Positions 1 through 13,448 of a stretch of DNA of 13,448 nucleotides are shown one piece after another (position 1 is the stretch's first letter; the number at the start of each line of letters is the position of its first letter). Both the position numbers and the translations under genes were made by a program. The notes beneath the pieces were generated by a model. That model did not search any database, was not told where the DNA came from, and was given only the letters and a program-made list of their open reading frames with translations. This DNA is from a virus (taxonomy: Duplodnaviria; Heunggongvirae; Uroviricota; Caudoviricetes). The DNA lies in IMG/VR virus record IMGVR_UViG_2529293240_000021, positions 1-13,448 of that record. One strand, 5' to 3'.

Positions 1-1545
1 TCATTGAGCTTCTCGATCACTTCGCGCAACCAGTCCTCCGGCTCCACTTCGTTCTGTTTGCAGGTGACCAGCAGACTGTAGATGATCGCCGCACTTTCTC
101 CTCCCTTGTCTGAGCCGAAAAAGAGATAAGTTTTTTCTTCCAACCGCCACCGATCGTAACGCGTTTTCACCGATGTTGTTGTCTATTTCCACCCAGCCGT
201 CACGACAGAACTCGTTCAGCGCATTCCAGTGATTCAGGATATAGTCGAACGCCTTCGCCATCTCCGCATGTTTCGACAGCGTTTTCCTCTGCAACTGTAT
301 CCAGTCGTACAACGACTGCATCAACTGGACGCTTCTGGCTTTTCTGACTGCAAGCCGTTCCTCTGCCGGACTGCCACGTATCTCCGCTTCTATGTCGTAT
401 AACTCTGCTATCCGTCTGAGCGCTTCCTGAGTCATTTCTGTCGGACGGCGCACATCCTCGTCATGGATTTTTCGGCGGGCGTGGGCCAGGCACCCGGCTT
501 CCTTCACCCGGCCCGTTTCGTACAGTACGTTATAACCTGCATAGGCATCAGCCTGCAGTACGCCCTGATACTTTGCCAGGTGGAGCTGCGGATGTTCTCC
601 TTTGCGATCTGCCGAATACGCGAACCAGACGGCTGCCGGCAGGGATGAACCCGCATTACGATCATCCCTGACGTATACCCACAGACGACCCGTTTTCGTC
701 TTTCCGTTCCCCGGGGCCAGTACTTTCACCGGAGTGTCATCTGCGTGCACCTTTCCTGCCTCCAGAACATAGTCATTCAGCGCTATATACAGAGGACGGA
801 GTTTGTCTGCCATTTCTGATACCCAGCGCACCATGGTATTACGGCTCAGCTCCACGCCCTGTCGCGCGTATATTTCTGACTGGCGATATAAAGGGATATG
901 TTCCATATATTTGCTGACCAGGATCCGTGCAAGTAACCCTGCACTGGCATAACCGCGTTCGATCGGTTTAGGAGGAAGTGGTGCCTGAACGATGACATCA
1001 CACCGGCTACAGGCCAGTTTGGGACGTATGGTTTCGATAACTTTAAAGGCGGTATTAATGATATCCAGTTGCTCTGAGATTGTTTCCCCCATTTCTTTCA
1101 GAACACCTCCACAGGCCGGGCAACTGGTTTCAGCAGGCAGAAGGCGATGTGTCTCCCGGGGAAGTTCTGCCGGCAGCGGTTTTCGTGAAGATTTTCGTCC
1201 CGGGAATTCAGGCTTACTGGCGATCGGGTTTTCTGACGGGGGACTGGTGTCAGGTGAATCTGTGACTGACGATGCATCTTCCAGAAGATTTCTGGCTGTG
1301 TTCAGCCGGTTTTCCAGTTCCGACAGTCGTTTTTCTGCCTGTCGGATCTGATTTTCAAGCTTATGACGCTTTTTCTCTGAACTCTGGCCGAACAACATAC
1401 GACGCAACCTGTCGAGTTGCGCTTTCAGCCGTTCAATTTCCTGCTCATAGCCCGCGACCTGACAGGCATACTGTCGAAGCCGACTCTGTTGCTTACGCAA
1501 CATGGCTTTAAGCAGCTCAATATCATCGGGGAGTTCATTGTTCAT
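1..1545 (-). CDS. tnpC: IS66-family transposase TnpC; 3' end appears frameshifted (possible pseudogene)
   Basis: 514-aa ORF with IS66 transposase motifs (CxxC zinc-finger-like region, ...[36 protein letters not shown]). After GRKN the annotated frame becomes Arg-rich low complexity, while another frame encodes a protein-like tail ([43 protein letters not shown]) that runs off the window edge. Confidence 0.8.
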
Positions 1546-1564
1546 TCCCTTGTTTTATCACGGG

Positions 1565-1912
1565 TTATATCCGGATGCCAGGCCGTTCTGTCCGTTTGGG
1601 ATGTTGCCACGCGATCCCCTCCAGTAGCATGGATAACTGAGCTGGCGTCAGGTGCACTTTCCCTTCCCGGGTCACCGGCCAGACGAAGCGGCCCCGTTCC
1701 AGGCGTTTGGCGAACAGGCATAACCCGTCACGATCGGCCCACAGTATTTTCACCATTTTGCCACTGCGGCCCCGGAAGACGAAGATATGCCCGGAGAACG
1801 GGTCATCTTTCAGCGTGTTCTGCACCTTCGAAGCCAGGCCATTGAAGCCACAACGCATATCTGTGATGCCAGCGATGATCCAGATTTTGGTACCGGTCGG
1901 CAGCGTTATCAT
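1565..1912 (-). CDS. tnpB: IS66-family accessory protein TnpB (Orf2)
   Basis: 115-aa ORF (MITLPTGTKIWIIAGITDMRCGFNGLA...) directly downstream of tnpA with a 4-nt ATGA overlap; size and position match IS66 Orf2. Confidence 0.85.
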   Translation of the reverse strand: MITLPTGTKIWIIAGITDMRCGFNGLASKVQNTLKDDPFSGHIFVFRGRSGKMVKILWADRDGLCLFAKRLERGRFVWPVTREGKVHLTPAQLSMLLEGIAWQHPKRTERPGIRI

Positions 1913-2583
1913 CGGATACCCCCTTTCATTTCGCGGATTAGCGCCCGTAACAGTTCCGGAGTGAGAGGGTCAAACAGTTTTACCACACCTGATTTAAGAT
2001 GCAGCTCGCACCGTGGGACGTTTCCGGGAGCCCCCTCAGGGCGCTCATCATGCTTGTTACGCCAGAAGGGATTTGTAACTGGTCTGGTCGGCTCCGGCGT
2101 ATCAGTCAGAGCCACCGGGACAGGCATGCATTCCTGTATGTCATCATCGCTCAGTAAGCCGTCCTCGTACTGGCTTTTCCATTTAAACAGCAGGTTATTA
2201 TTGATATCGTGTTCTCTGGCGATCCGGGCAACAACAGCCCCAGGCTGTAACGCCTGCTTAGCCAGACGGACCTTAAATTCACGGCTATAGCTGGTTCGCC
2301 GTTCTTTTCGCCATGAGCCTTCTCTGATTTGAGGCTCTGTTAATTCCTTCTTTCTGTTGGCATAAAGGATGGCGTCAAGTTGAGCGAATGAAACTGAATC
2401 GGGCAATGGCCATGCGATACCGGATGCAAGAAATCGCTGAAAAAGCGTATGTATTGTGGAATGACTGAGACCCAGACGCTGAGCGATGGCCCGGATGGTC
2501 AGTTTATCTTCAAATCTTAAACGCAGGGCATCAGGCAAATAAGAACGGAAGCAGGGAATATCTTTTGTTGTCTGGGAATTCAT
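1909..2583 (-). CDS. tnpA: IS66-family accessory protein TnpA (Orf1), long form with extra N-terminal HTH region
   Basis: 224-aa ORF, first gene inside the IS end. C-terminal half (REFKVRLAKQALQPGAVVARIAREHDINNNLLFKWK) resembles the IS66 Orf1 HTH region; N-terminal half has a second HTH-like segment (TIRAIAQRLGLSHSTIHTLFQRF). Confidence 0.8.
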   Translation of the reverse strand: MNSQTTKDIPCFRSYLPDALRLRFEDKLTIRAIAQRLGLSHSTIHTLFQRFLASGIAWPLPDSVSFAQLDAILYANRKKELTEPQIREGSWRKERRTSYSREFKVRLAKQALQPGAVVARIAREHDINNNLLFKWKSQYEDGLLSDDDIQECMPVPVALTDTPEPTRPVTNPFWRNKHDERPEGAPGNVPRCELHLKSGVVKLFDPLTPELLRALIREMKGGIR

Positions 2584-2640
2584 CGTTCGTGTCCATCAAT
2601 ATAGATGGGCGCGATTGTTGCCAGACAGGACAATTTTCAC

Positions 2641-2665
2641 AAGACGTCGCTGATGGGGCGCTTAC
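2641..2665 (-). repeat. terminal inverted repeat of the IS66-family element (approximate extent)
   Basis: Minus-strand sequence GTAAGCGCCCCATCAGCGACGTCTT ending at 2665, about 80 bp upstream of the tnpA start. Inner boundary of the repeat is not determined. Confidence 0.65.
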
Positions 2666-2726
2666 TGTTGTTCTGAGGTGAGCATATCACCTCTGTTCAG
2701 GTGGCCAAATTCAGTGTGCCACTTCA
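2666..2726 (+). mobile_element. 61-bp terminal fragment of an IS3-family element (IS911-like right end), truncated by the IS66-family insertion
   Basis: Plus strand 2691-2726 reads CTCTGTTCAGGTGGCCAAATTCAGTGTGCCACTTCA, whose complement starts TGAAGTGGCACACTGAATTTGGCCACC. This is a TGA...TCA-type IS3-family terminal repeat that I recall as the IS911 right end. It abuts the IS66 terminus at 2665/2666. Confidence 0.5.
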
Positions 2727-2972
2727 AAAGCTGAAAATGATGCTCTTCGGCGCAAGCTTGATAATGGTGGTCGGGTGCTCGTCAAAGGAAAATGCCCTGT
2801 GCCATCCTCAGCCGAAACCTCCAGCGCCTCCGGCATGGGCAATGATGCCACCGTCGAACTCTCTCCAGTTGCTGGACGAAACGTTCTCGGTATCCGGGAC
2901 GGAATCATCAGCGACCAGACAGCATTGAGAATGCTTCAGGAGTACATCAGGATCCAATGCCTTGGGGGGTAG
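2727..2972 (+). pseudogene. Rz: Rz-like i-spanin, 3' fragment only (5' part removed at the IS boundary)
   Basis: Frame open from the IS end: KAENDALRRKLDNGGRVLVKGKCPVPSSAETSSASGMGNDA...QCLGG*. The KAENDALR and S-A-E-T-S-S-A-S-G-x-x-N-D-A segments resemble the C-terminal half of lambda Rz (AKAENDALRDD...REATTASGVDNAA...). No start codon or N-terminal TM segment is present. Confidence 0.6.
2737..2928 (+). CDS. Rz1: Rz1-like o-spanin lipoprotein, embedded in the +1 frame of Rz
   Basis: 63-aa ORF MMLFGASLIMVVGCSSKENALCHPQPKPPAPPAWAMMPP...: signal peptide with lipobox (VVGC) followed by a proline-rich stretch, closely resembling lambda Rz1 (MLKLKMMLCVMMLPLVVVGCTSK...KPPPPPAWIMQPP). Entirely inside the Rz frame. 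Confidence 0.55.
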   Translation: MMLFGASLIMVVGCSSKENALCHPQPKPPAPPAWAMMPPSNSLQLLDETFSVSGTESSATRQH

Positions 2973-3060
2973 CGGTAATTTTACTCATTATCCTTCAAAT
3001 CAGATTCTGTTGTCAGAGGAATGGGGGAAGCTGGATTCGCAAGAGCTTTTTATGGGCAGT

Positions 3061-3570
3061 TTAGCTAAAAAAAGGCAACACGAAGCTAAAACTACCAACA
3101 TAAAGTGCTGACCAGCTAGCAGCTGAAATCAGACTCACTGTATACACTTTCACTGGATGAAGTTGCAACATTCCTGCCACCAAAGGAGCAATGTAACGCA
3201 GCACGGCGATAAAGCGCGAAGTGAAAAGTATTGACACAGAGTTATTTTGCAACTGAAGGCGAACCCGTTCTATTGTATTGGAACGGCTCGATATTATACA
3301 TGCAAGTTGAGGGATATGCCCAATTATTATACCAAGATGGTAATTAACGATAGTACCGCACCATGCGCCACTCATGACCGTGATTCCAGCTTCCCATGGT
3401 GAAAGAGTCGTCTTGCTGACTGTAATTACAGTGGCCATCATAATTGATGCTGGTGGCAATATCGCCGAAATGAGTAAAGTGGATTTTGTGAACGCTATTA
3501 TAAAAAGAAGCCCCCATAGGCGATATGGATGAAGTACAAAATAGTTCATCAAAGCATTTATCCACTCCAT
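3061..3570 (-). CDS. YqaA/DedA-family inner-membrane protein (probable prophage moron)
   Basis: 169-aa hydrophobic ORF. Segments align by eye to E. coli YqaA (FLSATLLPGNSEVVLVAML vs LLISAILPPASIMMATVIT; HPWVLVLTATMGNSLGGLTNVILG vs SPWEAGITVMSGAWCGTIVNYHLG; SWMPVVGDLLCLLAGWMRIS vs SRFIAVLRYIAPLVAGMLQLH). RBS AAGGAAA lies 7 nt upstream of the ATG at 3570. Oriented opposite to the flanking phage genes. Confidence 0.65.
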   Translation of the reverse strand: MEWINALMNYFVLHPYRLWGLLFIIAFTKSTLLISAILPPASIMMATVITVSKTTLSPWEAGITVMSGAWCGTIVNYHLGIIIGHIPQLACIISSRSNTIERVRLQLQNNSVSILFTSRFIAVLRYIAPLVAGMLQLHPVKVYTVSLISAASWSALYVGSFSFVLPFFS

Positions 3571-3767
3571 CAATGTCTTTCCTTCTGTGAATTTTTCTTT
3601 GCTATTTAACCGTGATACGACTTAATTTAGGCTTAAACACCTTACATTTACAAGGTACTCCTGTGGGGGGCCCTGCCACGGAGCGTCGCAGGAGTGAGTG
3701 ATGAGGAAGAATTAAAGCAACCTATTGTGACAGGCAGCGATAACAGTAAATCACAGGAAGCATAATC

Positions 3768-4532
3768 ATGGCAAAACCGGACTGGGAGGCCATCGAATCG
3801 GCATACCGGGCCGGAGTCCTTAGCCTCCGTGATATAGGCGAGAAATACGGCGTTACAGAAGGGGCTATCAGGAAGAGGGCCAAAAAGCTTGGTTGGGCAC
3901 GCAGTGGCGGTACGCAGGTTTGCAAAAATGGTACGCAAAAAAGGAAAGTGCGTACCAGCAGAAAGCCTGCCATTACTGGCCTTACACAAAAAAGTACGCA
4001 ACTAAAAACAGAATCTACACCGGATACGAAACCGATACGCGGAATGCGTACCGATCCCCCGACTAACCCATTCCAACCCGGTAACCAGCAGGCATTAAAA
4101 CACGGTGGTTATGCCCGTCGCCTTCTGCTCAAAGATGAGGTGATAGAGGACGCTAAAGCGTTGACGCTCGAGGACGAATTATTTCGCCTTCGTGCTAACA
4201 ACCTTGTCGCTGCAGAGAATATTGGTCGGTGGTTGGTGTCGCTGGAAGATGCTAATGGGGACCAGGAAAGGAAGATGCTGATTGAAAATATCAGCGCCGC
4301 CGAGAAAGCAATGATGCGCAATACAGTTCGTATTGAGTCCATCGTTGGCACGCTTGCGACGGTAGGAAAAATATTTGCTGATACAGCCTACCGCAAGGCC
4401 GCCACTGATAAGGTGTCTCTGGAGGCTGATCGTCTTCGCCGTGATGCAGGTATTGATGATGGCAATGGAGAGCGTGACCTCAATGACTTCTACTCTGACA
4501 TCCAAACCGACGCTGAATCCGGCTTTACGTAG
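3768..4532 (+). CDS. terS: phage terminase small subunit (N-terminal HTH DNA-binding domain)
   Basis: 254-aa ORF with AGGAAG RBS 6 nt upstream. N-terminus MAKPDWEAIESAYRAGVLSLRDIGEKYGVTEGAIRKRAKKLGW is a typical small-terminase HTH. It sits immediately upstream of, and overlaps, the large-terminase ORF. Confidence 0.7.
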   Translation: MAKPDWEAIESAYRAGVLSLRDIGEKYGVTEGAIRKRAKKLGWARSGGTQVCKNGTQKRKVRTSRKPAITGLTQKSTQLKTESTPDTKPIRGMRTDPPTNPFQPGNQQALKHGGYARRLLLKDEVIEDAKALTLEDELFRLRANNLVAAENIGRWLVSLEDANGDQERKMLIENISAAEKAMMRNTVRIESIVGTLATVGKIFADTAYRKAATDKVSLEADRLRRDAGIDDGNGERDLNDFYSDIQTDAESGFT

Positions 4533-5150
4533 TTTCTGGACTATGCGGGCACGTAACAAAGTGCTTTATGGTGGTCGGTCATCGTCAAAATCATGGGATG
4601 CCGCTGGCATTGCCATATTTCTGTCGAATAAATACACCCTGCGTTTTTGTTGTGCCCGTCAGATCCAGAATAAAATCGAAGAGTCGGTGTATACCCTGCT
4701 CAAAATTCAGATAGACAGGTTTGGTCTGCGGCACCGTTTCCGTATTCTGAACAACAAAATCATTAACCGGGTTACTGGCTCGGAATTTGTTTTTTATGGA
4801 TTATGGCGCAACATCGAAGAAATTAAGTCACTGGAGGGGATCGATGTGTTGTGGCTGGAAGAAGCCCACGCACTGACGGAATACCAGTGGAAAATTCTGG
4901 AGCCAACGATCCGTAAAGAGGGTTCGGAATGCTGGTTCATATTCAACCCCGGACTTGTTACTGATTTCGTCTGGCGCAACTTCGTTGTTGATCCGCCCGA
5001 AGGCACTCTCATCCGCAAAATTAACTATGACGAAAATCCGTTTCTGTCTGACACCATGCTTAAGGTTATCGACGCGGCGCGACGCCGTGATCCGGATGGT
5101 TTTAAACATGTGTATGAGGGCGTTCCGGAGTCTGATGATGATGCGGCAAT
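4483..5150 (+). pseudogene. terL: terminase large subunit, N-terminal ATPase fragment, interrupted by IS2
   Basis: ORF with a Walker-A-like motif (VLYGGRSSSKSW) and Walker-B-like DVLWLEEAH. The reading frame runs into the IS2 left end and stops 6 codons later. Start chosen at ATG 4483 (GGAG 12 nt upstream); 4543 is an alternative. Confidence 0.85.
5146..5150. repeat. 5-bp target-site duplication (GCAAT), left copy, flanking IS2
   Basis: GCAAT immediately precedes the IS2 left terminus TAGACTGGCC at 5151; an identical copy follows the right terminus. Confidence 0.9.
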
Positions 5151-5241
5151 TAGACTGGCCCCCTGAATCTCCAGACAACCAGTATCACTTATTTAAGTGA
5201 TAGTCTTAATACTAGTTTTTAGACTAGTCATTGGAGAACAG

Positions 5242-5607
5242 ATGATTGATGTCTTAGGGCCGGAGAAACGCAGACGGCGTACCACACAGGAAAAGATCGC
5301 AATTGTTCAGCAGAGCTTTGAACCGGGGATGACGGTCTCCCTCGTTGCCCGGCAACATGGTGTAGCAGCCAGCCAGTTATTTCTCTGGCGTAAGCAATAC
5401 CAGGAAGGAAGTCTTACTGCTGTGGCCGCCGGAGAACAGGTTGTTCCTGCCTCTGAACTTGCTGCCGCCATGAAGCAGATTAAAGAACTCCAGCGCCTGC
5501 TCGGCAAGAAAACGATGGAAAATGAACTCCTCAAAGAAGCCGTTGAATATGGACGGGCAAAAAAGTGGATAGCGCACGCGCCCTTATTGCCCGGGGATGG
5601 GGAGTAA
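5242..5607 (+). CDS. insC: IS2 OrfA (InsC), HTH protein
   Basis: 121-aa [59 protein letters not shown]..., matching IS2 InsC; GGAG RBS upstream. Confidence 0.9.
5559..5565 (+). promoter_or_regulatory. -1 programmed ribosomal frameshift slippery heptamer (A AAA AAG) of IS2
   Basis: AAAAAAG lies in X XXY YYZ register with the insC frame, and insD is open in the -1 frame from this point (frame arithmetic: insC at position mod 3 = 1, insD at mod 3 = 0). Confidence 0.8.
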
Positions 5608-6470
5608 GCTTAGTCAGCCGTTGTCTCCGGGTGTCGCGTGCGCAGTTGCACGTCATTCTCAGACGAACCGATGACTGGATGGATGGCCGCCGCAGTCGTC
5701 ACACTGATGATACGGATGTGCTTCTCCGTATACACCATGTTATCGGAGAGCTGCCCACGTATGGTTATCGTCGGGTATGGGCGCTGCTTCGCAGACAGGC
5801 AGAACTTGATGGTATGCCTGCGATCAATGCCAAACGTGTTTACCGGATCATGCGCCAGAATGCGCTGTTGCTTGAGCGAAAACCTGCTGTACCGCCATCG
5901 AAACGGGCACATACAGGCAGAGTAGCCGTGAAAGAAAGCAATCAGCGATGGTGCTCTGACGGGTTCGAGTTCTGCTGTGATAACGGAGAGAGACTGCGTG
6001 TCACGTTCGCGCTGGACTGCTGTGATCGTGAGGCACTGCACTGGGCGGTGACTACCGGCGGCTTCAACAGTGAAACAGTACAGGACGTCATGCTGGGAGC
6101 GGTGGAACGCCGCTTCGGCAACGATCTTCCGTCGTCTCCAGTGGAGTGGCTGACGGATAATGGTTCATGCTACCGGGCTAATGAAACACGCCAGTTCGCC
6201 CGGATGTTGGGACTTGAACCGAAGAACACGGCGGTGCGGAGTCCGGAGAGTAACGGAATAGCAGAGAGCTTCGTGAAAACGATAAAGCGTGACTACATCA
6301 GTATCATGCCCAAACCAGACGGGTTAACGGCAGCAAAGAACCTTGCAGAGGCGTTCGAGCATTATAACGAATGGCATCCGCATAGTGCGCTGGGTTATCG
6401 CTCGCCACGGGAATATCTGCGGCAGCGGGCTTGTAATGGGTTAAGTGATAACAGATGTCTGGAAATATAG
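5565..6470 (+). CDS. insD: IS2 OrfB (InsD), DDE transposase catalytic domain; expressed as InsCD fusion by -1 frameshifting
   Basis: 301-aa [41 protein letters not shown]... matching IS2 InsD; begins at the slip site in the -1 frame relative to insC. Confidence 0.9.
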
Positions 6471-6481
6471 GGGCAAATCCA

Positions 6482-6486
6482 GCAAT
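6482..6486. repeat. 5-bp target-site duplication (GCAAT), right copy, flanking IS2
   Basis: GCAAT immediately follows the IS2 right terminus ...CAAATCCA at 6481. Confidence 0.9.
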
Positions 6487-7222
6487 CATCAAACTGTCTT
6501 GGATAGAAGCCGCAGTGGATGCGCACAAAACGTTAAATTTCGAACCCAGTGGAAGAAAGCGTATTGGCTTTGACGTGGCTGACAGTGGTACAGATAAGTG
6601 CGCTAACGTTTACCGTCACGGATCCGTTGTTTTCTGGGCCGACGAATGGAAGGCCAAAGAAGATGAATTACTGAAGAGCTGCCAGCGTACTTATCAGGCG
6701 GCGCTGGAGCGTGAAGCAGATATTGTTTACGACTCTATCGGTGTTGGTGCGTCTGCCGGTGCTAAATTCTCTGAAATTAACGCTGACCGGAAGAGCGAGA
6801 ACGCATACGCGCGACGTGTGAATTACCAGAGGTTTAACGCCGGTGCTGGTGTGCATGAGCCAGATGACGAGTACAACGGCATCCCCAACAAAGACTTTTT
6901 CGCAAATCTTAAGGCTCAGGCATGGTGGCTGGTGGCTGACCGTTTCAGAAATACGTTTAACGCCATTAACAACGGAGAACAGTATCCTGTGGATGAGCTG
7001 ATCAGCATAGATTCTCGTTGTCCGTTGCTTGAAAAGCTGAAACTGGAACTGACAACACCTCATCGTGATTTCGACCGTAACGGACGTGTGATGGTCGAAA
7101 GTAAAAAAGACCTCGCAAAACGCGAGATACCGTCACCAAACGTTGCTGATGCATTCATTATGGCCTTCGCGCCAATCGATACATCGCTGGATATCTGGGA
7201 ACAGCTGGGGAGACAGGCCTGA
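6482..7222 (+). pseudogene. terL: terminase large subunit, C-terminal (nuclease) fragment, separated from its 5' part by IS2
   Basis: Open frame continues directly from the IS2 right end to a stop at 7220-7222. Joining to 4483-5150 after removing IS2 and one GCAAT copy is in frame. The stop overlaps the portal start (TGATG). Confidence 0.85.
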
Positions 7223-8688
7223 TGGCACGAAACAAACAAGCCCTGCGGCGAACTGTGCAGGCCACAGCTGATGGTTATGAGAATTTTATTGCCCGCGTAG
7301 GGATGCAGACACCTAACCAGCACTCAGCATCCACCTACCGGGCTAATTTCACCAGTCGTAACCGCATGCTGGTGGAATGGTCCTATCGTTCATCCTGGAT
7401 CATCGGCGAAGCAGTCGATGCTATCCCGGATGATATGACCCGCAAAGGCATTCGCATCACTTCGGAAATTGATGCAAAAGATCGTGGCATTCTCGAATCA
7501 CAACTGGATGAGTTGCAAATCTGGGATGCGCTGAATGACGTGCTGAAATGGTCGCGCCTCTACGGCGGCGCGGTGGGTTTCATCATGATTGAGGGGCAGG
7601 CACCAATGACCCCGCTGCGACCCGAAACCATCGGTAAGGGCAAGTTTAAGGGGATTCTCCCGCTCGACCGCTGGATGGTCGACCCGGCACTGACCCGCCG
7701 CATTAAAGATATGGGGCCGGACCTGGGTAAACCTGAGTTTTACGATGTGGTGACCACAGCAACGGGAATTCCTGCCTGGCGCATTCATCACAGTCGCCTG
7801 ATTCGCTTTGATGGCGTCACGTTGCCATTTCAGCAGAAGATGACCGAGAACGAATGGGGAATGTCGGTTGTAGAGCGTATCTGGGATCGTCTTACCGCGT
7901 TCGACAGCGCTACTGTCGGCGCGGCGCAGCTGGTCTACAAGGCGCATTTGCGTACCTACAGCGTGGAGAAGCTACGCGAGCTTATCGCACTTGGTGGTCC
8001 TGCGTATGAAGCGTTGCTGAAGAATATCGACCTGATTCGACAGTTCCAGAGTAATGAAGGCATGACGCTCATGGACTCGCGGGATAAGTTTGAAACCCAT
8101 CAGTACAGCTTCAGTGGTCTGGATGACATCCTTTCGCAGTTTGCAGAACAGATTAGTGGCGCTGTTGGTATCCCACTGGTGCGGTTGTTCGGACAGTCCC
8201 CGAAAGGATTTTCTACCGGTGATGCAGACCTTGCCAACTATTACGATCGCATCAGTTCGTTGCAGGAGAGGCGTTTACGTCTTCCGGTGCGGCGGATACT
8301 GGACATCATGCATCGTTCGGAACTTGGCAAGCCGCTGCCGGACGATTTCACGTTTGAGTTTAACCCGCTCTGGCAAATGTCTGATGTCGATCGCTCAACG
8401 GTGGCGTTAAACACCACCAACGCAATCAGTACGGCGCTGGGTGATGGTCTGATGACACTGAAAGCCGCTATGACTGATTTGCGAGAAAATTCTGACGTAA
8501 CCGGCATCGGGGCATCCATTACCGACGAGGACATCGAGAATGCCGAAGATGAAGCGCCGCCCGGCATCGGCGAACCTGATGACGAACCGCAGGAGCCGTC
8601 AGGCGGAAATCCGGTATCGAACCAGCCTACGCAGGATAGCGAGGGCGGTCGGAGACATCGTAAATGGTCGCTACGATGGTTCAAATGA
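7222..8688 (+). CDS. phage portal protein
   Basis: 488-aa ORF immediately after the large terminase with translational coupling (TGATG), followed by a Mu F-like gene, as in the SPP1-type order terL-portal-gp7. Acidic C-terminal tail. Family assignment is by position, size and overall resemblance, not by search. Confidence 0.7.
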   Translation: MARNKQALRRTVQATADGYENFIARVGMQTPNQHSASTYRANFTSRNRMLVEWSYRSSWIIGEAVDAIPDDMTRKGIRITSEIDAKDRGILESQLDELQIWDALNDVLKWSRLYGGAVGFIMIEGQAPMTPLRPETIGKGKFKGILPLDRWMVDPALTRRIKDMGPDLGKPEFYDVVTTATGIPAWRIHHSRLIRFDGVTLPFQQKMTENEWGMSVVERIWDRLTAFDSATVGAAQLVYKAHLRTYSVEKLRELIALGGPAYEALLKNIDLIRQFQSNEGMTLMDSRDKFETHQYSFSGLDDILSQFAEQISGAVGIPLVRLFGQSPKGFSTGDADLANYYDRISSLQERRLRLPVRRILDIMHRSELGKPLPDDFTFEFNPLWQMSDVDRSTVALNTTNAISTALGDGLMTLKAAMTDLRENSDVTGIGASITDEDIENAEDEAPPGIGEPDDEPQEPSGGNPVSNQPTQDSEGGRRHRKWSLRWFK

Positions 8689-9322
8689 CAGTATCACGGA
8701 AATTATTGCGGCGCTGGAGCGTTACAGTGAAATCATCACCCCCTGGGCGACAAAGGTCGCGGAAAACTTTACTGCGGACCTAACCCGGCAGAACGAGAAA
8801 GTTTGGCGGCAACACAGCAAGAACATCAGTCGCGAGCTCCGCAATCTTGTGGAAAGCGCTCCTGTGGGCCAGGTGATGCAATCCATCATCGCCGAACAGG
8901 TCAAGTACATCAAATCTCTGCCTCTCGAGGCCGCAGACAGGGTGTACGACATCCAGAACAAAGCGATAGAGGCTGTTGTCACCGGTGGTCGGGCGGAGCA
9001 GTTTGCTAAAGAGATTGCATCTACCGGCGATGTTGCTAAGTCTAGGGCCGATCTGATTGCCCGAACGGAACTGGGAAGAGCAACGGGCGCGCTGGATATG
9101 GCCCGAGCGATAGCTATTGGCTCGGATGGTTATATTTGGCGTACAGCCGATGATGGCGATGTCCGAGATTCCCACGATCACATGAAAGGTAAATTCGTCC
9201 GCTGGGATTCACCTCCAACTTTGGACGGCATGACCGGCCACGCGGGCGAGCTGCCAAACTGCCGCTGCTATAAAGAGATCGTGTTTGTTCGCGTTCCATT
9301 CGCAATGAAAAGGGCAGCATAA
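8579..9322 (+). CDS. phage head morphogenesis protein, Mu F / SPP1 gp7 family
   Basis: C-terminal region GYIWRTADDGDVRDSHDHMKGKFVRWD...LPNCRCY is the characteristic Mu F-like domain signature. Start is uncertain (ATG 8579 chosen, overlapping the portal 3' end by about 110 bp). Confidence 0.75.
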   Translation: MTNRRSRQAEIRYRTSLRRIARAVGDIVNGRYDGSNDSITEIIAALERYSEIITPWATKVAENFTADLTRQNEKVWRQHSKNISRELRNLVESAPVGQVMQSIIAEQVKYIKSLPLEAADRVYDIQNKAIEAVVTGGRAEQFAKEIASTGDVAKSRADLIARTELGRATGALDMARAIAIGSDGYIWRTADDGDVRDSHDHMKGKFVRWDSPPTLDGMTGHAGELPNCRCYKEIVFVRVPFAMKRAA

Positions 9323-9325
9323 CCC

Positions 9326-10546
9326 ATGAAATACTTTTTTGAGACCAGGCTCGGGGAAACCCGATACCGCCTGGCTGACGGCTCGTTGCTGTGCAAAGAC
9401 GTGCCGATAGGACGAACAGGTAAGCAGCTCTATGGTGCTGATGACCTGCCAAAACTGAAACCCGATAAGTTCGGTGAAATAGTCGTCACGCGTTCTCCTG
9501 AGCAGGTATTCCATCCGGCCACGCTTGCCTCATTCGAAGGGATGAGCATCACGATCCTGCATCCTGAAGATGAAAACGGGAATGTGCGGCTGGTAAATCC
9601 CGAGAACTGGAAAGAGCTTGCTGTCGGGCACCTCCAGAATGTCCGGCGCGGGACGGGTGAGCAGTCTGATTTGATGCTGGCTGACCTTATCGTCAAAGAC
9701 GAAAGCGCCATTCAGCTTATCGAAGATGGCCTGCGCGAAGTGTCGTGCGGCTATGACGCGGAGTACGAGCAGACCGAGCCAGGTAAAGCCGAGCAGGTCG
9801 ATATTACCGGAAACCATGTGGCTCTTGTCCCTAAAGGCAGAGCCGGAAATCGTTGTGCAATTGGAGACAGAGACACAATGGCAAATCAAAAGAAAAACTG
9901 GTGGAACCGCATGCGTGCGGCCATCAAGACAGGAGATGCCGACACCATGAACGAACTGGTGGAGTCGGCTCCCGCATCGGTTACAGGAGATGAGGGGGAT
10001 TTGCCGCAGGGCGTTAATCTCAACATCAACCTGTCCCCGCAGCAACCACTACCGGACAAAGCACCAGAGATGGGCGGAGATCCAACCGGCGACAGTGATG
10101 ATGACCTCAAAACATTACTGAAAGCCCTGCTGGCTAAGCTGGAAAGAAATGCCACGGGCGATAACGATAATAAGCCTGACGATAATCCGACCGGTGACGG
10201 CGAGGACGATGAAGAGGAAACCACGATTACTGGTGACTCAGCCTGGCGTGCCGAAGTTATCGTTCCGGGTATCGATCTGAGCCGTAAGATGAAACCGACC
10301 GCGTTCAAACGCGAGGTTCTGGCTTCTGCTGACAAAACGCTGGTTCGCCAGATAGTCGGTGATGCGGATATCCGCAAATTACCGAAACAATCGGTCGACA
10401 TGGCGTTTAATGCCGTGTCTGAGGTTGCCAAAGGGCGAAACACCCGCGCCACCACCGGCGATGCACAGCGCCTAAACATGGGCATGACCAGTATCGCTTC
10501 CCTGAACAAACAAAACGCTGAATTCTGGGCAAACCGTAAAGGGTAA
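9326..10546 (+). CDS. putative capsid scaffolding / prohead maturation protein
   Basis: 406-aa ORF between the Mu F-like gene and the capsid genes. Globular N-terminal domain followed by a strongly acidic, low-complexity central segment with reiterated TGD motifs, then a basic C-terminus. Assignment is by position and composition only. Confidence 0.45.
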   Translation: MKYFFETRLGETRYRLADGSLLCKDVPIGRTGKQLYGADDLPKLKPDKFGEIVVTRSPEQVFHPATLASFEGMSITILHPEDENGNVRLVNPENWKELAVGHLQNVRRGTGEQSDLMLADLIVKDESAIQLIEDGLREVSCGYDAEYEQTEPGKAEQVDITGNHVALVPKGRAGNRCAIGDRDTMANQKKNWWNRMRAAIKTGDADTMNELVESAPASVTGDEGDLPQGVNLNINLSPQQPLPDKAPEMGGDPTGDSDDDLKTLLKALLAKLERNATGDNDNKPDDNPTGDGEDDEEETTITGDSAWRAEVIVPGIDLSRKMKPTAFKREVLASADKTLVRQIVGDADIRKLPKQSVDMAFNAVSEVAKGRNTRATTGDAQRLNMGMTSIASLNKQNAEFWANRKG

Positions 10547-10549
10547 AAA

Positions 10550-11056
10550 ATGAATAATGTATTTCTGTACCGGATGCCTGTTGGCATTGCCGGGGCTGTC
10601 TCTCGCCCGCAGGACTTAACCGTCGAACCGGTGGTCCTTAAATCCGATAACGCCTTCGCTGCCTATGGCCTGGCTGGTAAATACGATGATGACGGTTTTT
10701 TCGTGCCGCTGGCAGATGGTGATACCGCAGACAAGGTGAAGGGGATCTACGTGCGCCCTTATCCGACCACGTCGCAGCCGGACATGGTTCGCCAGGTGGG
10801 AACAGGCAAGAACTTCCCGGGCGACGCCATGAAGCGTGGCTACGTGACCGTTAATCTCGGTTCTGATTTTGATGCCAGCACTATCAAAAAAGGCGATCCG
10901 GTATACGTTGTCGTCTCCACTGATGAATCCATCAAAGTGCCGCTGGGTGGATTCATGTCCACGTCAGTCAGTGGCAAAAACGTGGTGCTGACCAACGCTG
11001 AATTCACAGGTGCCGGTGATGCTGACGGCAATGCAGAAATTTCCTGGAAGATTTAA
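10550..11056 (+). CDS. putative head decoration / cement protein
   Basis: 168-aa ORF tightly packed (3-bp gap) between the putative scaffold and major capsid genes; Gly/Val/Asp-rich, beta-rich-looking composition. Assignment is by position only. Confidence 0.35.
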   Translation: MNNVFLYRMPVGIAGAVSRPQDLTVEPVVLKSDNAFAAYGLAGKYDDDGFFVPLADGDTADKVKGIYVRPYPTTSQPDMVRQVGTGKNFPGDAMKRGYVTVNLGSDFDASTIKKGDPVYVVVSTDESIKVPLGGFMSTSVSGKNVVLTNAEFTGAGDADGNAEISWKI

Positions 11057-11067
11057 GGAACAGACGA

Positions 11068-12009
11068 ATGATTACTTTTGATCAGGCAACCGTTGACAGC
11101 TCTGGTGCCTTTCTCATCGGGGAGCTGGAGCGACTCGACCAGACGCTGAACCTGCCACTGGTGGGGTACACCTGGAGCCGCGATATTCAACTGCGTGAAG
11201 ACGTCTCCATCGCAGATGACATTTCCAGCTGGACGAATACCAGCTTCGCCGCTGCGGGTACTGGCGCAAATCCGAATGGAAAAAACTGGGTAGGCAAAGA
11301 CTCAACCGCTATTGCTGGCGTGAACGTGGATATCGGCAAATCCGGTAACCCGCTGAACCTGTGGGGGATGGAACTTGGCTGGACGGTCATAGAATTGCAG
11401 GCTGCTCAGCAGGTCGGCCGCCCGATTGATACGCAGAAGTATGACGGTATGCAACTGAAATGGCAGATGGATAACGATGAACAGGTATATGTTGGCGATT
11501 CCGCATTAAACCTGAAAGGCCTTGTTACCCTGGACGGCGTGCCTGTCAACAACGCTGCCAAAACGTGGGCAACCTCAACACCGGACGAAATCCGCGCAAG
11601 CATTAACCAGGTGCTGTCTGATGCGTGGGCCGCTTCTGGTTACTCTGTGGTTCCGCGTGATTTGCTGATCCCGCCTGAGCAGTTTGCTCTGTTGTCCAGC
11701 ATCATCGTTTCATCTGCAGGTAACCAGTCCCTGTTGACGTACCTTCAGACCAACACCATCAGCTATCACCAGAACGGTGTTCCGCTGAATATCCGCGCGG
11801 TTAAATGGCTGAAAGGCCGTGGTGTGGGGAATAAGGATCGCATGGTTGCGTACACCAACGATAAAAAATACGTCCGCTACCCGCTGGTTCCGCTTCAGAG
11901 CGTGCCGGTGCAGTATCGCGGTCTGTATCAGATCGTCACTTACTACGGCAAGCTGGGTGCAGTCGAGCCAGTGTACAAAGAAACCATTTCGTACGTTGAT
12001 GGCATTTAA
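11068..12009 (+). CDS. putative major capsid protein
   Basis: 313-aa ORF with strong RBS (AAGGAA 8 nt upstream), last gene of the head block and followed by a stable hairpin. Size and position fit a major capsid protein. Confidence 0.6.
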   Translation: MITFDQATVDSSGAFLIGELERLDQTLNLPLVGYTWSRDIQLREDVSIADDISSWTNTSFAAAGTGANPNGKNWVGKDSTAIAGVNVDIGKSGNPLNLWGMELGWTVIELQAAQQVGRPIDTQKYDGMQLKWQMDNDEQVYVGDSALNLKGLVTLDGVPVNNAAKTWATSTPDEIRASINQVLSDAWAASGYSVVPRDLLIPPEQFALLSSIIVSSAGNQSLLTYLQTNTISYHQNGVPLNIRAVKWLKGRGVGNKDRMVAYTNDKKYVRYPLVPLQSVPVQYRGLYQIVTYYGKLGAVEPVYKETISYVDGI

Positions 12010-12016
12010 CAGCCAC

Positions 12017-12037
12017 ATGGCCCCCTGGCGGGGCCAT
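12017..12037 (+). other. GC-rich stem-loop (9-bp stem ATGGCCCCC / GGGGGCCAT, 3-nt loop) just downstream of the capsid gene; no U-tract
   Basis: Perfect inverted repeat read directly from the sequence, starting 8 nt after the capsid stop codon and 14 nt before the next start codon. Confidence 0.45.
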
Positions 12038-12050
12038 TAAGGATGACCCG

Positions 12051-12249
12051 ATGGCAAAAAATGATGCAGTAATACACGTACATACCCCGTTTGTGCTCAC
12101 GCTTCCCGACGGTTCTCGGCGCGAGTTTGTTAAAGGCCGTCATGTTGTGGAGGAAGACGTTGCCACGCACTGGTTCACTCGTGCGCACGCGGAAGTATCC
12201 GTTGGCAAAGCCACAGACGCGCGTAACGAGGTAAAAAATGCCAAAGAAT
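12051..12249 (+). pseudogene. small phage ORF downstream of capsid gene, 3' end replaced by IS3-family insertion
   Basis: ORF with RBS (AAGGATG) begins at 12051. The IS terminus (TGAGGTGTACTGGCAATAGCGGACAC) begins at 12250 inside codon 67, so the last 14 codons of the 81-aa ORF are IS-derived. Confidence 0.4.
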
Positions 12250-12292
12250 TGAGGTGTACTGGCAATAGCGGACACTACCATTTGTTCTTTTT

Positions 12293-13111
12293 TTAAGCAG
12301 CCATCTGATGATATTTTTCCCTGAAGGCTGCCGGGGAGATATTCCCCAGACGAGAGTGACGACGCTGACGATTGTAGAAAATCTCAATGTATTCCCGTAT
12401 TACTGAGATGGCTTCATCCCGGTTATTAAAACGATAGTGGCTCAGGCTCTCATTTTTCAGAGTTCCCCAGAAGCTTTCCATCGGAGCGTTGTCGTAACAG
12501 TTACCTTTACGCGACATTGATGTTTTCAGACCAAACTGCTCCTGTATGACCCGGTAATCGTATGCGCAGTACTGTGAACCTCGATCAGAGTGGTGGATTA
12601 GCCCGGCAGGTGGGCGCTGGCTCCTGAGCGCCATAAACAGGGCTTTACCTGTCAGCTCTTTTGTCACGCGCTCTCCCATGGCGTAGCCGACAATTTCGCA
12701 CGTATAAACATCTTTGATGCCAGCGAGGTACAACCATCCCTCCTGTGTGGCAACATACGTCAGGTCCGCCACCCAGACCTGATTTGGTGCTGTAGGAGCG
12801 AACGTCTGGTTCAGCAGATTTGGCGCAACTGGCAGATTGTGGTTCGGGTTCGTAGTCGCTCTGAACTTGCGTTTCTGCTTACAGCGTAGCCTTAGCTCCT
12901 TACGAAGACGTGCCAGTCGGTCACGACCAACGATGATGCCATTCTCTGCCAGCTCCGTCTGGAGCCGCCGGGTTCCATATGTTTCGCGAGTGCGGATATG
13001 TGCCACCTTAATCTCCAGTTTTAGCCGCTCATCACTTTGTTTTCTGTCTGAGGGTTCATGCTGTACCCAGTTGTAATAACCGCTCCTGGATACACCAAAT
13101 ACCTGACACAT
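12293..13111 (-). CDS. IS3-family transposase OrfB (DDE catalytic domain)
   Basis: 272-aa ORF with integrase-core motifs (VWVADLTY, HHSDRGSQY, CYDNAPMESF). Its frame stays open upstream to the A-run at 13191-13197. Confidence 0.85.
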   Translation of the reverse strand: MCQVFGVSRSGYYNWVQHEPSDRKQSDERLKLEIKVAHIRTRETYGTRRLQTELAENGIIVGRDRLARLRKELRLRCKQKRKFRATTNPNHNLPVAPNLLNQTFAPTAPNQVWVADLTYVATQEGWLYLAGIKDVYTCEIVGYAMGERVTKELTGKALFMALRSQRPPAGLIHHSDRGSQYCAYDYRVIQEQFGLKTSMSRKGNCYDNAPMESFWGTLKNESLSHYRFNNRDEAISVIREYIEIFYNRQRRHSRLGNISPAAFREKYHQMAA

Positions 13112-13160
13112 CGCTTCAATGGGAAATTGTTGTCGCCATTGTTCGATTAACGCGTATTTT

Positions 13161-13448
13161 TCAGCGACTCCTGTGCAAAATACGCTGTTGCTTTTTTAAT
13201 ATATCTCGCTCAAGGCGAGCTTCATTTAACGCCTTACGCAGTTGCAGAATTTCAGATTCCAGTTCAGCCACCGTGCGGGAACCAGGAGTACCGAGCCCTT
13301 TTCTGGCGGCGGTAACCCATTGTCCTAAAGTGCCTTCAGGAAGGGATAATCGGGAAGCGCCTTCACTGATCGAAGGTTGATTTTCAAGAACCGTTCTGAC
13401 AGCTTCGGCTTTGAACTCTTTAGAGTAACGTTGGGTTTTTCTGCTCAT
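13161..13448 (-). CDS. IS3-family OrfA (HTH / leucine-zipper protein)
   Basis: 95-aa ORF starting at the last base of the window (ATG at 13446-13448, minus strand): MSRKTQRYSKEFKAEAVRTVLENQ...; C-terminal tail may be altered (see findings). Confidence 0.85.
   Translation of the reverse strand: MSRKTQRYSKEFKAEAVRTVLENQPSISEGASRLSLPEGTLGQWVTAARKGLGTPGSRTVAELESEILQLRKALNEARLERDILKKQQRILHRSR
13191..13197 (-). promoter_or_regulatory. A6G slippery run at the orfA/orfB junction of the IS600-like element (frame relation atypical)
   Basis: Minus strand reads TTA AAA AAG in the orfA frame, but orfB lies in the +1 frame, not the -1 frame, relative to orfA by coordinate arithmetic. Confidence 0.55.

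Follow-up and report, generated by a model that had tools for sequence, protein, structure and literature searches.

In phage lambda, the Rz1 gene lies in the +1 frame of the Rz gene. [quoted passage not shown] In a saturating screen of the lambda genes, the substitution of Met1 by Lys was lysis-defective both in Rz and in Rz1, and the Rz1 mutant showed this defect even though Met6 and Met7 were still present (PMC5295617). We analyzed a stretch of 13,448 nucleotides of viral DNA, hereafter the window, whose spanin region resembles that of lambda in several respects. Rz1 is again read in the +1 frame relative to Rz, the KAENDALR motif occupies the corresponding site, the Rz fragment has the C-terminal Cys, and the VVGC and KPPPPPAW motifs of lambda Rz1 align with VVGC and PQPKPPAPPAW in the window, the proline-rich region having the form PPxPPAW. 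Compared with lambda, the window retains only codons 76-156 of Rz and codons 3-68 of Rz1, and it lacks the TMD, the start codons of both genes, the ribosome-binding site and the late promoter. We are highly confident that the locus is the defunct residue of a lambdoid lysis cassette, located in a prophage on a Shigella-type chromosome (Shigella or enteroinvasive E. coli) and broken by insertion sequences as a first, sequence-only reading of this DNA had proposed, with a spanin that would be inert.

Intact versions of the cassette were found in two prophages, FDAARGOS_943 (L002) and FDAARGOS_944 (L001/L005), which are collinear with the window at more than 99.5% DNA identity from Rz codon 76 through the genes for DedA, the small and large terminase subunits (TerS and TerL), the portal and the head proteins. 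In both, the genes follow the order class II holin, lysozyme RrrD, a 156-aa 'lysis protein' corresponding to Rz, DedA-family protein, small terminase, PBSX-type large terminase and DUF1073 portal protein. The Rz protein of the intact relative showed 66% identity to lambda Rz at the protein level, and its gene 95.9% DNA identity to the Rz gene of HK620, the nearest phage copy. The lysis genes are of the HK620/lambda type, and the head genes are of the PBSX-type large terminase and DUF1073-portal kind. L002 and L001/L005 keep the holin, the RrrD endolysin and the full Rz/Rz1 pair, whereas the window has insertion sequence DNA in their place and, in addition, copies of IS2 and IS600.

The Rz frame of the window (2727-2972, plus strand) comprises codons 76-156 and the stop codon, i.e., the C-terminal periplasmic half of the i-spanin, and encodes 81 residues (KAENDALRRKLDNGG...IQCLGG; in the longer reading KAENDALRRKLDNGGRVLVKGKCPVP...LQEYIRIQCLGG followed by the stop). 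The fragment matched PF03245 (Bacteriophage Rz lysis protein) with 44.1 bits against a cut-off of 25.4 bits (E = 3e-11, profile positions 48-125 of 126) and phrog_13 (Rz-like spanin) with E = 3.6e-28 (positions 76-153 of 154), both profiles being covered over their C-terminal half only. It aligns with lambda and HK620 Rz and is 100% identical to residues 76-156 of the intact 156-aa Rz of the E. coli prophage L002. At the DNA level, positions 2727-3767 showed a single mismatch in 1041 nt with L002, the identity beginning exactly at 2727, and the comparison with the intact relatives proposed for locating the insertion point thus placed the junction 2726|2727 exactly between Rz codons 75 and 76. 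A megablast search of 2560-3100 against 5,426 complete E. coli genomes returned thousands of matches starting at 2727. Some matches (H1-H3) that reached 2718 were considered as a possible different junction and rejected; the IS911 bases match L001 at 5 of 9 positions by chance.

The Rz fragment has neither a start codon nor a TMD and lacks most of the first coiled-coil region. No hydrophobic segment was detected in it by Kyte-Doolittle analysis, the highest 19-residue mean being 0.65 as compared with 2.63 (from residue 5) in the intact Rz. In-frame starts are present at GTG 2775, GTG 2799, ATG 2835, TTG 2925 and ATG 2931, and they would give soluble pieces of at most 65 aa; a shorter functional Rz initiated downstream of 2727 was rejected, as none of these products has a TMD. 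These results agree with the sequence-only reading, which had described an Rz-like gene cut off at an IS911-like end, with its first half, start and transmembrane segment missing: the first 75 codons are indeed absent, both frames matched spanin profiles as anticipated, and the negative search for an in-frame start with a TMD downstream of 2727, the observation that would have spoken against that reading, supports it. Production of an i-spanin from this locus appears to be impossible, because both the start and the transmembrane domain are absent.

Embedded in the +1 frame of the Rz fragment is a remnant of the Rz1 o-spanin gene (2728-2928, plus strand), which consists of native codons 3-68 and the stop codon and matched both PF06085 and phrog_3198. 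Within it, a 63-aa open reading frame (ORF; 2737-2928, plus strand) starts at an internal ATG corresponding to native Met6; this ORF matched PF06085 (Lipoprotein Rz1 precursor) with 75.3 bits against a cut-off of 27.9 bits (E = 3.1e-21) and phrog_3198 with E = 1.6e-23, aligning to profile positions 6-67 of 68. The frame has kept the lipobox VVGC, whose Cys is native residue 19, the Pro-rich stretch PQPKPPAPPAW and the hydrophobic core of the signal peptide, the lipoprotein-signal assignment being based on motif and charge count only. The +1 frame is the true Rz1 o-spanin reading frame.

The sequence-only reading had regarded the 63-aa ORF as complete and concluded that the o-spanin coding sequence survives. 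The ORF does exist, with its VVGC lipobox and Pro-rich region, but it is not complete, as the native protein starts upstream of the junction, and the claim of survival did not withstand the comparison with the intact relatives. In these, the sequence reads ...ACGAAGGAGTTAGCTG ATG CGA AAG CTG AAA ATG ATG CTC..., with the Rz1 start context AAGGAGttagctgATGCGAAAGCTGAAAATGATG. Native Rz1 is a 68-aa protein (MRKLKMMLFGASLIMVVGC...) that begins with MRKLK-MML..., five codons upstream of the 2737 ATG, and its initiation codon is preceded at a distance of 7 nt by an AAGGAG Shine-Dalgarno sequence (AAGGAG-N7-ATG CGA). In an alignment with lambda, the native ATG coincides with the start annotated for Rz1 (NC_001416 46186), and both this codon and the AAGGAG sequence are conserved in lambda, HK620, L001 and L002 and absent from the window. 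The insertion sequence junction falls inside Rz1 codon 2, so that the window keeps the gene from the third base of that codon onward (A AAG CTG AAA ATG ATG...), the ATGCG of Rz1 having been lost with the upstream DNA together with the ribosome-binding site. Judged against the relatives, Rz1 is incomplete, with its native start, most of codon 2 (the Arg2 codon) and the Shine-Dalgarno sequence deleted.

The ORF starting at 2737 has no Lys/Arg n-region, and no Shine-Dalgarno-like motif was found upstream of 2737 (cacttcaaaagctgaaaATG; cacttcaaaagctgaaa). The longest ORF of the Rz1 frame (2701-2928, plus strand, 75 aa) starts from a GTG within the IS911 stub, reads MAKFSVPLQ-KLKMML... and likewise shows no Shine-Dalgarno-like motif upstream of the 2701 GTG. 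It was recognized by phrog_3198 only over residues 9-73, corresponding to profile positions 2-67, and it is an accidental IS911-Rz1 fusion. Three N-terminal variants of Rz1 can be distinguished, namely the native MRKLK..., MML... and MAKFSVPLQKLK... An embedded ORF that seems complete from an internal ATG may lack its true start, a loss that intact relatives reveal. The appropriate annotation of the locus is an Rz pseudogene fragment with a 5'-truncated Rz1, rather than an intact o-spanin gene.

The left part of the window (1-2665, minus strand) is occupied by ISSfl3, an element of the IS66 family that runs off the left edge and was identified by Pfam matches and identity to annotated copies. 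Its genes are tnpC (1-1545), tnpB (1565-1912) and tnpA (1909-2583), which matched DDE_Tnp_IS66 (4e-97), TnpB_IS66 (5e-39) and HTH_Tnp_1 (2e-23), respectively. Positions 1-2665 are 99.5-99.8% identical to copies annotated in E. coli records as 'IS66-like element ISSfl3 family transposase', and all matches end at 2665. The terminus at this position (...GGGGCGCTTAC) ends with ...CGCTTAC, the reverse complement of which is GTAAGCG, which we take to be the usual terminus of the IS66 family.

Between ISSfl3 and the Rz fragment lie 61 bp (2666-2726, minus strand; reverse complement TGAAGTGGCACACTGAATTTGG..., in full TGAAGTGGCACACTGAATTTGGCCACCTGAACAGAGGTGATATGCTCACCTCAGAACAACA) that represent the left inverted-repeat end of IS911. 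The stub contains the IS911 terminal inverted repeat TGAAGTGG... in identical form and agrees at 61/61 positions with the left end of a complete IS911 copy (about 1,250 bp) in S. flexneri SFBU1023 (L003), a copy that is in turn 99% identical to copies annotated as 'IS3-like element IS911'. The window has kept only these last 61 bp of the element, in contrast to the complete IS911 of the sister genomes, and orfA/orfAB and the other end are absent, ISSfl3 abutting at 2665|2666. The IS3-family terminus that the sequence-only reading had placed at 2726 is thus an exact IS911 left end, but it belongs to a 61-bp stub cut by ISSfl3.

The ISSfl3 end joined to the 61-bp IS911 stub was also found in two IMG/VR contigs, L006 (3239-3766) and L007, so that the ISSfl3|IS911-stub junction recurs as a module. 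In L006 and L007, the IS911 end meets an unrelated flank (aattaagcattgcc...) beside a gene encoding a 571-aa IpaH-like leucine-rich-repeat protein, and ISSfl3 itself breaks off at the site equivalent to window position 2202. The two contigs were considered as further copies of the locus of the window and rejected, as they represent a distinct, ipaH-linked locus. The complete ISSfl3|IS911|Rz arrangement was absent from the complete E. coli genomes (n = 5,426), and a metagenome scan was also negative. The module may have arisen by independent insertion or by gene conversion or recombination between IS911 copies; conceivably, it could reflect an assembly join across the 61-bp repeat. The reading of Rz and Rz1 is independent of how the ISSfl3|IS911 junction arose.

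The exact IS911|Rz junction was then searched in one genome per GTDB species and in IMG/VR. The same junction occurs in S. flexneri SFBU1023 (L003), in 'E. coli' ECMA0423 (L004, a 4.44-Mb chromosome) and in the IMG/VR contigs L008 and L009, all four of which carry a complete IS911 at the junction and no ISSfl3; among the complete E. coli genomes, none showed IS911 joined to Rz codon 76. The likeness of L003 to the window extends to the downstream genes and a neighbouring IS600, and L004 shares the IS2 in TerL. Beyond IS911, L003 (3385-5100), L004 and L008 contain, in inverted orientation, the segment corresponding to L005 4422-6133, which ends at an IS600. This inverted segment comprises the DUF1133 gene from nt 113 (the first 112 nt are missing), four tRNA genes identified by ARAGORN as CAT, Arg-TCT, Thr-TGT and Gly-TCC, and the first 90 nt of the holin gene. 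These loci lack the remaining holin sequence, the endolysin and Rz codons 1-75.

No holin or endolysin gene is present upstream of the remnant in the window, where 1-2665 is ISSfl3, and on this point the sequence-only reading was right. Its suggestion that these genes were either replaced by insertion sequence DNA or lie beyond it can be kept only in part: in the sister genomes they are not simply beyond the element, IS911 and IS600 having inverted and truncated the region. As the window begins inside ISSfl3, the upstream loss refers to this position, and the rearranged DNA was read in the sister genomes. The 3 bp flanking the complete IS911 are cac on one side and aaa on the other and form no direct repeat, which fits recombination between copies of the element. 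The reciprocal junction (Rz 5' half, AAA and the IS911 end) was found neither in IMG/VR nor in the 5,426 E. coli genomes, and because of this the inversion that we infer is half documented.

A second IS911 in L008 was considered as a candidate for the reciprocal junction and rejected. L008 (reverse complement, 369-2915) carries a second lambdoid lysis region in inverted orientation, about 11 kb upstream in the contig, which includes Rz from its start to nt 401, where it is cut by IS600, a 1.2-kb block in the expected place of the endolysin, a piece of the holin gene and a tRNA region. This second region is a separate prophage remnant and not the missing half of the present one, because it overlaps window positions 2727-2902.

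E. coli O121 201805972 (L013, hit H94) was examined as a carrier of the same junction and rejected, since its IS911 lies 147 nt further upstream in Rz. In this genome (2601-4516), IS911 is located between the holin gene and a 5'-truncated Rz annotated as a 135-aa 'lysis protein'. L013 resembles the window in having IS911 in the same orientation beside a truncated Rz, with the endolysin missing, and differs from it in the position of the junction and in the prophage backbone. The IS911-Rz truncation of L013 is an independent event.

Two alternative readings concern the left side of the break. According to one, the join between ISSfl3 and the 61-bp stub was created during assembly across a repeat, and the real locus carries a complete IS911 as in the sister genomes. 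The stub is the sole sequence linking ISSfl3 to Rz here, the identical module occurs with another flank at the ipaH-linked locus of L006 and L007, and ISSfl3 was seen at this prophage in no other sequence of the collections searched, all of which would suit such a join; the same pattern could nevertheless be produced by gene conversion, by recombination between IS911 copies or by a second insertion, and the window itself shows no sign of misassembly. We regard an assembly join as unlikely, and the conclusion on Rz and Rz1 would be unaffected by it. The other reading assumes a simple split by nested insertions, with the rest of IS911, Rz codons 1-75, the endolysin and the holin intact just past ISSfl3. 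The window does end inside ISSfl3, and insertion of ISSfl3 into IS911 would be a simple nested event, which may predict an 8-bp duplication, with TGTTGTTC at the far end of ISSfl3 followed by the remainder of IS911. Against this, 4/4 sequences sharing the junction show past IS911 either the inverted DUF1133-tRNA-holin stub or the end of the contig, the IS911 flanks of the sister genomes form no target duplication, and the search for the junction between the Rz 5' half and IS911 was negative in the same 5,426 E. coli genomes and IMG/VR; a simple split is thus quite improbable.

We consider instead that the region was rearranged after the original insertion, with the following course of events. 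As is visible at 2726|2727, an IS911 end meets the spanin gene pair exactly between Rz codons 75 and 76 and within Rz1 codon 2, and all promoter-proximal DNA is gone from this position, including Rz codons 1-75 with the membrane anchor, the start and ribosome-binding site of Rz1, the genes for endolysin and holin, and the late promoter region. Recombination between copies of the element probably rearranged the region after that insertion: an IS911 copy in Rz may have recombined with a second copy of opposite orientation in the DUF1133 gene, with a later IS600-associated loss. In the lineage of the window, IS911 is reduced to the 61-bp stub now seen against the ISSfl3 end, probably either through insertion of ISSfl3 into IS911 or through exchange with another ISSfl3::IS911 copy.

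The possible expression of the remnant was evaluated from its sequence context. In the intact relatives, the lysis cassette is located downstream of the DUF1133 gene and the four-tRNA cluster, presumably the position at which late transcription starts, given the general organization of lambdoid phages. No sigma-70-like promoter on the plus strand was predicted over 2400-2972 by a crude consensus search that covered 2400-3800 and yielded no more sites in total than expected from shuffled sequence. The genes on the left side of the remnant are all insertion sequence genes on the opposite strand. The o-spanin frame keeps its lipobox and mature part while having no initiation codon, Shine-Dalgarno sequence or identifiable promoter. 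The spanin would be inert and the prophage unable to lyse the cell, because there is no start or TMD for the i-spanin and no initiation codon, Shine-Dalgarno sequence or promoter for the o-spanin; the sequence-only reading had also taken the pair to be non-functional, in line with the loss of lysis on removal of Met1 in lambda (PMC5295617).

A residual product must nonetheless be weighed, namely an outer-membrane lipoprotein still synthesized from the Rz1 remnant, with the 2737 ATG or the 2701 GTG as its start, by read-through transcription and perhaps in a residual or new role. The frame is open and intact, its hydrophobic core, lipobox and mature part show no difference from those of functional relatives, and initiation at 2701 would provide a hybrid, positively charged signal peptide (MAKFSVPLQKLKMMLFGASLIMVVG|C), the GTG-initiated ORF having three Lys ahead of the hydrophobic core. 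Neither start, however, is accompanied by a Shine-Dalgarno-like sequence, the plus strand has no predicted promoter, and the neighbouring insertion sequence genes all point the other way. The lambda Rz1 M1K mutant was lysis-defective with Met6 and Met7 in place, and an o-spanin without Rz has no known activity (PMC5295617). Conservation of the frame is explained by recency and not by selection, since the single mismatch in 1041 nt extends over coding and non-coding DNA alike. Synthesis of such a lipoprotein is very unlikely, and the more specific proposal that the 75-aa ORF (2701-2928) is translated from read-through transcripts into an orphan lipoprotein of the outer membrane, which the host retains for a non-lysis function, is extremely improbable.

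Downstream of the inert spanin remnant, the prophage continues. The lysis and packaging modules are separated by an intact DedA-family (VTT domain) membrane-protein gene on the opposite strand (3061-3573, minus strand; PF09335, 9e-14), whose product is identical over 170/170 aa to the annotated DedA family protein of L005 and likewise identical to WP_011069285.1 in the intact relatives. This gene is probably a moron, i.e., an accessory gene carried in the prophage. Promoter-like sites were noted close to the DedA gene, on the minus strand at 3322-3293. The small terminase gene (3768-4532, plus strand; phrog_370, 7.5e-95) is intact, its product being the same as the L005 homologue over 254/254 aa, and it demonstrates that the prophage goes on beyond the spanin remnant.

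The IS911, ISSfl3, IS2 and IS600 sequences all lie within one 13-kb stretch. The PBSX-type large terminase gene, which begins at 4483, is interrupted after nt 668 by a complete IS2 of 1,331 bp (5151-6481) flanked by the 5-bp direct repeat GCAAT; L004 and L009 carry this insertion as well. The portal, head-morphogenesis, DUF2213, Gp24 and DUF2184 genes have remained intact, at 99.7-100% protein identity. From 12250, an IS600 that is 99% identical to annotated IS600 cuts a STY1053-family gene and runs off the right end of the window (12250-13448), so that the intact prophage is followed collinearly only up to L005 15164. The IS2 in the large terminase gene and the IS600 in the structural module add to the damage of the prophage. 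An Rz/Rz1 remnant truncated by an insertion sequence in a cryptic prophage decayed by such elements is of a kind already known, routine and unsurprising to specialists; it adds one further example of insertion sequence-driven prophage immobilisation in Shigella-type genomes and has little import beyond annotation. The large terminase gene of E. coli FDAARGOS_943 (L002) also carries an IS2, and its annotated N-terminal fragment stops earlier, at nt 453; this may be an independent event.

Follow-up and report, generated by a model that had tools for sequence, protein, structure and literature searches.

The DNA analysed here is a window of 13,448 nucleotides (IMG/VR virus record IMGVR_UViG_2529293240_000021; Caudoviricetes) from a decayed, lambda-like prophage that is riddled with IS elements. 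On the plus strand, a 3' remnant of the spanin gene Rz was found at 2718..2972, with an embedded Rz1 ORF at 2701-2928 (Pfam Rz1, E = 5e-21). An IS66-type element adjoins position 2718, and no homology to the Rz of intact prophages precedes this position; the gene has thus lost its 5' side. The terminase small subunit gene, terS, is located at 3768..4532 on the same strand (PHROG 370, E = 7.5e-95), and the next gene, for a Terminase_3 large subunit, is interrupted by an IS. Between the Rz/Rz1 remnant and terS, an ORF was called on the minus strand at 3061..3573, convergent with Rz and divergent from terS; the true start is the ATG at 3570 because all homologues begin with MEW, giving a CDS of 3061..3570 (minus strand; 169 aa). 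A Shine-Dalgarno-like AAGGAA, read directly from the sequence, lies 8 nt upstream of this ATG (3579..3584, minus strand). The GC content was 42% in the CDS and 31% in the 80 nt upstream, compared with 51-54% in Rz, terS, and the portal gene, and this difference in base composition from the flanking phage genes is that expected of a moron. The original prediction covered 3061-3767, which corresponds to the CDS and the 197-nt intergenic region reaching terS. The opposite-strand 169-aa ORF with an RBS and AT-rich upstream region was present as described; the assignments of the neighbours agreed with divergent transcription between the lysis remnant and terS; and ORF calls, Pfam, and annotated relatives bore out that this is the sole non-phage, non-IS gene in the window.

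The 169-aa protein is identical to WP_011069285.1, and E. coli genome annotation names it "DedA family protein". Residues 41-161 matched Pfam PF09335 (VTT/DedA) with 52.4 bits (cut-off, 33.9; E = 9e-14). Because of this match and a dN/dS of 0.16-0.23 against six relatives, the ORF is a real gene and not a chance ORF. The product has a high overall hydrophobicity (GRAVY, 0.87) and a number of long hydrophobic stretches, in agreement with the proposed polytopic membrane protein of the DedA/VTT superfamily. Among the eight E. coli K-12 paralogues of DedA, all of which were compared, the closest were YabI, DedA, and YqjA (blastp E = 8e-12 to 3e-8; 23-25% identity), which were scored by a subfamily profile at 58-61 bits. 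On the other hand, no significant alignment was obtained with YqaA (blastp E = 4.8; phmmer, 6.2 bits; subfamily profile, 8.7 bits), to which the protein had been likened. Of the overall interpretation, the superfamily, the moron, and the variable cargo were thus retained, whereas the resemblance to YqaA was not. Orthology with UptA was also rejected: the scores with the equivalogs NF052604 and NF052605 were 19.9 bits (cut-off, 250) and 16.3 bits (cut-off, 300), respectively. The only match to a known phage protein family was a weak one to an unannotated PHROG.

Judged by its sequence, the protein is a member of a small, previously undescribed DedA subfamily, in which K29-S30-T31 and P39-P40-A41-S42 were invariant among 20 members ("KST...PPAS" subfamily). 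In the alignment with YqjA, K29 corresponds to E39, P39-P40-A41-S42 to P49-G50-D51-S52, R119 to R130, and R125 to R136, and P129 and G133 align with the P/G motif. What the phage protein has in common with YabI, DedA, and YqjA/YghB (COG0586-type) therefore comprises the VTT domain, a pair of re-entrant hairpins, the serine that follows PG(D), and R-F-x4-R-x3-P-x3-G, a motif in which neither of the essential arginines is lost. In contrast to these proteins of 192-254 aa, it lacks a C-terminal segment, and E39, G50, and D51 of YqjA are replaced by K, P, and A. The function of YqjA requires E39, D51, R130, R136, and S52 (10.64898/2026.09.20.752871); the membrane-embedded acidic pair (E39/D51) is absent from the phage protein, and K29 and A41 are invariant across the subfamily. 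When the 150 best representatives out of 1.84 billion proteins were compared, lysine at the K29 site was found only in subfamily members, whereas nearly all of the others possessed E, with a few exceptions (D or unaligned). The undecaprenyl-phosphate flippases UptA (B. subtilis YngC) and PA4029 from P. aeruginosa belong to the same superfamily. In UptA, the arginines R112 and R118, equivalent to R130 and R136 of YqjA, bind C55-P, and E32, which pairs with R118, contributes to this binding (PMC11474028); the arginine pair is conserved in the phage protein, but the glutamate is substituted by K29.

The AlphaFold2 model (pLDDT 85 and pTM 0.80 with a 59-sequence alignment; pLDDT 55 with the 20-sequence alignment of the subfamily) was all-helical, with helix-break-helix hairpins at residues 15-52 and 111-134. 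The second hairpin carries the arginine pair and the P...G motif according to the model and alignment. With its two re-entrant hairpins, the product represents a minimal inner-membrane protein of the DedA/VTT-domain type. A fold search of the PDB with this model gave no significant match, which fits the fact that we know of no solved structure of a DedA protein, and a search of viral predicted structures gave just weak matches to VTT proteins of giant viruses.

Of 5426 E. coli genomes, 6 possessed the gene and 207 the terS of the window; the gene was missing from prophages with 88% identical flanks. Alignment with two relatives without the gene, in E. coli SCU-308 and Klebsiella phage ST16-OXA48phi5.2, revealed approximately 735 nt of extra DNA (approximately 2975..3710) in the window; in such relatives, the distance from the Rz stop to the terS start is only ~60 nt. 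A moron-type insertion at the lysis/terS junction, the site equivalent to that of bor in lambda, and its variable rather than core nature were therefore both substantiated. Within this segment, a mobile cassette at 3051..3653 (minus strand), consisting of the promoter region and ORF, showed 82% identity by blastn to copies in two other phage types. A prophage of C. youngae shares positions 3051-3645 of the window and the locus L101 shares 3051-3653, with unrelated flanks in both cases. The cassette is thus ~0.6 kb in length: a promoter region of ~80 nt and an ORF of 510 nt. In the C. youngae phage (GpA/portal_2), a 78% identical variant is located between the lysis genes and terS, and a 75% identical variant was found between lysozyme and DUF2514 genes on one side and Terminase_2/Terminase_6 genes on the other; both are on the opposite strand. 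Recurrence at this locus, which had been proposed as a check, was hence observed in two other phage types, at the same junction and in the same orientation. In E. coli, one lysis module with the cassette is combined with two different packaging modules. A further variant (73% identical) in L097, an IMG/VR "viral" contig, was not counted as a phage-borne copy because a Mu-like element on the contig ends, on its repressor side, before the gene, whose upstream flank is also shared by a chromosomal locus of Citrobacter. No convincing direct or inverted repeats that would mark an insertion mechanism were found around the cassette. Citrobacter, Kosakonia, Enterobacter, and similar Enterobacterales carry its relatives as chromosomal genes.

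These results indicate that the DedA gene is a moron, an accessory cargo gene of a lambdoid prophage directed against the late operon. Position and orientation are alike in lambda bor and in further morons of the lysis-cos/terS junction, which separate the last gene for lysis from those for packaging, run against late transcription, and occur in only some relatives. Their products differ: Bor is an outer-membrane lipoprotein, unrelated to this polytopic inner-membrane protein. As in those morons, the DedA gene may be independently promoted. No terminator was detected for it: a scan for an intrinsic terminator found none, a GC-rich hairpin on the plus strand (~3657-3695) was not clearly better than shuffled sequences (z = -1.9) and had no U-tract, and the minus-strand region downstream of the gene was unstructured. 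A literature search for WP_011069285.1 and for DedA in prophages or Shigella yielded nothing relevant.

Phage markers were absent from 59 of the 64 species loci of the subfamily. The gene adjoins mgtE in 33 of the 64, in three different arrangements, and corA in 8 loci of Morganella; the chromosomal copies of Citrobacter and Kosakonia are not adjacent to Mg2+ transporter genes. Upstream sequences were evaluated with a position weight matrix built from 29 footprinted PhoP boxes (PMC3335776), a PhoP box being (T/G)GTTTA-N5-(T/G)GTTTA in direct orientation ~12 nt upstream of the -10 element (class II). The orthologues of Enterobacter and Lelliottia have two such boxes (16-18 bits), the proximal one 12 nt from the -10, and scores of 9.4-13.3 bits were obtained for the orthologues of Citrobacter and the other two phage copies. 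In an E. hormaechei strain with mgrB deleted, which is resistant to colistin, MgtE, DedA, and SDR genes (N5F16_08425, N5F16_08430, and N5F16_08435) were induced 19.6-, 23.1-, and 3.1-fold, respectively (PMC10434160 supplement). Their order is that of the locus L034, and N5F16_08430, divergent from mgtE, was assigned to the subfamily by this synteny, not by its sequence, as the presumed chromosomal orthologue. The orthologue of E. hormaechei B56 has ~49% identity to the phage protein and the same KST/PPAS signature. It differs in being chromosomal, paired with mgtE, and preceded by two strong PhoP boxes (17-18 bits), in place of the single altered site of the phage copy. The earlier suggestion of tolerance to antimicrobial peptides thus gains indirect support from the regulation and gene neighbourhood of the orthologues.

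Since the core of the protein is purely cationic without a conserved acidic residue, it probably handles an anionic lipid head group, and undecaprenyl phosphate would head the candidates if UptA and PA4029 are taken as models; translocation would then probably proceed without a proton-coupling acidic pair. One report (PMC12893004) links DedA proteins to Und-P flipping and polymyxin resistance, and another study links a DedA protein to growth in low Mg2+ (PMC10470534). The chromosomal orthologues may belong to the PhoPQ response to low Mg2+ and cationic peptides, where they would assist envelope remodelling that consumes carrier lipid, such as the addition of L-Ara4N to lipid A; as a point in common with UptA and PA4029, they are co-induced with the arn operon, itself such a consumer. 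The prophage copy would provide E. coli and Shigella, which have no native member, with an additional activity of this type. By this analogy, the gene may be a lysogenic-conversion gene for a translocator of an anionic lipid, probably undecaprenyl phosphate, that serves envelope remodelling, a tentative reading to which we assign somewhat less than an even chance. Several observations weigh against it. Apart from the low scores with the UptA equivalogs, the low PhoP-box score in the window, the PmrA-box match noticed post hoc, the assignment of N5F16_08430 by synteny, and the scans that found neither a -35 element nor a terminator, the glutamate replaced by K29 contributes to C55-P binding in UptA, and its change to lysine could therefore abolish activity or alter the substrate. 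The adjacency to Mg2+ channel genes could also indicate a cation-related role instead.

Such a role, in which the protein promotes or modulates the uptake of Mg2+ (divalent cations) or channel function under Mg2+ limitation and translocates no lipid, appears unlikely in spite of several points in its favour. [quoted passage not shown] XdfA parallels the mgtE/corA neighbours and PhoP boxes of the orthologues; however, it comes from a distant organism and is likened here by description, and the Mg2+ channel role proposed for it is not supported by the core of the subfamily (K29, R119, and R125), which is cationic and, having no invariant acidic residue, a poor site for divalent cations. The Citrobacter and Kosakonia copies also stand apart from Mg2+ transporter genes. 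To our knowledge, E. coli and Shigella have no mgtE, in which case the phage copy must act without that partner.

The ~80-nt upstream block of the cassette is conserved and carries a -10-like hexamer and an activator-type repeat. The hexamer, TTAAAT (3604..3609, minus strand), was identified in upstream alignments and is kept in the orthologues of Citrobacter, Enterobacter, and Lelliottia. A sigma-70 promoter scan upstream of the gene gave no full promoter and no recognisable -35 element; because the -10-like hexamer has no such partner, these sequences suggest a candidate activator-dependent promoter. At the place of the PhoP box of the orthologues, the window has the direct repeat TTTAAG-CCTAA-ATTAAG (3621..3637, minus strand), 11 nt upstream of TTAAAT. 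It differs from the orthologous box by two G-to-A substitutions and a 1-nt insertion between the half-sites, and because of the latter the PhoP score was degenerate: 4.6 bits, lower than that of every footprinted site (minimum, 9.8). The consensus of the PmrA box is two xTTAA(G/T) hexamers 5 bp apart, overlapping the -35 region (PMC3973317), and the repeat conforms to it as a putative PmrA/BasR box, a pattern match alone that was noticed post hoc. TTAAK-N6-TTAAK occurs once in the window (3621-3637; 0.07 expected) and in none of the other 62 loci scanned, and the arnB promoter has a similar geometry (CTTAAG-GTTAA-GTTAAT, 10 nt, TAAAAT). In E. coli, arn is under the control of PmrA/BasR. The activator site of this lineage may hence resemble a PmrA/BasR box and not a PhoP box, the two substitutions and the insertion being the possible route of conversion.

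The same changes could be read as damage, with the gene a silent hitch-hiker in a dead Shigella/E. coli prophage that confers nothing, and this we consider rather improbable. The broken PhoP-like box (4.6 bits), the -35 element not found by the scan, the IS elements throughout the prophage, and an additional 1-nt deletion in the -10 A-run of the E. coli variant L083 are all as expected from decay, and since all of the E. coli and Shigella copies are nearly identical, they give little information on selection within this lineage. The ORF is intact, however, and the lineage leading to it shows purifying dN/dS values (0.16-0.23). The changes in the box jointly create a well-spaced PmrA-type repeat, unlike random damage. 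The exact protein is also indexed in 4343 sample blocks, in prophages of which the neighbouring genes are variously split or deleted, but this is a weak point because the look-up finds intact copies only.

A function directed at phages (superinfection exclusion or defence, or tuned membrane energisation and hence the timing of holin-triggered lysis) is very unlikely: the gene stands right next to the lysis genes of three phages with unrelated backbones, the lambdoid genes known at the lysis/terS junction are host- or phage-interaction morons, and membrane potential is altered in DedA mutants (PMC10846249), but its strand is not that of the late operon, its promoter region derives from chromosomal genes, most family members are found in chromosomes without phage markers, and the only PHROG match is weak. 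PADLOC returned no match, and a defence system was accordingly discarded and the earlier idea of phage exclusion gained no support; 50,697 deposited phage genomes also contained no nucleotide or protein match other than probable host contamination, the few matches of 24-30% identity being in records that resemble host DNA.

Returning to the lipid translocator, a lysogen would co-express Und-P recycling with its own arn/ept genes for lipid A modification. The complete scenario has a charge-reversed subfamily of the low-Mg2+/cationic-peptide response, a cassette captured by at least three lambdoid lineages and always at the lysis/terS junction, a PhoP box rewired to a PmrA/BasR box in E. coli and Shigella, and a resulting tolerance to polymyxin and host peptides; taken as a whole, it is possible but doubtful. 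The link of DedA proteins to undecaprenyl phosphate recycling and polymyxin resistance is recent and the mechanism of these proteins is unsettled, notably the roles of the acidic/basic pairs; a natural subfamily in which the arginines are kept, the glutamate is replaced by lysine, and expression is strongly induced on PhoPQ de-repression offers a ready-made test of the acidic residues. If expressed, the prophage gene would be a candidate lysogenic-conversion factor for cationic-peptide tolerance or growth in low Mg2+, and its altered activator site a compact example of regulatory rewiring following horizontal transfer. Temperate phages carry this envelope-homeostasis gene across genera, from chromosomes of the Citrobacter/Enterobacter type to E. 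coli and Shigella, and thousands of Shigella flexneri assemblies contain a protein of identical sequence.

The minus-strand gene of the DedA subfamily, called as 3061..3573, was assigned to 3061-3570 of the window (169 amino acid residues), since the homologues all begin with MEW and the start is therefore the ATG at 3570; AAGGAA is found 8 nt upstream. The protein matched the Pfam VTT_dom profile (DedA or "SNARE-associated") with 52.4 bits (cut-off, 33.9), confirming the superfamily given in the original prediction, and the identical protein WP_011069285.1 is annotated as "DedA family protein" in RefSeq. The resemblance to YqaA, also claimed there, was ruled out: when all eight DedA proteins of E. 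coli K-12 were compared directly with the window protein, YqaA gave no significant alignment (blastp E, 4.8), and its score against the subfamily profile was 8.7 bits, vs 58-61 bits for YabI, DedA, and YqjA. YabI was the closest paralogue (24.6% identity; E, 8e-12), followed by DedA and YqjA. The dN/dS values against six relatives (57-78% identical) were 0.16-0.23, indicating that the ORF has evolved as a protein, under purifying selection.

ORF calls and Pfam/PHROG matches agreed with the predicted anatomy, in which the gene lies between an Rz/Rz1 remnant and terS, on the opposite strand, as the only non-phage, non-IS gene in the window. The plus-strand remnant consists of the 3' part of Rz with embedded Rz1 (Pfam Rz1; E, 5e-21), homologous to intact prophages from 2718, and the small terminase gene terS (3768-4532, plus strand; PHROG 370; E, 7.5e-95) is divergent from the DedA gene with a gap of 197 nt. 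An IS-split Terminase_3 large subunit gene, portal, MuF-like, and capsid genes, and an IS3-family element follow. This prophage is clearly defective and is broken up by three IS elements. Rz is truncated by an IS66-type element with three minus-strand ORFs (within 1-2717; it fills 1-2583), the large terminase gene is divided into two parts (4375-5166 and 6455-7222) by an IS2-like member of the IS3 family (5167-6470), and the structural region ends with an IS3-family (IS600-like) element (12293-13448). The IS load pattern, together with the database matches, points to Shigella flexneri as the likely source. The GC content was 42% in the DedA coding sequence and 31% in the 80 nt upstream, vs 51-54% in the Rz remnant, terS, and portal gene.

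The gene encodes an inner-membrane protein that belongs to a distinct subfamily within the DedA superfamily. In a profile alignment to YqjA, K29 corresponded to E39, P40-A41-S42 to G50-D51-S52, R119 to R130, and R125 to R136; YqjA function requires E39, D51, R130, R136, and S52 (10.64898/2026.09.20.752871), and the equivalent arginines and glutamate of UptA contribute to undecaprenyl phosphate (Und-P) binding (PMC11474028). K29-S30-T31 and P39-P40-A41-S42 were invariant in all 20 subfamily members collected, and their alignment contained no invariant acidic residue anywhere in the protein. When 1.84 billion representative proteins were searched with the profile, only 12 representatives had E <1e-30, below which scores fell to generic DedA proteins; among the best 150 representatives, the KST/PPAS signature was confined to the subfamily, and essentially all others had glutamate at the first position. 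The next-best matches beyond the subfamily (proteins P0040-P0171) were mostly fusions of ~630-740 amino acids with an N-terminal DedA domain. Compared with YqjA-type proteins, the C-terminal end of the window protein comes ~45 residues earlier. The AlphaFold2 model (59-sequence alignment; pLDDT, 85; pTM, 0.80) was confident and all-helical, and its two helix-break-helix hairpins at 15-52 and 111-134 correspond to the expected VTT core; a fold search against solved structures found no comparable one.

The gene was variable cargo and not a core component, as had been proposed: the cassette (promoter region and ORF) was present in six of 5426 complete E. coli genomes, vs 207 for this terS, and the distance from the Rz stop to the terS start was ~60 nt in prophages and a Klebsiella phage with 88% identical flanks, and ~795 nt in the window. 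Another close relative had a different small ORF at this junction. We regard the statements on family and cargo as close to certain. The E. coli/Shigella copies showed 0-2 nt differences over 810 nt, which points to a single recent acquisition and later spread; the same lysis module and cassette were found joined to two different packaging modules.

The junction position and opposite strand recurred in two other phage types. A 78% identical variant in a Citrobacter youngae prophage with lambda-type GpA terminase and portal_2 directly followed holin, endolysin, and small spanin-like genes and preceded terS, on the opposite strand, and a 75% identical variant, also on the opposite strand, was flanked by lysozyme plus DUF2514 and Terminase_2/Terminase_6 genes. 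Nucleotide homology of the window to these copies was limited to 3051-3645 and 3051-3653, respectively (82% identity), starting ~80 nt before the ATG and reaching 10 nt beyond the stop, with unrelated flanks, indicating that the mobile unit is the promoter region plus ORF. The cassette is self-contained, occupies a moron site, and, judged by these alignments, has landed at the bor-equivalent junction in three different phage backbones. The cassette was not found among 50,697 deposited phage genomes. A 73% identical variant on an IMG/VR contig (L097, 3145-7101) was rejected as phage cargo: a Mu-like prophage end (MuA, MuB, ner-like, and repressor-like genes) lies ~0.9 kb away, and the DedA gene seems to belong to flanking host DNA.

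Scanning a single genome for each species yielded 64 subfamily loci, with identities to the window protein of ~50% (Enterobacter and Lelliottia), 72% (Kosakonia), 57-74% (Citrobacter), and 36-43% (Hafnia, Morganella, and Arsenophonus); no phage markers were found near the gene in these loci, the copies in E. coli/Shigella and C. youngae being the exceptions. In 33 of the 64, the gene had an MgtE-family Mg2+ channel gene as its neighbor, in three arrangements: divergent in Enterobacter/Lelliottia, 2.8 kb off in Hafnia, and downstream in Arsenophonus. All eight Morganella loci had an adjoining corA, a pairing of the same kind with another channel family; in M. morganii (L069, 6963-9470), the gene lies between rarD and corA, directly convergent with corA. 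In an mgrB-deleted colistin-resistant derivative of E. hormaechei ST89, published RNA-seq revealed 19.6-, 23.1-, and 3.1-fold increases for the consecutive genes N5F16_08425 (MgtE), 08430 (DedA family), and 08435 (SDR), and 7.7-, 11.9-, and 2.4-fold increases in a ceragenin-resistant derivative, alongside the arn operon, pagP, slyB, mgtA, and virK/ybjX (PMC10434160). An E. hormaechei locus (L034), like some 20 further loci of Enterobacter, has exactly this MgtE-DedA-SDR order, and N5F16_08430 was identified as a subfamily member through this synteny only.

The upstream regions of subfamily genes share a conserved block, which was scanned with a weight matrix derived from 29 Salmonella PhoP boxes with DNase footprints (PMC3335776 Table 1; training sites: median, 15.2 bits; weakest, 9.8 bits). 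Enterobacter/Lelliottia had two PhoP boxes of 16-18 bits, the proximal one being directly oriented and 12 nt away from a TTAAAT -10, the "architecture II" layout of PMC3335776; at the same position, a single box of 9.4-13.3 bits was found in Citrobacter and in both of the other phage copies. The E. hormaechei RNA-seq data are in line with these boxes. The mgtE-DedA intergenic boxes of L034 (7708-8000) and ~26 Enterobacter/Lelliottia equivalents are TGTTTA-AGAAC-GGTTTA and TGTTGA-GGGTT-TATTTA. Two near-consensus boxes in this region predict PhoP activation of mgtE in Enterobacter, which fits the 19.6-fold rise of this gene in the mgrB-deleted derivative. The window scored only 4.6 bits, less than any footprinted site: TGTTTA, the first half-site, matches perfectly, but an extra base stands between it and the second half-site. 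Where the Citrobacter-type sequence reads TGTTTAGGCTCGATTGAG, the window reads TGTTTAAGCCTAAATTAAG; through two G-to-A substitutions plus the inserted base, TTTAAG-CCTAA-ATTAAG arises here. This repeat conforms to the PmrA/BasR box, two xTTAA(G/T) hexamers with 5 bp between (PMC3973317), and stands 11 nt from a -10-like TTAAAT; the E. coli arnB promoter has CTTAAG-GTTAA-GTTAAT, 10 nt, and then TAAAAT. The core pattern occurred once across both strands of the window (0.07 expected) and was absent from the 62 other loci scanned. The repeat is a putative PmrA/BasR box and, as a match spotted after the fact, a lead. Promoter/terminator scans and RNA folding found neither a -35 element nor a terminator at the DedA gene, and one E. 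coli variant had a 1-nt deletion in the A-run of the -10.

Morons at the lysis-terS junction and DedA proteins are already known. What appears to be new is a subfamily in which lysine replaces the glutamate of the core, the association of its genes with PhoP boxes and genes for Mg2+ channels, the capture of this 0.6-kb unit by temperate phages on repeated occasions, and the altered activator site of the E. coli/Shigella copy; our literature search uncovered no description of any of them.

From its orthologues, we infer that the gene belongs to the PhoPQ low-Mg2+/cationic-peptide response. In the literature, DedA proteins are described as translocating lipids (Und-P by UptA and PA4029; phosphatidylethanolamine by PetA) and as supporting L-Ara4N-dependent polymyxin resistance. 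Since the family translocates lipids and the conserved core is all-cationic (K29, R119, and R125), fitting an anionic head group, an anionic-lipid translocator, probably for Und-P, is favored; it would relieve carrier-lipid demand while the envelope is remodelled, and hosts without a native copy would receive it from the phage. We hold this mechanism as a whole tentatively, at slightly under even chances. A role in Mg2+ homeostasis, with which the mgtE and corA neighbors would be consistent, is unlikely; neither a bound cation nor a proton-relay pair would suit the same cationic core. Somewhat less likely again is an inert passenger in this lineage: the ORF has evolved under purifying selection. 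Index entries for the exact protein cover 4343 sample blocks, most of them from Shigella flexneri, and the prophages concerned show many different forms of decay; because the look-up sees intact copies only, this number alone is no proof of selective retention. A phage-directed role, e.g. exclusion or lysis timing, is improbable. With its proposed function, this moron offers a good lead for experiments in a field of active research.

A GC-rich inverted repeat, ACTCCTGTGG...CGCAGGAGT, was present at 3657-3695 (plus strand) between the DedA promoter block and terS, within the inserted segment and outside the part common to the other phages; as RNA, it folds with -26.6 kcal/mol (z, -1.9), without a U-tract. 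In the DedA-less relative E. coli SCU-308 (L002, 4245-4591), the annotated terS start lies ~290 nt downstream of the ATG aligned to the window terS start, which suggests mis-annotation or a frameshift. The lysis-terS junction is a multi-gene cargo site: elsewhere, small cargo genes lie between the cassette and terS, in E. coli RMDEC465 (L100, 4281-4829, minus strand) and the C. youngae prophage (L004, 6311-7776), comprising one DUF6694 protein and reverse-strand ORFs of 110-183 amino acids.

Follow-up and report, generated by a model that had tools for sequence, protein, structure and literature searches.

IS2 interrupts the terminase large-subunit gene of a decayed lambdoid prophage in Shigella flexneri

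The window analysed here, meaning the whole 13,448-bp stretch of DNA, holds a decayed lambdoid prophage common to many Shigella flexneri genomes. Prophage DNA occupies only positions 2727-12249, and IS2, IS600, IS911 and ISSfl3 are all present within these 13.4 kb. An apparently intact small terminase subunit gene (terS, 3768-4532, plus strand, 254 aa; PHROG 370 'terminase small subunit', E=7.5e-95) overlaps the start of the large-subunit gene, terL, by 50 nt, and an intact portal gene (7222-8688, plus strand, 488 aa; PHROG 146, E=1.4e-174) lies directly 3' of terL. This terS-terL-portal order is the same in the window, in intact Escherichia coli prophages and in Klebsiella phage GZ7. The terS product has no amino acid differences from that of the E. 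coli FDAARGOS_944 prophage, the portal protein has none from the E. coli allele, and the surviving head genes and a DedA-family gene show 0-1 aa changes relative to the intact prophages. terL itself is present in two parts on the plus strand, separated by IS2. The 5' part (4483-5150; nt 1-668, or codons 1-222 and the first 2 nt of codon 223) contains the whole ATPase domain and the 3' part (6487-7222; nt 669-1404) the RNaseH-like nuclease domain. In the intact E. coli gene PGAP places the start at the equivalent of position 4483, and there is an alternative in-frame ATG at 4543.

The interrupting element is a complete, 1331 bp IS2 (5151-6481, plus strand), with the same direction of transcription as terL. 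It starts with TAGACTGGCCCCC... at 5151 and ends with ...GGGGCAAATCCA at 6481, opening with TAGACTGG and closing with AAATCCA, so that the termini read 5'-TA...CA-3'. The ends form imperfect inverted repeats, with 42 nt at the left (IRL, ~5151-5192) aligned to 41 nt at the right (IRR, ~6441-6481) with one gap, in agreement with the imperfect terminal repeats published for IS2, an IRL of 42 bp and an IRR of 41 bp (PMC3299598). Both plus-strand ORFs are full length and score above curated NCBIfam cutoffs, orfA (InsC/TnpA repressor, 121 aa, 5242-5607) matching NF006928 over residues 1-121 of 121 with 276 bits (cutoff 229) and orfB (InsD/TnpB catalytic part, 301 aa, 5565-6470) matching NF006918 over residues 1-301 of 301 with 728 bits (cutoff 597). 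An earlier note on this DNA, made from the sequence alone, had named the element as IS2, and these matches establish that identity. The two ORFs overlap at an A6G frameshift window, AAAAAAG at 5559-5565. Every sequence feature of this copy is intact and it is 99.8% identical to the IS2 copy of E. coli FDAARGOS_943. In length, TA...CA ends, A6G -1 frameshift overlap and 5-bp duplication it is the same as the IS2 (IS3 family) known from E. coli and Shigella; nothing of note differs, and this is a standard copy.

The pentanucleotide GCAAT flanks the element on the left (5146-5150) and on the right (6482-6486), the two copies proving identical when re-read directly, as the earlier note had them. 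The left junction is GATGATGCGGCAAT|TAGACTGG, the repeat stops at 5 bp with a different sixth base, and the chance of a given 5-mer recurring at a fixed place is ~1/1024. With 5151-6486 excised in silico, the reading frame that starts at 4483 is 1404 nt long and encodes 467 aa, stop codon excluded. Uninterrupted E. coli genes have exactly this length, contain GCAAT once, and are 2 nt and 1 aa apart from the excision product. Because intact alleles hold a single GCAAT and excision restores a near-identical gene, the GCAAT pair is a true duplication. The exact reconstruction that had been proposed from this duplication is thereby vindicated, although the size of the rejoined ORF, first put at ~468 aa, is 467 aa once the stop is no longer counted. 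The empty site, which was to be sought in related genomes, does exist. An uninterrupted terL homolog is present in 118 of 5426 E. coli genomes, in 40 of the 118 at 95% identity or more, and the E. coli FDAARGOS_944 and VL40 prophages, with 99.9% nucleotide identity in terL and the same gene order, represent that site. They are without IS2 in terL and retain the lysis cassette and the genes past the capsid gene.

The rejoined ORF belongs to the PBSX/Terminase_3 family. It scores 142.5 bits with TIGR01547 (cutoff 105.05; residues 25-425), matches Pfam Terminase_3 (PF04466) over residues 24-213 (E=3.9e-38, 131.5 bits versus 23.2) and PHROG 3717 and PHROG 2 (terminase large subunit), and so is a large terminase, as had been supposed. 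With Pfam Terminase_3C (PF17288) residues 329-451 reach 20.8 bits, under the gathering score of 26.7, but the nuclease domain is strongly covered by PDB 8DKR_B (query 213-453, E=1.3e-66), and the nuclease-domain chains 5C10/5C12 of Sf6 gp2 match query 212-449 (E ~1e-24; 5C10, 1.9e-24). Sf6 gp2 (PDB 4IDH, 5C10-5C15), a member of the same family, is colinear with the rejoined ORF over query 10-449 (4IDH, E=9.4e-79) and has the same architecture, ATPase followed by nuclease, and the same place between the small terminase and portal genes. Its GGRGSGKS and ICWVEEA align, respectively, with the Walker A motif GGRSSSKS (residues 30-37) and the Walker B-like VLWLEEA of the rejoined terL, and nuclease acidic residues lie in FDVADSG, YDSIGVG and NVADAF. 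The window gene is interrupted, unlike that of Sf6, and has Ser in place of the Gly before Lys in Walker A. That substitution is shared with the deposited Klebsiella phage GZ7 and is therefore probably a natural variant that functions. The Klebsiella phages GZ7, Mulock and RCIP0034 encode an uninterrupted TerL, without IS2, with 92-93% protein identity to the rejoined ORF; across 13 Klebsiella phage records the identity is 92.7-93.5% over 95-100% of the length, and the junction-spanning residues DDDAAIIKLSW are invariant in phage GZ7. With the Sf6 gp2 alignment, these phage proteins confirm a match to large terminases over the full length.

As the gene now stands, IS2 occupies codon 223 of 467, at the boundary of the ATPase and nuclease domains. 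Codon 223 spans the terL/IS2 junction and still encodes Ile, and a stop is reached 16 nt into IS2. The upstream ORF (4483-5166, plus strand) therefore encodes 227 aa, 223 native residues followed by RLAP read from IS2 and a stop (ending ...DDDAAIRLAP), which upholds the description of an ATPase-bearing N-terminus that stops shortly inside the element. The downstream ORF had been described as lacking an independent start, but IS2 supplies one. The frame is open from 6452 and has an ATG at 6455, inside the right end of IS2, from which a chimeric ORF of 255 aa (6455-7222, plus strand) reads MSGNIGANP, nine IS2-encoded residues, and then AIIKLS..., native residues 222-467. Public gene callers annotate this ORF, its exact product occurring in 95 blocks of public assemblies. 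The two 'terminase' ORFs called in hundreds of Shigella assemblies, including this IS2-fused ORF, are the halves of one pseudogene. The ATPase and nuclease are not joined in one polypeptide, the break falling at codon 223, and the locus is a pseudogene of the PBSX/Terminase_3 family and not a working member of it.

The earlier note had also called the IS2 insertion a single, clean lesion. This does not hold for the prophage: ISSfl3 with an IS911 stub breaks its lysis gene Rz, and IS600 makes a further cut past the capsid gene. ISSfl3 (IS66 family; 1-2665, minus strand) extends beyond the left edge of the window and encodes TnpC (1-1545), TnpB (1565-1912) and TnpA (1909-2583), all on the minus strand and recognised by NCBIfam IS66 models; the copy is 99.8% identical to an annotated ISSfl3 and has its terminus, ...GGGGCGCTTAC, at 2665. 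A 61-bp terminal stub of IS911 (2666-2726, minus strand) adjoins it and marks the break in Rz; a full IS911 is present at this site in M90T-type loci. What is left of Rz is its 3' part (2727-2972), within which the embedded Rz1 (2737-2928) remains. A start of the prophage homology at 2718 was considered and rejected as a spurious extension containing 3 mismatches, the true boundary being 2727, after the IS911 stub. IS600 (12250-13448, minus strand) extends beyond the right edge of the window and cuts the head module beyond the capsid gene, truncating a STY1053-family gene at codon 67 and leaving just the first 12 nt of a DUF4054 gene, where the prophage homology ends. Together these insertion sequences have cut the prophage down to a ~9.5-kb terS-to-major-capsid remnant. 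A complete prophage would have whole lysis, head and tail modules; here Rz is broken, the head module stops at IS600 (12250), and no tail genes were found beyond the head module in any related locus compared. With lysis and tail functions also gone, the claim that loss of terL abolishes packaging is moot for phage production.

The exact 227-aa truncated product, including its four IS2-encoded residues, is encoded in 282 blocks of public assemblies. Carriers with names available from papers or record titles are all S. flexneri (serotypes 3a, 3b, 5a and Y), except for one 4.44-Mb record deposited as E. coli (ECMA0423), which has the identical 32-nt junction seen in S. flexneri SFBU1023. The exact terL/IS2 junction is a handy marker of S. 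flexneri lineage. If 'probably recent', as the insertion had been described, is taken to mean strain-specific, it is contradicted by the occurrence of the identical junction in numerous S. flexneri strains belonging to several serotypes, the age being judged here from sharing among named strains and not from phylogeny. Published surveys give the background. Five insertion sequences, IS1, IS2, IS4, IS600 and IS911, have expanded throughout Shigella, with substantial expansion before the diversification of S. flexneri (Hawkey et al. 2020, PMC7373316), many insertion sites are common to S. flexneri lineages, and insertion sequences serve as recombination substrates (PMC7373316; Seferbekova et al. 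2021, PMC8072062). A literature search found no paper naming this particular terL insertion.

No end-to-end match to the window was found among 22 Shigella or E. coli loci, the nearest differing by an extra insertion sequence, by a 139-236-bp deletion beside ISSfl3, or by an inverted ISSfl3. In some strains (loci L004, L005, L007, L008, L009, L012 and L021) the IS2 flanks are mismatched and the terL halves lie apart; the IS2 copy in terL has later recombined with other IS2 copies, parting the two halves. It is a documented recombination point that explains differing gene orders among strains. The GCAATC that follows IS2 in rearranged strains was evaluated as a retained duplication and rejected, being produced by BLAST extension over CAATCC in an unrelated flank.

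These observations almost certainly reflect the splitting of a prophage terL by insertion of IS2, as one of several insertion-sequence hits on the prophage. The IS2 would have transposed into the terL of a lambdoid prophage, probably in an ancestor of much of S. flexneri, its timing relative to diversification resting on the sharing described above. Movement of IS2 is by copy-out, paste-in, by way of figure-of-eight and minicircle forms, presumably here too, and a staggered 5-bp cut at integration would have generated the GCAAT duplication. By landing in codon 223 (of 467), oriented as terL is, the element has left a 227-aa, ATPase-only fragment and deprived the nuclease half of its natural start. 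Because a large terminase needs both activities on one polypeptide docked on the portal, the locus should be unable to cut or package DNA, a loss that we infer, soundly, from general terminase biology. The insertion itself was most likely neutral. Nothing contradicts the structural account: element, boundaries, duplication, empty site, homology, distribution and the other lesions are all directly documented. The case is textbook insertion-sequence pseudogenisation in the course of ordinary prophage decay, of a kind already known; it adds a clean example of insertion sequences eroding Shigella prophages and has little weight beyond annotation.

It is unlikely that the insertion was instead selected, with the terL knockout 'grounding' the prophage so that the host keeps its cargo without the risk of induction. 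Candidate cargo exists in the DedA-family gene in the window and in the ipaH or tRNA genes that lie close by in related strains, the lesion has been kept across S. flexneri serotypes, and the head and DedA-family genes remain only 0-1 aa from those of intact prophages. S. flexneri is, however, too young for the absence of further decay to be informative. The same gene has also been hit independently in E. coli FDAARGOS_943, by an IS2 located 215 bp upstream with its own 5-bp duplication, GCTGG, but one extra hit is close to chance, with a few tenths of a hit expected by our own estimate from 118 carrier genomes, a few to ~20 IS2 copies in each, a 1.4-kb target and a 5-Mb genome. Across these genomes, insertion sequences have struck hundreds of loci (PMC7373316), and since the lysis and tail modules are destroyed as well, terL need not have had any special role. 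A broader version, in which one or both domain ORFs are expressed and retained for a host function, for example as a free-standing nuclease or ATPase directed at the DNA of incoming phages, with the repeated IS2 hits reflecting selection, appears very improbable.

Still less credence attaches to the idea that the halves are separate working ATPase and nuclease proteins, either as a split terminase or with the nuclease half co-opted. The break does fall at the domain boundary with each domain nearly whole, many assemblies carry both ORFs unaltered, and IS2 provides the in-frame ATG at 6455. There is, however, no convincing Shine-Dalgarno-like purine run before that ATG, and a promoter/terminator scan of 5000-6700 detected no promoter-like site directed outward from the right end of IS2. 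Outward expression of the 3' half was accordingly rejected, the sole promoter hit in 5000-6700 being on the minus strand and at chance level. The 3' half also begins ~10 residues after the start of the nuclease-chain alignment (query residue 212-213), the parting of the halves by IS2 recombination, seen in many strains, shows no sign of constraint, and in a prophage without lysis and tail genes packaging would have no product. Isolated terminase domains, moreover, keep partial activities but are not known to package DNA in trans.

That IS2 is an assembly artefact, a collapsed or misplaced repeat, or that the flanking GCAAT is coincidental, has almost no probability, for although IS2 is multicopy and repeats are well known for causing misassembly, many complete assemblies produced independently by different laboratories on different platforms show the same junction on both sides, and excision restores an ORF only 2 nt from intact alleles.

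An insertion element of 1,331 bp occupies positions 5151-6481 of the window, beginning with TAGACTGGCCCCCTGAATC... and ending with ...ATATAGGGGCAAATCCA. Direct reading of positions 4300-7400, supplemented by a script, confirmed these boundaries, which the earlier note had proposed, and the flanking copies of GCAAT at 5146-5150 and 6482-6486. The repeat stops at 5 bp; the sixth base differs. The TnpA and TnpB of the element match the IS2-specific NCBIfam models over their full lengths, with 276 and 728 bits (curated cutoffs 229 and 597), respectively, an A6G frameshift window lies at 5559, and alignment of the ends revealed imperfect inverted repeats of 42 and 41 nt with TA...CA termini. These are documented features of IS2, which transposes by a two-step pathway through a figure-of-eight and a minicircle (PMC3299598). 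The element is 99.8% identical to another IS2 copy, has the same orientation as the gene it interrupts and, judged by its sequence, is a standard and apparently intact IS2. Removal of 5151-6486 fuses 4483-5150 in frame with 6487-7222, and the predicted rejoining, to an ORF of ~468 aa, was borne out with 1,404 nt that encode 467 residues plus a stop. As it now stands, the upstream ORF (4483-5166) ends ...DDDAAIRLAP*; codon 223 (ATT) spans the junction with its Ile retained, followed by four IS2-encoded residues and the stop. The window shows integration of a standard IS2, with a 5-bp staggered target cut, inside codon 223 of terL, and as both copies of GCAAT are retained, it represents the original insertion state.

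The reconstructed protein has, as anticipated, the profile of a large terminase over its full length. It matches TIGR01547 (PBSX-family large terminase) at residues 25-425 with 142.5 bits (cutoff 105), Pfam Terminase_3 at residues 24-213 (E=3.9e-38), PHROG families 3717 and 2 (both terminase large subunit) and, weakly and under the gathering score, Terminase_3C at residues 329-451. It is colinear with the full-length structure of Sf6 gp2 (4IDH; query 10-449, E=9.4e-79), and 92.7-93.5% identical over 95-100% of its length to TerL in 13 Klebsiella phage records, including GZ7, Mulock and RCIP0034; in the alignment with GZ7 TerL, the junction-spanning residues DDDAAIIKLSW are invariant. The gene is flanked by terS, encoding the small terminase (3768-4532; PHROG 370, E=7.5e-95), and by the portal gene (7222-8688; PHROG 146). 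Alignments with solved nuclease-domain chains start at query residue 212-213 (8DKR_B, E=1.3e-66; 5C10 and 5C12, E about 1e-24), which places IS2, in codon 223, at the boundary of the ATPase and nuclease domains, with Walker A and Walker B 5′ and the acidic nuclease residues 3′ of the element. The Walker A sequence, GGRSSSKS (residues 30-37; 4570-4593), has a Ser before the Lys whereas Sf6 gp2 and the canonical motif have Gly. As the intact E. coli alleles and Klebsiella phage GZ7 share this sequence, it is probably a natural variant that is tolerated. The start of terL is ambiguous, with two candidate ATG codons within 4483-4545. In E. coli, PGAP uses the ATG at 4483, a start that lies 50 nt inside terS; the in-frame ATG at 4543 would give a 447-aa TerL, and the Klebsiella phage Mulock match starts at residue 20. 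No obvious Shine-Dalgarno sequence accompanies either ATG.

A search of 5,426 complete E. coli genomes with 4483-7222 identified many records in which the two terL flanks are contiguous, in genes of exactly 1,404 bp annotated as PBSX family phage terminase large subunit. The excised sequence, used to query the same collection, identified an uninterrupted homolog in 118 of the 5,426 genomes, in 40 of these at 95% identity or more. Empty sites are therefore present in related genomes, and the reconstruction differs from the alleles of strains FDAARGOS_944 and VL40 by only 2 nt and 1 aa each. With this, the full-length terminase match and the identical 5-bp repeats, the central claim of the earlier note stands: the observation is confirmed and its interpretation supported in part. 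The event is of a known kind, in which an insertion sequence turns a Shigella prophage gene into a pseudogene. VL40 and FDAARGOS_944 have the closest intact prophages (99.8-99.9% identical); both also carry IS600, and FDAARGOS_944 has ISSfl3 on a 261-kb plasmid, which suggests that they may be enteroinvasive E. coli or Shigella-like in some other way. E. coli FDAARGOS_943 has an independent IS2 in the same gene (NZ_CP065615.1; 6454-7784 of the retrieved locus), 215 bp upstream, in the same orientation and with its own 5-bp duplication, GCTGG (equivalent to 4932-4936). Such recurrence could reflect selection for disabling the prophage through terL but, as one repeated IS2 event in this gene is roughly within chance expectation, selection appears improbable. 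The FDAARGOS_943 prophage additionally has an IS1 and an internal stop in the head-morphogenesis gene.

For DNA packaging, the ATPase and nuclease must belong to a single polypeptide that assembles on the portal and, given this requirement, general terminase biology predicts that a split terL would neither cut nor translocate DNA. Contrary to the assertion that the downstream frame has no independent start, this frame, open from 6452, contains an ATG at 6455, within the right end of IS2; it begins a 255-aa ORF (6455-7222) in which nine IS2-encoded residues (MSGNIGANP) precede AIIKLS.... Expression of the 3′ half from this ATG is unlikely, because a promoter and terminator scan of 5000-6700 found no promoter-like site reading out of IS2 and no ribosome-binding sequence was found upstream of the ATG. 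That the two halves constitute a functional split terminase, or provide a co-opted domain, is very improbable; the expression signals are absent and the halves are freely separated in many strains. The ATG frame in the IS2 right end (6455-6481) is open through the terminus (MSGNIGANP...), and gene callers yield chimeric ORFs wherever it continues, as a fusion with the 3′ half of terL in the window and, in M90T-type strains, as the same kind of fusion of a partial IS2 end with the 5′ part of Rz (L010, a related locus, 6750-6998). These ORFs are likely annotation artefacts.

Hundreds of public genomes contain the feature. The exact 227-aa product of the upstream ORF, diagnostic of this junction because it includes the IS2-derived RLAP tail, occurs in 282 blocks of public assemblies and the exact 255-aa chimeric ORF in 95. 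S. flexneri SFBU1023 shares an identical 32-nt junction, as does a genome of 4.44 Mb that bears the label E. coli ECMA0423. As many independent assemblies carry the same junction, an assembly artefact is excluded. Among the carriers, papers identify S. flexneri M90T and NCTC 9728 (5a), 71-2783 and AUSMDU00022017 (3a) and 89-141 (Y); for SFL1520 (3b, CP032513) and CP066809, the link to S. flexneri comes only from titles and abstracts of papers citing these accessions. CP000266 is strain 8401. The insertion is thus shared by several serotypes and probably descends from a common ancestor, in line with the report that IS2 belongs to a group of five insertion sequences that expanded in every Shigella, with substantial expansion before S. 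flexneri diversification "hundreds of years ago" (Hawkey et al. 2020, PMC7373316). The lesion had been considered probably recent, which holds only in that the terL halves show no further decay; its sharing across serotypes argues against a strain-specific event.

In six related loci (L004, L005, L007, L008, L009 and L012, around 11999), IS2 joins the 5′ half of terL to unrelated early genes of another lambdoid prophage, next to an integrase gene and ybhC, the right flank of IS2 being CAATCCCGGC... instead of the 3′ half of terL. In strain 89-141 (L021, around 6709), the 3′ half with its GCAAT lies to the right of an IS2 whose left flank (...ACAATTAAT) is unrelated chromosomal DNA. Mismatched flanks are a signature of homologous recombination between IS2 copies, and these indicate that IS2 copies recombined after the terL insertion in these S. 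flexneri strains.

The insertion in terL is clean, as the earlier note held, yet it is not the single lesion, since Rz is cut by an IS911 stub and ISSfl3, and the head module by IS600. Homology to intact prophages is confined to 2727-12249, and the window prophage is a remnant of roughly 9.5 kb that is not one mutation short of viability. ISSfl3 (IS66 family; 1-2665, minus strand) directly abuts a terminal 61-bp stub of IS911 (2666-2726) inside the Rz lysis gene, of which only the 3′ part (2727-2972) and the embedded Rz1 are left. M90T-type strains have a complete IS911 at the Rz site, with ISSfl3 inverted relative to the window and farther left, and other strains have 139-236-bp deletions adjoining ISSfl3; the site is a nested, rearranged and strain-variable insertion-sequence junction. 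IS600 (12250-13448) ends the prophage homology at 12249, cuts a STY1053-family gene at codon 67 and spares only the first 12 nt of the DUF4054 gene that follows. Beyond IS600, every related locus retrieved continues into unrelated DNA, with either Mu-like transposase genes or a DUF4376 gene plus ipaH, and none has tail genes; the ipaH-type effector gene after DUF4376 in related S. flexneri encodes LRR plus NEL. The genes that remain between the insertion sequences (DedA, terS, portal, head morphogenesis, DUF2213, cement protein and major capsid) are intact, and their products differ from those of the E. coli prophage by 0-1 aa. The DedA-family membrane protein (3061-3573, minus strand, 170 aa), encoded between the lysis genes and terS, is identical in the window and the E. 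coli prophages (WP_011069285.1), and its gene looks like phage cargo. The loci from CP026810.1 (L006 and L016) and AMKF01000016.1 (L025) have the same IS2 junction and IS600 boundary as the window and lysis genes without ISSfl3 or IS911, which suggests that IS2 and IS600 inserted before the lysis-gene elements. The DUF2213 ORF is shorter in all three (371 vs 406 aa), as is the head-morphogenesis ORF in L006 and L016 (152 vs 247 aa); some of the indels in these loci may be sequencing errors.

Follow-up and report, generated by a model that had tools for sequence, protein, structure and literature searches.

Head genes between IS elements in a defective prophage of Shigella or enteroinvasive E. 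coli

Known relatives of the locus

Chromosomal ipaH genes have prophages and pseudogenes around them (PMC9046306), and the islands of S. flexneri include ipaH islands (PMC6424224). Here we analysed a stretch of 13,448 nucleotides (hereafter the window; IMG/VR record IMGVR_UViG_2529293240_000021, from the draft contig AFOW01000043.1), which represents part of a defective prophage from the genome of a Shigella or enteroinvasive E. coli (EIEC) strain. Like the IS-degraded ipaH-associated remnants of Shigella and EIEC, the locus is colinear with complete prophages that sit at pgl/ybhA and carry ipaHb (window positions 2718-5150 and 6482-12249 align to prophage L001 at 99.7-99.9%), is laden with IS2, IS600, IS66-family and IS3-family elements, and has likewise undergone IS-mediated deletion and rearrangement. 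There is no essential difference from these ipaH islands, the window covering only the lysis-to-capsid part with ipaH outside it. In relatives, ipaH is found at the prophage end, as ipaHb in L001 and L003 and as ipaH after IS600 in L030-L032. The parent phage combines a lambdoid early region with an E217/Pam3-type myophage, bears an effector gene, ipaH, at the right-hand end and integrates adjacent to pgl/ybhA; its fate here is an ordinary case of IS-driven prophage decay of an already known kind.

A first-pass annotation of the window had called the head genes “SPP1-like”, a label that holds for part of the module. The order of terminase, portal, MuF-like (SPP1 gp7 family, PF04233), scaffold-position, decoration-position and capsid genes is that of SPP1, and a MuF / SPP1 gp7-like gene directly follows the portal gene (PF04233, 1.5e-18). 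The portal, capsid, cement and tail genes, however, are of the E217/Pam3 myophage type: the capsid and cement proteins come from families other than those of SPP1, the scaffold-position protein matches protease PHROGs, and complete relatives encode, in contrast to the siphovirus tail of SPP1, a contractile tail with sheath (DUF3383 / E217_gp31_N), tube, baseplate J and spike. A portal of the SPP1 gp6 family was rejected, the Pfam scan of the portal giving PF06381 only. Free relatives carry vB_EcoM names.

Judged by its protein families, the head module is assigned to the E217/Pam3 type of myophage. With E217, Pam3 and XM1 it shares the cement families PF22758 (E217 gp24 / Pam3 gp6) and PF23982 (XM1 gp53), encoded between the protease/scaffold and capsid genes, and the capsid family PF09950, which has a solved relative in PDB chain 8hdt_A. 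Furthermore, intact relatives have E217_gp27-type and E217_gp31_N-type genes. This kinship, read from sequence families, is distant, and the phage here differs in being a temperate enterobacterial phage with a lambdoid early region. Over its entire length and with its gene order preserved, the head block is 95.5% identical to that of the free Escherichia phages vB_EcoM-606R2, -611R5, -689R2 and -683R1, and 79-85% identical to that of Salmonella phage SEN34, Hafnia phage yong1 and Citrobacter phage Omnitron. ORF lengths, established as matching with vB_EcoM-611R5 alone, are 488, 406, 168 and 313 aa in both, with 244 vs 247 aa for MuF; unlike the window, that record has an uninterrupted terminase gene and complete modules for lysis and tail. 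With 82% identity, the MuF gene is mosaic.

Gene transfer agents (GTAs) and tailocins likewise consist of a subset of phage structural genes kept in the host chromosome without autonomous mobility. In contrast to these systems, the present locus has neither purifying selection nor cross-lineage conservation, and neither a complete particle gene set nor a promoter of its own.

Head genes and their IS-hit neighbours

Five long uninterrupted head ORFs lie on the plus strand, as the first-pass annotation had stated; all are full length and each has a strong Pfam or PHROG match. The portal gene (7222-8688, 488 aa) matches Phage_portal_3 (PF06381, 3e-106) and PHROG 146, and the MuF-like head morphogenesis gene (8579-9322 from the RefSeq start, 247 aa; longest ORF from 8540) matches Phage_Mu_F and PHROG 324. 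The third gene (9326-10546, 406 aa) matches Pfam DUF2213 (2.8e-42) and PHROGs 12864, 530 and 2229, which stand for head maturation protease; a sequence search of solved structures gave no match for its product. This protein had been called a putative scaffold, and while its position fits, its PHROG matches are to the protease, and we regard it as a probable prohead protease/scaffold. The capsid cement or minor capsid gene (10550-11056, 168 aa), intact in the window, matches XM1_gp53_minor_capsid (PF23982, 4e-30) and Phage_cement (PF22758, 3e-21), and the major capsid gene (11068-12009, 313 aa) matches Major_capside (PF09950, 7e-88), PHROG 264 and PDB chain 8hdt_A, a major capsid protein (5e-19).

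The genes are closely packed, with an overlap of 1 nt between the large terminase (TerL) and portal genes and gaps of 3, 3 and 11 nt 3′ of the MuF, DUF2213 and cement genes. The earlier description of 1-11 bp junctions needs correction for MuF, which overlaps the portal gene by 110-149 nt (RefSeq start or longest ORF). Shine-Dalgarno-like purine-rich motifs were found 5′ of the portal, DUF2213, cement and capsid genes, in agreement with the good ribosome binding sites claimed for them. A consensus promoter scan yielded 4 promoter-like sites against 4.6 expected, none of them 5′ of the portal gene on the plus strand; an Rfam search returned no matches, and antisense ORFs had no family matches.

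Essential phage genes around the block are interrupted, TerL by IS2 and the Rz spanin gene by IS3-family and IS66-family elements, and the STY1053-family gene that follows the capsid gene is also cut, by IS600; the three IS hits reported previously are thus confirmed. The leftmost feature is an IS66-family (ISSfl3-like) element on the minus strand (1-2665) with tnpC (1-1545, a 514-aa frameshift variant), tnpB (1565-1912) and tnpA (1909-2583). IS66-family copies in L025 and L030, with products matching TnpB_IS66 and DDE_Tnp_IS66, share 99.8% identity with it; the name ISSfl3 is taken from the RefSeq annotation of a copy on the EIEC plasmid to which the right end of the source contig has a match. 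Adjacent to it is a 60-bp terminal remnant (2666-2726) of the IS3-family element that disrupted Rz. This remnant is shared with those S. flexneri loci in which the full IS occupies its position (L025 5032-6200), and the IS-free prophage L001 lacks it.

Of the Rz i-spanin gene, the 3′ half remains on the plus strand (~2727-2972; Pfam Rz1, 4.7e-21; PHROG Rz-like spanin) and the 5′ half is lost. By blastn, nt 217-471 of the L001 lysis gene (471 nt) correspond to window 2718-2972, with true homology from ~2727, where the IS end stops. The Rz1 o-spanin ORF embedded in the remnant is intact and ends at 2928. A DedA/VTT-domain membrane protein gene on the minus strand (3061-3573; VTT_dom, 9e-14), annotated as DedA family at the same position in L001 and L003, lies between the genes for lysis and those for packaging and is a probable moron. 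It is followed by an intact ORF for the small terminase subunit (3768-4532, plus strand, 254 aa; PHROG 370, terminase small subunit, 7.5e-95). The TerL gene is then split into a 5′ part (4483-5150, nt 1-668 of 1404; Terminase_3, 9e-39) and a 3′ part (6482-7222, nt 664-1404; weak Terminase_3C match), both on the plus strand and both aligning to the intact TerL of L001, by a plus-strand IS2 of 1331 bp (5151-6481). The latter was delimited by comparing its junctions with the uninterrupted L001 and by the RefSeq annotation of IS2 in L003, and is flanked by a 5-bp target duplication, GCAAT, at 5146-5150 and 6482-6486.

On the other side of the block, the STY1053-family gene (12051-12249, plus strand), which aligns to its L001 counterpart, is cut at nt 199 of 222 and continues as a fusion ORF to 12296. 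The IS600 responsible (12250-13448, minus strand) was recognised from its ORFs and from the RefSeq annotation of IS600 in relatives. We take the canonical length of IS600 to be 1264 bp; with 1199 nt present, ~65 nt of its far end lie beyond the window end.

Recency, substitution and disruption

The head block of the window is identical in L031 and L032 and 1 nt different in L001, L016, L018, L019 and L021. These last five prophages all have tail sheath, tube, tape-measure and baseplate genes. Their lysis genes are intact in L001, L016, L018 and L021, whereas L019 has had its left half replaced and lacks them; a frameshift affects TerL in L018, and the other four have it whole; and ipaHb was seen where the locus extends far enough (L001). 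Such near-identical, more complete prophages occur in both EIEC and Shigella. A head block 0-1 nt away from that of such prophages elsewhere is the outcome that the earlier reading had itself set as its refutation, pointing to recency.

The same first reading had offered very recent IS insertions as an explanation. The distance of 0-1 nt to much more complete prophages supports this, and divergence since the insertions is 0-0.25%, but the insertions are clade-wide rather than strain-private: the IS2 and IS600 junctions are common to 20 other loci, most or all of them S. flexneri, including S. flexneri 5 str. 8401 and M90T. In the window lineage the block has acquired no derived substitution, synonymous or otherwise, and the window differs from L031/L032 by 1 SNP over 8.5 kb that include IS2 and the terminase fragments. 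Because the whole region is equally invariant, dead flanks too, this invariance is not peculiar to the head genes, and with zero substitutions in the lineage no disruption of its block is to be expected. Very probably, the head genes owe their intactness solely to the lack of time for mutations to arise in this lineage. Given the lengths, three IS insertions placed at random within the 8.2 kb of prophage DNA outside the IS elements would leave the 4.8-kb block untouched with a probability of ~0.07, and the intactness of the block is no greater than chance gives.

A block made pristine by recent homologous recombination with an intact relative, perhaps a phage that superinfected or another copy of the prophage, would let the remnant be older than it looks. 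Branches descending from one IS-bearing ancestor are indeed asymmetric, with 8-11 substitutions in S. flexneri and 0-2 in the sub-clade of the window, prophages of nearly the same sequence are in circulation among many lineages of Shigella and EIEC, and the clustered differences in L017 and L023 (9897-10473) resemble a recombination patch. However, between the window and L031/L032 the IS2, terminase fragments and intergenic DNA are as invariant as the block, so that a conversion tract confined to the head genes is not needed, and immediately to the right of the block, at 12063-12146, the window has the alleles specific to its clade. We consider this history very improbable.

Next we examined the substitution pattern of the IS-bearing clade, a dN/dS comparison with intact relatives having been proposed at the outset. 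The head genes of the clade carry 21 SNP events, 14-15 nonsynonymous and 6 synonymous, where neutrality predicts 69-73% nonsynonymous; 16 of the 21 go from GC to AT. Against the free phage vB_EcoM-611R5, the long-term ratio is 57:136 (dN/dS 0.00-0.17 per gene), significantly different from that of the clade (Fisher test, p = 0.0003-0.0007). The head genes have 5.0 SNPs per kb, compared to 3.7 per kb for the dead flanking DNA outside the IS elements. These ratios, with low power to detect weak selection at 0-11 substitutions per lineage, indicate that the head genes evolve neutrally after inactivation in sister lineages with the same insertions.

Furthermore, 32 loci together show at least 8 independent inactivating events in head genes (MuF, DUF2213, cement and capsid); this sample was collected via ORFs flanking or inside the block, so that lineages with the whole block deleted fall outside it. 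The cement gene has a frameshifting 17-bp deletion in 9 S. flexneri loci and an IS insertion, with a deletion reaching pgl, in L017 and L023; MuF has a 1-bp deletion in L024 and a nonsense codon in L003; DUF2213 is frameshifted in L017 and L020, and both the cement and capsid genes in L014. Frameshifting deletions are present in the IS-bearing clade as well. Each of its 21 loci has kept the portal and capsid ORFs whole, and 10 have kept all five, a retention that matches the neutral prediction given the substitutions per lineage. The neutral ratio, the SNP densities and these inactivating events speak against domestication of the GTA or tailocin kind.

The retention of portal and capsid ORFs in every IS-bearing locus, together with five ORFs intact beside three IS-hit neighbours, could be read as selection keeping the head genes after mobility was lost, for instance as a domesticated capsid module for a satellite, another prophage or a GTA-like particle; at least one relative genome has two places matching the block, which makes a partner element conceivable. 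Such maintenance, as the first-pass annotation had also suggested, is at odds with the neutral ratio in the clade, which is significantly unlike the long-term purifying pattern, with a SNP density not below that of dead flanks and with the disruptions that arose independently in relatives. The window lineage is also devoid of synonymous changes, its dead flanks are just as free of variation, and the locus lacks a terminase, tail genes, an intact spanin and a promoter of its own. We therefore abandon this reading as most improbable. It also seems very unlikely that, in the sub-lineage with all five ORFs, the block is a reservoir recruited through complementation or recombination by a satellite or by a related phage of this family, whether superinfecting or resident in the same host; such a role would mean weak, episodic selection, compatible with the small number of substitutions.

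The region beyond IS600 and a proposed course of decay

Tail genes had been proposed as something to look for beyond the right-hand IS, and none was found right of IS600 in any relative examined. In L029-L032 the sequence there holds a truncated DUF4376 gene followed by ipaH (a fragment in L029) and, in L030-L032, by pgl; the deletion adjoining IS600 in these closest relatives spans 14.8 kb, corresponding to L001 25029-39824. S. flexneri loci have a Mu-like remnant and then dcuC and pagP, and the source contig (as L036) runs into virulence-plasmid-type sequence.

We infer the following order of events. IS2 entered the large terminase gene, IS elements severed the Rz spanin gene, and IS600 landed 40 bp past the capsid gene. 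The whole neck and tail module would then have been lost, by the 14.8-kb deletion beside IS600 in the closest relatives, while S. flexneri underwent an additional rearrangement. Lying between two of the insertions, the head genes escaped being hit, and in the window lineage no point mutation has reached them since. Having no promoter of their own and separated from the late promoter, they are presumably not expressed, and they should be unable to yield a packaged, tailed or released particle. Accumulating changes as selectively neutral passengers, they may be expected to decay as in the sister lineages.

The data show how the locus is built, that its head block is shared with prophages more complete than itself, that substitutions follow a neutral pattern and that relatives were disrupted independently; on this basis we are highly confident that the best explanation is an IS-decayed prophage remnant whose neutral head genes have not yet decayed. 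The exact portal protein of the window is recorded in 570 blocks of assemblies and the STY1053/IS600 junction ORF in 471, and the 514-aa TnpC is recorded on the source contig only.

Layout of the window and its complete relatives

The features of the window were placed with an ORF map and family scans (Pfam, PHROG). An IS66-family (ISSfl3-like) element (1-2665, minus strand) is followed by a 60-bp end of an IS3-family element (2666-2726), by the 3′ half of the Rz spanin gene (about 2727-2972, plus strand), in which the embedded Rz1 o-spanin ORF (2701-2928) is still intact despite the missing 5′ half of Rz, and by a DedA/VTT-domain gene (3061-3573, minus strand). Then come, on the plus strand, the small terminase gene (3768-4532) and the large terminase gene (TerL), which is split into 4483-5150 and 6482-7222 by an IS2 of 1331 bp (5151-6481, plus strand). 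A 5-bp duplication, GCAAT, lies on both sides of this IS2, and an IS-free relative is uninterrupted at that site. The head block consists of the genes for the portal (7222-8688), a Mu F-like protein (MuF; 8579-9322), a DUF2213 protein (9326-10546), the cement protein (10550-11056) and the major capsid protein (11068-12009), all on the plus strand. Downstream, a STY1053-family gene (12051-12249, plus strand) is cut at nt 199/222 by an IS600 (12250-13448, minus strand) that reaches the window end.

The first-pass annotation had described an intact head block beside IS-hit genes, and the ORF map, family scans and IS junctions bear this observation out with three small corrections. The MuF and portal genes overlap by 110-149 nt, rather than meeting at one of the short junctions reported. 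The protein called a putative scaffold has matches to head-maturation-protease PHROGs. The SPP1-type label has to be dropped, as the portal is PF06381, the capsid and cement proteins are of other families, and complete relatives carry contractile-tail genes. The cement protein belongs to the family of E217 gp24, Pam3 gp6 and XM1 gp53, and the capsid protein is PF09950, with a match to PDB chain 8hdt_A; a sequence search of PDB with the DUF2213 protein gave no match. Within 7222-12009, none of the six antisense ORFs (102-233 aa) has a Pfam family and promoter- and terminator-like sites occur about as often as chance predicts; an Rfam scan of the whole window returned no match.

The window is 100% identical to its source, draft contig AFOW01000043.1 (assembly GCA_000217895.2). 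Of 5426 complete E. coli genomes, 383 contain a match to the head block; the top three, which reach 99.9-100%, include FDAARGOS_943 and FDAARGOS_944, for both of which we read the annotation. The prophage adjoins pgl in FDAARGOS_944 (locus L001) and ybhA in FDAARGOS_943 (locus L003), with the type III effector gene ipaHb at the right end in both. No IS interrupts the holin, endolysin, spanin, terminase, neck, sheath, tube, tape-measure or baseplate genes of FDAARGOS_944; the defects there are a frameshift in one small gene beyond the capsid gene (DUF4054-adjacent) and a partial tail-fibre gene. Free Escherichia phages vB_EcoM-606R2, -611R5, -689R2 and -683R1 are of the same type at 95.5%, as are Salmonella phage SEN34, Hafnia phage yong1 and Citrobacter phage Omnitron at 79-85%.

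Recency or maintenance of the head genes

We collected 32 related loci from public assemblies through three products of the window: the ORF at the IS600 junction, the portal protein and the 3′ fragment of the terminase. By construction this sample covers only lineages that retain at least part of the block. Both the IS2 and the IS600 junctions are common to the window and 20 loci, among them CP000266 and CM001474, which we take to be S. flexneri 5 str. 8401 and M90T, respectively. The IS600 junction ORF also turns up in 471 blocks of assemblies, so both insertions go back to the ancestor of this clade of 21 loci and are not private to one strain.

The head block of the window carries zero derived substitutions, is identical in two clade members (L031 and L032) and lies 1 nt from five much more complete prophages (L001, L016, L018, L019 and L021). 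Such near-identity had been named beforehand as the result that would point to recency. A single SNP separates the window from L031 or L032 over 8.5 kb, a span that takes in the IS2 copy and the dead pieces of the terminase gene. Since the whole region is invariant, synonymous sites too, selection on the head proteins is not needed as an explanation. Compared with intact homologues, none of the window's head genes hides a frameshift or a stop, and their lengths equal those of phage vB_EcoM-611R5 and the complete prophages.

The alternative, that head genes are maintained after mobility is lost, can be weighed on the substitutions within the IS-bearing clade. Of 21 SNP events in the head genes, 14-15 are nonsynonymous and 6 synonymous, where neutrality predicts 69-73% nonsynonymous changes and a further 3-5% stops. 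The long-term ratio between the window and vB_EcoM-611R5 is 57:136, with a dN/dS of 0.00-0.17 per gene, and differs from that of the clade (p = 0.0003-0.0007). The head genes carry 5.0 SNPs per kb, the dead non-IS flanks 3.7. Maintenance thus finds no support, the ratio being neutral in the clade and the head-gene density not below that of the flanks. As far as these sequence comparisons go, decay is neutral where time has passed. The observation of an intact block is real; its meaning is ordinary and already known in kind.

Substitutions are unevenly spread over the clade, with 8-11 derived changes in the block in S. flexneri loci (rich in G:C to T:A) versus 0-2 in the window's sub-clade. The same branch inequality is seen at synonymous sites and in the dead flanks, so it comes down to time, mutation rate or recombinational spread and not to selection on the head proteins. 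The spectrum of the 21 events (window 7222-12009 across L004-L013 and L024-L033) is strongly skewed: 16 run from GC to AT, and 10 are G:C to T:A transversions. A mutator episode could account for the skew and the unequal branches, as could a spread of the IS-bearing allele by recombination.

Head genes have been disrupted repeatedly and independently across relatives. A frameshifting 17-bp deletion affects the cement gene in nine S. flexneri loci; MuF has a 1-bp deletion in L024 and a nonsense codon in FDAARGOS_943; DUF2213 has an in-frame 105-bp deletion in L024 and L033 and frameshifts in L017 and L020; the cement and capsid genes are frameshifted in L014; and in L017 and L023 an IS has inserted in the cement gene, with all DNA down to pgl deleted. 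All five ORFs are kept in 10 of the 21 IS-bearing loci, which is chance level when no lineage has more than 11 substitutions and about 4% of random ones are nonsense. The 105-bp deletion (window 10085-10189) falls in an acidic linker, between the imperfect direct repeats CCAACCGGCGACAG and CCGACCGGTGACGG.

The terminase has its own recurrent lesions. In its 3′ fragment (window 6923-6936), one copy of a tandem TGGTGGC-TGGTGGC is lost by a 7-bp deletion in S. flexneri loci and in L014 and L018, both of which lack IS2 and have an otherwise whole terminase gene frameshifted by it. We rejected this deletion as a mark of ancestry shared by S. flexneri with L014 and L018, as tandem-repeat slippage can recur; the slippage occurred more than once. 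IS2 entered TerL on two independent occasions, in the window's clade after nt 668 (window 5146-6486) and in FDAARGOS_943 at nt 449-454 (L003 19757-22496); it is also found within the endolysin gene of L017 and the DUF1367 gene of L022.

The right border and the fate of the head block

Whether tail genes lie past the right-hand IS600 had been posed as a check, and none were found there in any relative or on the source contig. In L029-L032, IS600 joins complete-prophage positions 25028 and 39825, a 14.8-kb deletion that takes all neck, tail and fibre genes and leaves a truncated DUF4376 gene and ipaH; ipaH is only a fragment in L029, and pgl then follows in L030-L032. In the remaining S. flexneri loci a Mu-like remnant comes next after IS600, with dcuC, pagP and cspE beyond it, an arrangement that indicates further IS600-mediated rearrangement. 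Right of IS600 on the source contig (L036 13590-16508), 2.9 kb match a 261-kb plasmid of EIEC strain FDAARGOS_944 at 99.9% identity and hold a GNAT toxin with a TacA-type antitoxin, an IS4 fragment and ISSfl3. That plasmid has an IS600 copy of its own at this junction, oriented alike. The join is either a chimeric draft join across the IS600 repeat or a real IS600-mediated integration of a virulence-type plasmid beside the prophage remnant, and tail genes are absent from this part of the contig under either reading.

We propose that the late operon was cut from its promoter by IS elements and the polar IS2. Ahead of the portal gene there is no promoter-like site above chance. With no functional terminase, i-spanin or tail, the head block would not work as a unit and is most probably a neutral passenger. 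The locus may owe its persistence to morons next to it, to ipaH and perhaps to the DedA gene. In S. flexneri, though, the block has been parted even from ipaH and is eroding. Genome reduction by IS expansion in Shigella, and ipaH genes inside decaying prophages, make a familiar picture (PMC9046306, PMC6424224, PMC8072062). The significance beyond annotation is small: this is a clean, quantified case of an intact-looking block in an IS-riddled Shigella prophage that reflects recency and not function, in which the dN/dS of about 0.1 of a living phage gives way to neutrality after the loss of terminase and tail. It cautions against taking intact ORFs as evidence of domestication where the pseudogene landscape is very young, as in Shigella.

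The DedA gene and the left border

Between the lysis cassette and the small terminase gene, on the strand opposite to both, is the gene for the DedA/VTT-domain membrane protein. It is present in nearly every relative that retains the region (L017 has a gap there) and shows one SNP event only in the IS-bearing clade. It is likely a moron, and may be the selected part of the remnant's left end. Further left, junctions and orientations vary among relatives, so that this border is actively rearranging. Where the IS66-family element of the window adjoins the 60-bp IS3-family end (window 1-2726), S. flexneri relatives have a full IS3-family copy. The TnpC of the window's IS66-family element is a 514-aa frameshift variant, recorded only on the source contig.

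Follow-up and report, generated by a model that had tools for sequence, protein, structure and literature searches.

In the window, by which the whole stretch of 13,448 nt that was analysed is meant, the IS600 copy at the right-hand edge differs from the usual element in having six rather than seven A's at its slip site, and its orfB lies in the +1 instead of the -1 frame relative to orfA. The -1 arrangement of orfA and orfB, which was found in the usual IS600 copies and in all readable orthologues, is absent here owing to a one-base lesion in an otherwise 99.6% identical element; hence, the copy is a defective or mis-sequenced member of IS600 and not a separate family. The element is an ordinary IS600 in a degraded Shigella flexneri prophage, which is known biology, and no new recoding mechanism is involved. 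Chance is no issue: the copy departs at one defined base from a reference family with many members. The features concerned are as follows:

12250..13448, minus strand: IS600 (IS3 family), of whose 1,264 bp the right-hand 1,199 bp are present
13448..13161, minus strand: orfA as written, 95 aa, with the tail KKQQRILHRSR before the stop codon, of which QQRILHRSR is foreign (frame translation)
13197..13191, minus strand: slip site, A_AAA_AAG in the orfA frame (A6, with the G at 13191); in the usual IS600, A_AAA_AAA and then G
13191..13147, minus strand: native OrfA C-terminal tail ATAYFAQESLKNTR with its stop codon, which here has moved to the -1 frame (the 100-aa IS600 ORF1 proteins have the same tail)
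13189..13149, minus strand: predicted hairpin with the core stem GCGUAUUUU/AAAAUACGC (MFE -13.1 kcal/mol, z = -2.1)
13195..13112, minus strand: upstream extension of the orfB frame, which is the OrfAB linker (frame translation)
13111..12293, minus strand: orfB, 272 aa, DDE (rve) catalytic part of the transposase (NF033516, 331.8 bits, profile positions 106-369)
12250..12279, minus strand: right terminal inverted repeat of IS600, ending GGTAGTGTCCGCTATTGCCAGTACACCTCA and the same as the right ends of the reference loci L001-L003
12051..12296, plus strand: chimeric ORF of 81 aa, a STY1053-family phage gene truncated by IS600 and reading into the IS end

The full IS600 length of 1,264 bp was measured on the copy of pINV (L001). 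The window edge coincides with the ATG of orfA, and about 64 bp including the left inverted repeat lie outside the window. ISfinder isoforms share at least 95% DNA identity, and the stretch 12250..13448 was 99.5-99.7% identical over its 1,199 bp to copies that thousands of E. coli records annotate as 'IS3-like element IS600 family transposase'. IS600 belongs to the IS3 group of the IS3 family and was first described in Shigella sonnei. The two-ORF layout of the IS3 family is present, with orfA (helix-turn-helix) followed by orfB (DDE/rve catalytic domain). Likeness to the IS600 copies in RefSeq concerns the right end, the orfA/orfB layout and the sequence of the downstream hairpin, and 271 of the 272 OrfB residues are identical to those of the pINV copy. 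The terminal inverted repeats of such elements end in 5'-TG...CA-3'. The element ends with TGAGGTG... at 12250 (...CACCTCA on the minus strand) exactly as the reference copies do, and homology to uninterrupted prophages stops at 12249. Besides the A-run and the frame of orfB, the window copy differs from the usual IS600 in the last 14 residues of OrfA, which are replaced by 9 foreign ones, and in the private changes L25P in OrfA and M149V in OrfB.

The original prediction had been that orfB is in the +1 frame relative to orfA, that the run consists of six A's, that OrfA as annotated ends in the tail given above and that the -1 frame encodes a native OrfA tail; each of these readings was recovered. 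The start positions are 337 nt apart (13448-13111), which is 1 mod 3 and corresponds to +1. The IS2 of the window served as internal control for this arithmetic, its orfA/orfB offset of 368 being 2 mod 3, the normal -1. Positions 13199..13191 read TTAAAAAAG on the minus strand; the six A's occupy 13197..13192 and appear as T6 on the plus strand. In the zero frame, orfA crosses the run as TTA AAA AAG CAA CAG ... TGA, and the TTA AAA AAG of the A6 form itself contains the classic A_AAA_AAG heptamer. The A6 site is still slippery, but it slips to the wrong frame for OrfAB: from the run, translation in the -1 frame gives KKATAYFAQESLKNTR (K K A T A Y F A Q E S L K N T R) and ends with the stop codon TAA at 13149..13147. 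Upstream of orfB, its frame contains no stop codon until a TAA at 13198..13196, directly at the run. The linker residues, open from the A-run, are K S N S V F C T G V A E K Y A L I E Q W R Q Q F P I E A, and this linker is present solely in the frameshifted product.

When one A was added to the run in silico, a 100-aa OrfA ending in ...DILKKATAYFAQESLKNTR and an orfB at -1 were obtained, as had been proposed. The same state was found in the pINV copy, which has seven A's, a 100-aa OrfA with this ending and a joined CDS of 385 aa. Against the IS3 transposase profile NF033516 (NCBIfam), OrfA gave a weak N-terminal match (positions 1-86). The 385-aa fusion through the A-run gave one continuous match covering positions 1-369 of 369 with 410 bits. 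As the profile match of the fusion is unbroken, the fused OrfAB is the family-conformant transposase and the run is the intended frame junction.

The length of the A-run in other copies was determined with two slip-site queries, one of 84 nt with A7 and one of 83 nt with A6, with about 1,330 E. coli records spanning the site. The A7 query matched with 100% identity in all 40 E. coli records listed, whereas an exact full-length match of the A6 query was present in 6 of the roughly 1,330 records and its other listed matches show a one-base gap. In the protein collection, the 100-aa OrfA with the predicted tail, named 'IS600 ORF1' or 'ORF1-like', was found on at least 1000 contigs. The E. coli records, the orthologous loci described below and the protein collection therefore agree with the claim that the usual IS600 has A7, an orfB at -1 and a 100-aa OrfA. 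Functional reference copies with A6 and the same +1 relationship, which would have spoken against a lesion, were searched for and none was found; those A6 copies that exist are scattered. The suggestion of either a 1-nt homopolymer deletion or a sequencing error is supported as a pair of readings, A7 being the norm. The heptamers A_AAA_AAG and A_AAA_AAA together make up 72% of those in IS1 and IS3 elements (PMC4066793), so that the A7 form is a standard -1 signal.

The predicted hairpin starts 5 nt past the heptamer in the window copy and 6 nt past it in the A7 form, which falls inside the spacing of 4-10 nt by which IS3-family stimulators are defined (PMC4066793). From its fold and position, the hairpin is a candidate -1 frameshift stimulator. 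The fold of a longer region was considered as stimulator and discarded as no better than shuffled sequences (z = -0.64), and the short hairpin alone was kept. An Rfam scan for frameshift stimulators gave no hit above the gathering score. A sub-threshold match to the ALIL pseudoknot (RF01497) was seen at 13084-13186 on the minus strand (14.3 bits compared to a gathering score of 50, E = 0.09-0.25); it begins directly downstream of the slip site and its first 16 nt (GCGUAUUUUGCACAG) resemble the family consensus, though the match is not significant. A literature search on frameshifting in IS600 or on strain SFJ17B returned nothing useful.

In the usual element, ribosomes translating orfA would slip by -1 at A_AAA_AAA, helped by the hairpin 6 nt downstream, and produce the 385-aa OrfAB, while those which do not slip would complete the 100-aa OrfA. 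In the A6 copy, the unshifted product would be the 95-aa OrfA with its foreign 9-residue tail. A -1 slip on A_AAA_AAG, one of the heptamers that shift most efficiently in E. coli (PMC4066793), would lead through the 15-codon tail to the native 100-aa OrfA and not to OrfAB. Access to orfB would require a +1 or -2 ribosomal event or an RNA polymerase dropping one A, none of which is expected to be efficient on six A's. The fusions predicted from A6 are 384 aa long after a +1 shift and 385 aa long, identical to wild type, after a -2 shift. As no efficient shift into orfB is expected, the A6 copy, if its sequence is right, would produce little or no transposase and be null or nearly so. It would then be a decaying relic which is at best mobilised by the transposase of other copies.

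The chimeric 81-aa ORF was used as marker for the orthologous prophage::IS600 insertion (loci L004-L023). The exact protein occurs on 461 contigs, one of which is named for S. flexneri 2a 2457T, and its intact homologues have 73 aa. With the chimeric protein on that many contigs, the insertion is old and shared. The orthologous locus was taken from 12 S. flexneri assemblies, one of which is masked at the IS. In all 11 readable ones, the copy has A7, L25 and a 100-aa OrfA. The same insertion was not found in 5,426 complete E. coli genomes, where the phage part matches with 99.7% without the IS; this directed attention to Shigella. Among about 15 billion proteins, the exact 95-aa OrfA of the window, including L25P, is present on one public contig only, a 16.5-kb draft contig of S. 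flexneri SFJ17B (EGM60013.1), and an A7 version of the L25P OrfA was not found in this collection.

Over 10.8 kb, the window and S. flexneri 5 str. 8401 differ by 24 substitutions and by a single indel, which is the A-run. Seventeen other runs of at least six agree between the two sequences, and of the three runs of at least seven in the comparable 10.8 kb the two other than the A-run are correct. A base-by-base comparison with seven genomes showed the strain to be somewhat divergent, with about 10 substitutions of its own across 9.6 kb of flanking sequence outside IS600. The IS600 copy itself has three private substitutions, at 13375 (OrfA L25P), 12667 (OrfB M149V) and 12461 (synonymous). The first is a T>C change on the minus strand in OrfA codon 25, in the helix-turn-helix region, and is found in no other copy examined. 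At 13206, 12893 and 12534, the window has the general IS600 base and the orthologues share another one (including OrfB F193S). A strain in an outgroup position, gene conversion by another copy or a consensus from several IS copies are possible reasons. A contig whose IS part is a consensus collapsed from many copies would account for the three sites, and divergence of an outgroup lineage explains them equally well.

The orthologous copies are flanked by ...TAT on one side and ATT... on the other, i.e., without a 3-bp target duplication, in contrast to the clean 3-bp target duplications of other IS600 copies. At the left end of the orthologous loci, the inverted repeat is present with one substitution, G>A (TGAGATAG). 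The flanks not being duplicated and the left inverted repeat being mutated, the data suggest an IS-mediated rearrangement, with this IS600 at a rearrangement or deletion junction between a capsid module and an early region that is Mu-like. In L021 (positions 11461-13095) and in other orthologous loci, a transposase gene of the Mu type (HTH_Tnp_Mu, DDE_2) follows beyond the left end of IS600, in the part that would adjoin the right edge of the window. On the far side of the window, positions 1-2650 contain an IS66-family element on the minus strand (TnpA 1909..2583, TnpB 1565..1912 and a 514-aa transposase 1..1545). The S. flexneri references compared have a different, IS3-family element on this side and homology begins at window position 2666. 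The IS2 at about 5170-6500 (orfA 5197..5607, orfB 5565..6470) splits the gene of the terminase large subunit, a fragment of which is found at 4375..5166. The prophage has been thoroughly degraded by at least three IS elements.

Outside this locus, A6 copies of IS600 were found scattered over different loci in different assemblies, often in an IS that has length errors elsewhere, too. Three A6 copies of GCA_949812105.1 are shortened to A6 in the second A7 run of IS600 as well. Likewise, at L026-L029 (GCA_949812105.1 and GCA_974490245.1) the A7 runs at the slip site and near the right end are both called A6 in several copies, leaving an element of 1,262 bp; it looks as if homopolymers had been systematically under-called there. 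An A6 copy is also present in at least 25 plasmid records, which are clustered by submission batch. In five plasmid assemblies, a different IS600 copy is A6 in each, and two of these five copies have further length anomalies. Where an insertion is shared, as for trbC::IS600, 37 of the plasmid records listed have the A7 length, and the remaining one is shorter by a single base.

The A6 copy in hsdR of E. coli O145:H28 (hsdR::IS600) was considered as a test of heritability and rejected. The insertion occurs in RM12581 and RM13514 only, and the records of both strains differ by 2 bp in length, which makes the test uninformative. Both A6 loci are shared between the two chromosomes (NZ_CP007136.1 and NZ_CP006027.1, respectively), which differ by 2 bp, with coordinates offset by 2; the direct comparison of coordinates covered hsdR::IS600. 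The occurrence of A6 copies at several sites was also dismissed as proof that A6 elements transpose, since the same assemblies shorten the second A7 run, too. PGAP (NCBI) joins some A6 copies as 'programmed frameshift' (WP_094188148.1 and WP_085948182.1), and the joined loci are L002 (NZ_CP065613.1, 4362658-4363813) and L003 (NZ_CP007136.1, 2373470-2374625). Their joined span of 1,156 nt implies a +1 join. Probably, these joined CDS are annotation artefacts on defective or mis-sequenced copies; the label is assigned automatically by similarity and is no evidence of function.

A real loss of one A from the A7 run of a decaying IS600 copy is given about an even chance. The A would have been lost in the bacterium by replication slippage in the homopolymer. 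The A-run is the sole indel against strain 8401 and the 17 other runs agree; for a lineage that has diverged by about 10 private substitutions, a single indel of its own at a homopolymer hot spot is unsurprising. The three private substitutions of the IS copy, two of which change amino acids, fit relaxed selection on a dead copy, and the orthologues, with no matching 3-bp duplication and with a mutated left repeat, indicate an old and immobile one. Against a real deletion stands that the allele is private to one contig and lies in a run of the kind where sequencing errors fall. That the bacterium has A7 and the draft was under-called by one base, so that the +1 frame and the 95-aa OrfA exist in the database only, is given slightly less than an even chance. 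The exact OrfA is found on the single SFJ17B draft contig and nowhere else, and all 11 readable orthologues have A7. The 2011-era drafts of the SFJ17B series were presumably pyrosequenced for the most part; pyrosequencing is prone to homopolymer miscalls, and the consensus over a multi-copy repeat may be poor. Artefactual A6 calls are evidently common, given that A6 elsewhere is scattered, clustered by batch and accompanied by length anomalies: the doubly shortened copies of GCA_949812105.1, the five plasmids with a different A6 copy each, the grouping of plasmid records by submission and the one short trbC::IS600 record all point in this direction. However, the assembly is correct at the two other runs of at least seven and free of any other indel in 10.8 kb against strain 8401, and a homopolymer-prone chemistry would not be expected to produce errors like the three private substitutions of the IS copy. 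Furthermore, the rate of real slippage in an unselected A7 run over a branch of this length is estimated to be comparable to or above the consensus error rate, which counts against an artefact as well.

It is very improbable that A6 with orfB at +1 is a working variant which makes OrfAB by a +1 or -2 frameshift on A_AAA_AAG or by an RNA polymerase skipping an A. After a -2 shift, the product would be the 385-aa OrfAB of the wild type, and after a +1 shift it would be 384 aa long; a subgroup of IS3 with +1 slippage exists (IS1447, PMC6211511), and A6 copies with clean 3-bp duplications are present at several distinct sites, some of them in freshly split genes. The PGAP-joined CDS would fit as well, but their label is automatic and similarity-based. 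Set against this, only 6 of about 1,330 E. coli records have A6, which was in no case the state of the orthologues at a shared insertion, the genomes with several A6 copies err in other homopolymers, which renders their A6 calls suspect, and the spacing of the hairpin is in favour of a -1 slip, after which ribosomes would enter the OrfA tail here. In IS1447 itself, the run must have at least seven A's, and no frameshift product was obtained from A6 mutants (PMC6211511). Less probable still is a recurring functional variant of low activity, in which -1 slippage would restore OrfA and rare -2 or +1 events or loss of an A in the transcript would give a trickle of OrfAB; if this were true, the change from A7 to A6 would be a reversible homopolymer switch for transposase output.

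A real or apparent loss of one A carries little biological weight, as hundreds of IS copies are present in Shigella genomes and dead or mis-sequenced ones are expected. Its value lies in annotation and in caution about homopolymer errors. The 'programmed frameshift' labels on A6 copies need a +1 shift and not the -1 shift of the family, and RefSeq thus contains transposases that probably do not exist. Since the A7 slip site is sensitive to homopolymer errors, counts of 'intact' IS600 are unreliable in unpolished long-read or pyrosequenced genomes, and so are IS600 'pseudogenes' in assemblies like GCA_949812105.1 and GCA_974490245.1.

Among known systems, IS911, IS3 and IS150 rely on A_AAA_AAG and a structure downstream of it for programmed ribosomal frameshifting by -1 (PMC4066793). 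The window copy resembles them in having A_AAA_AAG in the zero frame and a hairpin 5 nt downstream; however, the -1 frame is orfB in those elements, whereas in the window copy it is a dead end of 15 codons, the native OrfA tail. The IS1447 subgroup of the IS3 family in Firmicutes uses +1 transcriptional slippage on A9 (PMC6211511), and the window copy resembles it in having orfB at +1, reached across an A-run. In contrast to IS1447, in which A7-A9 is conserved across the subgroup, neither a conserved run of at least A7 nor a conserved +1 arrangement was found here: the run is A6, and its +1 frame is a rare deviation from the A7/-1 norm of IS600 and absent from the orthologues.
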